This document shows positions 1 through 64,000 of a stretch of 64,000 nucleotides of DNA, one piece after another. How positions within the stretch are numbered: position 1 is the stretch's first letter; the number at the start of each line of letters is the position of its first letter. The notes under the pieces are model-generated. The model was not told where the DNA came from. It worked only from the letters and a program-made list of their open reading frames with translations, and made no database searches. Source of the DNA: Verrucomicrobiota bacterium (GTDB lineage: Bacteria; Verrucomicrobiota; Verrucomicrobiia; Verrucomicrobiales; DEV007); assembly GCA_045046875.1 (NCBI GenBank), contig JASFYY010000037.1, forward strand, positions 64,001-128,000, written 5' to 3'. The translations under genes were made by a program, and so were the position numbers.

Positions 1-630
1 TTTATCGAATCCATCTCGGATGCGTTTTACGAAGGCATTGAGATCATCGTACTTGGTTTGAAGTGGAGGAGTTATTACCACTTTTGGTGTAGCCGGTGGA
101 GCAGCCACATCATCCGAAGCTTTCCGGAGAGGAAAAAAATCCCGGTGGGAAAAAGCCTCAGCCGTATGAGCAAATACGAATGTTTCAGATGAGTCATTAT
201 GGCTAACAAAAATCTTGAGACAGACATGGTAGTCCTTCAGGTTGGCTCCAGGCTCTTCCGGGAACGTTGCTGTTAAGGGCGAATCTGGCTCGAACCTGGC
301 TCCCTTGCTAGCCGCTGCTACCTCCCAGGTCATAGGGATACGCTTGTCATACTGGGCTCCGCTTCGTTTGGCCCTCTGGCTCGGAGTCAATAGACCGATT
401 TGCATGCCGGTGAGCTTTATTTTTGCGGATAGATACTGCGCCAGAAGACCCAGGTCGGAAATGGTGACTTCTATATTTGCCCCCGACTTGGTCACCCCAG
501 CAATGCCTTCGCCAATGATCGGCGGATTTCCATCGGTGTGAATGATGCGCTCAACCGGGGATTGTCCGAATAGATTGAATTGTAGACCCAATAGGACCGA
601 TACAAGTATTGCCTTGTGAACTCGATTCAT
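1..630 (-). CDS. Secreted hypothetical protein, runs off the left edge (not in the ORF track)
   Basis: Manual translation from ATG at 630 is open for 210 codons to base 1 (MNRVHKAILVSVLLGLQFNLFGQSPVERII...RIRDGFDK); signal-peptide-like N-terminus; divergent from the LRR gene. Confidence 0.7.
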   Translation of the reverse strand, partial: MNRVHKAILVSVLLGLQFNLFGQSPVERIIHTDGNPPIIGEGIAGVTKSGANIEVTISDLGLLAQYLSAKIKLTGMQIGLLTPSQRAKRSGAQYDKRIPMTWEVAAASKGARFEPDSPLTATFPEEPGANLKDYHVCLKIFVSHNDSSETFVFAHTAEAFSHRDFFPLRKASDDVAAPPATPKVVITPPLQTKYDDLNAFVKRIRDGFDK

Positions 631-755
631 AATAATTTGAGATTGAAGACTTTCCTCGTCAAAAGCAAATAAAAAACACAAGCTGACTAACTTGTAGAAC
701 TCTTGCAAATCAATAGAACCTAGCCCATTGTCCGGGAACACCAATTCTAATTCTC

Positions 756-2759
756 ATGTCCATTGCAATTCGATTTCAAAAGCAAAAGAGTAAGCTTGGG
801 TTTGTCACTTCTAGCCTGAAACTTCTTCAAGTCTGTATTATAACGGCTTTGGGGTTTTCTTTTTTTCTACAAACTACTCTCGCACAAGGGAATCACACTT
901 TTCACATTACAGGGCAACAACCTTTTGAGGGAGAACTACTCTCGGTACAGGGCAGTACTGTTGAAATCAAACACCTGGAAAGCGACGGAGTTATCAAGAT
1001 GCCGATCGCCTCATTGAGCCTACAGGATAAGAAATTTCTTTTGAAATGGGTTCGCAACAAGAGAGTTTACTCCCAAGAAATCGCTCCCCTTCCAGATGGA
1101 TGGGCGACGCTTCGCATTCACTTCCCCAAAGGCTACGACTTCCCCCTTTCCTCTGAGCTAGGCGCCATTTCAAGGATTGGAGGCAGAGTTCATGAGGGCA
1201 ATTTTCCAATCGGATTCTGGGTTAAAATTAATATTTACCGCACGGATCCATTAAACAGCCAATTTCGATCTACCTATCTTCAATTCAACGGTAATTCAGA
1301 TTGGTATCTCTCGTTTCGTGCCGGAAAACTCTACCGAAGTTTCAAACCCGGGGGCCCGTCCAAGGTTGTTGCCGCCGTCATCCCTTCCGATAACGAGACC
1401 GAGTTTCTAAGATCTCTACGAATTGATACCCTTACCGGTCGAGAAATTGGTGAGGATCAGAAAATTCTTGCGGATCGGGTCTCATTCCGGGTCAGCACTA
1501 TTAAGGGCTTGGAAGCTCTTGTACTCTTCAATCATCCCATAGCGTGGTTAACCATCGATGGACACTATTTATTTGATGAAAATCAACAACTTGATATCAA
1601 CGCTGCTAATAGGCTGGTTAAGTTGGCTCCTCAATCATTTTCCATGGTAGGAGGTGACGACAAACTCATGATTCTATTATCTCGCATCCCATCGATCGAG
1701 CACCTTATCCTTAAAGAACTCAAATCCTCCCCATGGACCTTCGAGGGGTTTCAAAGCTTGAGAAACTTACCTCGTTTACAATCTCTTACATATCGCACCA
1801 GAAACAATAAAAATACTTCTTTCCTGGAGGGTTTCGACAAACTCAAAATTCTCAGAGTTTCCCCTACTAGTCCTTATGGCAGTAAAATTAAAATACCTGA
1901 ATTGAAATCACTGGAAGCTTTGAGCATACCCCATACGTTCACTCTGGATAATGCCTCACTGGCAGGACTACCGAAAATCAAGTATCTCGATGTAAAAGGA
2001 ATTGAACCCTCTTATCGACTCCCTAAAAATTTGATCAGGACCTATTGGGGAAAAGCGGGCGGGGATTATAACACTCTAGTTAAAAAAGGCTTTTATTCGA
2101 ACCTTCGGTCACTTACTACGGTGGAACATGTAGATTATGACAAACTGCCAAATCTTTCTAGTTTAAAGATTTTGGGAATCACTCCGGATTTGGACAGGCT
2201 TGCAAAAGCCCCCAGACTACGTCACCTCCAGATTTATGAAGTGCAACAAGCGGATTTAGAACAACTGGCCAATCTCCCCAATATGCAGGACTTGGAAACT
2301 ATCACTTTTTCCCGAGGCACGATAAAGGATCTTTCGCCTTTGGCAAAGCTTCCCAAACTAAAACAAATTCTTTTGGGAAGTTTGAGAGGAGCTCCAAACA
2401 GAATCGATCTCAGCTTGTTTCCATTGCTGGAAAGTTTCATAGCATATAACGTCTATCAGATGGAGTCCATATTCGGTATAGCCAGTCATCCCAACCTCAT
2501 TTATCTAAAACTTCAAGATTGCCGGGAAGTAAAGAATCTGGGAAACCCTTCACCAAACAGCAAGCTCGACTCAATTTATATCAAGGATGCCTTCCACCTG
2601 GAAAATCTGGAAGCCTTCAAACAAATGACTGGTCTCAAAGCGGTTTGGATTAGCGGATGCACCAGGATAACGGGGCCTCTGTATATTGAAGACAACAACG
2701 ATCTTAAATATTTTAAAATATATGATAGCGGCAGCTTGCCCGATCGTCCCAAGCATTAA
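756..2759 (+). CDS. Secreted leucine-rich-repeat protein with N-terminal SHD1-like domain
   Basis: Signal-like segment ending TTLAQ; FEGELLSVQGSTVEIK...MPIASLSLQDKKFL is SHD1-like; many LxxLxxLxxL repeats (LRNLPRLQSL, LSPLAKLPKLKQILL). Confidence 0.8.
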   Translation: MSIAIRFQKQKSKLGFVTSSLKLLQVCIITALGFSFFLQTTLAQGNHTFHITGQQPFEGELLSVQGSTVEIKHLESDGVIKMPIASLSLQDKKFLLKWVRNKRVYSQEIAPLPDGWATLRIHFPKGYDFPLSSELGAISRIGGRVHEGNFPIGFWVKINIYRTDPLNSQFRSTYLQFNGNSDWYLSFRAGKLYRSFKPGGPSKVVAAVIPSDNETEFLRSLRIDTLTGREIGEDQKILADRVSFRVSTIKGLEALVLFNHPIAWLTIDGHYLFDENQQLDINAANRLVKLAPQSFSMVGGDDKLMILLSRIPSIEHLILKELKSSPWTFEGFQSLRNLPRLQSLTYRTRNNKNTSFLEGFDKLKILRVSPTSPYGSKIKIPELKSLEALSIPHTFTLDNASLAGLPKIKYLDVKGIEPSYRLPKNLIRTYWGKAGGDYNTLVKKGFYSNLRSLTTVEHVDYDKLPNLSSLKILGITPDLDRLAKAPRLRHLQIYEVQQADLEQLANLPNMQDLETITFSRGTIKDLSPLAKLPKLKQILLGSLRGAPNRIDLSLFPLLESFIAYNVYQMESIFGIASHPNLIYLKLQDCREVKNLGNPSPNSKLDSIYIKDAFHLENLEAFKQMTGLKAVWISGCTRITGPLYIEDNNDLKYFKIYDSGSLPDRPKH

Positions 2760-2915
2760 TAAGTGACTCCGCAATTCGCGGACAACTTCACAGAGGAAAA
2801 CTTGTTAAGGACAACCGTTCGGCGGACGTAACTTGCTTTAAAGGAGGGCCGTCCTTCTAGTCTGCTGCTCAACGACATTGGCGGACTGGAAAGTCAACTC
2901 TCCTGTGTGAATAAC

Positions 2916-3851
2916 TCAATGCAGATCAAGAATCCCCTCAATCGCCGCCTGAACCCGTGGAACCACCTCAGCCGGCACTCTCGGATTAAAGGGCCCTCCT
3001 TCACCGGCATCGATATCATCGAAACCGCTGAGAATCATCGCTTCGACAACCGCCGAGTAATTGAACTCTCGACCGTTTTCAAAACGCAATTCCTCCAGCG
3101 CAGTGATTCGTTTCTCAATCGCAAAAGCAGTTTTAAAATCACCACAACGCTGCGCATTATTAATTTCATCCCCTGCTTTCGCAACGACTACCGATATTCC
3201 TGAAGTGTGACCTTTGGCCCCCAACTGAGCCGCTTTAGTGCTACGATCACCGATCCCCCAAATGACCGTCGCTTTATCGCCGACCGCTTCAACCATCAGC
3301 GGCACATCATCTTCATGCGTGCCCACTTTCACGGCGACAAAGTGCTGCGAATCATTAAGCAAGCGAATGATCTGATCACGATCCCGCGGCTGACGATAAT
3401 AATAGAGGAAACGCGCGCCACATTGGCTGCCGTATTTTTCACCAAACTCGGAAAACCCCTCGTAGAGCCCCTCAACGCTGTACATTCCACCCAAAGGCAT
3501 CAGCAAATAAGCATCCGGCGGCCGCTTCATCGCTGACTGCTTTTCGATCAGCTCACCAGCCGTGGCAATCGGATTAGGGGTCAAGGCAGAAATCAGCAGG
3601 CCCTCATCGCCCATCACCTCCCCGGTCACCTCAACCAATTTATTCTTTTCTTCTGAACTGACATGGTCAATCAAACTGGTTCCAGCGACGCAAATGACCC
3701 GGCGACGATGCTCACTGAGATGATTGTTCTCCATGAGGTAACGGATATTCTTCTCATGGGCCGCATAATCAATCTTACCGTCACGAAACGGGATGAGCGG
3801 AATCGTTGTAACGGAATCCAGAGCTTCTTTCAGTTCTTCAGTTGATAACAT
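2916..3851 (-). CDS. Dihydrodipicolinate synthase/N-acetylneuraminate lyase family aldolase/dehydratase
   Basis: TIPLIPFRDGKIDY N-terminus, AGTS loop, LYYY and Schiff-base Lys in FVAVKVG. Confidence 0.8.
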   Translation of the reverse strand: MLSTEELKEALDSVTTIPLIPFRDGKIDYAAHEKNIRYLMENNHLSEHRRRVICVAGTSLIDHVSSEEKNKLVEVTGEVMGDEGLLISALTPNPIATAGELIEKQSAMKRPPDAYLLMPLGGMYSVEGLYEGFSEFGEKYGSQCGARFLYYYRQPRDRDQIIRLLNDSQHFVAVKVGTHEDDVPLMVEAVGDKATVIWGIGDRSTKAAQLGAKGHTSGISVVVAKAGDEINNAQRCGDFKTAFAIEKRITALEELRFENGREFNYSAVVEAMILSGFDDIDAGEGGPFNPRVPAEVVPRVQAAIEGILDLH

Positions 3852-3996
3852 GTTGTTATATTTTCAACTCACATCATTCAAGGCATCACAAAACCACGCG
3901 ACACGGTGAATAGAAATGTAAAAGAAAATGCCCTTCCGTCCACTTCGAAAAACTTTAAACTAACGGATGGGTAACCCTCCTTGCCTTGAGACGAGT

Positions 3997-5127
3997 TCAC
4001 TTCACCCAGCGTATGCACGAAGGCATCGGTATATCAATGGCTTCTCCATTCACGGCAAGCTTGCCGCTTTCCTTGTTGATCTGGAAAACGATCACGTTAT
4101 TACCAGGCATGTTGGCGCAGATCAACCAAGCCCCATCAGGCGTGATCAGCAGATTCTGCGGCCCTTTGCCTAGACTGGGTTCGATTCCAAGTAATGTCAG
4201 TTGACCCTTCTCACCGATTTCATACATCGCCACGCTGTCATGCCCCCTGTTGGTTCCGTATAGAAACCGGCCATCCGGAGTGATTTTCAAATCCGCACAA
4301 TAGCTGGTGCCCTTGAAGCCCTCAGGCAGTGTCGAAATGGTTTGTCGCTCGGTCAGCTTGCCGGAATCCGCAGCATAAGCAAAAACAGTGATCGTATTCG
4401 ACAATTCGTTGATCAAATAAACACTTTTTCCATCGGGATGAAAAGTCAGATGCCTTGGGCCAGAGCCGGGTGCAATTTTCACGAACGGCTGCGCCTCATT
4501 CAGCGTCAACCTGGCCTTGGCTGCATCGAGTTGATAAATCATCACCTTATCAATACCCAAATCTGCAGAGAGCGCGAAACGACCGTCGGGGCTGATTTCA
4601 ATGCAGTGGGCATTCGGCCCTTTTTGCCGCTTAGGATCCACACTCGAACCTGAATGCTGGTCAAACGAAGCCGCATCCCCAAGGGAGCCATCCGCTTTCA
4701 CCGGCAATGCCGCTACGCTGCCTGAAGAATAATTGGCCACCAACACGGTTTTGCCACTTGGATCCACACTGAGGTAACAAGCTGCCGTGCCGCGGCTGGA
4801 AGTCGCGTTCAAGCGCGTCAACTTGCCACTGCTTTTTTCTAAAACAAAGGCAGCCACCAGATCGTTTTCCTTGTCACCAAAATTCGGGGTATCGATGGAA
4901 TACAAAACTTTACCATCCGGCGAAGCTGCCAAAAAAAACGGATTCGATATGCTGGGATTTTTATGCACAAGCTCCAGTGCTCCCTTTTCAAGGTCAAAAC
5001 GAAACGCCTGAATGGAGCCCTCTTCACCTTTCACAAAAGAAGAAATCAAAACAAGGGGGTCCTGCGCCTGGGCACTTGGGGAAATTTGAGCCATCATCGC
5101 TATGAGAGTTAAAATAAGTATTCGCAT
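3997..5127 (-). CDS. pgl: 6-phosphogluconolactonase-like beta-propeller lactonase with signal peptide
   Basis: VANYSSGSV, NAHCIEISPDG, ADLGIDKV, GSGPRHLTFHP, NRGHDS motifs; start moved to ATG 5127 (MRILILTL). Confidence 0.85.
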   Translation of the reverse strand: MRILILTLIAMMAQISPSAQAQDPLVLISSFVKGEEGSIQAFRFDLEKGALELVHKNPSISNPFFLAASPDGKVLYSIDTPNFGDKENDLVAAFVLEKSSGKLTRLNATSSRGTAACYLSVDPSGKTVLVANYSSGSVAALPVKADGSLGDAASFDQHSGSSVDPKRQKGPNAHCIEISPDGRFALSADLGIDKVMIYQLDAAKARLTLNEAQPFVKIAPGSGPRHLTFHPDGKSVYLINELSNTITVFAYAADSGKLTERQTISTLPEGFKGTSYCADLKITPDGRFLYGTNRGHDSVAMYEIGEKGQLTLLGIEPSLGKGPQNLLITPDGAWLICANMPGNNVIVFQINKESGKLAVNGEAIDIPMPSCIRWVK

Positions 5128-5262
5128 GTTTTGAGTGAGAGTTGTGAAATGTAGCTCGCCGCCCATCAATAATTGCCATTTTTGACATCCAATCAATCGT
5201 TAGCTGCAGCTAAACCACAATAAATCACCTTTACGGCCCTCAAATCCAGCATAAAAGCACAA

Positions 5263-5311
5263 AAACTACATCTTGTGGAGATTTAGCGATTGACACCACT
5301 ACATGTTGTGG
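5263..5311 (+). promoter_or_regulatory. Tandem NrdR boxes overlapping the nrdR promoter
   Basis: aaACTACATCTTGTGG (5263-5278) and ccACTACATGTTGTGG (5296-5311), 33 bp apart, resemble the NrdR-box consensus; TTGACA at 5290-5295 and CATTCT at 5313-5318 with a 17-bp spacer. Confidence 0.8.
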
Positions 5312-5336
5312 GCATTCTCAGCCTTGAGTCTCAGTA

Positions 5337-5822
5337 ATGCGTTGCCTTAAATGTAATAGTCTAGAAGACAAGGTGATCGATTCCCGCTCCAGCAAGGACG
5401 GATTATCGATCCGCCGTCGTCGTGAGTGCTTGGAATGCAGCCACCGCTTCACCACCTATGAGCAGGTCGAGCGCAACGAATTCCAAGTCATTAAACGCGA
5501 CAGCATCCGCGAGCCTTTCCGCCCGGAAAAATTGCTATCAGGAATGATAAAGTCCTGCGAAAAACGCCCGGTTCCCATCGGAGTGCTGGAGGCCGCTGTT
5601 GAAGAAATCGCCAACGAACTGGCAGCGGAAAACCTCAAGGAAATCCCATCGCGCATGATCGGCCCCAAGGTGATGGGCAAACTCAAGCACATCGATCAGG
5701 TCGCTTTTGTCCGCTACGCCTCGGTTTACCGTCAGTTTGAAGACGTCGGTGAATTCATCGACGAAATCCAATCCCTCGAACGCCAACCCATCAACGAAGG
5801 CCTGCAGCCCGATCTTTTTTAA
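5337..5822 (+). CDS. nrdR: Transcriptional repressor NrdR
   Basis: MRCxxC...KVIDSR...IRRRREC..C..RFTTYE zinc ribbon, ATP-cone, VAFVRYASVYRQF. Confidence 0.97.
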   Translation: MRCLKCNSLEDKVIDSRSSKDGLSIRRRRECLECSHRFTTYEQVERNEFQVIKRDSIREPFRPEKLLSGMIKSCEKRPVPIGVLEAAVEEIANELAAENLKEIPSRMIGPKVMGKLKHIDQVAFVRYASVYRQFEDVGEFIDEIQSLERQPINEGLQPDLF

Positions 5823-5835
5823 CTCCCTCTCCCCT

Positions 5836-6396
5836 ATGATCGCCCTTCCTTCATCATTGCCCCTGATCAAAATCAGCCCGGACAACCTCGCGGCTTGTGA
5901 TGCCGATTGGCTGCGCCGCCATCTGCGTGAAGCCGCGGCCCGCACAGAAGTTCCCGAGTGGTTCGCCGATGATGTCGTCGCCGGCGTGATCACCTTTCTA
6001 AGAAATCACTACGAAGGCAGCACCATCACCGTGGACTCTCTCTATGATCGAATCCGTGAGACGCTCGAAAACCTCGGCTTGAACGACCTTGCGCAAGAAC
6101 TCACTCCTGCGGCTCCACCGATGCGCATCTGTTTGACCGATCTCGCCCGCAAGGCCGGTGACGGTTACGAACTCGCTTTTTTCCAACTGCTGGAACAACG
6201 TTTCCTCTCCGCCACCAGCAACGGCGTAGAGCACGTCTATTTTTACGACTTGCGTAAATGTGTGCAGTATCTCACCTCCGTCCGCAAGTGGACCCGCCGT
6301 TGCGAAAATCTGCAAAACGAAATCACCGGATTTCTGGAACACGAAGCACGGAAATTTGGTCAACAAAGCCCCAACCTTTCCCTCGCCATCTGCTAA
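5836..6396 (+). CDS. Hypothetical protein with ATP-cone-like N-terminal helical region
   Basis: ATG 5836 directly after nrdR; LREAAART...ADDVVAGV...TITVDSLYDRIRETLENLGLNDLA resembles an ATP-cone helix pattern. Confidence 0.65.
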   Translation: MIALPSSLPLIKISPDNLAACDADWLRRHLREAAARTEVPEWFADDVVAGVITFLRNHYEGSTITVDSLYDRIRETLENLGLNDLAQELTPAAPPMRICLTDLARKAGDGYELAFFQLLEQRFLSATSNGVEHVYFYDLRKCVQYLTSVRKWTRRCENLQNEITGFLEHEARKFGQQSPNLSLAIC

Positions 6397-6403
6397 TCCT
6401 GCG

Positions 6404-6748
6404 ATGACCGTTTTTGAAAAAATCATCGCCGGGGAGATCCCCGCTGACATCGTTCATCAGGACGATCTCTGCATCGCCTTTCGCGACGTCAATCCCCAGG
6501 CGCCGACCCACATCCTGATCATTCCAAAAAAATGCATCGCCCGCATTGGCGAAGCGGAAGAACAAGACCAGGCCCTACTCGGACACCTTCTGCTCACCGC
6601 TGGAAAAATTGCCAGCGAACTCGACATCAACCACACCGACGAAGGCTTTCGCCTAGTGATCAACAACGGTAAAAACGGCGGCGAATCCGTGCCTCACCTG
6701 CATGTCCACCTACTCGCCGGCCGCCCCCTCGTCTGGCCCCCTGGTTAA
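6404..6748 (+). CDS. Histidine triad (HIT) nucleotide-binding protein
   Basis: MTVFEKIIAGEIP, AFRDVNPQAPTHILIIPK, HLHVH triad; start ATG 6404. Confidence 0.95.
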   Translation: MTVFEKIIAGEIPADIVHQDDLCIAFRDVNPQAPTHILIIPKKCIARIGEAEEQDQALLGHLLLTAGKIASELDINHTDEGFRLVINNGKNGGESVPHLHVHLLAGRPLVWPPG

Positions 6749-6806
6749 AGGTCTTACAAAAAACTTCATTTGCTGGTATCGTTTTTTTCGGCGATCTTTC
6801 CATAAG

Positions 6807-7271
6807 ATGAACCTGATTTTCAAAACTCTGCTACCTTTATTCTGCCTAAGTTTTCTTATCAGCTGCGGCGGACGTAGCTTTGAAGCCGACTGGCAACAAG
6901 CTAGCAAAAAATACCGCACTGGCACCCGGCATCCCGTCGCCGGCCCCTGGCAGGGCACTTGGCTCAGCGCCTCCACCGGCCACAAAGGAAAACTACTTTG
7001 CCTCGTCACCCCGATTGATGGCGCACAAGGTAGCGGCCGCTACCTTTTTCGCTACTGGGCCACTTGGGCAGGCCCACTGCAAGGTGGATTTGACGCCGAA
7101 TTTGAAGTCGAAAAAATGGGAACCCAATACCACGTGCAAGGCACCGAGAGCCTCGGCGCCTTCGGCTCCTTCCAACATGAAGGTGTCATGCAAGGCAATG
7201 ATTTCGAAGCCGACTACCGCTCATCCACCGGCGACCACGGCAACTTCAACCTGCGCCGCCCCCTGCAATAA
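6807..7271 (+). CDS. Hypothetical lipoprotein
   Basis: ATG 6807; hydrophobic stretch then lipobox LISC; GPWQGTWLS...GHKGKLLC. Confidence 0.7.
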   Translation: MNLIFKTLLPLFCLSFLISCGGRSFEADWQQASKKYRTGTRHPVAGPWQGTWLSASTGHKGKLLCLVTPIDGAQGSGRYLFRYWATWAGPLQGGFDAEFEVEKMGTQYHVQGTESLGAFGSFQHEGVMQGNDFEADYRSSTGDHGNFNLRRPLQ

Positions 7272-7295
7272 AAAATCCCTCCCATTCATTGTCCA

Positions 7296-8783
7296 TCACT
7301 CCCTCGGCTCAGCAAAAGAAACCTCCAGGCCAATCGCAGCAAAGGCCGCGCTCACATCCTCCTTCATTTCCTCCGCGTCACGTTCGCTCATCAAGGCAGG
7401 TTTCGCCCGTGCATTAGCGATGGCAAACACATCGATCGGACCACCTCCGGAATTCACCTTGAGAATTTCCGGCACCTCCAACTTCTTCGGCCGGGACAAC
7501 ATGACTGGCTTCTCCCCGATCTTGACCCGATCCCCCTCCACCACTCCGTCCGCCACTTGCTGATTATATTTTTTGATCCGCGCATTATACGCCCGCCCCT
7601 CTTCCTGAAAAGTTTTGCCCGCTTGATTATAAGCATCCACCTCGCGATTAAATTTTTCCCGCTTCACCTCGAAGGCCTTCACCGCAGCATTGTATTCATC
7701 AATGAACAAATTGGTATCAGTCTTCGCCCTACCCATCAACTTCAGATAGGATGCCACCGCCTCACCTTGCCCCCCGCGATCCATGCGAACAAAATAATGC
7801 ACCCACAGCATCGCCGACAAATAGTCCTCCATGCTCCCCTGCCAAGCAGCTTTGTCATCCGGGTCTGACAAATCCTCGGGACTGATCATCCGTAACGGCA
7901 AATTCTGGTATTTGCCCTTCAATCGTTCCTTCAATCCCCGTGTCGAATTTTTGAACTCAAAACGGCCATTCTGATAAGGCACCGAAGCGATGTACTCTGC
8001 CATACCTTCAGTGAACCACATCGGAGTCAGCACCAACCAATCGTGCATCATCTGATGAGTGATCTCATGGATCAAGGTCGAAGTATCCGCCGTGCGCTTC
8101 AAGGTCATCTGACTGCCTTTTTTGACCGCTCCTATCGACTCATAAGGCACCCATATTTTTTTTCGCTTAGGCAAATAAACACCCGCCACTCTCAGATTCG
8201 GCCCCGCCGTGATGTAATTTGCGATCTCCTGCTGAAAGGATGACGAGGTCATAAAACGCGCTCTGAATTTCACATCCCCGCCCGGTGGTCGCGGATTCAA
8301 TCCCAAGGGCAACATTCTCACCGCTTGGTAAGTTGCTTCAAAAACCTTCGCCGACTCGGAAATAAAAGACTTGCCCACTTTCGCCTCTGAGACAAAAACA
8401 TAGTGCTCCGTTTTGAACTCAAAATCCTTACCCTCAACCTTCACCGGCAATTCAATCCGCGTCTCCTCCGGCATCGCCTTGCTCTCAAAATCCCGACCGG
8501 CTTTTTCCATGCTGATCAAATACTTTTGATCCACCTCACTCAACTGATCCGTTTGCACCGTGAGCTCACGACCATTTTTCAATCGCAACTTAACCGTGCT
8601 ACCCTCCAAGCTCAGCAAAGAAGCCTGCACCTTTTTCCCCTGCGAACTTGTCCACTGCCGCAGCGGGTTTTTCTCCTGTGCCGAAACTATTCCGTGTAAT
8701 AACAACAGCACGATCACACTCAAAAGCCATGTTTTAAAAATGATCGCAGCCCTAGAAGCATTCGATGAATTATAATTCCACAT
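7296..8783 (-). CDS. Secreted SHD1-domain zinc metallopeptidase-like protein (DUF1570/MA-clan-like)
   Basis: RQWTSSQGKKVQASLL...QLSEVDQKYL (SHD1-like); HEITH (HExxH) followed by WFTEGMAEY. Confidence 0.75.
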   Translation of the reverse strand: MWNYNSSNASRAAIIFKTWLLSVIVLLLLHGIVSAQEKNPLRQWTSSQGKKVQASLLSLEGSTVKLRLKNGRELTVQTDQLSEVDQKYLISMEKAGRDFESKAMPEETRIELPVKVEGKDFEFKTEHYVFVSEAKVGKSFISESAKVFEATYQAVRMLPLGLNPRPPGGDVKFRARFMTSSSFQQEIANYITAGPNLRVAGVYLPKRKKIWVPYESIGAVKKGSQMTLKRTADTSTLIHEITHQMMHDWLVLTPMWFTEGMAEYIASVPYQNGRFEFKNSTRGLKERLKGKYQNLPLRMISPEDLSDPDDKAAWQGSMEDYLSAMLWVHYFVRMDRGGQGEAVASYLKLMGRAKTDTNLFIDEYNAAVKAFEVKREKFNREVDAYNQAGKTFQEEGRAYNARIKKYNQQVADGVVEGDRVKIGEKPVMLSRPKKLEVPEILKVNSGGGPIDVFAIANARAKPALMSERDAEEMKEDVSAAFAAIGLEVSFAEPRE

Positions 8784-8922
8784 ATATTACAGAACGATAA
8801 CAAGCCCCCCTTCCCCCCGTCAACACAAGGAATCAGATTTTACCGCAGTTTTACCAGCACTGTTCAGAGCATCACCCCATTTGCTGTCAAGACAGCACAG
8901 ATCGATTCCTTTTTCATCAGAT

Positions 8923-8939
8923 TTGGCCTGAATACTGCT
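8923..8939 (+). promoter_or_regulatory. Sigma-54 -24/-12 element upstream of rpoN
   Basis: TTGGCCTGAATACTGCT: GG-N10-GC spacing, about 37 bp before the rpoN ATG. Confidence 0.6.
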
Positions 8940-8975
8940 TGCTTACAGCCTTGTCGAAGCAGAAGCTAGCTTCAC

Positions 8976-10403
8976 ATGACGCCGGAACAGCGATTTGAGC
9001 CCTCCCAGTCGCAATCGTTGCAACAACAGCAAACGATCGCTCCTCAAATGCAGCAAAGCCTGCAACTGCTGCAGGCTCCGACACTCGAACTGCGCAGCAT
9101 GATCCAGCAAGAACTGGAGACCAACCCCACGCTCGAAGACGAAACCCAGGAAATTTCGCTCGACGAACAACCGCCGCCTGAAGACAACGATGACGGTTTT
9201 GATGAAGAATTTGCCGAGATTTCCCAGCTCGATGACGACTGGCGCGAATACCTTGCCGAAAGCCGCGCTACGACCCCCCGACGCGATGATGCCGACGAAA
9301 AACACCAATACTTGATCGACTCGCTGTTCGAGAAAAAGACTCTGCAAGAGCATCTGATGGATCAACTCGGACTCGCCGACCCCAGCCCCGAACTGCGTAA
9401 AGTCGGCCAGATCCTGATCGGTAGCATCGACAACAACGGCTTCCTGCAGACTCCGTTGGACGATTTGTGTTTTCAATTGGGCATCCCCCTGCCCGACCTG
9501 GAAGAAGCGCTCGCCATCATCCAAGGATTTGATCCAGTCGGAGTGGGAGCTATCGATCTCCGGGATTGCCTATTGATCCAACTGCGTCGACTAGGCAAGG
9601 AAAACAGCCTCGACTACCGCATCATCGATCAGCATCTCGACGACTTGGCGCGCAAACGCTTTCCCGCCATCGCTCGAAAACTCAAAGTCACCCCTGACAA
9701 CGTCAATCGCAGCGCCACTTTCATCGCCACCCTCGATCCCAAACCCGGCAGTCGTTTTGCTGCCGATACCAACAGCTACGTCACCGCCGATGTGACTGTC
9801 GAAAGAACTCGCAATGGGAGCTACACCATCAGCCTCGACAACGAGCAAATCCCCCGTCTGCGTATCAGCTCAGTTTATAAGGAAATCATGGCGCAGTCCA
9901 GTCGTGACAAAAATGCCCGCGCTTACATCCGTGACAAAATCCGCAGCGGAAAATTTCTCATTCACAGCATCCGCCAACGCCAGCAGACCATTGAAAAAAT
10001 CGCCCGCGAAATTGTTAACCGCCAAAAAGAGTTTTTCGACCAGGGCCCGGCCCATCTCAAACCAATGAACATGTCCCAGATCGCTGAGATCGTCGGTGTG
10101 CACGAAACCACCGTCAGTCGCGCCGTCTCAGGCAAATACATGGCCACCCCGCACGGACTTTTTGAGATGAAATACTTTTTTACCTCCGGATACGAAACGG
10201 AATCCGGAGAATCCCTCAGCAATACCAGCGTCAAACAAGCCCTCGCCCAGATTGTCGAAAACGAAGACCCTAAAAAACCGCTCAGCGACGAAAAACTGGT
10301 CAAGGAACTCAAGGAGCAAGGTATCAAAATCGCCCGCCGCACCATCGCCAAATACCGCGACGCACTCGGCATCCTGCCCTCCCACCTACGAAAATCCTAC
10401 TAA
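8976..10403 (+). CDS. rpoN: RNA polymerase sigma-54 factor
   Basis: Gln/Leu-rich region I, HETTVSRAV HTH, RpoN box ARRTIAKYR. Confidence 0.98.
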   Translation: MTPEQRFEPSQSQSLQQQQTIAPQMQQSLQLLQAPTLELRSMIQQELETNPTLEDETQEISLDEQPPPEDNDDGFDEEFAEISQLDDDWREYLAESRATTPRRDDADEKHQYLIDSLFEKKTLQEHLMDQLGLADPSPELRKVGQILIGSIDNNGFLQTPLDDLCFQLGIPLPDLEEALAIIQGFDPVGVGAIDLRDCLLIQLRRLGKENSLDYRIIDQHLDDLARKRFPAIARKLKVTPDNVNRSATFIATLDPKPGSRFAADTNSYVTADVTVERTRNGSYTISLDNEQIPRLRISSVYKEIMAQSSRDKNARAYIRDKIRSGKFLIHSIRQRQQTIEKIAREIVNRQKEFFDQGPAHLKPMNMSQIAEIVGVHETTVSRAVSGKYMATPHGLFEMKYFFTSGYETESGESLSNTSVKQALAQIVENEDPKKPLSDEKLVKELKEQGIKIARRTIAKYRDALGILPSHLRKSY

Positions 10404-10526
10404 GAATAAAATCCCCCTCTATCGCCGCCAAAATACGATCTCCTCATTTTTTCATAGCCAATTTCCTATTTGTGCCTATTGGTGTCCCTTAGTGGTTCCC
10501 TTCATTTTTAGCCATCCATACATTCC

Positions 10527-11591
10527 ATGATCACAGAAGAAAGCGTAAAAGAAAAACTCGGACAGGTGAACTATCCAGGATTCAGCCGGGACATTGTCTC
10601 CTTCGGCCTGGTGAAAAGCATCTCGGTCAACGGCGAAGACGTCACCGTCAAAATCGCCATCGCCACCCGCGACCCGAAAATCCCTGCCGACATATATAAA
10701 GCCACCCGTGAAGCGCTCGACGCCATCGAAGGCATCGGCCAGGTGGACGTTGACATCGACATTCAAGAACCCACGCAAAACGCTGCAGCTGCAGGCGCTG
10801 CCGGTGGCCAAGTGGACAAACAAGGCATCCCGGGAATCAAACACGTCATCGCCGTCGCCAGCGGCAAAGGCGGAGTGGGCAAATCCACCGTCGCCTCCAA
10901 TCTTGCTATTGCCCTGCACAAAAGCGGAGCCAAAGTCGGCCTCTGTGACTGCGACCTCTACGGTCCCAGCATGCCCACCATGTTCGGCTCTAACGAACAA
11001 CCAATGGCCACCCACGATAACCGCATCATCCCCATCGAAGCCCACGGACTCAAGATCATCTCGATGGGATTCCTACTGCAAGATGATTCTCCAGTCATCG
11101 TCCGTGGTCCACTGGCGACCAAATACACCCAACAATTTCTCCGCCAGGTGGAATGGGGTGAACTGGATTATCTCATTCTCGACCTGCCTCCCGGCACCGG
11201 CGACATCCAACTCACCATCGTGCAGACCGTCGCCCTCGATGGCGCCCTCATCGTTACCACACCGCAGGAAGTGGCGCTCATCGATGCCCGTAAAGGCACC
11301 GCCATGTTTGCCAAAGTCAACGTGCCGATTCTGGGTATGATCGAAAACATGAGCTGGTTCGACTGCCCCAGTGACGGCGAACGTTATTACATCTTTGGTC
11401 AGGACGGCGGCAAAAAAGAAGCCGAACGTCTCGGCGTGCCGCTGATCGGCCAGATCCCGATCAACATCGAAACCCGCGAGTGTGGTGACCAGGGACAACC
11501 CATCGCCCTGCTGCCACCCGAACGCAACACCGTCAGCGCCGCCTTCAGCGAAATCGCCAATCAAATTCGCGCAAAAGTCGAAGTCGGCTAA
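10527..11591 (+). CDS. mrp: Mrp/ApbC/NBP35 Fe-S cluster carrier ATPase
   Basis: N-terminal FeS-assembly (DUF59-like) domain, SGKGGVGKST, DLPPGTGD, ENMSWFDC. Confidence 0.95.
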   Translation: MITEESVKEKLGQVNYPGFSRDIVSFGLVKSISVNGEDVTVKIAIATRDPKIPADIYKATREALDAIEGIGQVDVDIDIQEPTQNAAAAGAAGGQVDKQGIPGIKHVIAVASGKGGVGKSTVASNLAIALHKSGAKVGLCDCDLYGPSMPTMFGSNEQPMATHDNRIIPIEAHGLKIISMGFLLQDDSPVIVRGPLATKYTQQFLRQVEWGELDYLILDLPPGTGDIQLTIVQTVALDGALIVTTPQEVALIDARKGTAMFAKVNVPILGMIENMSWFDCPSDGERYYIFGQDGGKKEAERLGVPLIGQIPINIETRECGDQGQPIALLPPERNTVSAAFSEIANQIRAKVEVG

Positions 11592-11609
11592 ACATTGACT
11601 TTCCTAAAT

Positions 11610-11986
11610 CCCCTCCCTCCTCAGCGTGGCATGGATTGGCAATCCGTGTTCTCCCATACCTCCCCCCAACCCACCACGCAATACCATTGCGTCCCACTTT
11701 CACCTCCCCCCTCCCTCCTCAGCGTAGCATGGATTGGCAATCCGTGTTCTCCCATACCTCCCCCCAACCCACGCAATACCATTGCGTCCCACTTTCACCT
11801 CCCCCCTCCCTCCTCAGCGTAGCATGGATTGGCAATCCGTGTTCTCCCATACCTCCCCCCAATCCACGCAATACCATTGCGTCCCACTTTCACCTCCCCC
11901 CTCCCTCCTCAGCGTAGCATGGATTGGCAATCCGTGTTCTTCCATACCTCCCCCCAATCCACGCAATACCATTGCGTCCCACTTTC
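11610..11986. repeat. Tandem array of 4 near-identical ~95-bp units, each with two inverted REP-like hairpins (BIME-like)
   Basis: GT(A/G)G-CATGGATTGGCAATCCGTG starts at 11626, 11724, 11819 and 11914 (periods 98, 95, 95); each unit also has ACGCAATACCATTGCGT-CCCAC (GTGG plus hairpin on the minus strand). Confidence 0.9.
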
Positions 11987-12064
11987 CCTACCCCTGCCTT
12001 CCCATGCTATTTTGCAAGACAAGCTTTCATGTTGCCTCATGCCTTATTTTTTTCACATACATGC

Positions 12065-12090
12065 GCAACCTTTTGCAAAACCCGTGGTTC
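12065..12090 (+). promoter_or_regulatory. Putative ECF-sigma promoter
   Basis: GCAACC-N16-GTTC upstream of the EF-hand gene; similar element at 44758. Confidence 0.4.
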
Positions 12091-12146
12091 AAGCCTCTAC
12101 AGCATCACTACAGAAAGTGATCTCAATCTTAAACCCCAGTTAAAAC

Positions 12147-12572
12147 ATGAAAAACAAATGGATCACCGCAGCGATCGCTGCCAGCACAATCACACTCATC
12201 GGCACCAGCAATCTCCTCGCCGAAAAAAAGGGTGACGGCAAAGGCAAGCCCAAGCATGCAGAAATGCGCAAAAAAATGCTCGAAAAATTCGATGCCGACG
12301 GCGACGGCAAACTCAATGAAGCCGAACGAGCCAAAGCCAAAGCAACCATGCAAAAAAGAGGCGCCGAGAAATTCGCCAAAGCAGACAAAAACGGCGACGG
12401 CAAACTCAGCAAAGACGAAGTGCCCGCCGAAGCTTGGGCCCGCATGTCCAAAGCCGACAAAGACGGCGACGGAGCCGTAAGCAAAGAAGAAATGAAAGCC
12501 GCTCACACTGCCCGTCACGGTAAAGGGGCAGCTAAAAAAACAGGCAAAGGCAAAAAGCCCGCTGATTCCTAA
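12147..12572 (+). CDS. Secreted EF-hand Ca-binding protein
   Basis: Signal peptide; DADGDGKLNEAE, DKNGDGKLSKDE, DKDGDGAVSKEE loops. Confidence 0.9.
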   Translation: MKNKWITAAIAASTITLIGTSNLLAEKKGDGKGKPKHAEMRKKMLEKFDADGDGKLNEAERAKAKATMQKRGAEKFAKADKNGDGKLSKDEVPAEAWARMSKADKDGDGAVSKEEMKAAHTARHGKGAAKKTGKGKKPADS

Positions 12573-12599
12573 AACACGCTCCCAACTAAGCCCTCTCAA

Positions 12600-12643
12600 G
12601 ACTCCGCTCTGCGCCTGGTAAAAGGCGCGGTCGGAGTTCTTTT
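12600..12643 (+). terminator. Rho-independent terminator after EF-hand gene
   Basis: GACTCCG..GCGCCT / AGGCGC..CGGAGTT stem followed by CTTTT. Confidence 0.6.
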
Positions 12644-12867
12644 GTATAAAGTATTTCTCAGACAGTAATCTCGATTGCCATACAGAAAGTGCCCAGCTAT
12701 TGGCTACCGCAGAGCGCTGCAACAAATCTATTTCGTTACCACGCCATTCCCGCCATCAACACTGACTTGAAAAAGCTGAAATTCTTCGCCCTTACAATAA
12801 CTACACGAAAATTTGAATAGAAAAATAGAATTGATCTTACCGTAAATTCAGTTAATCTCTGGCTTTC

Positions 12868-15009
12868 ATGAGACTGCTGGCGTTGACCATATTTTTAGGA
12901 GCTTTTTTGATTTTTCAAGTAGAGCCCCTCATCGCCAACTACATATTACCTTGGTTTGGTGGCAGTTCAGAAGTCTGGACGGCTTGCATGCTCTTTTTTC
13001 AATCTGCCTTATTCACTGGCTATGCTTACGCGCATTTCATTGCCGGGCATTTCAAACTGAAAAACCAAGTCATAATTCATTCGGCAGTATTACTGTTTAG
13101 TGTTTTATGGCTACCTATCACCCCTCCAGAGGCACTGAGGCCTGATACGGTAGCGGCTCCTGTTTTGTTAGTGCTGTTAGTTTTAACGGTTAGTGTGGGA
13201 TGGCCATTTTTTGTCATTTCATCAACGACCCCGCTGTTGCAAAGCTGGCTCACCAAAGCTTATCCCAAACATTCTCCCTACCGTCTATATGCCTTATCTA
13301 ACGCCGGTTCGCTATTGAGCCTGATTGCCTACCCGTTCGTTGTGGAGCCTTGGTTAAGCCTACCTGATCAAACCCAGGTTTGGTCTATAGCTTATCTCGG
13401 ATTTGTTATATTCAGTATATTCACCGGGGCAAAAGTTTGGAGAAACGCGCAAAATACAATCCCCTCCTCTGTTACGGCTATGGGATCACCCAAGTCAAGA
13501 CAAGTTGCCACACCTATAGATTCATCTGAAAGCATAAAATTTAACATCATATTATGGCTAGCAATGAGCGCCTGTGGATCAGTCATGCTGTTGGCTGTCA
13601 CTAATCAGTTGTGCCAAATTGTGGCATCCGTCCCTTTCCTCTGGGTCTTACCATTAGGCATATACCTACTGAGCTTTATTTTTGCATTTGCTGCCGACAG
13701 TTGGTACCGTCGTGAAGTATTTGGCTTGCTTTGGATAGTTGCGTTAGGTTTCGGGTTTTGGCTTGATCTCGGAGCCTTTACTATAGAAGGAGTTAAGCCG
13801 CAAATTGCAGTATATTGCTTTATTTTGTTTGTTTGCTGCATGGTTTGTCATGGTGAATTAGCGCACCTGCGCCCCAATGCTAAAAAACTAACATTATATT
13901 ATCTCGTCATTTCACTAGGCGGATTTCTAGGAGGGGTATCGGTTGCTTTGGTGGCTCCTGCAATTTTTACGTTTTTCTACGAATTTTATTTCGGCCTTAT
14001 TGGCAGCGGAGTCATTTTATTGGTAATGTTAAGAAGAGATCACTGGAAAAAGCTCAGTAAGCCTAAATTAAGGATAAGCGTTCTTAAAACATGCCTGCTT
14101 ATTCTAGTGATGATTTTATTAGTGGGCGGAGCCTCAGCGGTTAAGGAACGCAATAGTTTTCAAACGAAGGAAACTATTGCCGTACATCGCGATTTTTATG
14201 GAATCGTAAAAGTTCAAAGAGAGCAGGGCTATAAAAAAAATGATACCGTGATCTCATTTGTGAACGGCAATACGGTTCACGGTTTTCAATTTGAAAGCGA
14301 ATCGAAAAGGACGATCCCAGTTTGTTATTATGAGCGATCTTCTGGCATAGGGTTAGCCGTTGATTTTCACTCCAAGCGGATAAAAAACGAACCTTTGAAA
14401 GTCGGACTAATCGGGTTAGGAGTCGGAACTCTAGCCGCTTATGCCAATAAAGGAGATGAGTTTTTATTTTATGAAATAAACCCTAGTGTAGAAGTGATTG
14501 CTCGACAGTATTTCACCTATTTAAACGATGCAGAAGCGCGCGGCGCACAAATAGAGATTAAATTGGGAGATGCACGCCTGTCTCTGGAACGAAGTTTGAA
14601 AGTTGATAAACCTATAAAATTTGACCTTCTAGTGCTCGATGCTTTCAATAGTGATTCTGTACCGGTGCACCTCTTAACTCTGGAAGCTTTTGATTTGTAT
14701 AGAAAACACCTCCAAAAAAACGGAATAATCGCCATCCACGTTTCCAATCGTTATTTAGATTTAACCTCAGTGGTGAGATCTTCTTTATCTAAGAGCCCTC
14801 TTGAAGTCATTCAAATTGTCAGTTCATCGACCAACTTAGCCCTATTGCCTGAAAATACGACCATAGACAGCGATTGGATTCTAGCCACCGGTGATCCGGA
14901 GTTTCTCAAGCGTCCTGAAATAAAAAACGCAACGAGCTCCTGGCCTAAAAATGCCAAAATGATTCGTTGGACAGATCATTTCAGTAGTTTGTTTCATGTG
15001 CTGAAATAG
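12868..15009 (+). CDS. Fused multi-TM membrane / spermidine-synthase-like SAM-binding protein
   Basis: About 12 TM segments (LPWFGG, PYRLYALSNAGSL, CHGEL) then IGLGVGTLAAY, YEINP, GDARLSL, DAFNSDSVPVHLLT, WTDHFSSL. Confidence 0.9.
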   Translation: MRLLALTIFLGAFLIFQVEPLIANYILPWFGGSSEVWTACMLFFQSALFTGYAYAHFIAGHFKLKNQVIIHSAVLLFSVLWLPITPPEALRPDTVAAPVLLVLLVLTVSVGWPFFVISSTTPLLQSWLTKAYPKHSPYRLYALSNAGSLLSLIAYPFVVEPWLSLPDQTQVWSIAYLGFVIFSIFTGAKVWRNAQNTIPSSVTAMGSPKSRQVATPIDSSESIKFNIILWLAMSACGSVMLLAVTNQLCQIVASVPFLWVLPLGIYLLSFIFAFAADSWYRREVFGLLWIVALGFGFWLDLGAFTIEGVKPQIAVYCFILFVCCMVCHGELAHLRPNAKKLTLYYLVISLGGFLGGVSVALVAPAIFTFFYEFYFGLIGSGVILLVMLRRDHWKKLSKPKLRISVLKTCLLILVMILLVGGASAVKERNSFQTKETIAVHRDFYGIVKVQREQGYKKNDTVISFVNGNTVHGFQFESESKRTIPVCYYERSSGIGLAVDFHSKRIKNEPLKVGLIGLGVGTLAAYANKGDEFLFYEINPSVEVIARQYFTYLNDAEARGAQIEIKLGDARLSLERSLKVDKPIKFDLLVLDAFNSDSVPVHLLTLEAFDLYRKHLQKNGIIAIHVSNRYLDLTSVVRSSLSKSPLEVIQIVSSSTNLALLPENTTIDSDWILATGDPEFLKRPEIKNATSSWPKNAKMIRWTDHFSSLFHVLK

Positions 15010-15514
15010 CTAGCACTTATATAAAAATTCTTAATTCATCTTAACCCGCAACGTTCTTAGCCGCAAAGAACTCCCAAACCATATTGAGAAATAGTTTTAC
15101 CCCTAGAGAGCAAAAATACTCGAATTCGTAATCCGAAAAACCCTCAAACTCGTCAGCAAATGTATCACCCATGACAACAAGCGTAAGCGTCTTATATTCC
15201 GCCCCTCCGTGCCGGTGTCCAAATCGGGCGAGATGACTTCAGTCCAGTGTTCGGAAAGCAGTTATGAACTCAGCAGCCAAAGGAATGGCTGCCTGATGCT
15301 CAATCAATACACTCAAACCTTCACTGTAGAAAATAACCAGGCGTGGGTGCGGTGAGGCGACAAAGCTCACATCCGGCCCCGTGGTTTTGACACGCGGCAC
15401 CGCTGAGGTTCCGAATAAGAAATAGGCTTTACTACTGGGCAGCTGAGATTGGTGTCCCGCGCAGGGCAACTCCAAATATCGTAGACACGGTTTGATAAAC
15501 CATGTTGCTACTAC

Positions 15515-15907
15515 TTATTGATCGAATCTGACCACAGACGAATCCTCCCGGGCTTCAACCACCTTTTTAAAAGATTGCGATTCATGGGCTCGTTGCTCTG
15601 CTATTAATAGATCCACTACCATCCCATAGCTGCGGATACCCGCGGGTTGTCGCTGCACTTTGAGGTAGGTATCGTTTACTTTCCTATTTACCTGCCTTAC
15701 GATCCTTTTAGTTGATGTAGTTTTTTTCCACCAAAACGATGAGATAAATCTAATATCTCGATTAATTCCAGGATCAATACTTGAGCCCAGCTCTCTATAA
15801 CAATCTATGTCTGCCCTGGCTAGAGCAGGCAAGGCGTAGGTTAGCATTCTCAATACACCCGAATATTGAAAATCAATGTCTGGGTGACTCTTACAAGCCA
15901 GAAAACC
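15515..15907 (-). pseudogene. 5'-truncated remnant of a DUF3810-like gene
   Basis: GFLACKSHPDIDFQYSG...NDTYLKVQRQPAGIRSYGMVVDLLIA matches the recalled DUF3810 C-terminus; similarity stops abruptly 6 bp before the TIR gene ATG. Confidence 0.65.
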
Positions 15908-15913
15908 TGAACC

Positions 15914-16759
15914 ATGCTTGAAAAGATCGCAGTTATATCCTATCGACGTGAAGACAGTGTGGACGTGACTGGCCGTATCTACGACCGTTTGATCGTAGCC
16001 TTCGGAAAAAAGGCCATCTTCAAGGATATGGAATGCATTCCGTTGGGGGTTCATTTTGCGGAACACATTTCCTCGACCATCGAAAAATGTCATGTGGTGC
16101 TTGCCGTCATCGGAAAGCAGTGGTGGGGACGTGACGAAACCAATGGTCAGCGCCGCATTGATGAAACTGAAGATTTTGTGCGGCTTGAGATTGAAGAGGC
16201 ATTCAAACATAAAATCCCGGTGATCCCCCTACTGATCAAAGGCAGTAACATGCCCGAAGAAAACGAGCTTCCTAAAAGCCTGAAACGGCTGGCCTTTTGC
16301 AATGGGATCCCAGTGAGGTCCGACCCAGATTTCCATCGGGACGTGGACACCTTGATTGCGGGTCTTGAGCGGCTGGGTTTCCAAAGGCAGGATACGAACC
16401 CAGCGGCCAATTTAGTCAACCTGCCAACCGAGATATCAGCCAATCTACACACGGGCACCGGGAGCATCCCCATATTACAAGTTCCCTTCACCATAGGACG
16501 CCATGTCTGTAATTCACTAACCCTGCCCAACAACAATGTCAGCAAGCGCCATGCGCGCATCACCCTCGCTAATAAACGCTTTTACCTGGAAGACCTCGGC
16601 AGCACCAATGGGGTTTATATCATCCAGGAGCAGGAAGCTATCAAACTACGCACAGATGAGCAATTCCCCCTGAACTTCAGAACCTGTATCCGCTTGGGGA
16701 AAAATGATACCGCCCCGCTGCTGACGTTCGAGCTAGAAGAACAGACTATTATTGAGTGA
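15914..16759 (+). CDS. TIR domain + FHA domain protein
   Basis: ISYRREDS..GRIYDRL...FKD..IPLG..F...VLAVIG..W...DFVRLEIEEA (TIR_2); FTIGRH...VSKRHARI...LEDLGSTNG (FHA). Confidence 0.9.
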   Translation: MLEKIAVISYRREDSVDVTGRIYDRLIVAFGKKAIFKDMECIPLGVHFAEHISSTIEKCHVVLAVIGKQWWGRDETNGQRRIDETEDFVRLEIEEAFKHKIPVIPLLIKGSNMPEENELPKSLKRLAFCNGIPVRSDPDFHRDVDTLIAGLERLGFQRQDTNPAANLVNLPTEISANLHTGTGSIPILQVPFTIGRHVCNSLTLPNNNVSKRHARITLANKRFYLEDLGSTNGVYIIQEQEAIKLRTDEQFPLNFRTCIRLGKNDTAPLLTFELEEQTIIE

Positions 16760-16854
16760 TACCTCGAACCTCAATAATAGTTCGCATTTGACTCAACGTG
16801 GCGACCGGTTCGCGAATCATTTTTTGCTGAAGCGAACTTTGAAAGTAATGCTCT

Positions 16855-16938
16855 AATGGGCTCAGAATGGGCTCAGTCGGAAAATTTGGAGTTAATGTGT
16901 AAAACTCCAAATTCCCATAAGTCGTTGATTATAAAAAG
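16855..16938. mobile_element. Attachment-site-like remnant next to the tRNA-Leu 3' end
   Basis: Tandem direct repeat AATGGGCTCAG x2 (16855-16876), inverted repeat AATTTGGAGTT/AACTCCAAATT (16883-16913) and TAAGTCGTTGATTAT abutting the tRNA; no integrase seen. Confidence 0.5.
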
Positions 16939-17023
16939 TGCCGACGGCGGGAATCGAACCCGCACTCCCAAAATGAGAAGCAGATTTTAAGTCTGCTGCG
17001 TCTACCAATTCCGCCACATCGGC
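16939..17023 (-). tRNA. tRNA-Leu (anticodon TAA), CCA not encoded
   Basis: Reverse complement GCCGATGTGGCGGAATTGGTAGACGCAGCAGACTTAAAATCTGC...GGGTTCGATTCCCGCCGTCGGCA; long variable arm, TTCGA T-loop. Confidence 0.97.
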
Positions 17024-17047
17024 TCGGCAGTCTTTTCTTACTTCATC

Positions 17048-19288
17048 TCAAGCCTTCCCGCCACTCTTTTTCTTTTCCAATTTTAATCCCGCGACTTTTT
17101 GCGTGATTCCCCTCAAAGCCCTCATCACTTCCAGCGGCCCTGCTGGCAGGGACAGGTCCACATCAATCCGGGTTCCAGGCGCATAGGCCAGCAGGGATTC
17201 TTTCAAAGCCTCCCTGACCGCCGCCGCCATAGCCACCGGGGCTTCGGCACAAGAAATCGACGATCGCTGCCGCTCTCCCCCACTCTCCACACCGTCAGCC
17301 TTCACACCATCCAAATCCATCAAGTCAATGCGGAAATCCAACGGAGCCTGCGCGAGTCCGGGCACCGCGCAGGGACGAGTATTCACTTGCTCGCTGAGCA
17401 CCCAAGCCTGTCCCATCATATAAGCCCTGGCGATTTGTGCGCGATTCAAATCAGCCCCCTTGTCACCTTTACCTGCCTGGTTTTGTGCAAACAGGTCCGC
17501 TCTTAATACCTGCACCTCTCCGGTGAAGGCATCCAGTTCCACCTCGACCACCGCAGCTCCGTAAAAATACCCAGTGAAAGGTCTGCCACAAAACTTTTTG
17601 CCGTTCCATTTTTTTGCCTCAGCAGAACCCCTATTCCGATAAAACCCAAACGCCGTCAGCTTTTCTCCCTGCTGACTCGCCTGGCTCACCTGAGAGGCAA
17701 ATTCAGATCTCCCGGAACCGCTGTGTTGCTTTAATCGTCTGGCTATTTTTTTGCAGGCTTTTTTCACCGCTCCAGCCACCAAAACCTCCGTATCGATTGC
17801 AAAAACCGGCATCGACACTCCCCCACCCAATTGCCCCTGATCCTCACCCGAGACCTCGATAAACTTTCCGTCCAATTGAAAAAATTCACTCACCTGAACC
17901 CTCACTCGCTCCAACAGGCCGTCGCCCACATCCACCCGGGCGATCCTCACCTGCACACTTCCATCCTGATAAACCTGCAAAAAAGCCGAAGCCTGGTTGA
18001 GCCTGCCCTGCGAATCGCCCACCCCCATCTTAACCGGCACCACCGCAATGCCGCGTTTGCAGGCGCGGTGTTTCCGATTCCATCCGACCAGCGCCTCCTT
18101 GCGCGAATGCCAATCGGATGCCGACAGTGCCGCAATCCACAATCGGCTCAAACGCTCGGCGTCGATCTTCTGGCCATAGGCCGTGAGAGCCGACTGCTTG
18201 CCCGCACGGTAAAAATTAAGCTCCCGCACCGTATCGGCGCTTTTACCCAAGCGCCGTGCCACTCGAGCGATGATCTCTTCCATCACAAAAATCCCCTGCG
18301 CCGAACCTTCGGCCCAAATAGAACTGCCCGTGATCCCACTGGTTCGACACAACTTGCCATTCACCCGAAAATCAGCAATGCCGTAAGCTCCATCGGCATT
18401 CAACATCGCCCGCTCCAGCGCCTGCTCACCCGCTCCACTCAGCGCGCCCGCATCCATCACCAGATCAATATTCAAAGCCAGAATCACCCCATCCGCATCG
18501 CAACTCGCCTGGAATTCCGCTTCCACCGCATGACGCTTGCCGGTCAGCGCGAGCTCCTGCTGCAAGTCCAGCTCCAAGCTCACCGCACGTCCCGATTTCA
18601 TCGCCGCCACCGCAGCCAGATTGGCCACCCGCACACTCTCATCTCCACGTCCACCCGACAAACCCAATACCGGCATCGCCTGCACCGTCACCCGGCTTTC
18701 AGCAATCCCCAACACACTCGCCACCGACGACTGAACCCGTGAAGGCTGCTCGCACGGCACCTTCACTGTGATCCCCCGCCTGCCATCCAATGCTTCAAGC
18801 GGCTCTGCCTGAGCGACCAGTATACCCCCGCTCAACGGATATTGACTAGCAATAGACAATTGACCTTCCACTAAAATGTCTCCCCCTTGCAAAGCTCCAT
18901 CCACATCCCCTTGTGATAGCGTAATGGTTTCGCCCAACAAGTTCCGCACCGCCTTGGCATGAGCTACATCCAACACTCCTGGTGCGCTGTGGTAGTCGAT
19001 CTCGATTTTTCCCAACGCTTGCTCGCAAGCGGCCCGGGACCTTCCAAGCACCAAAGCCACCGGCTGACCAACATACTCGACTTTATCACCAGCGAGCAGT
19101 TCTGAGCGATTTTCATTTTTAAAATCTTCGGCAAAATACACCGCCTCCACCCCATCCACCTCCAAGGCCGTTTGCTGCTTTTTGCCAACAATCGACGCTG
19201 ACGCATGCGGCGAAGTCAGCAGCACCGCTTCGAGCCATTCATCATTCCCCCTATTTCCATTCAACCCTTTCATCATCTCAATCTGCAT
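17048..19288 (-). CDS. Divergent xanthine dehydrogenase molybdopterin-subunit (XdhB)-like protein with degenerate cofactor motifs
   Basis: SPHASASI, VEYVGQPVALV, LTGKRH, KRGIAVVPVKMGV, YFYGAAVVEVELDAFTGEVQVLRAD retained; GGGFGGKE, AFRGFG, EMGQGL and QIEGG absent. Confidence 0.85.
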   Translation of the reverse strand: MQIEMMKGLNGNRGNDEWLEAVLLTSPHASASIVGKKQQTALEVDGVEAVYFAEDFKNENRSELLAGDKVEYVGQPVALVLGRSRAACEQALGKIEIDYHSAPGVLDVAHAKAVRNLLGETITLSQGDVDGALQGGDILVEGQLSIASQYPLSGGILVAQAEPLEALDGRRGITVKVPCEQPSRVQSSVASVLGIAESRVTVQAMPVLGLSGGRGDESVRVANLAAVAAMKSGRAVSLELDLQQELALTGKRHAVEAEFQASCDADGVILALNIDLVMDAGALSGAGEQALERAMLNADGAYGIADFRVNGKLCRTSGITGSSIWAEGSAQGIFVMEEIIARVARRLGKSADTVRELNFYRAGKQSALTAYGQKIDAERLSRLWIAALSASDWHSRKEALVGWNRKHRACKRGIAVVPVKMGVGDSQGRLNQASAFLQVYQDGSVQVRIARVDVGDGLLERVRVQVSEFFQLDGKFIEVSGEDQGQLGGGVSMPVFAIDTEVLVAGAVKKACKKIARRLKQHSGSGRSEFASQVSQASQQGEKLTAFGFYRNRGSAEAKKWNGKKFCGRPFTGYFYGAAVVEVELDAFTGEVQVLRADLFAQNQAGKGDKGADLNRAQIARAYMMGQAWVLSEQVNTRPCAVPGLAQAPLDFRIDLMDLDGVKADGVESGGERQRSSISCAEAPVAMAAAVREALKESLLAYAPGTRIDVDLSLPAGPLEVMRALRGITQKVAGLKLEKKKSGGKA

Positions 19289-20768
19289 CGATCGGCTTAA
19301 AAAAACCTTCCCCGTCCTCAGCTAAGTCCCGCCTCACCTCAGCCCCAGCCTTGTCTGCCTTGCGTTTTTGCAAACTCGCATATTGATGCTGAAACTTCTG
19401 TAACAAAGTACTCACCCATAAACGCCGGCCATCTTTCTCATCGAGCTTACCCAGCAACGCAATCTCCTCATCCAAGTTCTTGAGCACCGCGATCACCGCA
19501 TGCTGATCCCAAACTTTTCCTTTTAAAGCCGCCGCCGTTTTCACCGCCAACACCGGCTGCTCGATCAATCCCCCATAGGCTAAAATCGCCCGCTGCACCT
19601 TTTTCTCCTCGTCCAGCTCAAGCGCAAAAGCGGCACTGATCAAAGCAGGACAACCCGTCGACCGCAGGGATACCTTATAAGCTTCACAGACGCGCTGTTC
19701 GCAATCCTTCACCCGCAACATCTCCGCAGTATCGCGCGGCACACTCACACTCTTGATAATTTCATTATGCCGCAGCGCCCCCTCTTCATGGCGGGCAAAA
19801 AAGCTCTGCACCGTCAAGTCACGTGCACCCCCTTCCGATGCCAAACGCACCCGCGCCTCCAAGGTCAACAAAACCGGCCCTAACTCGGCACGTCCCGAAC
19901 TTGTATTCAACTGACCTCCCAAAGTCATCCGGTTGCGCAGCGGACCCAGCGCATAACGTTGCAAAGTTTTCCCCAACTCAGGGTATTCATCACCGAGCAC
20001 TTCCACGATTTCGGTCAAAGGCACCGCAGAACCAATTTGCCAGTGACTGCCCTCGTCCACCACCGCCCGCAATTCCCCAATACTCTCAACTGACAAACGC
20101 ACCGTAGCTGGCTCTCTGGCTGCCGTGATTCCTCCTGCTATCACCTTCACTTTTGCCGTCTGATTTTTGAGTTCAAATAAATCAACAATCGTCAGCGGGC
20201 GATAAAAGCGGTTTTTATCGACATCCACATACTTCACCGCATCCCCCGCCTCCACTCTATCCTCACCAAGCCGCGCGGCGCCATAGCTCTCCATCGGCAG
20301 TAAAACCTCGATCACCTTTTTCACCGCCGCGTAATCCGCCGTGCGGGAAATAAAATCATCCGGCAAAGTCACCTTTTTTTGCCCGGCAGTAAGCGCACAC
20401 CACTCGAACAACAAAAGCAGCAGATTGTCCCGCCTCAGCGGATGGCTATCAAGCCCCGGATAGCCCTTTTCAACAGCCCACAAGGGATGTTCGGAAAAAT
20501 GACTCTGCAAACCTTTGCGTGTCCATATCTGCTTACCCACCATCGTCACCAGTGGTACCTGCACAGCGTCAATCGTGCGCAGAACCGGTCGCCGGTCACG
20601 ATCCACATCCAACATCAGCACCAATGCTCCGCCCTGCTCACTATCCGCCCGGGTCAACACATCAACCTGTCCGCAGGCCTTCAGTCCATCCAATAAAGAC
20701 GTATGCACACTGACGTCCTCATGACGCCATGATGCTCCATTCAACTCTATTGTGAACCAACTCTGCAT
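19278..20768 (-). CDS. Divergent XdhA-like (Fe-S/FAD subunit) protein lacking the [2Fe-2S] cysteines
   Basis: IELNG..SVHTSLLDGL, FYRPLTI, VIAGG, LRNRMTLGGQL, YKVS, AYGG retained; start set at ATG 20768 (MQSWFTIELNG). Confidence 0.8.
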   Translation of the reverse strand: MQSWFTIELNGASWRHEDVSVHTSLLDGLKACGQVDVLTRADSEQGGALVLMLDVDRDRRPVLRTIDAVQVPLVTMVGKQIWTRKGLQSHFSEHPLWAVEKGYPGLDSHPLRRDNLLLLLFEWCALTAGQKKVTLPDDFISRTADYAAVKKVIEVLLPMESYGAARLGEDRVEAGDAVKYVDVDKNRFYRPLTIVDLFELKNQTAKVKVIAGGITAAREPATVRLSVESIGELRAVVDEGSHWQIGSAVPLTEIVEVLGDEYPELGKTLQRYALGPLRNRMTLGGQLNTSSGRAELGPVLLTLEARVRLASEGGARDLTVQSFFARHEEGALRHNEIIKSVSVPRDTAEMLRVKDCEQRVCEAYKVSLRSTGCPALISAAFALELDEEKKVQRAILAYGGLIEQPVLAVKTAAALKGKVWDQHAVIAVLKNLDEEIALLGKLDEKDGRRLWVSTLLQKFQHQYASLQKRKADKAGAEVRRDLAEDGEGFFKPIDAD

Positions 20769-20911
20769 ACCCTCAAAAAGTCTGCGCAGGCTATACTGTA
20801 GCGAAGCTCTAGTCAATCCATCATCCCTCTGCCTCCTCTACCAAGTGCTCCCGCAATTTTGGAAATTCCCAGTTTCCAAATTGAAACTATTGAGCCAACT
20901 TAGCCAGTAAC

Positions 20912-21592
20912 ATGGCAGACATTTCTCACAACCTCGAAACCATCCAAGGGCAAATCGCCGCAGCCACGTCTAAGTCCGGACGTCCGGCAGACTGCGTGCA
21001 ACTGCTGGCCGTTTCCAAAACCTATCCCCCCGGGATCATCCAACAAGCCTATGCCGCCGGACAAATCCACTTTGGCGAAAACCGGGTGCAAGAGTTGCTA
21101 GAAAAAGTTCCCGCCCTGCCACAAGACATCAACTGGCACCTGATCGGCCATTTACAGAAAAACAAAGTGCGCAAAGTGCTGGCAGGGCTCGCCACTATTC
21201 ATAGCGTCGACTCGCTCGCCATCGCACAAAGCATCAGCCGCATAGCTGGTGAGCTGGGATTAAAAATCTCCATCTACCTGCAGGTCAACATCAGCCAGGA
21301 CGACGCCAAATTCGGTTTTGCTGACGAGGAAATGCCCGCCGCGCTTGAGCAAGTCCAGGCAATGCCCCATCTTCAGGTCGAAGGCCTGATGACCATCCCG
21401 CAGTTCACCTCGGATCTAGAAAAAACGCGTCACCATTTTTCCGCCCTGCGTGACTTACGCGATCAACTCGCACAAAGCAGCGGCCTGCCACTGCCCGGAC
21501 TCTCGATGGGCATGAGTCATGATTTCACCGTCGCTATCGAAGAGGGCGCTACCATCGTCCGCGTCGGCTCCGCCATCTTCGGCCAACGCTAG
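20912..21592 (+). CDS. yggS: PLP homeostasis protein YggS
   Basis: LLAVSKT, FGENRVQE, WHLIGHLQKNK, LSMGMSHDF..AIEEGATIVRVGSAIFG. Confidence 0.96.
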   Translation: MADISHNLETIQGQIAAATSKSGRPADCVQLLAVSKTYPPGIIQQAYAAGQIHFGENRVQELLEKVPALPQDINWHLIGHLQKNKVRKVLAGLATIHSVDSLAIAQSISRIAGELGLKISIYLQVNISQDDAKFGFADEEMPAALEQVQAMPHLQVEGLMTIPQFTSDLEKTRHHFSALRDLRDQLAQSSGLPLPGLSMGMSHDFTVAIEEGATIVRVGSAIFGQR

Positions 21593-21720
21593 AAAAAGGT
21601 CATTAGGCGGTAAAAGGAGGATAACAATTAAGAACGCGGCACGGTTTGACCTCAGGGTGCAGGACAAAAAAATTAGCCATTGTTCATCGAAAGCTACCTT
21701 ATCACACCTCAACATCATTG

Positions 21721-21897
21721 CGCCCTTTTAGGGCTGGCAATAAAACCGACCTAACCCCAGAGCTTCGCTCTGGGCTATCACATTTTGTCCTTACAGGACA
21801 GTTTGCTTTTATCTCTTTTGCACCAACGGTGCTCAATGAGGCAGCCCAGTGCGAAGCGCTGGGTAAAAAAACCAATTCTTCCAGCCCTGCAAAGGCA
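21721..21897. repeat. REP/REPIN-like inverted pair of palindromic elements between convergent genes
   Basis: GCCCTTTTAGGGCTGG..CCCAGAGCTTCGCTCTGGGCT is mirrored by AGCCCAGTGCGAAGCGCTGGGT..CCAGCCCTGCAAAGGC. Confidence 0.65.
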
Positions 21898-22000
21898 TAC
21901 GCGTCAACTTAAGGTGCTTAACTATTTTGTCTTATCCCCCTTGACCTCGCTCTGTTTCCCGCCTGAATCACCTATAGCCTATACCGCCACAGCCTTCCCC

Positions 22001-22834
22001 CTAATACAAAATAATCGGCGGCGGCACGATCTTAACCGGTCCCGCCACATTATCCCCCTCGCTCTCCTCGATGCTGCTCACCACCTCGTCATCAAACTCG
22101 ATCGCCAATTTTCCCACCGGCACCTTCACATAAACCGTGGACTGAATGATGCGCCCGAAGCGGTCGCTGCCGGTCACCGTCTGTGGCACTCTTTCGTAAG
22201 TGATATACTCCACCTTGTCCGTGCGGCCTTCCTTGTCCACCTTCGAAGTGCGGTTGTCCGGCCTGCCCAAAGAGCGCTCCACTTCCCCCATCGTCATCCC
22301 CATCGCTATTTGTTTTTTTGCGATCAAATCCTGCACCAGCAATTCGCGCTCATAGAGCTTTTTTAAATTTTCCACCAACTTATCATCTATGCCCTCCACC
22401 GACTTGCGGTTCACCCAGCCCGCCACCTGCCCCTGCTGCGCCCTTGCCCTTATCCGATAAGCTTTGTCACTGACAGCCAACAAAGTCGCCGGACCACCCG
22501 GAACCAGATTACCCAACCAGCGCTGACCTTTCAGCGAACTGTAAACCGGCGAAGCTTTCACCACTTTCAGCTGAATCGGCTTGTCCAACAAGTCTTCCAG
22601 ATAGACAGCCCCCTCTTCTTGAATAAGGTTGCTTTTCCCTAAACGATTAGACGAACGATCATTAGCATTCGCCGAAAAACCAAACAACAGCACCACCAAA
22701 CCCGTCAGCAATACTGACAGATTCTCCAATCTGATTTTTTTCATCACCATTACAAGCTCCCCTCTACGCACTGCCTTTATAGACGACATAGAGACTCTAC
22801 TATTCAATCCAAGGAATAAAAAGCCTAAAAACAC
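22001..22834 (-). CDS. Secreted hypothetical protein (SH3-like plus SmpA/BamE-like motif); true start probably near 22744-22750
   Basis: Signal-like [48 protein letters not shown]. Confidence 0.65.
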
Positions 22835-22849
22835 TCAACTTTCATCAGC

Positions 22850-24136
22850 ATGCCAAGTCAAAATCAATCCCAAGCTCTCTTTGCCCGCGCCAAACGCCAC
22901 ATCCCCGGCGGTGTGAATTCCCCCGTCCGTGCTTTCCGTAATGTCGATGGTGACCCTTTTTTTGTCGACCACGCCAAAGGCAGCCACATCCGTGACGTCG
23001 ATGGCAACGACTTGATCGATTACGTCGGCACCTGGGGCCCCGCCATTCTCGGTCACTCCCCGGAGGTAGTGGTCGAAGCCGTGCGCGAAGCCGCGCTGGA
23101 CGGCCTGAGCTTCGGCATTCCCAATCCACGCGAAGTGGAAATGGCCGACCTGATCTGTGACTGGGTTCCGTCAGTGGAAAAAGTCCGCATGGTCAACAGT
23201 GGCACCGAAGCCACCATGTCCGCGTTGCGGCTGGCCCGAGGATTCACCGGACGTGACCAGATCATCAAATTTGAAGGTTGTTACCACGGTCATGTGGACT
23301 CGATGTTGGTCGCTGCCGGTAGCGGAGCTCTCACTCACGGCAAACCGGACAGCGCTGGAGTACCCGAAGCCTTTGCCGATACCACGATATGCTTGCCATT
23401 CAATGATCGCCAATCACTTGAAGACGTTTTTACGTCTCAAGGAGACAACATTGCAGCCATCATTCTAGAGCCTATCCCGGCCAATGCCGGACTGATTTTT
23501 CCTCAAGACGGCTTTTTGCAGTTCCTAAGAGACCTCACACAGAAACACGGTGCGCTATTGATCTTCGACGAAGTCATGACCGGCTTCCGAGTCGCCAAAG
23601 GTGGTGTGCAGGAGCATTTTGGTATCACTCCCGACCTGACCGCGCTCGGCAAAGTCATCGGCGGCGGCCTGCCGGTCGGTGCGTTTGGAGGACGAGCCGA
23701 CATCATGGATCTGCTCGCTCCCGACGGCCCCGTTTACCAAGCCGGCACCCTCTCCGGCAATCCGCTGGCAATGGCTGCCGGACTCGCCCAACTGCGCGAG
23801 CTGGAACGAATCAACGCCTGGGATCAGCTCGAACAACTCGGCGCCCTATTCGAAAAAGGTGTGCGTGAGAACCTGGCCAGGATCGGGAAGAACTACAGCT
23901 TCAACCGCATCGGCTCGATGTTCTGCCTCTTTTTCACCGAAAACCCAATCGGCAACCTCGACGACGCCAAAACCGCCGACCTCGACACTTTCAAAAAATA
24001 CTTCGCCAGCTGCCTCGAACAAGGCGTCTATTTTGCCCCCTCCCAATTCGAAACCGGCTTCATCTCCACCGCGCACACCGAAGCGGATATCACCCAAACA
24101 GCTGAAGTCGCCGCCAAGGCATTGGCGAGTTTGTGA
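22850..24136 (+). CDS. hemL: Glutamate-1-semialdehyde 2,1-aminomutase
   Basis: [57 protein letters not shown]. Confidence 0.98.
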
Positions 24137-24165
24137 AAAGGATAAGCGGTATCCAAGGGTCACTC

Positions 24166-24206
24166 TTGACTCACTCACCAGCCATGCTATCATTGATAGC
24201 ATGGCT
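24166..24206 (+). promoter_or_regulatory. TA operon promoter with palindromic operator
   Basis: TTGACT (24166), TGcTATCAT extended -10 (24185-24193); perfect palindrome AGCCATGCTATCA-T-TGATAGCATGGCT (24180-24206) covering the -10 and the ATG. Confidence 0.7.
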
Positions 24207-24449
24207 CAATTATTAGTCCGCCAACTCCCCGATCAAGTAATAAAGCGCTTAAAAAAAGTGGCTGCGGAATCTGGAATTTCCAGCGAAGAAGCCCACCGCC
24301 GAATCCTTCAACACGCTTTGTTCTGTGATGAAGATCTGGAAGGCCGGTTCGCTCCCTTAAAAGACACACTCTTCGACATGCCTGATATCGGCAACGATGC
24401 AGATTTTGAACGTCAAAAAGATATTCCCCAGGCACCGGACCTATCGTGA
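24201..24449 (+). CDS. FitA-like ribbon-helix-helix antitoxin
   Basis: MAQLLVRQLPDQVIKRLKKVAAESGISSEEAHRRIL; GTGA overlap with the PIN toxin. Confidence 0.85.
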   Translation: MAQLLVRQLPDQVIKRLKKVAAESGISSEEAHRRILQHALFCDEDLEGRFAPLKDTLFDMPDIGNDADFERQKDIPQAPDLS

Positions 24450-24874
24450 ATACGGAAAAATATCTACTCGATACCAATGTGGTATCCGAACTACGAAAAA
24501 AGCAGCATAGCTCCCCCCGGTTGCGCAATTGGTTCAAAAACGTCAACGCTTCTTCATTGTTTCTTAGCGTAGTCACGATCGCCGAGATCCAACACGGCAT
24601 CGAGCTGATCTCCAAAAGAGACAAAATCCAAGCTGAGCTCCTTATCCAGTGGAAAAGCCGCCTTCAAAACAGCTATCAAAATCTCGATCACCTCTTATCC
24701 CTCGATCCTGACACTGCACAACAATGGGGCAAACTACAATCCCTGCGTCCTCTTCCTGCAATGGACGCCTGGCTGGCCGCGACAGCCATCGTCCATGATC
24801 TCACCATCGTCACCAGAAATGAAAAAGACTTTGCTCGTCTGCCCATCAAATTGCTCAATCCCTGGACGGACTAA
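24446..24874 (+). CDS. vapC: VapC/FitB PIN-domain ribonuclease toxin
   Basis: YLLDTNVVSE, SVVTIAEI, DAWLAATA, IVTRNEKDF. Confidence 0.93.
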   Translation: MNTEKYLLDTNVVSELRKKQHSSPRLRNWFKNVNASSLFLSVVTIAEIQHGIELISKRDKIQAELLIQWKSRLQNSYQNLDHLLSLDPDTAQQWGKLQSLRPLPAMDAWLAATAIVHDLTIVTRNEKDFARLPIKLLNPWTD

Positions 24875-24884
24875 TTCTTCCACC

Positions 24885-25237
24885 TCAGAGCTTCCTCCCA
24901 CGCTTTGCCTTGCGCCGCAATTCCCCAAGCCTGGCTTTAAGCGGCAGTCAGAACAAACGATCGACTTCTCTTTCCGCTTCAATTTCCACAACCAGTTTCT
25001 CCCTCACCGCGGCCTGATCGCCCTCAATTGCCGCCCGCAAAAGCACGCGATTAGACACCTGCACCTGAGCTTCCGATTTAAATCTCTGCGCCACCTCAAC
25101 AATCAACCCAACGGTTCGCATTTCACGCAACCAAAACTCAATATCAGTAAAGCTCGGCTCGCTTTCTTTACGGTTCAGATAATGCACCTCGACAAAACGC
25201 TGAATCATTGGCCAATCCTTGGATCGTTGTATTTTTT
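24885..25237 (-). pseudogene. Truncated, nonsense-interrupted remnant of a conserved hypothetical gene (possibly nucleotidyltransferase-like)
   Basis: Frame reads KKIQRSKDWPMIQRFVEVHY...FWLREMRT...EREVDRLF*LPLKARLGELRRK; no upstream part, internal TGA at 24948-24950. Confidence 0.5.
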
Positions 25238-25256
25238 ATAATCCCTAACTCCCCAT

Positions 25257-26486
25257 CTATCCTTCATCATTCGAAATTCCCAACACTTCCCTCAAATTGG
25301 CCAGTTTCTCACCCGCCCCCTTGCCCGCATCAGAAGTGATCTTTGAATTTCCTCCCAACAGAGTGCCCAAGGCTTTACCCTTGTTCTTGAGCAATTCATT
25401 GCGCAACCTGGCCAAATCCTGACTCGCTCGCAACTCCGCTTTCAGCTCATTGCGTTCGCGTTTCAATAATTCGAACTTCTCCGCCAAAGCCGCACCGCGG
25501 AAAACCGGCGTTTGTTCATCCCAGGTATTCACCAGGGCTTTGTTCGGATAATCGTTCAGCTCCGTCAATTTGTCTTCATCCAGCGAATCAATCAAGCTCC
25601 CCAAATCATCCTCACTCGAACGAGCTGCCAACTTAGCCAGGGCCAGTTGAAACAAACCCGGGTGAAAACTCGAAATACTGCTCTGCGTCGCCGCCATGTA
25701 TTGATAAAAACGCCGCCGCACCTGTGAGTCGGATTCGAGTTCATCGGCATAGTCATGGTAGAGATCAACATGCATGCGCAGCATCTCCTTCAGCAAAGGA
25801 GCCGGCGCGCTGTTGATGTTATTCTCGGGGTGCACCCGGTAGTTCAACAAGGATTCATTCAGCAAACGAATACCTCCCCGGATCGCCGCGCCACTGAGGA
25901 AAAAATAATCGTGATTGAAACGATAAGGCCGAAAAGGATTAGCACACAGGTAGTCTGCCCGGGCAATGATATTACTGCTGGTCACAGGAAAGTTGGCCAT
26001 GCCCATCCACTCCCAGATCGCCAGACTCTCATCATCCGCCATCGACCACACCGCGCGCAGCCATTTAGCTCGCGACTCATCGGCCTGCAGCGGTGCATTA
26101 TCCGGATCAATCATCGTCAGGCCGGTGACCACCACCTCGACCCCATCACTTCCTTCACTCTCAAACAACGGCAGGCATTTTTCAAAACGCTCAGGCTCGT
26201 AAAAATCGTCCGAATTCAAAATACTGATCAAATCACAATCTTCAGCAACCGTTTTAGCCAGACGGTTGAGAGTATTATGCGCGCCTGCATTTTCCTGCAC
26301 GATCAACTCCACCCCACGTTCTTCGTATGCTCGAATCACCTCCACCGACTTATCCTTCGAACCGTCATCAATGACCAGGAAACGATCCGGCGGCCGCGTT
26401 TGCTCCAAAACCGACTCGATCGCCTTACCCACATAGTGAGCATGATTGTAACAAGGGATAACGACAGCTAGGCGGCTCTTGTTCAT
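25257..26486 (-). CDS. Glycosyltransferase family 2
   Basis: VVIPCYNH, IDDGSKD, ILNSDD, HDY; start ATG 26486 overlaps the GT4 stop. Confidence 0.9.
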   Translation of the reverse strand: MNKSRLAVVIPCYNHAHYVGKAIESVLEQTRPPDRFLVIDDGSKDKSVEVIRAYEERGVELIVQENAGAHNTLNRLAKTVAEDCDLISILNSDDFYEPERFEKCLPLFESEGSDGVEVVVTGLTMIDPDNAPLQADESRAKWLRAVWSMADDESLAIWEWMGMANFPVTSSNIIARADYLCANPFRPYRFNHDYFFLSGAAIRGGIRLLNESLLNYRVHPENNINSAPAPLLKEMLRMHVDLYHDYADELESDSQVRRRFYQYMAATQSSISSFHPGLFQLALAKLAARSSEDDLGSLIDSLDEDKLTELNDYPNKALVNTWDEQTPVFRGAALAEKFELLKRERNELKAELRASQDLARLRNELLKNKGKALGTLLGGNSKITSDAGKGAGEKLANLREVLGISNDEG

Positions 26487-28399
26487 TTTGAAATGATTTT
26501 TAAAAGTTGTTCGAGCCACTTCTCGTATTGCTGCCCGGTATTTTTTGTCACCTGCGGCTGGCGAATTTTTAATGGCCCCAGCTTTAAATGAGTAGTTTTG
26601 GGCGGCCTCAACATCAACGCATCATCCCCTCCCTCAAAATCCCCTCGGCTCACCAACACCGCATCGGCTGCCATTTTATCCAGAGCTGCACGCCCAATAT
26701 CCGGCTTGGCTTCAGTCGCCAGGGAGAAACCCACCCCGCTCAAGCGATGTGCCATCCACGCACACAAAACCATGTCTGATCGCATCGCGTGCAGATGTCG
26801 AATACCGCGCTTGTCAATCACCCGATTCAAATGCAAGGCCCGCCGCGCTTGAATCATAAAATCCTCTGTCGTCACCCCATTGCCCAGTTCCTTCCGCCAA
26901 GCCATCACCTTCTCCACATCCGTTGAAGAGAACAGCCACTCCGCCTCCAAGACCATCCCGTCCGGGAAAAAATCAAGCTCATCCGACAAGCCCTTTTGCT
27001 CCGGAATCTTGGCGGTTGGCGATACGCGCGCGACCATCAATTGAACCCTGTCTTCATCTAAGCCGGCCACCTGAAGCACTTCCTCAGCTAAAACGGCATC
27101 CTCACCCGGCCACGAATCCAGCAAATAAAAAATCTCCGCCTGCGGTTTCTTTTTCACTTTGCGCCCACCCGTCGCTAAAGCCTGCTCAAACTTCTCCGCC
27201 AACTGCCCTGATGTGATCTGCAACTCAAACACCTGCAGTGCTTTCTCCCTCCCCGCTTTACCCATCGTCCGCGCCAAATCACGATCCTCCGCCAGCCGCT
27301 TCAAGGCATCCGCAAAAGCCTCTTCATCCCCCGGATCAACCAATATCCCGGTCTTACCATCATCCACCATCTCCGGCACACCCACCAACTTCGTCGACAC
27401 AATCGGCAAACAACAAGCCATCGATTCAGTGATCACGGTCGGCAAAATATCAGACGCCCCTTTGTTATCCACGATACAAGGCAGGGCAAACACATCACTC
27501 GCTTTCAAACGCCACTTCACCTCTTCCTGGGTCTGCACCCCGGCGAACTCCACCCGATCACTCACGCCCAAATCCTTCGCCAAATCCTCCAACCGCTGCC
27601 GCCACGGCCCCTCTCCAATGATGCAGCATTCATACTCAACTCCCGCCGCCGCCAGCTTGGCACAAACTGCAATCAAATGATGAAAGCCCTTGAACTCAAT
27701 CAGACGACCAATCGTAATAATTTTCAATGGCCCCTCGGATGAAATCGCCGCCTGCGGAAAATCCACCATCGTCAGCCCGTTATAAACCCGCTCGATTTTG
27801 TCCGCTGACTCCGGACAAGTCTGACGCAAAATGTCCCGACTGAAATCACTCACCGCCACCACAAACTCGGCCTCACGGCACAGCTCACGCAACAGATCAT
27901 CACTGCCCAGATCAATCATGAAATCCTGCGCATGCGGAGTGAAACTAAACGGAATACCTGCCCACTGCTTGATAAACAACGCCGTGTGAGTCGCCCTGTT
28001 GGCAAAATGCACATGCACATGCTGCACCCCACGCCGCTCAAACAACTCGGCAAAATACAACGCATTGCGCGCCCGCGTCGCCGCTTTGAAACTCTCACCA
28101 TATTCCCGGTCATGACGAGCGATCATTTCACCAAAACGCTCATTCCAACTGCCGTCCTGCTCCCGTCGTTTCTGCAAAGCCGCCATCACCTTCGGCGGCG
28201 GCGGGTAAAACACATCCGCTTTGAGTGACGCAAAACGCTCATGCCTGATCGTGCCCGGAGGCGGGTTGATCGAAGCAATGTCCAGACCAAAACCCCGCGC
28301 TTCCAAAGCCAACATCTCCGAGTCACAGAAAGTCTGCGATACCACCGGATAACGGGAATAGAGATAAGCCAAACGGCTCGAGAGCCCGGATTTTGTCAT
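26483..28399 (-). CDS. Glycosyltransferase family 4 (WcaL-like) with a degenerate C-terminal duplication
   Basis: YPVVSQTF, HVHVHFA, GRLIEFKG, DILPTVITESMA; C-terminal part repeats the N-domain pattern (RGIRHLHA, SGVGFSL). Confidence 0.88.
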   Translation of the reverse strand: MTKSGLSSRLAYLYSRYPVVSQTFCDSEMLALEARGFGLDIASINPPPGTIRHERFASLKADVFYPPPPKVMAALQKRREQDGSWNERFGEMIARHDREYGESFKAATRARNALYFAELFERRGVQHVHVHFANRATHTALFIKQWAGIPFSFTPHAQDFMIDLGSDDLLRELCREAEFVVAVSDFSRDILRQTCPESADKIERVYNGLTMVDFPQAAISSEGPLKIITIGRLIEFKGFHHLIAVCAKLAAAGVEYECCIIGEGPWRQRLEDLAKDLGVSDRVEFAGVQTQEEVKWRLKASDVFALPCIVDNKGASDILPTVITESMACCLPIVSTKLVGVPEMVDDGKTGILVDPGDEEAFADALKRLAEDRDLARTMGKAGREKALQVFELQITSGQLAEKFEQALATGGRKVKKKPQAEIFYLLDSWPGEDAVLAEEVLQVAGLDEDRVQLMVARVSPTAKIPEQKGLSDELDFFPDGMVLEAEWLFSSTDVEKVMAWRKELGNGVTTEDFMIQARRALHLNRVIDKRGIRHLHAMRSDMVLCAWMAHRLSGVGFSLATEAKPDIGRAALDKMAADAVLVSRGDFEGGDDALMLRPPKTTHLKLGPLKIRQPQVTKNTGQQYEKWLEQLLKIISK

Positions 28400-28485
28400 G
28401 ATGACTGCGATTCTACTCGTTCAAATAACAAATACCAACTGCAATTCTTTTCCATCGCCACTCGAACACAGCACACCCTCACCTT

Positions 28486-30489
28486 TCAACGGCTTTTATC
28501 CTCCAATCTCCTGAATTCTTCATTAAAATAAACCAGCGCTTCTTCAACCGCTTCACGTTTTTGCATGCCGGTTGACGTGGTCTTGTTTTTCAAACGCAAA
28601 AAAGCAACCAACGATTCCACCACGTCCTCACTCATATTAAGCAACTCTTTTGCCTCATCATTGACCTTGACCCGCAAAGCTCTCAACTGCACTTCAGCCT
28701 GATCCCCCAATCCCTCCAATTCCCCCTCGACCGAGCCCCCCCCGTCCATCGAAGAGCTGTACCGTTTTTTCAAAGGCTCAAGCACGCCCAGAATCGCTTT
28801 CACCGATCCCGTCAAAGATGCCTTTATCTGGCCACCGCCCTTGCCATATGCCAACAGCATTTTAGCTGACAAATGCTGCGGAAATTGCTCCAAAATCGCT
28901 TGCAAGCGCTGCTGAACCACCTCGTTCTTCGCCGCTTCTTCCAGGGTCATCTTTGCCGTTAATTCCTCTATTTCAGCAAACAATTCAATCGATTCATCCA
29001 ACTGAACGGCCCGATCACTGCGCACCACACCGATCAGTTCATCGAAATTAGCCGCCGCTACAATCTGGGGGCGAATCAAAAGATCCAAACTGCCCAAAGC
29101 CACCCAGTCCTTCATCGCCGTCGCAGACTCTTCCGCCACCACCAAGGCACGAAACTTTCCTTGCTTGGCAGCCTTCACCGCAGTGAGAAAATCCCCCGCA
29201 GGCGGCTCTATCAAACTTTGATCGGTCATGACTCTGGTGTAAACCACCATCGCAGGATCCATAGGCACCCCTTTGATCGCCGATTCCAGCGCCAACAATG
29301 CCCCCGCTCCCATCCCTCCCAAATTGCGTGGATCCCTCCCCATCGGCCCCGCGTCTCCGGAAAAAACATGGGTCAATTCCCCCACCTTGCCGCGCGGCCA
29401 ATCTGCAGCAACCCGAGGCTGCACCACGCGAAACAACATGCTCATCCATGCAGGCACTTCCTCTGGATCCGGCAAGTACCTAAACCGCATCCCCATCGCT
29501 TCCGGCAAATGGCCTTTTTCATTTTGAAACAAATCAGCATCCGCTTCCTCTGCCGTTCGAATATTCAAACTAACTTTACCCATGTAACTTTCAGCCTCAC
29601 CCCGTCCCCTACCCTGCCAAAAAATGACACTCACTTCCGTGCTGGGCAATTTCACCCCCTTGACTCTATCAGCCGCCACGGCGGCACCTTTAGCCGCTGC
29701 CGCCATCTGTGACTGCTGAGCCAAAGCCCTGGCCTTGGCTTTGGCCATTTCCTTTTCCCTGGCCTCCTCTTTTTTCAACAGCTTTTTTTCCTCTATCCGG
29801 CCTCGTTTCAACATCCCGGCAATCCGTGCTGAAGATGAATTGACGGCTTGCTCTGATTGCACGAAGCCCTTCCATCCAGGCATTTCACCCCCCAATTCAT
29901 CGACAATTTCCGCATAAACCGAAGCAAGATCCTCCGCCGCCTTGGGATCGATCACCAGTGCCAACTCCATTAATAAAGGATACAGACGTTTATCTTCAGG
30001 CTCCCGCCCTTCCCTCATCGCCATCGCCGGTGTCCACAAAGCTTTGTTAATCGAAGGCAATTCTTTGAAAAAACCCGTTTTAACCGGCTCCCCCCCCACC
30101 AATAAAGCTGCGCGAGCCGCCCTTGCCGAAGGATTCAAAGGGTCCAGTCGCAAGGCGAGTGCCAAGGCTTTTTCCCGCAAATCCATGTCCACCAGGCCAT
30201 TTTTGGGGAAATTACTGGCCAGAGCCGCCAACGCTTCAACCACTGCCGTGCGATCACTCCCCTGTAAAGAAAGCGCATCTTGATCAAAAACCTCAATTTC
30301 AAAGTCCGGATCTTGATAAGCCTGCGCCATCAAGTCGGCTCCTAGCCCTTGCCAGAAAAGCAAACACACCAAGGCCCAGTTTCTGATACCAATGCTCCCC
30401 GCACGCATCAAAGACCGTCGCCACCTATATCCAAAACGCTCTAATCTCACACTTGCCATTTTAGCTCGAAACTTATCACTTCCCACCAA
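28486..30489 (-). CDS. Secreted protein with Lon/S16-protease-like domain, apparently lacking the catalytic dyad; start uncertain (30459 or 30408)
   Basis: REKALALALRLDP helical N-part; PRNLGGMGAGALLALESAIKGVPMDPAMVVYTRV...TAVKAAKQGKFRALVVAEES parallels the Lon C-domain. Confidence 0.55.
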   Translation of the reverse strand: MVGSDKFRAKMASVRLERFGYRWRRSLMRAGSIGIRNWALVCLLFWQGLGADLMAQAYQDPDFEIEVFDQDALSLQGSDRTAVVEALAALASNFPKNGLVDMDLREKALALALRLDPLNPSARAARAALLVGGEPVKTGFFKELPSINKALWTPAMAMREGREPEDKRLYPLLMELALVIDPKAAEDLASVYAEIVDELGGEMPGWKGFVQSEQAVNSSSARIAGMLKRGRIEEKKLLKKEEAREKEMAKAKARALAQQSQMAAAAKGAAVAADRVKGVKLPSTEVSVIFWQGRGRGEAESYMGKVSLNIRTAEEADADLFQNEKGHLPEAMGMRFRYLPDPEEVPAWMSMLFRVVQPRVAADWPRGKVGELTHVFSGDAGPMGRDPRNLGGMGAGALLALESAIKGVPMDPAMVVYTRVMTDQSLIEPPAGDFLTAVKAAKQGKFRALVVAEESATAMKDWVALGSLDLLIRPQIVAAANFDELIGVVRSDRAVQLDESIELFAEIEELTAKMTLEEAAKNEVVQQRLQAILEQFPQHLSAKMLLAYGKGGGQIKASLTGSVKAILGVLEPLKKRYSSSMDGGGSVEGELEGLGDQAEVQLRALRVKVNDEAKELLNMSEDVVESLVAFLRLKNKTTSTGMQKREAVEEALVYFNEEFRRLEDKSR

Positions 30490-30569
30490 TATCCTAAATA
30501 CTTAGCATTCTCTCTCAAATTTCCACTAAAAAAACTACCCTTTTTTTTTAATATCGTATTATTTACAAT

Positions 30570-30992
30570 ATGTCATCAATTGTAACGGAAGAGGAAATCA
30601 TGTTCTTTGACACCGATTGTGGCGGTGTCGTTCATAACATCGCCTACCTGAGGTTCATCGAAACCGCTCGAACCCGCTTGTTAGCTAAGCTAGGACTGGA
30701 TCTCAAACAAATTTCACGCAGCCAACTCTTCCCTGCCGTAACTCGAACAGAAATCGACTACCGCAAACCCGCCGTGCTAGGCGATCGGCTCATTACAGAA
30801 GCGTCCATCGAATATTTCGAACGGGTTCGTTTTTCATGCACCTTCCGCATTCTCCGAGCAAAAGACGAAGCACTGATGATCACTTGCAAACAATCCCTGG
30901 CCTTGGTGCAAATGCCCGAGGGGCGCCCTCGTCGCCTACCCAAAGAATGGTTTATCCAATATCCTGAATTGACAAGCCACCTTAAGGCGTAA
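30570..30992 (+). CDS. YbgC/FadM-family acyl-CoA thioesterase
   Basis: FFDTDCGGVVHNIAYLRFIETART, IDYRKPAVLGD. Confidence 0.9.
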   Translation: MSSIVTEEEIMFFDTDCGGVVHNIAYLRFIETARTRLLAKLGLDLKQISRSQLFPAVTRTEIDYRKPAVLGDRLITEASIEYFERVRFSCTFRILRAKDEALMITCKQSLALVQMPEGRPRRLPKEWFIQYPELTSHLKA

Positions 30993-31153
30993 ATATTTCT
31001 TCCTGATCAGCTAAGAACCCAGCACGTAAAAGACTTAAATTTTTCTCGACTTTGTTTACAAAGTAAATACTCTAGCAATGGGGGCTTTTATTCCTCCACT
31101 TTTATCAGCCTCACCCAAATTACTCCCAGCTTATTTTTTACTAACGACTTGTC

Positions 31154-31741
31154 ATGAGTGACCCATATAATGCCATCGAAACAAGCACCGAAATTCAATT
31201 CTCGGTAGTGAAACTTGGCCAACAAACTCCCGTCGGCCCCTATACCCAGGAAGATATTTTGTCGATGTTACAAAATGGCGCACTTGAGCGTCACGATCTG
31301 GTTTATTACGATGGCATGGCCGACTGGGCTGCGATCGAGGATGTTTTTGATATCCATGAGGAGATCAATCACTTCATCGATGATAACCAGGATCAAACCG
31401 CTGTGGCGCAAGCCTTCCGTGAAATCAACCCTGTGCTCGGTGCTGATGAAAGCATTTATTATATCGCGGTGCAGAAAAAATCAGGCCTGCTCAGTCGCAC
31501 CAAAACCTGTATCGTTCTCACCAACAGCCGCTTGCTGATCCTACGCATCAAAAAAGCCGGCTCGGAACTGGAAGGTCACCAATGGAGCAGTGTCGGCGAT
31601 ATTTCGATGAAAGATGAAGGCAACGGCATGGGCACCTTTTCTGGAAGTTTCCAACAGGACAAACATTTCAGCATTGCCCACATCCCACTGGCACAAGTCC
31701 ATCGTTTGTTCCAGCTGGCACAGGAAATGGGTGCCGCTTAG
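31154..31741 (+). CDS. GYF_2-like + bacterial PH-like domain protein
   Basis: VGPYTQEDI...LVYYDGMADWAAI (GYF_2); LGADESIYYIAVQ...IVLTNSRLLI (bPH). Confidence 0.7.
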   Translation: MSDPYNAIETSTEIQFSVVKLGQQTPVGPYTQEDILSMLQNGALERHDLVYYDGMADWAAIEDVFDIHEEINHFIDDNQDQTAVAQAFREINPVLGADESIYYIAVQKKSGLLSRTKTCIVLTNSRLLILRIKKAGSELEGHQWSSVGDISMKDEGNGMGTFSGSFQQDKHFSIAHIPLAQVHRLFQLAQEMGAA

Positions 31742-31840
31742 GGAACTCGCCCGCGATACTTTTTTGCCATTTTCATTGCTCTACCCTAGGGGCACGGCAT
31801 GGTGTAGCTCTTTGATTTTCAAAGCCAGCACTGCCTTACC

Positions 31841-34800
31841 ATGTCCCGCCACTCTTCTGCAAATTCCGCCGCCAAACCCTCTTCTGGCCGCAAGATAAAA
31901 AAGCGTCCCCCCTCGGACTCCATCGAGATCCGTGGCGTGCGGCAAAACAACCTCAAAAACTTCGATCTCGACCTGCCACTAGGCAAACTCAACGTCATCA
32001 CCGGGCCCAGCGGATCCGGCAAATCAAGTCTCGCTTTCCAAACGCTCTACGCCGAAGGGCAACGACGTTATATCGAAACCTTCTCGCCTTATACCCGGCA
32101 GTTTTTCGACCGCATGGACAAACCCCAGGTGGACGCCATTCATGGCATCCCCCCGGCTATCGCCATCGAACAATCCAACAAAGTCAAAACCACCCGCTCG
32201 ACCGTCGGCACCATCACCGAGATCAATGACTACCTGAAACTTTTTTTCCCGCGTATCGCAGAGGCCACCTGCCCCGAATGCCAACAAAATGTGCAGCCCG
32301 ACACCGCAGCTTCCATCGCTCGACAGCTGATAAAAAAATTCAGCGGGCAATCCATCCTCATCACTTTTGGCATTCCAGTGGGAGAAAATACTCATCCCCC
32401 TGATTTTCTAGACTTCCTGCAGTCCCAGGGCTACCTGCGATTCTACATTTTTGGCGAAACCTACCGGACAGATGAACGCTTCCCAAAAAAAAGCCTGCCC
32501 GCAGAGGTCGCAGTCATTCAAGACCGTATCAAAATTCCGGCCAGTTCGAAAAAACCCAGCGCCCGCTTACTCGAATCGCTGGAAAACGCCCTCCATCTCG
32601 GCAAAGGAAAAATCACCGTTTTCCTAGGCAGCGAATCCAAATATTCAGACAACACACACGCAGCGACTCATTTTTCCACTCACTGGCATTGCGCCCCCTG
32701 CGACCTCGACCTTCAAGCACCCAGCCCCAACCTTTTCACCTTCAACAATCCACTCGGTGCCTGTCCTGAATGCCGGGGTTTTGGCCGGGTGATCGGCATT
32801 GATCTCGAGCGAGCGCTGCCCGACCCTTCTCTCAGTATTCGCGAAGGCGTCGTCAAAGCTTTCCAGGGTGAACGCCATCAAGAGTGCCAGGATGACCTCG
32901 AGCGTTATGCCAAAGTCCGCGACCTCGACCTCGATACCCCCTTCGAGGATCTATCCGCCAAAGACCAAAAATGGGTCCTGCAAGGCGACCGCCCCGGCGA
33001 GGCCGAAAAAGCATGGGAAGAAAGTTCATGGTACGGCGTGCGGGGATTTTTCGACTGGCTGGAATCCCGCACCTATCGCATGCACGTGCGCGTCTTCCTC
33101 AGCCGCTTCCGCTCCTATACTCAATGCCAAAAGTGCGACGGCACCCGCCTGCAAGCCGCCGCGCTCAACTACCGGGTCAACCAAAAGACGCTGCCGGAAA
33201 TCTGGCAACTCCCGATCAGCGAAGCGCTCACGTTTTTCCACAACCTCTCCCTGCCCGAAAATGACAGCACCGCCGAGATGCTGCATGCCGAAGTCTGCAA
33301 TCGCCTGCGCTACCTCGAACACGTCGGGCTCTCCTACCTCAATCTCGATCGCCCCACCCGCACCCTGTCCGGCGGCGAAACCGAACGCGTCAGCCTCACC
33401 ACCTGCCTCGGAGCCTCACTCACCAGCACCCTCTTTGTGCTCGACGAACCGACCGTCGGCCTGCACCCGCGCGACACCGACCGCCTGATCGACGTCATGC
33501 ATGACCTGCGTGACAAAGGCAATACCCTCGCCGTGGTCGAACACGACGAGGCCGTCATCCGTGCCGCCGATCACCTCATCGACATCGGCCCCGGACGCGG
33601 AGAAGATGGCGGCGAACTGATCTTCACCGGAGCGCCCGACAAACTAGCTCAATCTAACAAAAAATCCCTGACCGCCGCTTACCTCACTGGGAAAAAAACC
33701 ATCCCTATTCCAAAAAAACGCCGTGCGATCAAAAAGCGCCAGCAAATCAAAATCCTTGGCGCCCGTCAGCACAATCTGCAAAAAATCGACGTCGAGATTC
33801 CGCTGCACCTCTTCACCTGCGTCACCGGCGTTTCCGGTTCGGGCAAATCCACGCTCATCCACAGCGTGCTCTACGAAAACTTACAGAAAAAACTCGGGCA
33901 CTCTTCCGCCAGCGAAACCGGACGCTGCAAGGGCATCCGCGGCCATCAGCACATCGACGAAGTGATCATGGTCGATCAAGCCCCGCTCGCCCGCACCCCA
34001 CGTTCAACGCCCGCCGTTTATACCGGCGTCTTTGAACTCGTCCGCAAGCTTTTCACCGACACCCCCAAAGCCAAAGATCGCCAACTGACACCTGGTTATT
34101 TCTCCTTCAACTCCGGCGCCGGACGCTGCGAACGCTGCTGGGGCAACGGCTTCGAAAAAATCGAAATGCAATTCCTCAGTGACCTCTACGTCACCTGCCC
34201 GGAATGTGAAGGCAGTCGCTACACCCCCGAAGCGCTGGAATACCAACTCAATGGGAAAAATATCACCCAGGTTCTCAACTTCACCGTCACTCAAGCGATC
34301 CAGTTTTTCTTCGCCCTCGGAGAGTCTCAAACGAAAGCGGAAACGAGCCCAAAGGCTAACAACAAACGCAAACGCCCTGATCGTCGGCCTGGACAAATCG
34401 TCGCCCGCCTGCAAACGCTGGCCGACGTCGGCCTGGGATACCTACGCCTCGGCCAGGCTCTCAACACCCTCTCCGGCGGCGAATCCCAACGCCTCAAACT
34501 TGTCGGCCATTTACTGGAATCGCAGAGCCAACAGAAAAAACAAGGCAAGCAGCCCAACGCCCTGCTCATCTTTGATGAACCCACCACCGGCCTGCATTTT
34601 GATGACATCGCCATGCTGCTGAAAGTCTTCGATCGGCTGGTCGAATCCGGCAACACCGTGCTGGTCATCGAGCACCATCTCGAAGTCATCAAGTGCGCTG
34701 ATCACATCATCGACCTCGGCCCGGAAGCCGGCAGCGAAGGCGGCACCCTGGTCGCCACCGGAACCCCGGAACATATCGCCAGCGTCCCCCAATCATTCAC

Positions 34801-37552
34801 CGGACGCTACCTAGCTCCCTTGCTCGACCAGGAAATGCAGCCCGCACTGAAAGTCGCGGAAAAACCACCTGTTTACAAAGTAGCCAAAGAAAAAGAAAAA
34901 CATTTCATCCAGCTGCACGGAGCCCGCGAACACAACCTCAAAAATATCGACCTCGACCTACCGCGCGATCAATTAGTCGTGATCACTGGCCTCAGTGGAT
35001 CAGGGAAATCAACGCTCGCTTTTGATATCATTTTCGCCGAAGGCCAGCGCCGCTTCCTCGACTCCATGTCGGCTTACGCCCGCCAGTTTGTCGAACAACT
35101 CGAACGCCCCGACATCGATCACATCACTGGCCTGCCACCCACCGTCGCCATCGAACAACGCATCTCACGCGGAGGCGGAAAATCCACTGTCGCCACCGTC
35201 ACCGAGGTTTACCACTTTCTGCGCCTGCTGTTTGCCAAAACCGGCATCCAGCATTCACCCGACAGTGGCAAAGCGGTCACTAAGCAATCCGTCACCGCCA
35301 TCCTCACCCGCATTCGTAAAAGACTGTGCCAAGGCAAAGTCACCATCCTCGCTCCCGTGATCAAAGCCCGCAAAGGTTTCCACACCGACGTTGCCCTCTG
35401 GGCTGAGCGCAAAAGTTACCACACCCTGCTCGTCGATGGCACTCTGATGCCCGTCAAAGGTTTCCAAAAACTCGAACGTTTCAAAGAGCACACCATCGAT
35501 GTCGTGATCGACGAAGTGTCGAAAAAAACCTCCCCCGCCCAATTGCGATCCGTGATCGAAGACGCTCTTCGTATCGGCAAAAACACCGCGCATTTCCGTG
35601 ACCACAAAGGCGGGATGCACATCGTCTCCACCACCCTCAGCGATCCCGACACCGGACGCTCTTTCGAGGAGCCTGACCCGCGCATGTTCTCATTCAACTC
35701 CCCTCACGGCTACTGTCCCAAGTGCCGTGGTTACGGGATCGTGCCAAAAAAACAAGCCGACCAATATGTCGATCCCAATGCGGAGTCCGTGCTCGAATCC
35801 GAAATCCGGGAAGAATCCCGACGCTCAAAAGCCGACGCCACCGAGTTCGAAACCTGCTCGGATTGTCAGGGAGGACGCCTCAACGAAGTTTCTCTGCATG
35901 TCAAAATCCAAGGCCACAGCATCAGCGACATCACCGCCCTCTCCGTCGCCGACGCCCAACAGCTTTTTGCCTCGCTCAAATTCAAAGGACAAGCAGCCAT
36001 CATCGCCCGCGATATTCTGCCTGAGATCAGTCAACGCCTGCACTTCATGGCCGAAGTGGGGCTCAGCTACCTGCAACTCAACCGCTCCGCCAATACCCTC
36101 TCCGGCGGCGAGTCCCAACGCATCCGCCTCGCCTCCCAACTCGGATCCAATCTGCGTGGCGTGCTCTACATCCTCGACGAGCCCACCATCGGTCTGCACC
36201 CACGTGACAACCAACGCCTGCTCGACACCCTCACCGCCCTGCGTGACAAAGGCAATTCACTGCTGGTAGTCGAACACGACGAAGAAACCTTGCGCCGCGC
36301 CGACCACGTCATCGACCTCGGCCCCGCTGCCGGACAGTTTGGCGGCGAAGTGGTCTTTTCCGGCCCCGCTCAACAGCTTACCAAAAAACGCCTCAGCGCA
36401 GCTGAGAAAAAAGCCCTGGCTCAATCACCCACCGCCATCGCCCTGCAAAACCCGGATCAGCACCCGCTGTCCGGCTCACGCAGAAAACTGCCAGCCCTGA
36501 ACAAACAAGACGCCTGGATCAAAATCAAAAACGCCAGCCGCCACAACCTGTGCAACTTAAATGCCCAAATCCCCATCCAACGACTCACCGTTGTCAGTGG
36601 AATTTCCGGATCAGGTAAATCCACGCTCATCCGCGGCATTCTCCTGCCCGCGGTCAAAAATGAACTCGACAAAAAAAGCAAACAGAAGAACAAATACCTC
36701 AAATCCATCAGCGGCGTAAACGACAACATCACCGCCGTTTACGAAGTTGATCAATCCCCCATCGGCAAAACCTCGCGATCCACTCCGGCAACCTACGTCA
36801 AACTTTTCGACCACATCCGTAAACTTTTTGCCCAACTACCCGACTCCCGTGCGCGCGGCTACACCGCCAGTCGTTTTTCATTTAATACCGAAGGCGGACG
36901 CTGCGAAGCTTGCAAAGGCAATGGACGCATCAAACTCGAAATGAGTTTCCTGCCCACCAGTTACATCCCCTGCGAAGAATGCCAGCAGGCCCGTTACAAT
37001 GCCGCCACCCTCGAAGTCGAATACAACGGCAAAAACATCGGCGAAGTCATGAACCTGAGCATCGAGCAGGCGACTGACTTCTTCTCCGGCCATCCCAACA
37101 TCCACCGCACCCTGCAACTGATGTGCGATACCGGACTCGGTTACCTCACCCTCGGCCAACCCAGCCCCAGCCTCTCCGGCGGTGAAGCCCAACGCATCAA
37201 ACTCGTCGCCCAACTCACCCGAGGCATCAACCGCTCCGAAACCGCCCGCCTAAAATCCGCCACCGGCAAACACGGCGTGCGCAATCTCTACGTCATCGAA
37301 GAGCCCTCCATCGGCCTGCACATGGCCGACGTCACCCAGTTGATCAAACTGCTGCACCGCCTGGTTGATGACGGCCACACCGTCATCGTCATCGAGCACA
37401 ACCTCGACATCATCGCTGAAGCCGATTACATCATCGACCTCGGCCCCGAGGCCGGCCCTCACGGTGGACAGATCGTCGCCTCCGGCACTCCTGAAAAAGT
37501 GGTGCAAAACAAAAACTCCCGCACCGCTCCTTTTCTGCGCGCTTTAATCTAG
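31841..37552 (+). CDS. uvrA: Excinuclease ABC subunit A, tandem double-length (PVC-type) UvrA
   Basis: 1903 aa; four Walker A motifs (GPSGSGKS, GVSGSGKS, GLSGSGKS, GISGSGKS), four LSGGE signatures, zinc fingers. Confidence 0.97.
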   Translation: MSRHSSANSAAKPSSGRKIKKRPPSDSIEIRGVRQNNLKNFDLDLPLGKLNVITGPSGSGKSSLAFQTLYAEGQRRYIETFSPYTRQFFDRMDKPQVDAIHGIPPAIAIEQSNKVKTTRSTVGTITEINDYLKLFFPRIAEATCPECQQNVQPDTAASIARQLIKKFSGQSILITFGIPVGENTHPPDFLDFLQSQGYLRFYIFGETYRTDERFPKKSLPAEVAVIQDRIKIPASSKKPSARLLESLENALHLGKGKITVFLGSESKYSDNTHAATHFSTHWHCAPCDLDLQAPSPNLFTFNNPLGACPECRGFGRVIGIDLERALPDPSLSIREGVVKAFQGERHQECQDDLERYAKVRDLDLDTPFEDLSAKDQKWVLQGDRPGEAEKAWEESSWYGVRGFFDWLESRTYRMHVRVFLSRFRSYTQCQKCDGTRLQAAALNYRVNQKTLPEIWQLPISEALTFFHNLSLPENDSTAEMLHAEVCNRLRYLEHVGLSYLNLDRPTRTLSGGETERVSLTTCLGASLTSTLFVLDEPTVGLHPRDTDRLIDVMHDLRDKGNTLAVVEHDEAVIRAADHLIDIGPGRGEDGGELIFTGAPDKLAQSNKKSLTAAYLTGKKTIPIPKKRRAIKKRQQIKILGARQHNLQKIDVEIPLHLFTCVTGVSGSGKSTLIHSVLYENLQKKLGHSSASETGRCKGIRGHQHIDEVIMVDQAPLARTPRSTPAVYTGVFELVRKLFTDTPKAKDRQLTPGYFSFNSGAGRCERCWGNGFEKIEMQFLSDLYVTCPECEGSRYTPEALEYQLNGKNITQVLNFTVTQAIQFFFALGESQTKAETSPKANNKRKRPDRRPGQIVARLQTLADVGLGYLRLGQALNTLSGGESQRLKLVGHLLESQSQQKKQGKQPNALLIFDEPTTGLHFDDIAMLLKVFDRLVESGNTVLVIEHHLEVIKCADHIIDLGPEAGSEGGTLVATGTPEHIASVPQSFTGRYLAPLLDQEMQPALKVAEKPPVYKVAKEKEKHFIQLHGAREHNLKNIDLDLPRDQLVVITGLSGSGKSTLAFDIIFAEGQRRFLDSMSAYARQFVEQLERPDIDHITGLPPTVAIEQRISRGGGKSTVATVTEVYHFLRLLFAKTGIQHSPDSGKAVTKQSVTAILTRIRKRLCQGKVTILAPVIKARKGFHTDVALWAERKSYHTLLVDGTLMPVKGFQKLERFKEHTIDVVIDEVSKKTSPAQLRSVIEDALRIGKNTAHFRDHKGGMHIVSTTLSDPDTGRSFEEPDPRMFSFNSPHGYCPKCRGYGIVPKKQADQYVDPNAESVLESEIREESRRSKADATEFETCSDCQGGRLNEVSLHVKIQGHSISDITALSVADAQQLFASLKFKGQAAIIARDILPEISQRLHFMAEVGLSYLQLNRSANTLSGGESQRIRLASQLGSNLRGVLYILDEPTIGLHPRDNQRLLDTLTALRDKGNSLLVVEHDEETLRRADHVIDLGPAAGQFGGEVVFSGPAQQLTKKRLSAAEKKALAQSPTAIALQNPDQHPLSGSRRKLPALNKQDAWIKIKNASRHNLCNLNAQIPIQRLTVVSGISGSGKSTLIRGILLPAVKNELDKKSKQKNKYLKSISGVNDNITAVYEVDQSPIGKTSRSTPATYVKLFDHIRKLFAQLPDSRARGYTASRFSFNTEGGRCEACKGNGRIKLEMSFLPTSYIPCEECQQARYNAATLEVEYNGKNIGEVMNLSIEQATDFFSGHPNIHRTLQLMCDTGLGYLTLGQPSPSLSGGEAQRIKLVAQLTRGINRSETARLKSATGKHGVRNLYVIEEPSIGLHMADVTQLIKLLHRLVDDGHTVIVIEHNLDIIAEADYIIDLGPEAGPHGGQIVASGTPEKVVQNKNSRTAPFLRALI

Positions 37553-37562
37553 CCAGCCCCCA

Positions 37563-39191
37563 ATGAAAACGATCACCGCTACCGCTGCTTTGTTGTTTGC
37601 CCTATTGTTCCCCTTATCCGCTACAGATGAGGATAACGATGGAGTCACCTGGTTAGTCGAATACGATGGCCAATCACTGCCGAATGAAACCACTTGGGAA
37701 AAGAGCGGCCAATTGAACGCAACAATCACCGATGGAACCCTGCATCTCGAAGATGGCCCTGCGGCGGCAGGTAATTACCGCGCCTCTTGGAAAGCCGCTC
37801 CGGATCAGGAAATTGTGGTCGAGGCTAAAGTGGAAATGGGGGCGATGACAGGCTGGAAAAAAGGCGCAAGCTCCAAGGCCTTGTGGCCCTGGCGCGACGG
37901 AGCTCCAGTAGGTCTGCTGATCAGCGATGGACGCCATCAGGAAGGGCTGGTTTTTTACCCGGTGCAAACTACGAGTTTCACAGATCGTTTCATTCCAATG
38001 GATACCACAAATCGATTCCATACCTACCGGCTCGTCATCCGTGGAACCAACATGAGCATATCGGTCGACGGCGTGAAAAAAGTTACCGGCCAAAATGCTT
38101 TTTGGAAACCCGCCAGTTCACCTCAAGCCTTCATTCAGTTCGGGTCAACGGCTAAGGTAGCAAGCGGCGATGCTCATTGGGCATCAATCAGGTTGGGGGT
38201 GCGCAAGCCTAAAACTCAACCAGAAAAAAATCTCCTCAAAATCACGATCAGTGAATCATGGGAAATCCCACGCGATGACGCGCACCAAACCCGCCCTTAT
38301 CTCTATGACCTGGGACAAAACTTGCTGCTCATGAGCGTAGCTCAGGGGTCCGACGCCTTCTACGAACATTATGGCCTGCTGAAATCTACAGATGCCGGGA
38401 AATCCTGGTCACCGATCGAAGGACTTGATAAAAAATCAACCACCCCGCTGCCTGTTTTGCGCCGACCCGATGGCAGCATTCGCGCCATGTCCCGCTGGAC
38501 CTGGTTGCTGAAGGATGGATCTGTTCAGGGTAAAACCTTTCACCTCGATGCGCGGGCAAACACCTTCAGCATGAGCGACAATACGATCATATTGCCTGCA
38601 AAATACACTAACGAAATCGAGGGAGATAAATTGGTCGTCGAACGTCACATCTGGAACGATGAAGATGGAGCCATGACGATGGTGGTATGGAGCCGCAAAG
38701 CCGTGCCTATTTCCGACGGCAGAATGAGCACCGAACGCATGTCTCATCTGGTGAAAAGCAGCGATGATGGTAAAACCTGGAACTACGTGTCAACCATCGG
38801 CCCCGGAGGTGAGCCTGCAGTTGCGAGGCTCACAGCAACCGAGTTGACCGCCGTCATTCGGGGAGCAAGAACATCGCAAATGACCCAAACTTTCTCCCAC
38901 GATGGTGGAGCCACCTGGGACAAACCTATTGCGCTGGAAGTCGGCAGAGTCGCTCCCGATCTCGTATTCATGAGTAATGGCGTGCTCGCCTGCAGTTACG
39001 GACGCCCCGCCTCCTGCATCATGTTCAGTATCGATGGAGGAAAAACCTGGTGCTCGCATCGTGTCGTATCAGACTCGGTGGGTTTCAACTACTGTTCCAT
39101 TCGTGAGATCAGTCCGGGCCGCCTGTTACTCGTCCATGACGCTCCGAAAATGAATGCCGTTTATATCGACGTTCAACGCTTGGATCAATGA
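37563..39191 (+). CDS. Secreted BNR/Asp-box (sialidase-like) protein with N-terminal lectin-like domain
   Basis: Asp boxes STDAGKSW, SSDDGKTW, SHDGGATW, SIDGGKTW; FHTYRLVIRG...IQFGS beta-sandwich. Confidence 0.8.
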   Translation: MKTITATAALLFALLFPLSATDEDNDGVTWLVEYDGQSLPNETTWEKSGQLNATITDGTLHLEDGPAAAGNYRASWKAAPDQEIVVEAKVEMGAMTGWKKGASSKALWPWRDGAPVGLLISDGRHQEGLVFYPVQTTSFTDRFIPMDTTNRFHTYRLVIRGTNMSISVDGVKKVTGQNAFWKPASSPQAFIQFGSTAKVASGDAHWASIRLGVRKPKTQPEKNLLKITISESWEIPRDDAHQTRPYLYDLGQNLLLMSVAQGSDAFYEHYGLLKSTDAGKSWSPIEGLDKKSTTPLPVLRRPDGSIRAMSRWTWLLKDGSVQGKTFHLDARANTFSMSDNTIILPAKYTNEIEGDKLVVERHIWNDEDGAMTMVVWSRKAVPISDGRMSTERMSHLVKSSDDGKTWNYVSTIGPGGEPAVARLTATELTAVIRGARTSQMTQTFSHDGGATWDKPIALEVGRVAPDLVFMSNGVLACSYGRPASCIMFSIDGGKTWCSHRVVSDSVGFNYCSIREISPGRLLLVHDAPKMNAVYIDVQRLDQ

Positions 39192-39209
39192 TCAGAGAAC
39201 TCCAAAGCT

Positions 39210-40700
39210 TCACTGCACCGGTGCAGCAAGGTAAGACGCCCGTGACAGCACCTTGAACCAGCTCGGCTTTTCTTCCACATCCGCCTCTGTCATCAAGCGT
39301 GAGTTGGCGAAGTCCTTTTTAAACATTTGTTCAACATCGGATACGAATTTTTCATCAACAACCAGAGCCGTCACTTCGAAATTGAGCCGGAACGAACGGT
39401 TATCGAAATTGGCAGTTCCCACACCCGCAAGGTGATCATCGACCAGGAATACTTTTTCATGCAAAAAACCAGGCTCGTAGCGATAAATTTCGATACCCGA
39501 TTTGATCAGCTCCCCCACAAAAGCATAAGCGGAAAAATAAACCATTTTGCTGTCAGGTTTTTCAGGAATGATGACTCTAACGTCCACTCCTCGCAACTCG
39601 GCCAGATGCAACGCCGCCATCACCCCCTCATCGGGCACAAAATAGGGACTGGCAATCCAGATCCGCTCGTGAGCGGAATGAATGGCCTGTTGATACATAA
39701 GGCTACAGCTCTCCAAACGGTCAGCGGGACCCGTCGGCAGAATAAGCACGCTTGCATTGCCCTCTTTGGCAGCGGTTAACTTCCAAGGCAGGTCAAGTTT
39801 TTCATTCTGCGCCCAACGCCAATCTTCAACAAAGGATAACTGCAGTTGCAAGGCTGATGGGCCTATAATCTTCATGTGAGTATCCCTCCAATCGGGAAAC
39901 TTTATCCCCTTGCCAACGTACTCGTCCCCCACATTATGTCCGCCCACCCAACCCATCCTACCATCCACCACCACAATTTTTCGGTGATTACGAAAATTCA
40001 GCTGAAAACGATTTCCACCTCCTTGGGTCGAATGAAAAGGACTCACCACTACACCGGCTTCTCGCAACCCTTTGACATACCCATCGATCTTACGCGTGCC
40101 GATTTCATCATAAAGAAACCAGACCTTCACCCCCTGCTTTGCTCTGGCAATCAGGTGTTCCTTTAGCTTGCGCCCCAAGTCATCATCCCTGACAATATAA
40201 AACTGTACCAGAATGTATTCCTCGGCCTCATCAATCCCCTTCAATATACTGTCAAAAGTCGCTTCCCCGTCGATCAATAATTCAACCGCATTCTGGTCAA
40301 AATAAGGAAGTTGCGCCAAACGTTCCATCGCTCGCCCACCGCCGTGTTTGCCATCAAGCACTCTGACATAAGGCTGCATCCTCTGTCGGATTTTTTCCAA
40401 CTCATCCTCGGATTTAAGGGCCAATTGCTGGCGCAAAGTCACATAGCCTTGAAATTTATTACGCCCAAAAACCCAATAAGCCGGCACAGCAACCAGCGGC
40501 ATCGTATTTAACGAAACAATCCAGGCGATAGCTCCCTGGGAAGTTCGGGTACTCATCAAAGCATGAAAAGATGAAATGACTCCCAGCGCATGAGCACATA
40601 ACAATGCTAGAGCCATTTTTCGACTGCGAAGCCCCTGTGGTTTCTTGAAACTTTTCTCTATATCAAAATCGCTCCCTATTCGACTATGTTTTTCTGGCAT
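39210..40700 (-). CDS. cls: Cardiolipin synthase
   Basis: Two HKD motifs (RNHRKIVVVD, LHEKVFLVD), N-terminal TM helices, ANFDNRSFRLNFE. Confidence 0.95.
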   Translation of the reverse strand: MPEKHSRIGSDFDIEKSFKKPQGLRSRKMALALLCAHALGVISSFHALMSTRTSQGAIAWIVSLNTMPLVAVPAYWVFGRNKFQGYVTLRQQLALKSEDELEKIRQRMQPYVRVLDGKHGGGRAMERLAQLPYFDQNAVELLIDGEATFDSILKGIDEAEEYILVQFYIVRDDDLGRKLKEHLIARAKQGVKVWFLYDEIGTRKIDGYVKGLREAGVVVSPFHSTQGGGNRFQLNFRNHRKIVVVDGRMGWVGGHNVGDEYVGKGIKFPDWRDTHMKIIGPSALQLQLSFVEDWRWAQNEKLDLPWKLTAAKEGNASVLILPTGPADRLESCSLMYQQAIHSAHERIWIASPYFVPDEGVMAALHLAELRGVDVRVIIPEKPDSKMVYFSAYAFVGELIKSGIEIYRYEPGFLHEKVFLVDDHLAGVGTANFDNRSFRLNFEVTALVVDEKFVSDVEQMFKKDFANSRLMTEADVEEKPSWFKVLSRASYLAAPVQ

Positions 40701-40714
40701 TCTCTCAATATAAT

Positions 40715-41821
40715 CTACTTCAGTTTATTGCTTACCTCGATGATGGGCTGCTCACTGTCTGTGGTAATAAATTTAATTTTTTTGGCATCGAGATCAAACT
40801 TATTGAGATCCACCATCCGGATACTTTGATCCTCATAGGTCTTATAATAATACCTCAAATTCTTTGTATCACGAGCGGAGGTGAACATTGTGTAATCAGA
40901 GTGGACCACTCCATCGTGCGTGGTACGAGCAGCACCTACTGGAATATCGAAGTTGTTAAGAATGTGAAACACTTGCTTGATGCCACTTTGCGCATCCTTT
41001 TCAGGGATCGCGGAAGCAGAGAACGCAACTGCCCGAACAAATCGTGACGGCGGCGTAAAATCCCCCGGAATCCCCAACATACCATTACCTTGCCCTAATG
41101 ATGAAATCTTCAAATCTTTGAAAAGCTTAAGCGTAGGCCTACTCTCGGCACTGAGCCCCAAATAATTGCGCAGATTAGTAAGATGCCAATCGAAAGAAGG
41201 TGAGTTTGACATGGCTCCTGTCGGATTGTCATAGAGCTTGAGTCTTCCGTCGACAGGTTCAATCACCATACTCTTACCACTGGTATCCGAAACGATGAAA
41301 TGAAACGGTTGAACTCCTGAAGGGAAGCCTGGTGTCTGGGCAATCCCGGAAATCGCAACCTCATTGTTTTCAATTGCTTTGCGTACTTCAGCTACTGTCG
41401 CAAACTGAGAAATCATCCACTGGGTAAAGTCCGAGGACGAGAGAGACACTTTTATATTCTCCTTTGTCGTCACAGAATACTTGGCAAAACCGGGAAAATA
41501 AAAACTGCCCACAGTGAGTCCTTTTTCATTAATTCCATCGAGGATGACTTCGTAACCAGCAATCATGACGCCGACAGACGCATATTTGGTTTTCCACCGC
41601 ATGCCTGGCCCCATTGAGGTTTTCCCAGTAAACTCATATCCGCGTGGCACCACCATGCAGGATGTATCCATAAAAATTCCGAACTCCAGAGTACGGCCAC
41701 TGACATACACGCCGTCTTTAGTCTGGATTTGAATACCTGTGCAAGCATCAATTGGAACTAGACTAACAAAAGTCACAATAGCTGTCAGCAGAGCGCACTT
41801 GTGATGAAGTGATATTTTCAT
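40715..41821 (-). CDS. Choloylglycine hydrolase/penicillin V acylase family Ntn hydrolase
   Basis: Signal peptide then nucleophile CTG, GRTLEF, DGINEKGL, NSPSFDWHLTNL, PGDFTPPSRFVRA. Confidence 0.92.
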   Translation of the reverse strand: MKISLHHKCALLTAIVTFVSLVPIDACTGIQIQTKDGVYVSGRTLEFGIFMDTSCMVVPRGYEFTGKTSMGPGMRWKTKYASVGVMIAGYEVILDGINEKGLTVGSFYFPGFAKYSVTTKENIKVSLSSSDFTQWMISQFATVAEVRKAIENNEVAISGIAQTPGFPSGVQPFHFIVSDTSGKSMVIEPVDGRLKLYDNPTGAMSNSPSFDWHLTNLRNYLGLSAESRPTLKLFKDLKISSLGQGNGMLGIPGDFTPPSRFVRAVAFSASAIPEKDAQSGIKQVFHILNNFDIPVGAARTTHDGVVHSDYTMFTSARDTKNLRYYYKTYEDQSIRMVDLNKFDLDAKKIKFITTDSEQPIIEVSNKLK

Positions 41822-42066
41822 AATATGTTTTTTTGCAAAGTTTTAGCGCGAATAGTCACTTGATCAAAAACAGCCTTCATTCGCCGCGACTTCGGTTCAT
41901 GACTTAATTTATTGCCTCCCAGACAATCAACAAGCCCATCCAAATACCCCTCCTTCTCCCACATTGACCTCCCTAATGTCAATCCTCATTTATCCAATTA
42001 CGAAACAATCAACCCCGTCCCCAAATCCCGCAACTCTCCCCACTGCGCCCCACGCACCTTCCTATA

Positions 42067-42087
42067 AGTGGAGTCAGACCCCACTTA
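42067..42087. repeat. Short GGGGTCAGACCCC-type palindrome (REP-like or terminator)
   Basis: AAGTGGAGTC-A-GACCCCACTT just downstream of the GNAT stop. Confidence 0.4.
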
Positions 42088-42096
42088 TTTATTTTT

Positions 42097-42984
42097 TTAG
42101 CCGAGCTCAAATGTCGTGATCCCGTAAATGTTGCTCCACGGCAGCTGTGAGGCTTTTGCAGAAGACTCACCATAATACATTCGGGCGCAGCCAAATATTT
42201 CTTTCATGTCGCTTTGCTGCGCTAATTTCATGGCTGAGGCGTTTACTTCCGGCACATCGAGAATCAATGGTTGTCCAGCGGCACGATCCCCCAAAGCGGC
42301 AAAAAGCTGGGTAGCCAATTTTTCGTTATCGGCAAACAATGGTCCGATTTTAAAACCTTCAGCGCACTCTCTTACCACCCCGGAAGCCACCAACTTCCCT
42401 TCATCCAAGATCCCCAGCGCCCGGCCGGATTCGGGCTGAATCCATGAACGAAGGAAGCGCTCACGATCGAAACCAAAATGGCGACGATCATAGTCCGCTA
42501 CCATTGCAAAAGGCAGCTCACCCAAGTCCACACAACCTTGCGACACTGCTGTTTTTGCTTTCACCCTTCTTCCTACACCTTGCATTCTCAAATTGCGATG
42601 AGCAAACACAAAGCCACCCTTGGCATACCAATCCTGCATATCAAAAACCCCGTCCATCGCAATCGAGGCACCTGGGGCAAGACGAGCCAACAAGGCGTCC
42701 CGGCGATGAAACCACAAACGCGTTCCGATCCCCTTGCCACGCAAATCCGCGCGTACGATGAAAAAACCCATGAAGCCAAATTGCCCCCCATAGGAAACCA
42801 CTGAGCCCGCAGCAACCACTTCCCCATCAAGCTCAACTCCGAGATAACCATTCGGATCTGTTTGCCAAAAAATATCGCCGTCGTGCAACCCTGGATTCCA
42901 CCCTTCTGCTCCTGCCCACTTCATAACCTGCTCAAACTCAGCCCTTACCAAGGGGCGTATCTTCAACACATCCAAATCCATCAC
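42097..42984 (-). CDS. GNAT acetyltransferase (YitH-like two-domain)
   Basis: EGWNPG, FMGFFIV..RGKGIG, KIGPLFAD, YGITTFELG. Confidence 0.9.
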   Translation of the reverse strand: MMDLDVLKIRPLVRAEFEQVMKWAGAEGWNPGLHDGDIFWQTDPNGYLGVELDGEVVAAGSVVSYGGQFGFMGFFIVRADLRGKGIGTRLWFHRRDALLARLAPGASIAMDGVFDMQDWYAKGGFVFAHRNLRMQGVGRRVKAKTAVSQGCVDLGELPFAMVADYDRRHFGFDRERFLRSWIQPESGRALGILDEGKLVASGVVRECAEGFKIGPLFADNEKLATQLFAALGDRAAGQPLILDVPEVNASAMKLAQQSDMKEIFGCARMYYGESSAKASQLPWSNIYGITTFELG

Positions 42985-44346
42985 TTATTGTTTTTTCTTA
43001 GTTTTACCAATACGTGGTCGCTGAGCCGGGTTGGGCATCTTATCCAAAACCACTTTCAACCGCTGCCTTGCATTTTTGACATCCCCCGTCACATCCTCGG
43101 CGTTCACCCCCGCTTTTTCCAACTCATCCGCATTCACATCATAAAAACGCCCATCAGCGTAAAGTTTATACTGTTGATCCCGCGCAAACCTCGCTTTAAC
43201 AAATTTTCCCCAACGCGGATCATAATGACAAAACACCCAATTCCGCGGATTTCCTTTTTCCCCCAGCACTTGTGGCAAAAAACTACGCCCATCCAATTCG
43301 GACTCCCCACTGACGTCCACTCCGGCGATCTCTGCAAAAGTTTGATAAATATCCGTAAAATCCACCAAATCCTCACACATCACACCCGATGTCTTTCCTT
43401 TCCAATACACGATCAATGGAACATGAGTGCCCGCATTGGGTGTCGTGCCTTTCCCTCCCTGGTAATCCCTGCCATCTACCAACTTCGTGATTATGCTTGG
43501 ATGGGTACCATTGTCGCCGGTAAAAATCACCACCGTATTCTCAAGAACACCAACTTCATCCAATTTGTCCACCAACTGCCCGACGATTTTGTCGGCATAC
43601 TCGACCATTTCCTTAAAGTGACGTTTATTCCTTTTCATCCGATTCTCGGGATTTTTCCACTCAGGTGAATCCGGGGTCGGCACAAAAGGGTCATGGGTGA
43701 GCACCATGGGGTAATAGACCAAAAAAGGTTCATCCTTTTTCCTCTCAATAAAATCCAAAAGGTAGTCCCTAAAAATATCCGGCCCATATTGCCCATTCAG
43801 CTTTTGGGCAGGTTCACCATTGCGCTCGATCAACGGGTCAGCAAAACGCTCTCCTTCTTTTGTCCGCAGCTCAGTCAACTGCCACAGACACCATTCATCA
43901 AAACCGAATGCCCGGGGTCGGCGATGATTCTTACGCAAGCTCGCCGGATACTGCTGAGGATAAGACAAGCCGTTCAACTGCCACTTGCCAGCAATCGCTG
44001 TTGCGTATCCTGCCTGCTTCACAAGCTGTGCAAATGTTCGCTCACCGTTACGCAACAAGCCAAACTCTTCGTAATTGCGAAAATTATACTTGCCCGTCAT
44101 GATCTGCACCCTCGATGGCGTGCATAAAGGCGTTGAAAAACAATGCGTGAATCGCACCCCTTCCTTTGCCAAACGATCTAAATTCGGCGTTTGGTAATCC
44201 TTACTGCCATTGCATCCCAAACATTCATAACCCATATCATCGGCCATGATCAGCACGATGTTCGGTTTGCCTCCGGCAAAAGTCACGCAACACCCTGCCA
44301 GCAGGATGAGGAAAACGATTCCAGTTTTATTCCAATCAATGCCCAT
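42985..44346 (-). CDS. Sulfatase (formylglycine-dependent)
   Basis: PNIVLIMADDMG, CTPSR motif, GKWQL, GDNG; start set at ATG 44346. Confidence 0.93.
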   Translation of the reverse strand: MGIDWNKTGIVFLILLAGCCVTFAGGKPNIVLIMADDMGYECLGCNGSKDYQTPNLDRLAKEGVRFTHCFSTPLCTPSRVQIMTGKYNFRNYEEFGLLRNGERTFAQLVKQAGYATAIAGKWQLNGLSYPQQYPASLRKNHRRPRAFGFDEWCLWQLTELRTKEGERFADPLIERNGEPAQKLNGQYGPDIFRDYLLDFIERKKDEPFLVYYPMVLTHDPFVPTPDSPEWKNPENRMKRNKRHFKEMVEYADKIVGQLVDKLDEVGVLENTVVIFTGDNGTHPSIITKLVDGRDYQGGKGTTPNAGTHVPLIVYWKGKTSGVMCEDLVDFTDIYQTFAEIAGVDVSGESELDGRSFLPQVLGEKGNPRNWVFCHYDPRWGKFVKARFARDQQYKLYADGRFYDVNADELEKAGVNAEDVTGDVKNARQRLKVVLDKMPNPAQRPRIGKTKKKQ

Positions 44347-44698
44347 TGTCCGACTCCTTGACATTGGGCCAAATGAACAAGCCCCCCCACCCGGCCAGAA
44401 ACAATAATCCCCCAAGTGGAGTGATCGCTCCCAACCACAGAATATTCGTCAGCGACAGAGCATACAAGCTGCCAGAAAAAACCAACACCCCCATCAAAAA
44501 ACAAAATGCTACTTTCGACCGGGTCGGTGCCACATAAGCTAGGACCCAAATAGCCAGAGCATGGATCAAATGATAAAACACCGCCGTCTGCCAAGTCGAC
44601 AACCTATCATTCTCCGTCAGAATCCCCTCCAACCCGTGAGCGCCGAAAGCCCCCAGACCGATACCTAAAAGCATCAAAAGCGCTCCCGTTCGTTTCAT
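44336..44698 (-). CDS. DUF423 (YgdD/TMEM256) membrane protein
   Basis: LGAFGAHGL, WQTAVFYH, FSGSLY, LGAITPLGG. Confidence 0.92.
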   Translation of the reverse strand: MKRTGALLMLLGIGLGAFGAHGLEGILTENDRLSTWQTAVFYHLIHALAIWVLAYVAPTRSKVAFCFLMGVLVFSGSLYALSLTNILWLGAITPLGGLLFLAGWGGLFIWPNVKESDNGH

Positions 44699-44757
44699 GA
44701 TTGTCCCCTCATTGTTTTTCATCTTCATCGCGATTTTAATGTTTTTTGAATCATTAC

Positions 44758-44783
44758 GCAACTTTTGTGTGTTAATGTCGTTT
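44758..44783 (+). promoter_or_regulatory. Putative ECF-sigma promoter
   Basis: GCAACT-N16-GTTT, 9 bp before ATG 44793. Confidence 0.4.
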
Positions 44784-44792
44784 CATCCACAG

Positions 44793-45242
44793 ATGAACAC
44801 TCCTGAAGAACAAGATCCAAGCTGGCAATTGTTATTAAAATCCAAGCCCAAGCAAGCCAATCCGGCATTTGTTCGCGATGTCGTGCGGGAAGTGCGCAAG
44901 CTTGAAGCCGATGCTCCGAACAGCACATGGAGTCTATTTCTTTCCTGGCTCAAGCGCCCGGCCATTGCACTGCCTGTAGCCGTCGGAGCCACCGCGGCCA
45001 TATTCGCGTCACTCACTCTGCTCCCAAGTTCCTCCTCTACCACAAACTCAACCGCCGCTATGATCGCGAGCGCCGACACCCTGCTCCCTGCCGATCAAAT
45101 TCCAAGCAGTGCCCTCATCGAATCGAACATCACCGAAGATATCGAACAGATCGACTACATCGACGAACTCGTCACGACCGCCGACCCTGCCGACCTCGAT
45201 GACGATGCCCTGGCCAGCCTTTTTGCCAGCACATCCTTCTGA
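44793..45242 (+). CDS. Single-TM hypothetical protein, anti-sigma-like topology
   Basis: DPSWQLL...PAFVRDVVREVR, one TM helix, acidic C-terminus; start 44793 or 44775. Confidence 0.6.
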   Translation: MNTPEEQDPSWQLLLKSKPKQANPAFVRDVVREVRKLEADAPNSTWSLFLSWLKRPAIALPVAVGATAAIFASLTLLPSSSSTTNSTAAMIASADTLLPADQIPSSALIESNITEDIEQIDYIDELVTTADPADLDDDALASLFASTSF

Positions 45243-45274
45243 GCTGCTACAACCACCGGCTCTACGACACTGGC

Positions 45275-45877
45275 TTAAAACCGCACATCAAGCTGCAGCG
45301 CCGCTGCCAATTCTTCAGCGTATTGCTCCCGCGAAATCTCAATGCAGCCAAACTGCACCAGATGCGGATTGCTCCACTGGGTATCAAGCAGCACAAAACC
45401 CCGCTCCTTCAGGTGATTCACCAAATGCACCAAAGCCACTTTTGATGCATCTGTCCGCTGAGTGAACATCGATTCGCCAAAAAAAGCCCCGCCAATGGCC
45501 ACCCCATACAACCCTCCCACCAAGCTCCCTTGATACCAACTCTCTACGCTGTGAGCCCAGCCCGAATCGAACAAACGGCTGTAGCTCGCTCGAATACCGG
45601 CGCTGATCCAGGTTTCTTCCCGATCCGCACAGTTCTGAATAACCGCAGGGAATGCCGTGTCCATCCGGATCTCATATTCATTTTTTTTCAGCGCCCGTTT
45701 CAAGCCACGAGGAACGTGGAAATCATCTAAGGGAATCACCCCACGGGGGTCGGGCGCATACCAATCAATCTGTTCCCGGCCCGATTCATCCACATCAGCC
45801 ATAGGAAACACACCCATCTGATACGCGCGCAGTAGCGTATCGGCATCAATTTCTCCGCTCATTTTATTAACCATCAC
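45275..45877 (-). CDS. aat: Leucyl/phenylalanyl-tRNA--protein transferase
   Basis: LLRAYQMGVFPM, AHSVESW, LVGGLYGV..GGAFFGESMF, DASKVAL, LLDTQ. Confidence 0.96.
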   Translation of the reverse strand: MMVNKMSGEIDADTLLRAYQMGVFPMADVDESGREQIDWYAPDPRGVIPLDDFHVPRGLKRALKKNEYEIRMDTAFPAVIQNCADREETWISAGIRASYSRLFDSGWAHSVESWYQGSLVGGLYGVAIGGAFFGESMFTQRTDASKVALVHLVNHLKERGFVLLDTQWSNPHLVQFGCIEISREQYAEELAAALQLDVRF

Positions 45878-45956
45878 CTGACTGCTAAGTCTTGAATTCT
45901 TATTGGCAAGCTCTTCATTCTAGGCCACAATAGGAACGCTTATCAAAGTAAATAAG

Positions 45957-46445
45957 ATGCAAAAAGCCATTTATCCAGGAAGTTTCGATCCCCTGCACAA
46001 CGGACACCTCGACGTCATCGGTCGAGCCGCCCGCCTATGTGACTCGGTCGTCGTAGCCGTTGCCGCGAATGCCTCGAAAAACGCCCTGCTCTCCACCGCT
46101 GAACGCATTGATATCATTAAAAACGCCACCGCCCACCTACCGGAAGTCTCAGTAACAGAGTTCGAAGGCCTGCTGGTTGATTTTGTCATCGAACAAAAAG
46201 CCGACTGCATCATCCGCGGATTGCGTGCTATATCAGACTTTGAATATGAATTCCAAATGGCGCTGATGAACCGCCAACTGCGCTCCACGGTCGAAACCAT
46301 CTTTTTGATGCCCAGCCAGGAGCACATCTACCTCAGCTCGCGCATTATCAAAGAAATTGCAGCCACCGGCAACGATGTGCGCGATTTCATCTCCGAAAAA
46401 GCCGCCCTCGCGGTTGAAAAAAAACTGGCTCTCAAAAAAATATAA
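45957..46445 (+). CDS. coaD: Phosphopantetheine adenylyltransferase
   Basis: YPGSFDPLHNGHLD, IRGLRAISDFEYE. Confidence 0.98.
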   Translation: MQKAIYPGSFDPLHNGHLDVIGRAARLCDSVVVAVAANASKNALLSTAERIDIIKNATAHLPEVSVTEFEGLLVDFVIEQKADCIIRGLRAISDFEYEFQMALMNRQLRSTVETIFLMPSQEHIYLSSRIIKEIAATGNDVRDFISEKAALAVEKKLALKKI

Positions 46446-46449
46446 CACG

Positions 46450-46941
46450 ATGATTATTCGATTGGGTGACCTCAAAAGCGATCAAGCGACCTTGGAAGGT
46501 GTGCTGGACTCCGATATTTTCCAGATAGATACGGATGGCGACGTTCGCTCCATCGGACCGATCAGCTGCGAACTTCACACCGCGATCAGCGGTGATCACC
46601 TCATCGTTGATGGAAAACTCACCGTCCCCACCCAACTTCGCTGCGTCAACTGCCTCGAAGATTTCTCCTACCAACACGATTTTAACGACTACCACGCAGA
46701 AATTAAAATAGAAGACAACAACATGCTCGACCTGACAGAGCACATCCGCGACGATATTTTATTAGAAATCCCCCAATACCCTCATTGCACCACCGGCAGT
46801 ATTCCTGATCGAGTTTGCCCCATGACCGGCCCCTTTTCCTTTGAAAAACAAGGTACGCAGCCTCCCTCAGAGGGCACTGAAGAAAAATCTCCTGCTGATA
46901 TTTGGGCTGCTTTGGAAGATTTAGACACCAAAGACTCTTAA
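46450..46941 (+). CDS. YceD/DUF177 family protein
   Basis: CVNCL, LDLTEHIRDDILLEIP..PHC, WAALEDL; directly upstream of rpmF. Confidence 0.88.
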   Translation: MIIRLGDLKSDQATLEGVLDSDIFQIDTDGDVRSIGPISCELHTAISGDHLIVDGKLTVPTQLRCVNCLEDFSYQHDFNDYHAEIKIEDNNMLDLTEHIRDDILLEIPQYPHCTTGSIPDRVCPMTGPFSFEKQGTQPPSEGTEEKSPADIWAALEDLDTKDS

Positions 46942-47007
46942 GAACGCTTAAGTCCCCTTGACAAAGTTATTTTTTGACCGTTAATCCCACACCAACCAAG
47001 GATAGAT

Positions 47008-47190
47008 ATGGCAGTCCCAAAACGTAGAACTTCGAAAATGAAAAAACGCCTTCGCCGCAGCGGTCAGCGCTGGCGTATGGCTAAACTGAAAACTTGTCCG
47101 GAATGCGATAGTGCAGTCCGTTCACATACGGCTTGCCCTTCTTGCGGCTACTACCGTGACCGTCAGGTTTTGACAATCGACACTTTCTAG
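47008..47190 (+). CDS. rpmF: 50S ribosomal protein L32
   Basis: MAVPKRRTSK, CPEC...HTACPSCGYY. Confidence 0.97.
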   Translation: MAVPKRRTSKMKKRLRRSGQRWRMAKLKTCPECDSAVRSHTACPSCGYYRDRQVLTIDTF

Positions 47191-47235
47191 TTGCTCGCCA
47201 ATCATGGGGCGGCTTCCCATCTGAACAATAATCAG

Positions 47236-47262
47236 GGGCCACCTATTGCGGGTGGCTCTTTT
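47236..47262 (+). terminator. Hairpin terminator after rpmF
   Basis: GGGCCACC-TATTGCG-GGTGGCTC-TTTT. Confidence 0.6.
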
Positions 47263-47346
47263 ATTTCAAATCCGAAGCCAACACCGCCTGTCGATTGGAA
47301 CGCTACAAATCCGCTATTTTCACCACCCACATCCTCCTGAACCAAC

Positions 47347-48354
47347 ATGAAAATTGCTGTTGATGCTATGGGAGGAGACAAAGCTCCTCAATCGGTGGTC
47401 GCCGGAGCCAGGGAAGCTCTATCAGAACTGCCCTTCATCGAGCGACTCTTCCTCGCCGGTGACGAAAACAGCATCAAAGCCGAAATGGATCGGCAGCAAT
47501 TCAGCCACCGCAAAATAGAAATCGTGCACGCACCCGAAACGGTCGGCATGGAGGAAGAAGCAGTGAAATCTGTTCGCCGCAAAAAAAAATCGTCGATCAG
47601 TATTGCCGTGGACCTGATAAAAAACGGTGACTGCGAAGCCGTCGTCAGTGCAGGAAATACCGGAGCCGCCGTGGCGGCCACCACCATCAAACTGCGCACC
47701 TTGCCAGGAGTCGAACGTGCCGGCATCGCCTCTGCCCTGCCCAATGAAAACGGCCCCTGCAACATCATCGACGCAGGTGCCAATGTCGATGCCAAACCCA
47801 GCCATTTGTTGCAATACGCCATCATGGGCAGTGTTTACGCAGAACATGTGCAAGGAAAAAAGAATCCTGTCGTCGGATTGATGTCAGTAGGAGAAGAAGA
47901 CAGTAAAGGAAACAGTTTCACCAAAGAAGTATTCACCCTTTTGAAAGACTCCCCGCTTAATTTCAAAGGCAATATCGAAGGCCACGACCTGTTCGAGTCC
48001 GCCATCGATGTGGTGGTTTGCGACGGATTCATCGGCAACGTCGTGCTCAAAAGCTGCGAAGCCACTGCCAAGGTGATGTTCAAATGGCTCAAGACCGAGC
48101 TCAACATGTCCCCTTTTAGGCAAATGGGGGCACTGATGGCCAAAGGCGCGTTCATCGCTACCTTGGAGCGAGGAAATTACGAAAATTATGGTGGCAGCCC
48201 ACTTCTCGGAGTAAATGGCACCTGCATCATTGCTCATGGCTCCAGTTCTCCTCTGGCGATCAAAAATGCCATTCGGGTCGCAGCGGAATCCGTAAGGCAT
48301 GAAGTGAACCCTCATATCGAAGAAAAAATTAATAAATACGGACTGATCGGATGA
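47347..48354 (+). CDS. plsX: Phosphate acyltransferase PlsX
   Basis: IAVDAMGGD, SAGNTGA, DAGANVD, VVCDGFIGN, AHGSS. Confidence 0.98.
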   Translation: MKIAVDAMGGDKAPQSVVAGAREALSELPFIERLFLAGDENSIKAEMDRQQFSHRKIEIVHAPETVGMEEEAVKSVRRKKKSSISIAVDLIKNGDCEAVVSAGNTGAAVAATTIKLRTLPGVERAGIASALPNENGPCNIIDAGANVDAKPSHLLQYAIMGSVYAEHVQGKKNPVVGLMSVGEEDSKGNSFTKEVFTLLKDSPLNFKGNIEGHDLFESAIDVVVCDGFIGNVVLKSCEATAKVMFKWLKTELNMSPFRQMGALMAKGAFIATLERGNYENYGGSPLLGVNGTCIIAHGSSSPLAIKNAIRVAAESVRHEVNPHIEEKINKYGLIG

Positions 48355-49370
48355 CAAACAAGGAAGCCTCAAACGAAAGTTTACGTGCCGTTCGGATCGC
48401 GGGCACCGGTAGTTATGTGCCGGAAAAAATCCTCAGCAATCAGGACTTGGAGAAAATAGTCGACACCTCGGATGAATGGATCACTTCCCGCACTGGCATC
48501 AAAGCGCGCCGCATTGCCGCCGAAGGTGAATTCACCAGCCATCTGGCCACTCATGCTGCCCGGCGGGCCATGCAGCAAGCCGACCTGCAAAGTGAAGACA
48601 TTGACCTGATCATTGTTGCCACCATCACCCCGGATACCCTGACCCCGGCCACCGCCTGTTACGTTCAGCAAGCACTCGGCGCTCATCGTGCTGTCGCTTT
48701 TGACATTTCCGCTGCCTGTTCAGGTTTCCTTTACGCCCTTGAGTTTGCCCGCGTTGCGATTGCCGGCGGCACTTTTAACAACGCCCTCATCATTGGCGCG
48801 GAGAAACTCAGTGCCTTTGTCAACTGGACTGACCGCAATACCTGCGTACTCTTCGGGGACGGCGCCGGAGCAGCCGTGCTCACTCCCTGCAACGATGAGG
48901 AAAAAACTGGCCGCATCCTCTCTACCCATCTGGGCACGGACGGCAAACAAACCGAAATCCTCAATATTCCCGGAGGCGGATCCGCCTGCCCCATCACTCT
49001 GGAAAATGCCGAACAGCATCTGGCTGCACTGTCGATGCAGGGTCGCGAAGTTTTTAAAGCTGCGGTCAACGCTATGCGTCGAGCATCAGAAACAGCTATC
49101 GAAAAAGCCGGGCTGAGTACTGACGACATCAACCTCGTCATCCCCCACCAGGCCAATCTGCGCATCATCGACGCCATCACCGACCGTCTCAAAATTGGTA
49201 AAGAGCGAGTATTCATCAACCTCGATAAATATGGCAATACCTCCGCCGCCGCCGTTGCCATCGCCCTCGACGAAGCTACTCGCAATGGAGCAGTGCAACC
49301 CGGCGACCGTATTTTACTGGTTGCTTTTGGCGCAGGCCTCACTTGGGCCAGTGCTGTTATTGAGTGGTAA
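48351..49370 (+). CDS. fabH: 3-oxoacyl-ACP synthase III
   Basis: AACSGF, LFGDGAGA, PHQANLRI, YGNTSAA, FGAGLTW. Confidence 0.98.
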   Translation: MTNKEASNESLRAVRIAGTGSYVPEKILSNQDLEKIVDTSDEWITSRTGIKARRIAAEGEFTSHLATHAARRAMQQADLQSEDIDLIIVATITPDTLTPATACYVQQALGAHRAVAFDISAACSGFLYALEFARVAIAGGTFNNALIIGAEKLSAFVNWTDRNTCVLFGDGAGAAVLTPCNDEEKTGRILSTHLGTDGKQTEILNIPGGGSACPITLENAEQHLAALSMQGREVFKAAVNAMRRASETAIEKAGLSTDDINLVIPHQANLRIIDAITDRLKIGKERVFINLDKYGNTSAAAVAIALDEATRNGAVQPGDRILLVAFGAGLTWASAVIEW

Positions 49371-49375
49371 CTGAC

Positions 49376-50188
49376 ATGTTAATCGATACCCACGCCCATC
49401 TGGCCAGCCAACAATTGTGCGACGATCTTCCCGCAGTGATCAAGCGGGCAAATGCAGCAGGGGTCACCCGCATCATCAGCATCGGCACCGATCTGGAGGA
49501 TAGTCAGCAAAACATCAAAATTGCCGAACAATTTGACCAGGTTTACGCCACTGTCGGCATCCACCCGACATCGGTTCACGAAATCACGCAGGACGACTGG
49601 CTGCAGCAAATCCGAACCTGGCTCGAACATCCAAAAGTTCTCGCCATCGGAGAAATCGGACTCGACTATTTTCACCCTCCGCGGGACGGCTCGTCACCGG
49701 CCACCTGGCGGGAACTGCAAAAAAAGTTTTTTATCGCCCAACTAGATTTGGCAGCCGAGTTACAGCTCCCGGTCGTGATCCACCAACGTGATAAAAACGG
49801 TGAAAGTGAATGCCGCGACGACCTGCTCAAAATCATCAGTGATTATCAAGGCCGGGTCCAAGCTGTCTTTCATTGTTTCATCGGCTCCTTGCAACAAGCA
49901 CAGCCGTTTCTAGACCAAGGGCACCTGGTCTCATTCACCGGCATCGCCACCTTTTCCAGCGCCAAAGAATTGCAAAGCTGCACCGCCCAAATTCCACAGG
50001 GACAATTCATGGTCGAAACCGATGCCCCTTATCTGTCCCCCAATCCTTTCCGAGGCAAACGCTGCGAACCCGCTTATACCCGCCACACAGCAGAACACAT
50101 CGCTACAGCAAGAGGGATTTCCCTGGAGCAACTAGCCTCTTTTACCAGCCAAACCGCAGAAAAATTCTTTGCTCTATCGGAAATATAA
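49376..50188 (+). CDS. tatD: TatD-family nuclease
   Basis: IDTHAHL, GIHP, IGEIGLDY, VIH, VFHCF, VETDAPYLSP. Confidence 0.93.
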   Translation: MLIDTHAHLASQQLCDDLPAVIKRANAAGVTRIISIGTDLEDSQQNIKIAEQFDQVYATVGIHPTSVHEITQDDWLQQIRTWLEHPKVLAIGEIGLDYFHPPRDGSSPATWRELQKKFFIAQLDLAAELQLPVVIHQRDKNGESECRDDLLKIISDYQGRVQAVFHCFIGSLQQAQPFLDQGHLVSFTGIATFSSAKELQSCTAQIPQGQFMVETDAPYLSPNPFRGKRCEPAYTRHTAEHIATARGISLEQLASFTSQTAEKFFALSEI

Positions 50189-50261
50189 AATATTGTTTGA
50201 TAAATAGCTGGGCGCCACTACATTCTCCCCCCGCTCCCTTCAGTCTTCCCCCCATTTCATC

Positions 50262-50447
50262 ATGTTTTCCGTCCGCAACAGCTTTTTTCGTGAGAAAAAA
50301 TTCTCATCCTCCGTGTTTGGTAATACTCTCCGGCGCAGAGAGGGAGATACGCTGACAGACAACAACGCCCTGTTCATTGCCCACCAAATGCGCAAGCAGG
50401 AGGAGCAGCGCAAAAAACGTAAATCCGGTCACCACACCGAGCGTTAA
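50262..50447 (+). CDS. Possible small basic protein
   Basis: 61-aa ATG ORF filling the intergenic gap after tatD; no recognisable motif. Confidence 0.35.
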   Translation: MFSVRNSFFREKKFSSSVFGNTLRRREGDTLTDNNALFIAHQMRKQEEQRKKRKSGHHTER

Positions 50448-50514
50448 GATCCAGGCGCTACCAAGCGAGGAGCAAATCTTCTTGGATCAAGCACTACGCA
50501 CCATCTGGCTGCTC

Positions 50515-52050
50515 TCACTCCGCTAGTCGCAGTTTCAACGTCGGCGGCGCAGCACTGGGGTGACGTTTGCTGGCAAAAGCGTGTACCAGTCCACTGCCGC
50601 GACGAATCTCCCCCGTCCGGCGCACCACCAGAAAAGTTGCCAAGCCATCATTATTGTTTTCTTGCCGTAAAAAATTCACCAAGGCATCCCCTTCCACTCC
50701 GACCTCTCCGCTATAAACCCCCTGGGGAATGAAAAAAGACCCCAATTCAATCGCCTCATCCAAATCAGCACTACCGCCGGTATGATTATTTGCCGGAGCA
50801 TTCTGCCAGGTGATCTGATCACGTTGCCAAAGGTCATCGCGCACCCCATACACCACAAACTCTGCATCCGGCACAAAAGAAGCGTAACCAAAATTACTGG
50901 GTTCAACTGCCAACTTCAATTGCGCCCGTAACAGATCCCCGGAAGATAACAGGGCATCAAGATCAAAGCGCAGATAAACTTTTCTGGTATAACCAATGCC
51001 CGCATCAAACACCTCGGAATTTTTCACCAACAACAACTGCTCCGATGTGTGTATATCAGAATCCGTAGCCTGGACATAAACATCTTCTCCCCGTCCATCA
51101 GCAGTGGTGATCACCACTTGCTTGCCCACCGCCGATGTATCCTCCACCAAAATCCTGCCATCCCCCCCCACTAATTCGAGTGGAGCTCTCTCCATGGTTT
51201 CAAACATTTCACCACTCACCCGTGACCCGTTCCCCGTAATCAAGCGCTGCACCTTGCCGCTATTTTTCTGCTCGACGTCCACAATCCCATCAAATACCAC
51301 GACATTGGTTTGCCCGCCCTGCTCCCCCACATGCACCCCGAACTCAGTGCCGTGATCCACCAGTTTGGCGTTGTCCGTTTCAACCGTAAAACCCTGCGCG
51401 GGTTCAGGCACCTTTGCCACCACCGTGCCTCGATACAATCGACACAGCATCGGAGAAATCAGTTCAATATCGACCGGCGCCTCCAAAGTAAGCTCCACCC
51501 CGGAAGCAAACTTCAATCGAGCCAAACCCTGCTGCAAACGCAAACGCCCAGCCTGCAGTTGCGCCCCTTCCTCTGTAGGCAAAACCCCACCTTGCCAGGC
51601 GCAATTAGCAGATTTCACTAAGGTAGCCACAATCGGCTGCGAAGATTTTTTCTCGGCAAAGCCCCAGCCCAGCAACACCCCTCCGACCAACACCGCTGCT
51701 GCCGCCGCCATTTTACGCCAAGCCCATGGCCCTATCACCAGCTTCCCTTTTGCCCGTTCTATGTCCGCATCATCGCCAAGCCTTCCTTGCAAATGCCCTC
51801 CCCCATTCTCCTCCTCCAAGCCGGCGATCAAAGAATTAAGCGCAAGAGCCTCACTTTCCCCTGCATGCTGCCAGTACAAACCCGCGTGCTGATGCATGTA
51901 TTCCACGTAGAGCTTGCGCATCCGCCCATCAGTCACCACCAGCTCCTCCAGCCGTTTCAGTTGTTCGCCATTCAGTTCCTCGCTGAGCATTTTTTCGCAC
52001 AGTTCAAAAAGCTCCTCCTTCACCGCTACCTTTTGCTCATCACTCATCAT
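50515..52050 (-). CDS. FecR-domain anti-sigma factor with C-terminal DNRLRE/CBM96-like domain
   Basis: TM helix; GLARLKFASGVELTLEAP...VDHGTEFGV (FecR); EDVYVQ...RKVYLRFDL...PPTLKL. Confidence 0.85.
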   Translation of the reverse strand: MMSDEQKVAVKEELFELCEKMLSEELNGEQLKRLEELVVTDGRMRKLYVEYMHQHAGLYWQHAGESEALALNSLIAGLEEENGGGHLQGRLGDDADIERAKGKLVIGPWAWRKMAAAAAVLVGGVLLGWGFAEKKSSQPIVATLVKSANCAWQGGVLPTEEGAQLQAGRLRLQQGLARLKFASGVELTLEAPVDIELISPMLCRLYRGTVVAKVPEPAQGFTVETDNAKLVDHGTEFGVHVGEQGGQTNVVVFDGIVDVEQKNSGKVQRLITGNGSRVSGEMFETMERAPLELVGGDGRILVEDTSAVGKQVVITTADGRGEDVYVQATDSDIHTSEQLLLVKNSEVFDAGIGYTRKVYLRFDLDALLSSGDLLRAQLKLAVEPSNFGYASFVPDAEFVVYGVRDDLWQRDQITWQNAPANNHTGGSADLDEAIELGSFFIPQGVYSGEVGVEGDALVNFLRQENNNDGLATFLVVRRTGEIRRGSGLVHAFASKRHPSAAPPTLKLRLAE

Positions 52051-52586
52051 GCCATTTCCCCATCCTCTAAATTTTTATCCAGCTGCAAACTCACACAAGC
52101 ATGCAACGACTTCCGAATCCGGCTCAGCACCCGATACACCGCCCCACTCGTTCTACCCACCGCTTCCGCAATCGCTTCGATCGATTCCCCCCCTTCGTAA
52201 CGCAAGTTGACAATGCGCTGATGCTCAGGATCCAACTTGGCCACACAAGATGCCAGACTTTGATAACGAGCCTCCAAATGGCTTTCATCATCTTTCAATT
52301 CTTCAGCCACCAGTTCAACAAAACGGTCACTGAAACAAAGTCGATCCCTTTGTTTGCGCTTGCGATAAGCCAACACTTGATAAAAAGCTACCTTCCTCGC
52401 CCACGCACCAAAATTAGTGCCCAGTTTAAAATCCCCGAAATGCCGCCACATCACCACTTTGGCCTCTTGCAGAATATCATCCGCATCCGACGCCTGGGGA
52501 GCCATGGACATCACATACAAATACAATCCGCGCTCATGCTCGGACAACAAACGGATAAAAGCTTCAGTATCTGGGGAATCAGGCAT
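52047..52586 (-). CDS. ECF sigma-70 factor (PVC-type)
   Basis: DADDILQE, FGAWARKVA, LRYEGGESIEAIA, LSRIRKSL; ATGA overlap with the FecR gene; start set at 52586. Confidence 0.92.
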   Translation of the reverse strand: MPDSPDTEAFIRLLSEHERGLYLYVMSMAPQASDADDILQEAKVVMWRHFGDFKLGTNFGAWARKVAFYQVLAYRKRKQRDRLCFSDRFVELVAEELKDDESHLEARYQSLASCVAKLDPEHQRIVNLRYEGGESIEAIAEAVGRTSGAVYRVLSRIRKSLHACVSLQLDKNLEDGEMA

Positions 52587-52722
52587 TACAACAATGGGGC
52601 TACTCAACACTCTCTCCAACTATAAAGCCGGTATCGCCTTTCTTGGACAGTAAAAATACAACTTCTCCCAATTTTGTTTCCCACAAGCCCATCTTTCCTG
52701 TAAGTTGCCACTATAAAACCAC

Positions 52723-53205
52723 ATGAAGCACTTATCCTTACTTTTCCCCATTCCTTCCCAACTAGCCTGGATTGCGATCATTTCAATGCTCGCACTATCC
52801 TCTTGCAAAACCACCATCACCTCCAGCCCTAGTAATCTGGCTTCAACTTCAACTGAAAAAAAACGACCGATTAAAAAAAGGGCTAAAAAACTCTTTCAAA
52901 AAAAACCCGGGGATGCCAGAGCGGACTTTCAAAGAGACCAGAAAGCCGGGCGTTTAAAACTCAAGCAATATGGTGCCCCCTCCGAAGTCACCCCCTATTA
53001 TAATCAAATCCTTAAAGATGACCTTGGCATCAAAACCGAAGTGATCGCTGACGGAGTCATCGACACCGCCCTGCTACGCTACGCCAAAGAATACAACGCC
53101 TTGATGACGATGGAAATCGAGCGCAAATACGGCCCTGGCATTCTCCAAAAAGCCTATTACCGCGCCCGGGTCATGGAGCAACAAGTTCGGCAAAGCAATA
53201 GGTAA
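52723..53205 (+). CDS. Hypothetical lipoprotein
   Basis: Lipobox LSSC; basic linker; YNALMTMEIERKYG. Confidence 0.65.
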   Translation: MKHLSLLFPIPSQLAWIAIISMLALSSCKTTITSSPSNLASTSTEKKRPIKKRAKKLFQKKPGDARADFQRDQKAGRLKLKQYGAPSEVTPYYNQILKDDLGIKTEVIADGVIDTALLRYAKEYNALMTMEIERKYGPGILQKAYYRARVMEQQVRQSNR

Positions 53206-53251
53206 ACGCAAACCCTCACCCTTACTTACTAAGTAAAAACTCCTCAGCTCG

Positions 53252-54622
53252 ATGATCGCCAGTCTCATCGTGCTGGCAGTTGCTCTGCCAGCTAGCGTTT
53301 ATTTCATTTTCTCCAAGCGTCTGGCCCGGTCAAAAGACTGGGCAGCCACCGTTACCCCACTGGCCTCCATCATCGGTAGCGGCTTTTTAGTCTGCGCCCC
53401 ACTTTTAGCTGATGACATAGGTTATTATGCTGTTTTTGGCATGGCGGCCCTCCTGCTATTGGCCTACGCAATCGGTTCAGCCTTGCGCTTTAATATTCGC
53501 CATACCGAAAAGCTATTAGAGCAGCCCCCCTCATCCAGTGCCCCCCCCCAAAGCATTCAAGCACAAAACCCACCTCAAAGGTCGGCAAAAGAATCAGCAA
53601 AAAAACCCTCGGAACACAGCCTCTTCATTGGCCACTCCTGGCGAGCGCTCCTGATTCCCCACCCTTTCTCCGATGGCTTACTTCGAAAGACAGAAACCCT
53701 TTCCCATGCGGTGCTCATCATCGCCTACCTGATCTCGGTCACCTACTACCTCCAATTGCTAGCAGTTTTTAGCCTCAGAGCTTTCACCCCAAACCCCGAC
53801 GAAACTCTAACATCCATTATAACAACGGTTATCCTCACAAGTATCACTGCAATCGGTTTCACCAAAGGACTTGAAATGCTCGAACGAATCGAACATTACG
53901 TGGTCGGTTTGAAACTAGCTATGATCACCGCCTTGATTGCAGGTCTGCTCTGGCATAATGGCTGGTTAGCCTCCATTGGCGATTGGCATCTGCCCTCCAT
54001 GCCCGAAGGTCACCCGCCCTGGCGAACCGCCCGGTTCCTGATGGGCATGCTGATTGTCGTTCAAGGTTTCGAAACCTCCCTCTTTCTCGGTTCGCGTCAT
54101 TCCCCCGAGCAACGCATAAGAACCATGCGGCGCGCACAGATCATCTCTGCCATTATCTATATAGCCTTCCTGGCAAGCGCCACCGTTCTGTTTGACGCCA
54201 TAGGCGGCTCCTCGTCATCTGAAGTCACCGCCGTGATCGATATGGCAAAAATCGTCTCCCCGGTTCTCCCTATATTATTAATCGTGATGTCGCTGAGCAG
54301 TCAGTTTTCTGCAGCAGTAGCAGACGATGCCGGTTGTGGCGGGCTCATCGAAACCATGAGCCGCAAAAAAATACCCTCACGTTACGCTTACCTTTTCATC
54401 GGAGTATTGACCATCGCCCTGACCTGGATCACCAACGTCACCGAAATTATCAGTTTGGCGTCACGTGCTTTTGCTGTTTTTTACGCCCTGCAATGCCTGG
54501 TGGCAACCATTGCAGCCTATAAAGCCCCCGCAGTCACCTACCGCAAAGTCCGCATCGCCTTTTACCTCCTACTATCACTGATCTGCGCAACGGTTGCCCT
54601 ATTGGGAATTCCAGCAGAATAA
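53252..54622 (+). CDS. APC-superfamily-like membrane transporter
   Basis: TPLASIIGSGFL and VQGFE motifs, about 12 TM segments. Confidence 0.75.
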   Translation: MIASLIVLAVALPASVYFIFSKRLARSKDWAATVTPLASIIGSGFLVCAPLLADDIGYYAVFGMAALLLLAYAIGSALRFNIRHTEKLLEQPPSSSAPPQSIQAQNPPQRSAKESAKKPSEHSLFIGHSWRALLIPHPFSDGLLRKTETLSHAVLIIAYLISVTYYLQLLAVFSLRAFTPNPDETLTSIITTVILTSITAIGFTKGLEMLERIEHYVVGLKLAMITALIAGLLWHNGWLASIGDWHLPSMPEGHPPWRTARFLMGMLIVVQGFETSLFLGSRHSPEQRIRTMRRAQIISAIIYIAFLASATVLFDAIGGSSSSEVTAVIDMAKIVSPVLPILLIVMSLSSQFSAAVADDAGCGGLIETMSRKKIPSRYAYLFIGVLTIALTWITNVTEIISLASRAFAVFYALQCLVATIAAYKAPAVTYRKVRIAFYLLLSLICATVALLGIPAE

Positions 54623-54738
54623 AAACGCCTATCTTACTGACGTCATCGCGTATCCACAAAGCTTTCGTTTTTGTAACAATCTAAGCAAGCCGTGTCATAG
54701 TTTGACAGAACAACCAAGACCCTTTTTAGTCACAACGC

Positions 54739-57700
54739 ATGAAAAAATCCAATCCTCACCCCTTTCCCTCCATTGTTAAAATAGGTTTTGCCTTCAGTTT
54801 GTTATTTGCCTTTGCCTGCAACAGTCAAGCCGAGCTGAGTTTCAAAAAAGACGACCACATCGTTCTCATCGGCAATACCCTGCCCGACCGCTTTCAGCAC
54901 GTCGGGTGGCTGGAAACGCTGCTGCAAGATGCGAACCCCGATCTACAACTCGTATTCCGCAACCAGGCCGTCTCCGGTGATACCGTGAGTAAAAGACCTC
55001 GCAGTAAAGGTTTCAAGCCTGTCGATGACTACCTCACTCACAGCAAAGCCGACATCATTTTCACTTTTTTTGGTTACAACGAATCTTTTGCTGGAGACAA
55101 AGGAATCGATAAGTTCAAAAAAGACCTCGTCAGCATGGTGGGAAAATACCGTAAGCTGAAACCCAACGGTAAGTCTGCCCCCCGCATTGTTCTATTCAGC
55201 CCGATTGCCCACGAAAACCTCAACAACCCCAACCTGCCCGATGGAAAATCCAATAACGAGCGTTTGGCCAAATACACCGCAGCGATCAAAGAGGTAGCCG
55301 CACAACAGAAAACCGGTTTTGTCGATCTCTTTTCCAGCTCACAAACCCTTTATGGCGCAGCAAAAAAACCCCTCACCATCAACGGCATTCACCTCACTGA
55401 AGAAGGCAACCGCCAACTCGCTGAAGTCATTGCCAAACAGCTCACTGGGAAAACGCTGGCCGCCACCGATAAACTCGAAGCCCTGCGCCAGGGAGTGATC
55501 GACAAAAACTGGCACTGGTTCAACCGCTTCCGCGCCACCGACGGCAATGATGTCTGGGGCAGTCGCTCAACCCTTAAATTCTACAACGACCAAAGCAACG
55601 GTACCGTACTGATGCACGAGCTCACCATGCTCGACGTCATGACCGCCAACCGTGACGTTCGAGTGCATGCCCTCTCCCGAGGCAGCGACATCGCCGTAGT
55701 GGACAGCAATGTCCCCAAACCGGTTAAAGTGATTTCAAACATCGGCGGCGGCAGCAAAAGCTCCAATGCGATGAAAGAAGGTACCCTGAATTACCTCAGC
55801 GGTGAAGAAGGCGTCGCCAAACTCAAAGTGCCCAAAAATTTCAAAGTCAATCTGTTTGCCGATGAAAAAATGTTCCCTGAATTGGCCAATCCGGTGCAAA
55901 TGCAAGTTGATGGCAAAGGCCGCCTGTGGGTTGCCGCTTGGAACACCTACCCCAAATGGGAACCGATGAAAAAAATGGATGACAGCATCCTCATTCTTAG
56001 CGACGAAGACCACGACGGCGTTGCCGACAAAGTGACCACCTTCGCCAATGTCCACAACCCACTAGGTTTTGAATTCTGGAATGGGGGAATCCTGGTGACC
56101 CGCCAACCCGACATCCTTTTCTTGAAAGACACCGACGGTGATGACGTCGCCGATGTCAAAATCCGTTACCTCAACGGCATTGGCTCAGCCGACACCCATC
56201 ACACTGCCAACAACCTGGTCATGGGACCTGATGGCGCCATCTACTGGCAAAGCGGTATCTTCATGCACAATAACATCGAGCACCCCTGGGGCCCCTCTCT
56301 CAGCACCGGATCCTCTGCGACTTATCGCTTTGATCCACGCCAATACACCATCAGTCACCACGCCACCAATAGCCCCAACCCGCATGGCACCTCCTTCGAT
56401 TACTGGGGTTATCACTACGCCAATGACGGCACCGGCGGCCGTGCCTACCAAGTTCGCCCCGAGGGCAAAGGATTCAAAATGTTTCCTCTCTTGGACAAAG
56501 AAGTGCGTCCGGTCGCCGCCGACCAAATCATATCCAGTCAGAACTTTCCCGACGAAATGCAAGGCGACTTCCTGATCTGTAATACCATCGGATTCCTCGG
56601 CATCAAACAATACAAACTCAATCTGGACGGTGGAGTCGAACGCAGCCGCACCGAAGGTAAGGGCGACAAAAAGAAAACGGTTAAATGGACAAGCAAACTC
56701 GGCGAAGCCTGGGGTGTTCCTTCCGGCAGCGAGTTGATCACCCACAGCATTGATCCCAAAACCGGAGAGAAAAAAGAAACCCGTAATATTGGTTTCCTGA
56801 TCAGTGAAGACAAAAACTTCCGCCCCACCGACGCCGTCTTCGGCGAAGATGGAGCCCTTTACGTTTCTGACTGGCAAAATGTCATCATCGGACATATGCA
56901 GCACAATATCCGCGACCCCAATCGCGATCACAAACACGGCCGTATTTACCGGGTCGTTAATCAAGACAAACCGCTGCAAAAGCCTGTCAAAATCGATGGG
57001 GCTTCACTGCCCGAGTTGATGACCAATCTTGAACATCCGGTTAACGGAGTCCGTCACCGCACCCGGGTTGAACTCAGCGAACGTCCCAGCAAGGATGTGA
57101 TCGAGGCATGCCAAAAATGGATGAAAAAGTTCGACCCGAAAAAGAAAGCAGACGCACATCACTTGCTTGAAGCTCTGTGGGTGCATCAGCAGCACAACGT
57201 GCGCAATACCAAGCTTCTCGGACAAGTGCTGGTTTCACCCGAACCTCATGCCCGTGTCGCGGCGAACACCGTGCAGCACTACTGGTACAACGTAGATCTC
57301 ACCAACACCTCGGGCGAGAAATTCGAGACTCACAAAGAGAGCAAGCTGCCCAAAGGAATCATCTCCGACAGCGCTGACCTCACCGTGGTGCAAATCAATA
57401 CCGTGGTGGAAAAAATGCGTTACGACGTAAAAGAGTTCACCGTAAAGTCGGGCAAAAAGATCAAACTGACCTTTACCAATCCTGACTTCATGCCGCACAA
57501 CCTGATGATCACCCTGCCAAAAAGCGCTGAAGAAGTGGCCTTGGCAGCAATGGCCATGGGCGCTGAAGGCTTCACCAAAGGCTTCCACCCCGATAGCCCG
57601 AAAATCCTCTGGGCAACCAAGATGCTCGATAATGGACAGGATGCCGTGTTAGAATTCACCGCCCCGGATAAACCCGGCGACTACGAGTTTGTCTGCACCT

Positions 57701-57750
57701 TCCCCGGTCACTACATGCTAATGCGCGGCATCATGAGGGTGGTGAAATAA
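54739..57750 (+). CDS. PVC-type secreted dehydrogenase-like protein: SGNH-like + beta-propeller + helical repeat + C-terminal cupredoxin
   Basis: [56 protein letters not shown]; type-1 Cu ligands PHN...CTFPGH..LM. Confidence 0.85.
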
Positions 57751-57775
57751 TAATAAGGTTTGCTTCTTGATATTC

Positions 57776-57818
57776 AGAGGGACGTGGATTGACTGCAATC
57801 CACGTCCCTCTTTTTTTT
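57776..57818 (+). terminator. Rho-independent terminator
   Basis: 16-bp perfect stem AGAGGGACGTGGATTG/CAATCCACGTCCCTCT followed by a T run. Confidence 0.9.
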
Positions 57819-57931
57819 CTTAAAGCCGAGCTTACCACTCCACCGCTCTCGGCCCAGAGAGCTCCATTCCGACAGCCTCGCTGAAAGCCTCTTGCAGCCC
57901 AAGCTGACTGGCTTATGGTTCTTTCAACCCC

Positions 57932-58939
57932 ATGAAAAAATTACTCCCCCTCATTGTTTCTGTTTGGCTATTATCCTTAATAGGCTCCCCCGCAGCACCC
58001 CTCGTTTATGAAGGCTCCACTGGTCCCGGCAAGGACAAACACATCGTTTTCATCGCCAACGACCACAACTACCGTTCGCAGGAATCCCTGACCGCTCTCG
58101 CCCGCATCCTCGCCAAACACCATGGCTTCAAATGCACGGTGCTCTTTGGAATAGATCCCAAAACCGGCATCATTCTACCTGGAGAGTCCAACATCCCGGC
58201 AATGGAGAATCTGAAGACCGCCGACCTGCTAGTGCTTTTTGCCCGATTTCAAAACCTGCCCCAAGCTCAGATGCAGCACTTTGTGGACTACTTGGATCGC
58301 GCAGGCCCCATCGTCGCACTACGAACATCCACTCATGCATTCAAAATCCCCCAGGATGCCCCCTTTGCCAAATACTCATACGACTATCCAAAAAAGGATT
58401 ACCTTGGAGGTTTTGGGCGTCAGGTTTTAGGAGAAACTTGGAACGGCCACCATGGAAAAAACAATCAACAAAGCACCCGACTTCCCCTCATAGAAGAAAA
58501 ATCCAACCATCCTATACTCCGTGGGGTCAAAGACATGTGGGTGCCGTCAGGGGGATATTTCACCGCCCCCACCGAGGACTGCAAAATCCTAGCCATGGCA
58601 CAGCCCCTGAATGGCATGCAAGCCGATTCCAAAGTGGCGAGTGAACTGAAAGCCGCACCGGGCGCTTGGACCCGAACTTATCAAGGCAAAAATAAAACAC
58701 ACGGACGCACTTTTACCAGCACCTACGGTGCCTCCGATGATATTCTGAACGAGGGCTACCGCCGCATGCTGATCAACGCCTGCTTCTGGGCCGCCGGCTT
58801 GGAAGAAAAAATTCAAGCCAAAGCCGACATCAGCTTAGTAGGCCCCTATCACCCCACCTGGCTCAACGCAGCCGATCCTCACTTCGCAAAACCGGAAACT
58901 CTCAGCAGTTGGGACAGCCCTATTGGATCGTTGAAATAA
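57932..58939 (+). CDS. ThuA-like (class I GATase-like fold) secreted protein
   Basis: KHIVFIANDHNYRSQE, ADLLVLFARF, LRTSTHAF, HPILRG, RRMLINACFWA. Confidence 0.8.
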   Translation: MKKLLPLIVSVWLLSLIGSPAAPLVYEGSTGPGKDKHIVFIANDHNYRSQESLTALARILAKHHGFKCTVLFGIDPKTGIILPGESNIPAMENLKTADLLVLFARFQNLPQAQMQHFVDYLDRAGPIVALRTSTHAFKIPQDAPFAKYSYDYPKKDYLGGFGRQVLGETWNGHHGKNNQQSTRLPLIEEKSNHPILRGVKDMWVPSGGYFTAPTEDCKILAMAQPLNGMQADSKVASELKAAPGAWTRTYQGKNKTHGRTFTSTYGASDDILNEGYRRMLINACFWAAGLEEKIQAKADISLVGPYHPTWLNAADPHFAKPETLSSWDSPIGSLK

Positions 58940-58948
58940 CAAAAAAAC

Positions 58949-59596
58949 TCACTCCACTCTTCCCTGCACCAACTTCCCGTCCTCAAGAAAAAACTCCTTA
59001 TCGGCAATCAAGTCGGCCTCCCGCCGACTATGGGTGATATGCAATGCGGTGATCCCATGCTCCTTCACCACCGAACGGATCAACTCAACCATGCCTTCAT
59101 GAGTCTCTTCATCAAGAGCGCTCAGCGGTTCATCGAGACAAATAATCTTCGGCCGCACCGCCAGGGCCCGGCCCAAAGCCACCCGTTGACGTTCGCCTCC
59201 ACTCAGGCCAAAAGGCTTGCGCTCTAAAATATCTTCGATCCCCAATTCTTCAGCCAGTTCCGGCACTCGTTGCTCGATTTCCTTTTTTCCCCAGCCCTGA
59301 ACCTTTGGACCAAAAGCCAATTGTTGGCGCACCGTCATCGTCGCAAACAAAGCCCCATCCTGCGGCACAAAACCAATGCCACGCTCCCCCGCCCGCAGCC
59401 GGGTCACATCCCGGCCCATCAAAGTGATTCGACCGCTCACCACTTCTTTCAAACCACAGATAGCTTCCAATATCGTCGTTTTGCCACATCCGGTTTTCCC
59501 CATCAACACCCCGTGCTCCCCCGTAGGCACTTCAAAAGAAATGCCATCGATGCAAAAGTCCCCCGCTCTGACGGAAAGCTGTTCAACTGAAATCAT
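58949..59596 (-). CDS. modC: Molybdate/tungstate-type ABC ATPase
   Basis: GKTGCGKT, LSGGERQRVALGRAL, LDEP; downstream of the permease. Confidence 0.8.
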   Translation of the reverse strand: MISVEQLSVRAGDFCIDGISFEVPTGEHGVLMGKTGCGKTTILEAICGLKEVVSGRITLMGRDVTRLRAGERGIGFVPQDGALFATMTVRQQLAFGPKVQGWGKKEIEQRVPELAEELGIEDILERKPFGLSGGERQRVALGRALAVRPKIICLDEPLSALDEETHEGMVELIRSVVKEHGITALHITHSRREADLIADKEFFLEDGKLVQGRVE

Positions 59597-59599
59597 TTT

Positions 59600-60496
59600 T
59601 TATAATACAAATTTTTTCCTGCTCTCCCGGCCCCACATTCTGACCGCAATCAATACCACCACCGCGATCGACACCATCATCAGCGATACAATCACCGCAC
59701 CTTCCAAGTTACCAATACTGATCTCCAGGAATACTGAAGAAGACAACACTTCGGTGCGCCCTCGTATGGTTCCCGCAAAAACCAGAATCGGACCAAACTC
59801 TCCCATCGCCCGGGTCCAAGCCAATGTACCTGCCGTTGAAACCCCCCGCCAAGCTTCCGGCACCACCACCCGAATAAAAGCCTGCGCCCGGTTGCAGCCC
59901 AAAGTCAACGCCACCTGCTCGGCACGCGGACTGATCTGATCAAAGGTATTGCGCATCGTGCGAACCGCAAAAGCTGCCGCCACGGTAAACTGGGCAAGAA
60001 TCACCGCAGGCACCTTATAAGTGATACCGGCATCCATGCCTTCCGGCATGAAGGGACCAAAAATCTTGCCGAACATTTCTTCAAAACTCGGCCCGTCTAT
60101 TCCCAGCCATTCCCATGGCGGCATCTTGTTGAACAAAATCAGCAAACTCAAACCCACCACCAAGGGCGGCAACACAATCGGAATATCCAGCACCGCATCA
60201 ATCAGAGCCTTGCCACGGAAATCATAACGCGACAGCAAATAGCCAATCGGCAAAGCCACCATAACCGACAACAGCGCGGTCACCGTGCAGGTGAACAAAG
60301 TCAACTTCACCGAACTCTGAATATACTCATCTGCTAGAATCGCTTTAAATTCCTCCCAGCCCACATTGCTCACCGAATAAAACACATCCGCCATCAGCAT
60401 CCCGCCGATCAACAGCAGATACATCACGGCAATGCCGATCATTGCCGCAAAAAACGGAACATCCGAGCGGACTTTAACTGGTGAGTGATCCGCCAC
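59600..60496 (-). CDS. modB: Molybdate-type ABC permease
   Basis: DIPIVLPPLVVG, RAMGEFG, EAA-like loop AEQVALTLG. Confidence 0.82.
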   Translation of the reverse strand: MADHSPVKVRSDVPFFAAMIGIAVMYLLLIGGMLMADVFYSVSNVGWEEFKAILADEYIQSSVKLTLFTCTVTALLSVMVALPIGYLLSRYDFRGKALIDAVLDIPIVLPPLVVGLSLLILFNKMPPWEWLGIDGPSFEEMFGKIFGPFMPEGMDAGITYKVPAVILAQFTVAAAFAVRTMRNTFDQISPRAEQVALTLGCNRAQAFIRVVVPEAWRGVSTAGTLAWTRAMGEFGPILVFAGTIRGRTEVLSSSVFLEISIGNLEGAVIVSLMMVSIAVVVLIAVRMWGRESRKKFVL

Positions 60497-60499
60497 AGT

Positions 60500-62032
60500 T
60501 TATTGCTCTTTTTTGCCCTCTTCTTCTTTCCCCAGTTCCCAGCGAAAACCATGTTTCATGAATTTCTTCTTACCCTGAACCGACACCGCTGCGGTGAAAA
60601 AGCGATCGAGCAAATAGCGGTGTTTTGAATTTTTAGCCACCGCATACGGTTGATGGGCAATCGCATTGGGACGATCAATACCCACAATTTCATAATCATC
60701 CACCGTCGATTGACTGGCCATTGCGTTGCTCTTATAAACAATCACCGCATCCAAGGAGCCCGTCTTAACCTGATTGACCAAAAAATCCCCGGTGGGCGAA
60801 TCCATTTTGATATTGCCCGAATCCACCACCTTTTGATACAAACCCTCTTCTTCCAACAGATACTTGGTCAGGAAACCCAAGGCCGATTTCTGCGGATGGG
60901 CAAAACCCAAACGAATCCCTTCTTTTGATAAATCCGTCAGTTTGAGAATCCCTTTAGGATTGCCCTTTTCGGTAAGAATCACCATCTCATTAGCTGAAAC
61001 CAAAGTGGATTCTAGAAAACGGTCTGCCACCATTTGCATAAACTTTACGTCGCAGGAAAAATAAGCGTCGGGTTTTTCTCCGGCTTTCATTTGCGAGACC
61101 AATACCCCACAACCATTGAACACCGGCGTGATCGTCACCCCTTCACGTTTCTCAAAGGATTTGATAGTATCCTGAATCGCCGGACGCAACATCGCACCGC
61201 TGAACAATAAAATATCAGGCTTCAGCGCCCACTCGTCCCCATCAACCACGTCATATCCTTCTTTCTTGAATACCGGCAAACCCTTGTCTTTGGCGCTCAA
61301 ATAACGACAGAACCTCAAAGCCTCCGTCGGTTGCTTGGAAGCCGTCAAAACCCCAATTGTGATATTTTTCCTCTCAACATCAAACTCCGGCAGATTGACA
61401 AAATCAATTTCATCATACTGGTGAGTCAACGCGTCCCAGCAAATCACCACATCCACCGTGCCCAGTTTCAAGGCATTCGCCAATTCGTTCACTGTCGGCA
61501 ACAAAACCGTTGGTTTTACATCTTTCCAAATACCATGTTTACTAAGAACCTTTTTGGTGAACTTGCCCACCGACGCCGCATCCGGGTTGGCAATGCCTAT
61601 TTTTAAATCTTTACGCGTCAAATCCGCCAGTTTGCTCAATCCTTTGGGATTACCCTTGGGCACTCCGAAACCCGCGCGCATGAAAGCCACCGGCATGGTT
61701 TCTTCCAGCAATTTTTTACCCTTGGCGATATCCGTGTAACTCGAATCGGCTGCCAGGTAAATATCGCCCGGCGCGATCTCCAAACTGCTCAACAAGGTTC
61801 CCGAACCGCCATATTGCAGTTGCACTTTCACCCCGTATTCTTCTTCATATTTTTTTGCTACCTCGACCACTGGAGCCTTTATCCCCGCTGCGCAAAACAT
61901 CACCAGGGTCTTGTCCTTGCCACCTCCGCCACCACAAGCCACTAGCAAAAAAACGGACAACAAAACCACCGCAGCCTGGGTAAAGGGTTGCAGCAAATAC
62001 AAAAAAGAATTCTTAATTAAATGCATCATCAC
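60500..62032 (-). CDS. modA: Lipoprotein with two tandem ModA-like oxyanion-binding domains
   Basis: Lipobox LVAC; domain 1 FCAAGI..YGGSGTL..DIYLAAD..KGNPK; domain 2 FSGAML..FNGCGVL..DAYFSCD..KGNPK. Confidence 0.82.
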   Translation of the reverse strand: MMMHLIKNSFLYLLQPFTQAAVVLLSVFLLVACGGGGGKDKTLVMFCAAGIKAPVVEVAKKYEEEYGVKVQLQYGGSGTLLSSLEIAPGDIYLAADSSYTDIAKGKKLLEETMPVAFMRAGFGVPKGNPKGLSKLADLTRKDLKIGIANPDAASVGKFTKKVLSKHGIWKDVKPTVLLPTVNELANALKLGTVDVVICWDALTHQYDEIDFVNLPEFDVERKNITIGVLTASKQPTEALRFCRYLSAKDKGLPVFKKEGYDVVDGDEWALKPDILLFSGAMLRPAIQDTIKSFEKREGVTITPVFNGCGVLVSQMKAGEKPDAYFSCDVKFMQMVADRFLESTLVSANEMVILTEKGNPKGILKLTDLSKEGIRLGFAHPQKSALGFLTKYLLEEEGLYQKVVDSGNIKMDSPTGDFLVNQVKTGSLDAVIVYKSNAMASQSTVDDYEIVGIDRPNAIAHQPYAVAKNSKHRYLLDRFFTAAVSVQGKKKFMKHGFRWELGKEEEGKKEQ

Positions 62033-62784
62033 AATTTTTTACAAATTTCACAATCAGGGTTTCGCGCGATTTTCACCTTTTGCAGTTTCATCGTCAAAGT
62101 ATCAAAATAAATCAAGCGGTTCAAGTTTACCCCTGACAAGCCCGCAATCAACTTAATCCCTTCCATCGCACCAATGTTGGCGATCAAGGCCGACACCGCA
62201 CCGATCACCGGAAAACGACGTTTCCAATGAGCAGGCACTTCCGGATACAGACAAGCCAGGCAAGCGGTTTCACCTGGCACAATGGGAATCACTTGCCCCT
62301 CCATATTGAACATCGCACAATCAATCAGCGGCTTCTGCTGCAACACACACTCCCGATTCATCAAAAAACGCTCTTCGAATAAAGGCGCTGCATCAAAAAC
62401 GATGTCCGCCCGCTCTACCAAATCCACTGCATTGTCCTCGGTAAAATTTTCCGCCACCGTTTCAATTTCAATATGGGGATTAAATTGACGCAGGGTCTCA
62501 GCCGCTGCATCCACCCGGTTTTTACCCAAATAATCATGCCGCATCAATATCTGACGATTCAAATCATCCGGACGTAAATGACCGCCATGCACCAAAATCA
62601 ATTTTCCAATGCCTGCCGCCGCCAGAGACAAGGCCAATGGCCCACCCAGACCTCCTATTCTAGAAACCAGCGCCGTGCTGTTTCGCAATTTCACCTGCCC
62701 TTGTTCTCCCAAGCCAGGCACATTCAATTGCCATTCATAAATCGCCCGATCACGATCCGATAATTCATTCTCAATTTCTTCCAT
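62029..62784 (-). CDS. moeB: HesA/MoeB/ThiF family adenylyltransferase
   Basis: RIGGLG, DLNRQIL, CLAC and CEIC zinc motifs; next to a MoaD-like gene. Confidence 0.85.
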   Translation of the reverse strand: MEEIENELSDRDRAIYEWQLNVPGLGEQGQVKLRNSTALVSRIGGLGGPLALSLAAAGIGKLILVHGGHLRPDDLNRQILMRHDYLGKNRVDAAAETLRQFNPHIEIETVAENFTEDNAVDLVERADIVFDAAPLFEERFLMNRECVLQQKPLIDCAMFNMEGQVIPIVPGETACLACLYPEVPAHWKRRFPVIGAVSALIANIGAMEGIKLIAGLSGVNLNRLIYFDTLTMKLQKVKIARNPDCEICKKL

Positions 62785-62814
62785 TGTTCTCGAATGACTC
62801 AGAATTTCTAATTC

Positions 62815-63096
62815 TTAACCTCCTGCGATCGGTGTCATCAGCATCAACACCTTCACTCCCTCCAGAGACAAATTTCCTTTATCCCCCGCCGCCTGTTCAC
62901 CATCCAAGACCACCAGCAAAGTCGATCGAATACGCCCCTCCCCATCAAAAACCAGTTCACCAAATTTTTCACCATACACCTCCAGGCGTCCCTTTAACAC
63001 ATCCGCCACAGAATCCCCTTCAGCGACCTCAACCGCCTCCTCCGATGCTCCCACCACCGAGGCCAACTGGCCTGTGTAATCGATGGTTAAAGTCAT
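62815..63096 (-). CDS. moaD: MoaD/ThiS sulfur-carrier protein
   Basis: 93 aa ubiquitin-like size, C-terminal PIAGG. Confidence 0.85.
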   Translation of the reverse strand: MTLTIDYTGQLASVVGASEEAVEVAEGDSVADVLKGRLEVYGEKFGELVFDGEGRIRSTLLVVLDGEQAAGDKGNLSLEGVKVLMLMTPIAGG

Positions 63097-63818
63097 CCTT
63101 CCTGCCCCTCCTTTTTCTCACCTTGTTGATCTGAAGAAATCATTTTACCTCCATCCAAATGCATCGCCGATTTCGCCGCGGCCTTGGCTCGGTCATCATG
63201 AGTCACCATGATCACCGCTCCACCGTCATCAGCAAAGTCCGCCAAATGTTGCAGTATGATTTCCGAATTTTCCGGGTCGAGATTTCCTGTCGGTTCATCA
63301 GCCAATACCAACTCTGGAGAATGTAATAATGCTCGGGCCAAGGCCACCCGTTGCTGTTCGCCGATACTCAATTTGGACGGCACATGATGCAGCCGGTGAC
63401 CGATATTAAATTTCTCTAACAATTCGCGGGCTCGATCCCCGTTTGATTCACCGCCGGACGATCTGTTCGCCAGATCTCCTATCAATACATTATCCAACAC
63501 ATTGAGGTAGGGGATCAAATGAAACTGCTGGAAAACAAAACCCACGTGTTCGGCACGAAAAGCAGCCTGCCCCTCAGCTTTTAATTCATAAGGGTTTTTC
63601 CCCGCGATTTCGATCACCCCCTCATCCGGAGATAACAAAGCTCCCGTCATCAATAACAAAGTCGATTTTCCGCAGCCACTCGGCCCATGCAAAGCGACAA
63701 AATCTCCCGCACAAATCTCAAAAGAAACGTCATTGACCGCATGTACCTCCTCCTCGGTGGTCACAAACCTTTTATGCAAGCCTTCTGCTTTTACGGCTAT
63801 TGGTTGATTATCAGTCAT
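63093..63818 (-). CDS. LolD/MacB-type ABC ATP-binding protein
   Basis: GPSGCGKST, VGFVFQQFHL, LSIGEQQR, LADEPTGNLD. Confidence 0.92.
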   Translation of the reverse strand: MTDNQPIAVKAEGLHKRFVTTEEEVHAVNDVSFEICAGDFVALHGPSGCGKSTLLLMTGALLSPDEGVIEIAGKNPYELKAEGQAAFRAEHVGFVFQQFHLIPYLNVLDNVLIGDLANRSSGGESNGDRARELLEKFNIGHRLHHVPSKLSIGEQQRVALARALLHSPELVLADEPTGNLDPENSEIILQHLADFADDGGAVIMVTHDDRAKAAAKSAMHLDGGKMISSDQQGEKKEGQEG

Positions 63819-64000
63819 AGCGTAACACGTCTGCTGGATCTTTTTGAGCTGCCATTAATGAAGGCAACCAGGCGGACACCGCCGCCAAAACGGGAGCCGC
63901 GAGCAAAAGCCATGCACACTCGCTCACGCTGATCACCTCGGCCAAAGTGATGCCATGGAAAAAACGTTCCTTCAGCAAAGGATAAATCACGGCAAAAAAC
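63811..64000 (-). CDS. FtsX/MacB-type ABC permease, C-terminal fragment (continues beyond the window)
   Basis: ...LLAAPVLAAVSAWLPSLMAAQKDPADVLRYD*, typical MacB/FtsX C-terminus, overlapping the ATPase start. Confidence 0.8.
   Translation of the reverse strand, partial: FFAVIYPLLKERFFHGITLAEVISVSECAWLLLAAPVLAAVSAWLPSLMAAQKDPADVLRYD

Follow-up and report, generated by a model that had tools for sequence, protein, structure and literature searches.

An XdhAB-like protein pair of Verrucomicrobiales that has lost its iron-sulfur and molybdenum sites remains under purifying selection

In xanthine dehydrogenase (XDH), the accessible part of PMC3311054 assigns roles to Glu232, Arg310, Glu730, Phe344 and Phe459, among them substrate binding (Arg310), the catalytic base (Glu730) and stacking on the purine (the two Phe). 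The enzyme has a maturase, XdhC, as described in the available portion of PMC13653126. In the window (the whole stretch of 64,000 nt that was analysed) we observed a pair of genes related to XDH (Table 1). A preliminary description made from the sequence alone had reported two long unbroken ORFs collinear with XdhA and XdhB, and the coordinates and translations confirmed this; the ORFs overlap by 11 bp (19278-19288), and neither has an internal stop. In a domain search, A matched FAD_binding_5 and CO_deh_flav_C, with no match to Fer2 or Fer2_2, and B matched Ald_Xan_dh_C, MoCoBD_1 and MoCoBD_2. The best NCBIfam models were xdhA for A (TIGR02963, 149 bits, below the cut-off of 467) and xdhB for B (TIGR02965, 323 bits, below the cut-off of 849.5).

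Table 1. Features of the locus. Residue equivalents are those of R. capsulatus XdhB; counts refer to 75 core B sequences, which one genus dominates and in which kin are not independent.
Feature	Position in window	Strand	Remarks
XdhA-like gene (A)	19278..20768	-	496 aa from ATG
XdhB-like gene (B)	17048..19288	-	746 aa
Domains of A			two cysteine-less ferredoxin-fold (~1-165), FAD-binding-fold (187-345), CO_deh_flav_C (362-460)
Former [2Fe-2S] domains of A	20274..20768	-	0/8 ligand Cys; predicted to be folded and to dock on B
Domains of B			a/b hammerhead and both Moco-binding-fold domains; molybdopterin loops replaced
Glu327 of B	18308..18310	-	at purine-stacking Phe344; Glu in 75/75
Asp425 of B	18014..18016	-	at purine-stacking Phe459; Asp in 73/75
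Glu682 of B	17243..17245	-	catalytic base Glu730, kept; Glu in 73/75
Arg293 of B	18410..18412	-	substrate-binding Arg310, kept; Arg in 65/75
tRNA-Leu(TAA)	16938..17023	-	just 3' of B
Sigma-70-like promoter candidate 5' of A	20788..20816	-	-35 hexamer, 17-bp spacer, -10 hexamer

We observed that the eight Fe-S ligand positions of A are occupied by R40, Q45, A48, V69, S108, L111, S141 and T143 in a 217-row alignment, so the loss of all eight [2Fe-2S] cysteines proposed earlier is real. As C32 and C124 are the only cysteines within residues 1-170, the ligands have not merely shifted, and this explanation was rejected. The flavin site is in a mixed state. The pyrophosphate loops are kept (G212 in 58/59, and R278, N279 and G285 in 59/59 core-clade A sequences), but the flavin-ring and NAD-side residues are not: N286 is found in 4/59, D295 in 9/59 and K365 in 23/59, and position 373 has lost its Asp (we take the roles of these four positions to be those of bovine XOR). 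In addition, A of this genome has a 10-residue deletion behind the first pyrophosphate loop, and one relative (G030) has lost this loop. The flavin role that had been suggested for the pair is a weak possibility.

When we examined B, the motif replacements listed in the preliminary description were recovered by alignment (QEHFYLE by QYPLSGG, GGGFGGKE by LGLSGGRG, AFRGFGGPQG by SIWAEGSAQG, EMGQGL by DVGDGL and QIEGG by QIARA). The pairing of KAVGEPP with ISCAEAP also holds, but within it the Glu aligns and is retained as E682 (R. capsulatus E730), which had been overlooked. The molybdopterin loops GGGFGGK, FRGFG, GQG, SATAAS and QIEGG, together with Gln197, are near-invariant in 53 canonical sequences; in this copy, as in the 75 core sequences, all five loops and Gln197 are replaced. 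At the positions of Glu232 and Thr460, B of this genome has G215 and S426. Only 6 of 695 columns of B have become newly near-invariant in the core clade; two of them are the stacking-Phe positions (hypergeometric p 0.001, post hoc) and two are their neighbours, A330 and G424. By lineage, E327 holds in 7/7 and D425 in 6/7 core lineages, and E327 persists where R293 has become Gln or Leu (10/75). The alignment indicates that the substrate pocket of B is rewired and not erased, with the catalytic Glu kept and both stacking Phe replaced by near-invariant acids; this acidic pocket, like the kept Glu, had been missed before. The acid set is not common to the non-core carriers (13/74 genomes), and since their frames also stay open, the pocket cannot be the sole reason for retention. 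Another possibility is that the buried acids plug the structure in pairs with R293 or R252.

The split pair is present as a single copy in 74 of the 95 genomes of one Verrucomicrobiales family, and in 61/64 genomes of the core species clade. Its phylogeny follows the species tree, and the pair descends by vertical inheritance, in split form, from xanthine dehydrogenase; comparison of the relatives indicates that the Mo site was lost first and the cysteines later and repeatedly. Against the nearest relative (G005), dN/dS was 0.16 for A (Fisher p 1e-15) and 0.22 for B (p 1e-23), and no stops were seen where about 33 would be expected under neutrality. Median dN/dS was 0.14 for A (83 pairs) and 0.16 for B (100 pairs). 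Contigs of close relatives (two runs of one study, kind of run unspecified) span the locus, with mostly in-frame or compensating differences, which do not bear on expression. The earlier proposal of selection rather than decay was borne out by the dN/dS values, the open frames and the presence in 74/95 genomes, and the orthologs that it had called for were found in those genomes, with dN/dS far below 1. The catalytic machinery has been lost while the fold stays under purifying selection, as in a pseudoenzyme or a neofunctionalised enzyme homologue. It cannot be a xanthine dehydrogenase, and we consider it nearly certain that it is a selected protein of another kind. Judged from the aligned residues, the kept Glu and the new acids may leave room for a new activity.

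We further evaluated the predicted structures. The model of A (pLDDT 85, Z 35.7 to 1jro_A) and that of B (pLDDT 83, Z 49.7 to 2w55_B) indicate that both keep the full XdhA and XdhB folds. The prediction of an A/B complex, proposed in the preliminary description, returned an interface for A(1-172) with B(16-741): the score was 0.89 (best control 0.00) and passed a mark that 116/157 solved pairs and 2/215 mismatched pairs reached, the runs agreed in at least 91% of contacts and partner pLDDT was at least 83, although a like complex has already been solved and the prediction may be reproducing it. The run also included manganese, which lies outside the score.

No conserved operon partner of the pair was found; across genera, only a LipM-like gene and the tRNA-Leu recur. 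The tRNA-Leu(TAA) is an ancestral neighbour (9/56 loci) and is not thought to be a functional part of the system. The -10 hexamer of the candidate promoter ends 19 bp before the ATG of A. Its pattern, picked after the sequences had been seen, was matched in 18/54 upstream regions (shuffles: mean 4.5, maximum 12); a consensus promoter scan upstream of A gave no site, this candidate included. As for purine catabolism, this genome (G000, 94.7% complete) has no OHCU decarboxylase and no HIU hydrolase, its amidohydrolase match scores under the guanine deaminase cut-off, and OHCU decarboxylase occurs in just 2/95 family genomes. With both stacking Phe turned into acids as well, the purine sensor suggested earlier is unlikely as stated. 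A lost Moco synthesis as the cause was rejected, since this genome has moaA and, NuoG aside, three enzymes of the Mo-bisPGD family.

Together, these observations lead us to favour a pocket-based, non-redox mechanism of the A/B complex (probability about 0.52). According to the models, A and B would still form an XdhAB-shaped complex, and new residues (Arg621 and Asp456 of B, residues 136-150 of A) would close the interface where the pterin and the cluster sat. The working part would be the old substrate pocket of B, in which the aromatic purine sandwich would have given way to a carboxylate cluster of Glu327, Asp425, Glu682 and often the Glu232 equivalent; we infer the closeness of the first three from alignment to the solved enzyme. 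The likeliest occupants of the pocket would be a divalent metal, a cation (a small molecule or a protein side chain), or both together. The pocket may serve for binding or regulation, or it may catalyse a hydrolytic or acid-base reaction that involves no redox step. For A we envisage mostly a structural part, although its pyrophosphate loops may still hold a nucleotide. The ligand and role of the complex are what we infer from these features. The unlinked state of A and B in genus g7 counts against this mechanism, as does the lack of the acid set in the non-core carriers. A bolder version, which we put forward tentatively, is that this is the first non-redox enzyme on the xanthine oxidase fold, in which, once Mo and later Fe-S had gone, Glu730 and the two new carboxylates would form a metal-dependent hydrolytic or acid-base site. 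One large clade would have made this part of its core functions, and the site might work with the LipM-like transferase on a carrier protein whose lysine is acylated or lipoylated.

The pair could instead be a pure scaffold or adaptor, whose XdhAB shape binds some partner and whose acids only take up the space that cofactor and substrate have vacated. Many of the residues newly fixed in A (N-terminal 1-4, 180-187 and 454-463) do lie outside any former active site, R621, A617 and G644 of B sit at the predicted A/B interface, and both frames stay open in the long-branch lineages that lack the acid set. An inactive, Mo-free mammalian XOR is also assigned a structural role in milk droplets in the accessible part of PMC13653126. 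However, the newly invariant positions of B are concentrated around the substrate pocket, the catalytic Glu is kept while the surrounding cofactor residues drift, and no conserved operon joins a partner gene to the pair, so that we consider this reading possible but unlikely. A residual flavoprotein of diaphorase or oxidase type, in which electrons pass through FAD bound by A while B stays passive, would fit the early forms with eight cysteines, the kept pyrophosphate loops, and cysteine-keeping relatives such as G024, in which Fer2, Fer2_2 and the K/R/D residues in the C-terminal domain persist. It is made doubtful by the changed flavin-ring and NAD-side residues and the damage to the first loop, and it leaves the selection on 746 residues of B unexplained.

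The remaining readings fared worse. That A's C-terminal domain acts as LplB (LplA-C) for the LipM-like protein, making the pair a helper of lipoylation, was considered because this short LplA/LipM-like gene immediately precedes A, in the same orientation, in 39/74 carriers from 7 genera, stays beside A in genus g7, where A and B are unlinked, and was not seen beside 41 fused or intact loci (1.5-kb flanks in 29). Moreover, A 346-464 matches the LplA C-terminal domain (4tvw_A, Z 8.4; LplB 3r07_C, Z 7.0), and a Pfam search of this genome, A included, gave no Lip_prot_lig_C domain; a lipoyl-domain pattern, too narrow to inform, had no match there. But the gene occurs in 86/95 family genomes, including genera without the pair, and is unlinked to the pair in G000; its conserved Cys and the LipA of this genome fit the LipM octanoyltransferase pattern, as given in the accessible part of PMC3904984. 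The fold match is of middling strength and is presumably shared by every XdhA. A promoter-like site precedes A itself, and the tRNA neighbour is a case of plain synteny that has persisted for as long. We take the conserved Cys to be the catalytic Cys of LipM; the adjacency is probably old synteny, and the lipoylation reading is distinctly improbable. A regulatory, assembly or scaffold partner of an active Xdh paralog, also raised in the preliminary description, would suit the 4/74 carriers with an intact-motif xdhB (G021, G078, G079 and G123). No other XDH-family member (tblastn, TIGR02965, Fer2_2) and no XdhC (XdhC_C search) was found in this genome, however; 67/74 carriers have no second xdhB-type (Mo subunit) match and only 4/74 have XdhC, which refutes this reading for most carriers, unless assemblies systematically miss the gene, and leaves it hardly credible. 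Equally hard to credit is a pseudogene decaying before its first frameshift. Some non-core lineages do have very long branches and a B shortened to 572-660 aa, the pair is absent from 21/95 genomes, and six neighbouring genes have lower dN/dS (0.01-0.15). Against this, all 183 unsaturated pairs fell within 0.04-0.31, as in intact XDH pairs (0.06-0.25), the sole apparent frameshift coincides with a stretch of N, and the remaining short frames that were checked stop at contig ends; decay was rejected for the core clade.

In a literature search that covered mainly the main texts of open papers, we found no published description of a cofactor-less XdhAB-like family. In the sources, these proteins go under the names of xanthine dehydrogenase subunits or molybdopterin oxidoreductases, so that more purine catabolism is probably predicted for these uncultured Verrucomicrobiales than they have. 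A metalloenzyme pair of 1240 residues has lost three of its four redox centres and is retained in 95% of the genomes of a clade, and must therefore do something else that matters, probably a new job without electron transfer. As living intermediates reveal the order of loss, the pair offers a testable example of how an enzyme scaffold takes on different work.

Among known systems, the C-terminal domain of NuoG (complex I) is a cofactor-less Mo-bisPGD fold and, like the pair, keeps a molybdoenzyme fold without Mo; it differs in fold family, in its retained Fe-S clusters and in having a known host complex. The top feature neighbours of B are Spirochaetota clusters (Atlas, score 0.96). The fused xanthine dehydrogenases of other Verrucomicrobiae (1230-1350 aa) are among the highest-scoring intact relatives of the pair; in contrast to it, they are single polypeptides with all motifs intact in the covered stretches (29/29 loci), and those examined within the order Verrucomicrobiales lie beside XdhC or purine-catabolism-type genes. 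The demolybdo/desulfo mammalian XOR of milk likewise keeps the XOR fold and is thought useful without Mo chemistry (PMC13653126, accessible part), but it is the product of an intact gene left unloaded, whereas the pair has lost its ligands in sequence, Fe-S included. Finally, R. capsulatus XdhAB (PDB 1jro, 2w3r, 2w55) shares with the pair the gene order, the two-subunit split, the full folds, the predicted A/B interface, and Glu730 and Arg310. Unlike it, the pair has 0/8 Fe-S Cys and no XdhC, scores far under the TIGR02963 and TIGR02965 cut-offs, replaces Gln197, Phe228, Arg342, Gly343 and the GQG, SATAAS and QIEGG loops, and has Glu at Phe344 and Asp at Phe459.

We observed that the two reading frames had been placed correctly in the preliminary description. 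They are preceded by a divergent gene for a 226-aa Ala_racemase_N-family protein, which we take to be YggS-like, and followed by tRNA-Leu(TAA). Beyond this tRNA the GC content falls to 0.43-0.45 in a stretch that also carries a DUF3810 fragment and whose gene content varies between congeners (an SNF2 helicase in G003); the tRNA may thus be an integration site.

Features of the A-B locus and its surroundings (window positions)
Feature	Position	Strand	Remark
A gene	20768-19278	minus	
B gene	19288-17048	minus	overlaps A gene by 11 bp
Low-GC stretch	12001-16800		beyond tRNA-Leu(TAA)
TIR_2 + FHA protein gene	15914-16759		within low-GC stretch
EF-hand gene	12147-12572		
95-bp unit, four tandem copies	11610-11994		97% alike; between EF-hand and Mrp/NUBPL-family genes
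Mrp/NUBPL-family gene	10527-11591		

The domain search matched the FAD-binding and C-terminal flavoprotein domains in A and all three XdhB domains in B, with no Fer2 or Fer2_2 match in A. Both proteins scored far under the cut-offs of the xdhA and xdhB family models. The [2Fe-2S] loss proposed earlier for A was borne out by alignment, with Cys at none of the eight cluster-ligand positions; residues 1-170 contain two Cys. The AlphaFold2 models matched R. capsulatus XdhA (pLDDT 85; Z 35.7 over 426 residues) and XdhB (pLDDT 83; Z 49.7 over 694 residues), and keep both folds whole.

We compared 59 core A sequences (selected because they have no more than two ligand Cys, with 13 truncated or non-core rows excluded), a set independently supported by the A tree. 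Both FAD pyrophosphate loops were kept, while the residues at positions that we presume to be flavin-ring and NAD contacts were not; in A of the source genome ten residues are missing behind the first loop. That the pair persists as a residual flavoprotein is unlikely. The new invariants of A are found at its N-terminus, along the 180-187 linker and in its last helix, and may represent packing that holds the cluster-free domains. The predicted complex between residues 1-172 of A and 16-741 of B had a score of 0.89 (best control, 0.00); 116 of 157 solved pairs attain this mark, as do 2 of 215 mismatched ones. Runs shared at least 91% of contacts, and partner pLDDT was at least 83. Since a like complex is already solved, the predictor may have reproduced a known structure. 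A purely scaffolding role is doubtful, if less so than the flavoprotein.

According to an excerpt of PMC3311054, purine is bound and activated by Glu232, Arg310, Glu730, Phe344 and Phe459 (R. capsulatus XdhB numbering). We compared the pocket in 75 core and 53 canonical sequences. The Phe344 position was Glu in every core sequence and the Phe459 position Asp in 73; Glu730 was retained in 73 core sequences, Arg310 was retained in 65 and Glu232 in 58, the last position being Gly in B of the source genome, and Gln197, Phe228, Arg342 and the GQG Gln were replaced in all cells but one. Only six of 695 B columns became newly near-invariant in the core clade (E197, E327, A330, G424, D425 and R621, B numbering), four of them being the two Phe positions or their neighbours, with R621 at the predicted A/B interface. 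The acid change was limited to the core clade, non-core carriers being variable at these positions. Judged from these alignments, the pocket appears to have had its chemistry altered at one site rather than to have eroded.

An A-profile search matched 80 of the 95 family genomes (all at least 85% complete). Six genomes were set aside because they matched through fused proteins or through small subunits belonging to other Mo hydroxylases, and the split gene was counted in 74 genomes of 15 of the 24 genera; most were examined residue by residue, and the remainder were classed by score, frame length and, in nearly all, an adjacent B scoring 143-531 bits vs a cut-off of 849.5. A scan of 185,579 genomes, using patterns tuned to the core clade, gave 54 loci: 48 were of the split cofactor-less kind (46 with the title Verrucomicrobiota and one each with Chloroflexota and uncultured bacterium), and the other six, from other phyla, had intact motifs. 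In a class-wide sample of 350 genomes 51 matched, and the top 29 loci, those examined, all had intact motifs within the stretch examined. Given core-tuned patterns and the examination of 29 of 51 loci, this form is apparently restricted to one family. The Chloroflexota-titled contig (L098:2-1786) carries a core-type B nested among sequences of genus g1, with the same tRNA-Leu behind, and is probably misbinned. In genus g7, A remains beside a LipM-like gene and B, shortened to 629-660 aa, is on a separate contig (L202, L203, L193, L196); in G019 a 253-aa ORF without Pfam match separates A and B (L039:7789-8547).

In the B tree the core clade (47 sequences) had an SH-aLRT of 99, and together with nine further split forms it was separated from the intact enzymes at a lower support of 88. 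The A tree separated every split form, plus two unplaced proteins, from 33 canonical-type proteins (support 100). In an RpoB+RpoC tree built from 41 family genomes (of 95) and five outgroups, the same core genera formed one clade (support 100), the outgroup not being monophyletic and the root being unsure; the split pair occurs in 61 of 64 core-genera genomes vs 13 of 31 others. A keeps all eight cysteines in G020, G024, G031 and G107 and, by alignment, seven in G025, while in B of these relatives both the Mo loops and Glu730 are gone; the Mo site was therefore lost before the cysteines. On the A tree cysteine loss happened at least twice, and one more time inside genus g27.

Maintenance by selection, as the preliminary description had claimed, was upheld: in comparison with G005, the nearest relative, A had a dN/dS of 0.16 and B one of 0.22, and where neutral evolution would predict about 33 stop codons not one is present. 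After saturated pairs were dropped, 83 of 117 pairs remained for A and 100 of 126 for B; their dN/dS spanned 0.04-0.31, resembling intact XDH pairs and somewhat higher than six neighbouring genes. The sole apparent frameshift falls at a scaffold gap. Decay is highly improbable. The suggested role as scaffold or regulator of an active Xdh paralogue fared no better. The source genome makes Moco, used by other enzymes, and a search of it found no other family member, Fer2_2 domain, XdhC, OHCU decarboxylase or HIU hydrolase. XdhC, which puts sulfurated Moco into XdhB (excerpt of PMC13653126), occurs in 4 of 74 carriers; a second Mo-subunit match was an intact-motif xdhB in four and another Mo hydroxylase in three, with none in 67. 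The partner idea therefore fails and retains hardly any probability. Three genomes, G028 (L058:7271-11035), G115 (L213) and G121 (L214), encode a fused Mo hydroxylase of 1255-1285 aa. It has the catalytic Glu and eight Cys but lacks both Arg310 and Glu232, a combination like that of aldehyde oxidases. An intact fused XDH lies close to the end of a short contig in G021 (L052:3773-7462); XdhC was not found in this 90% complete genome despite that enzyme.

In 39 of 74 carriers (seven genera) the gene immediately upstream of the pair is a short LplA/LipM-like one, which occurs in 86 of the 95 family genomes, including non-carriers. In the source genome it lies elsewhere as the sole such transferase, with LipA present. 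In its modelled fold, the last domain of A is similar to LplB and to the C-terminal domain of LplA (Z 7-8.4), a likeness that leaves a small probability for a link to lipoylation; a lipoylation helper is quite improbable. In G004 both this gene and the tRNA flank the pair, which suggests an ancestral locus.

We favour, at a probability of roughly one half (0.52), a complex of XdhAB shape with a non-redox function. Its working site would be the carboxylate pocket in B; this would bind a divalent metal or a cationic ligand, either simply to hold it or to catalyse a new reaction. In the ESM Atlas the feature neighbours of B and of the cysteine-less part of A were Spirochaetota clusters (~697 aa, partial Pfam coverage), ranked nearest to B, and a 151-aa unnamed cluster (score 0.81), a lead only; the Spirochaetota ranking, too, is no more than a hint of convergence. 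Our literature search found the cofactor-less split XdhAB form nowhere described. The A-B pair is a real, selected and apparently undescribed variant, a structural descendant of xanthine dehydrogenase that yet fails its defining tests.
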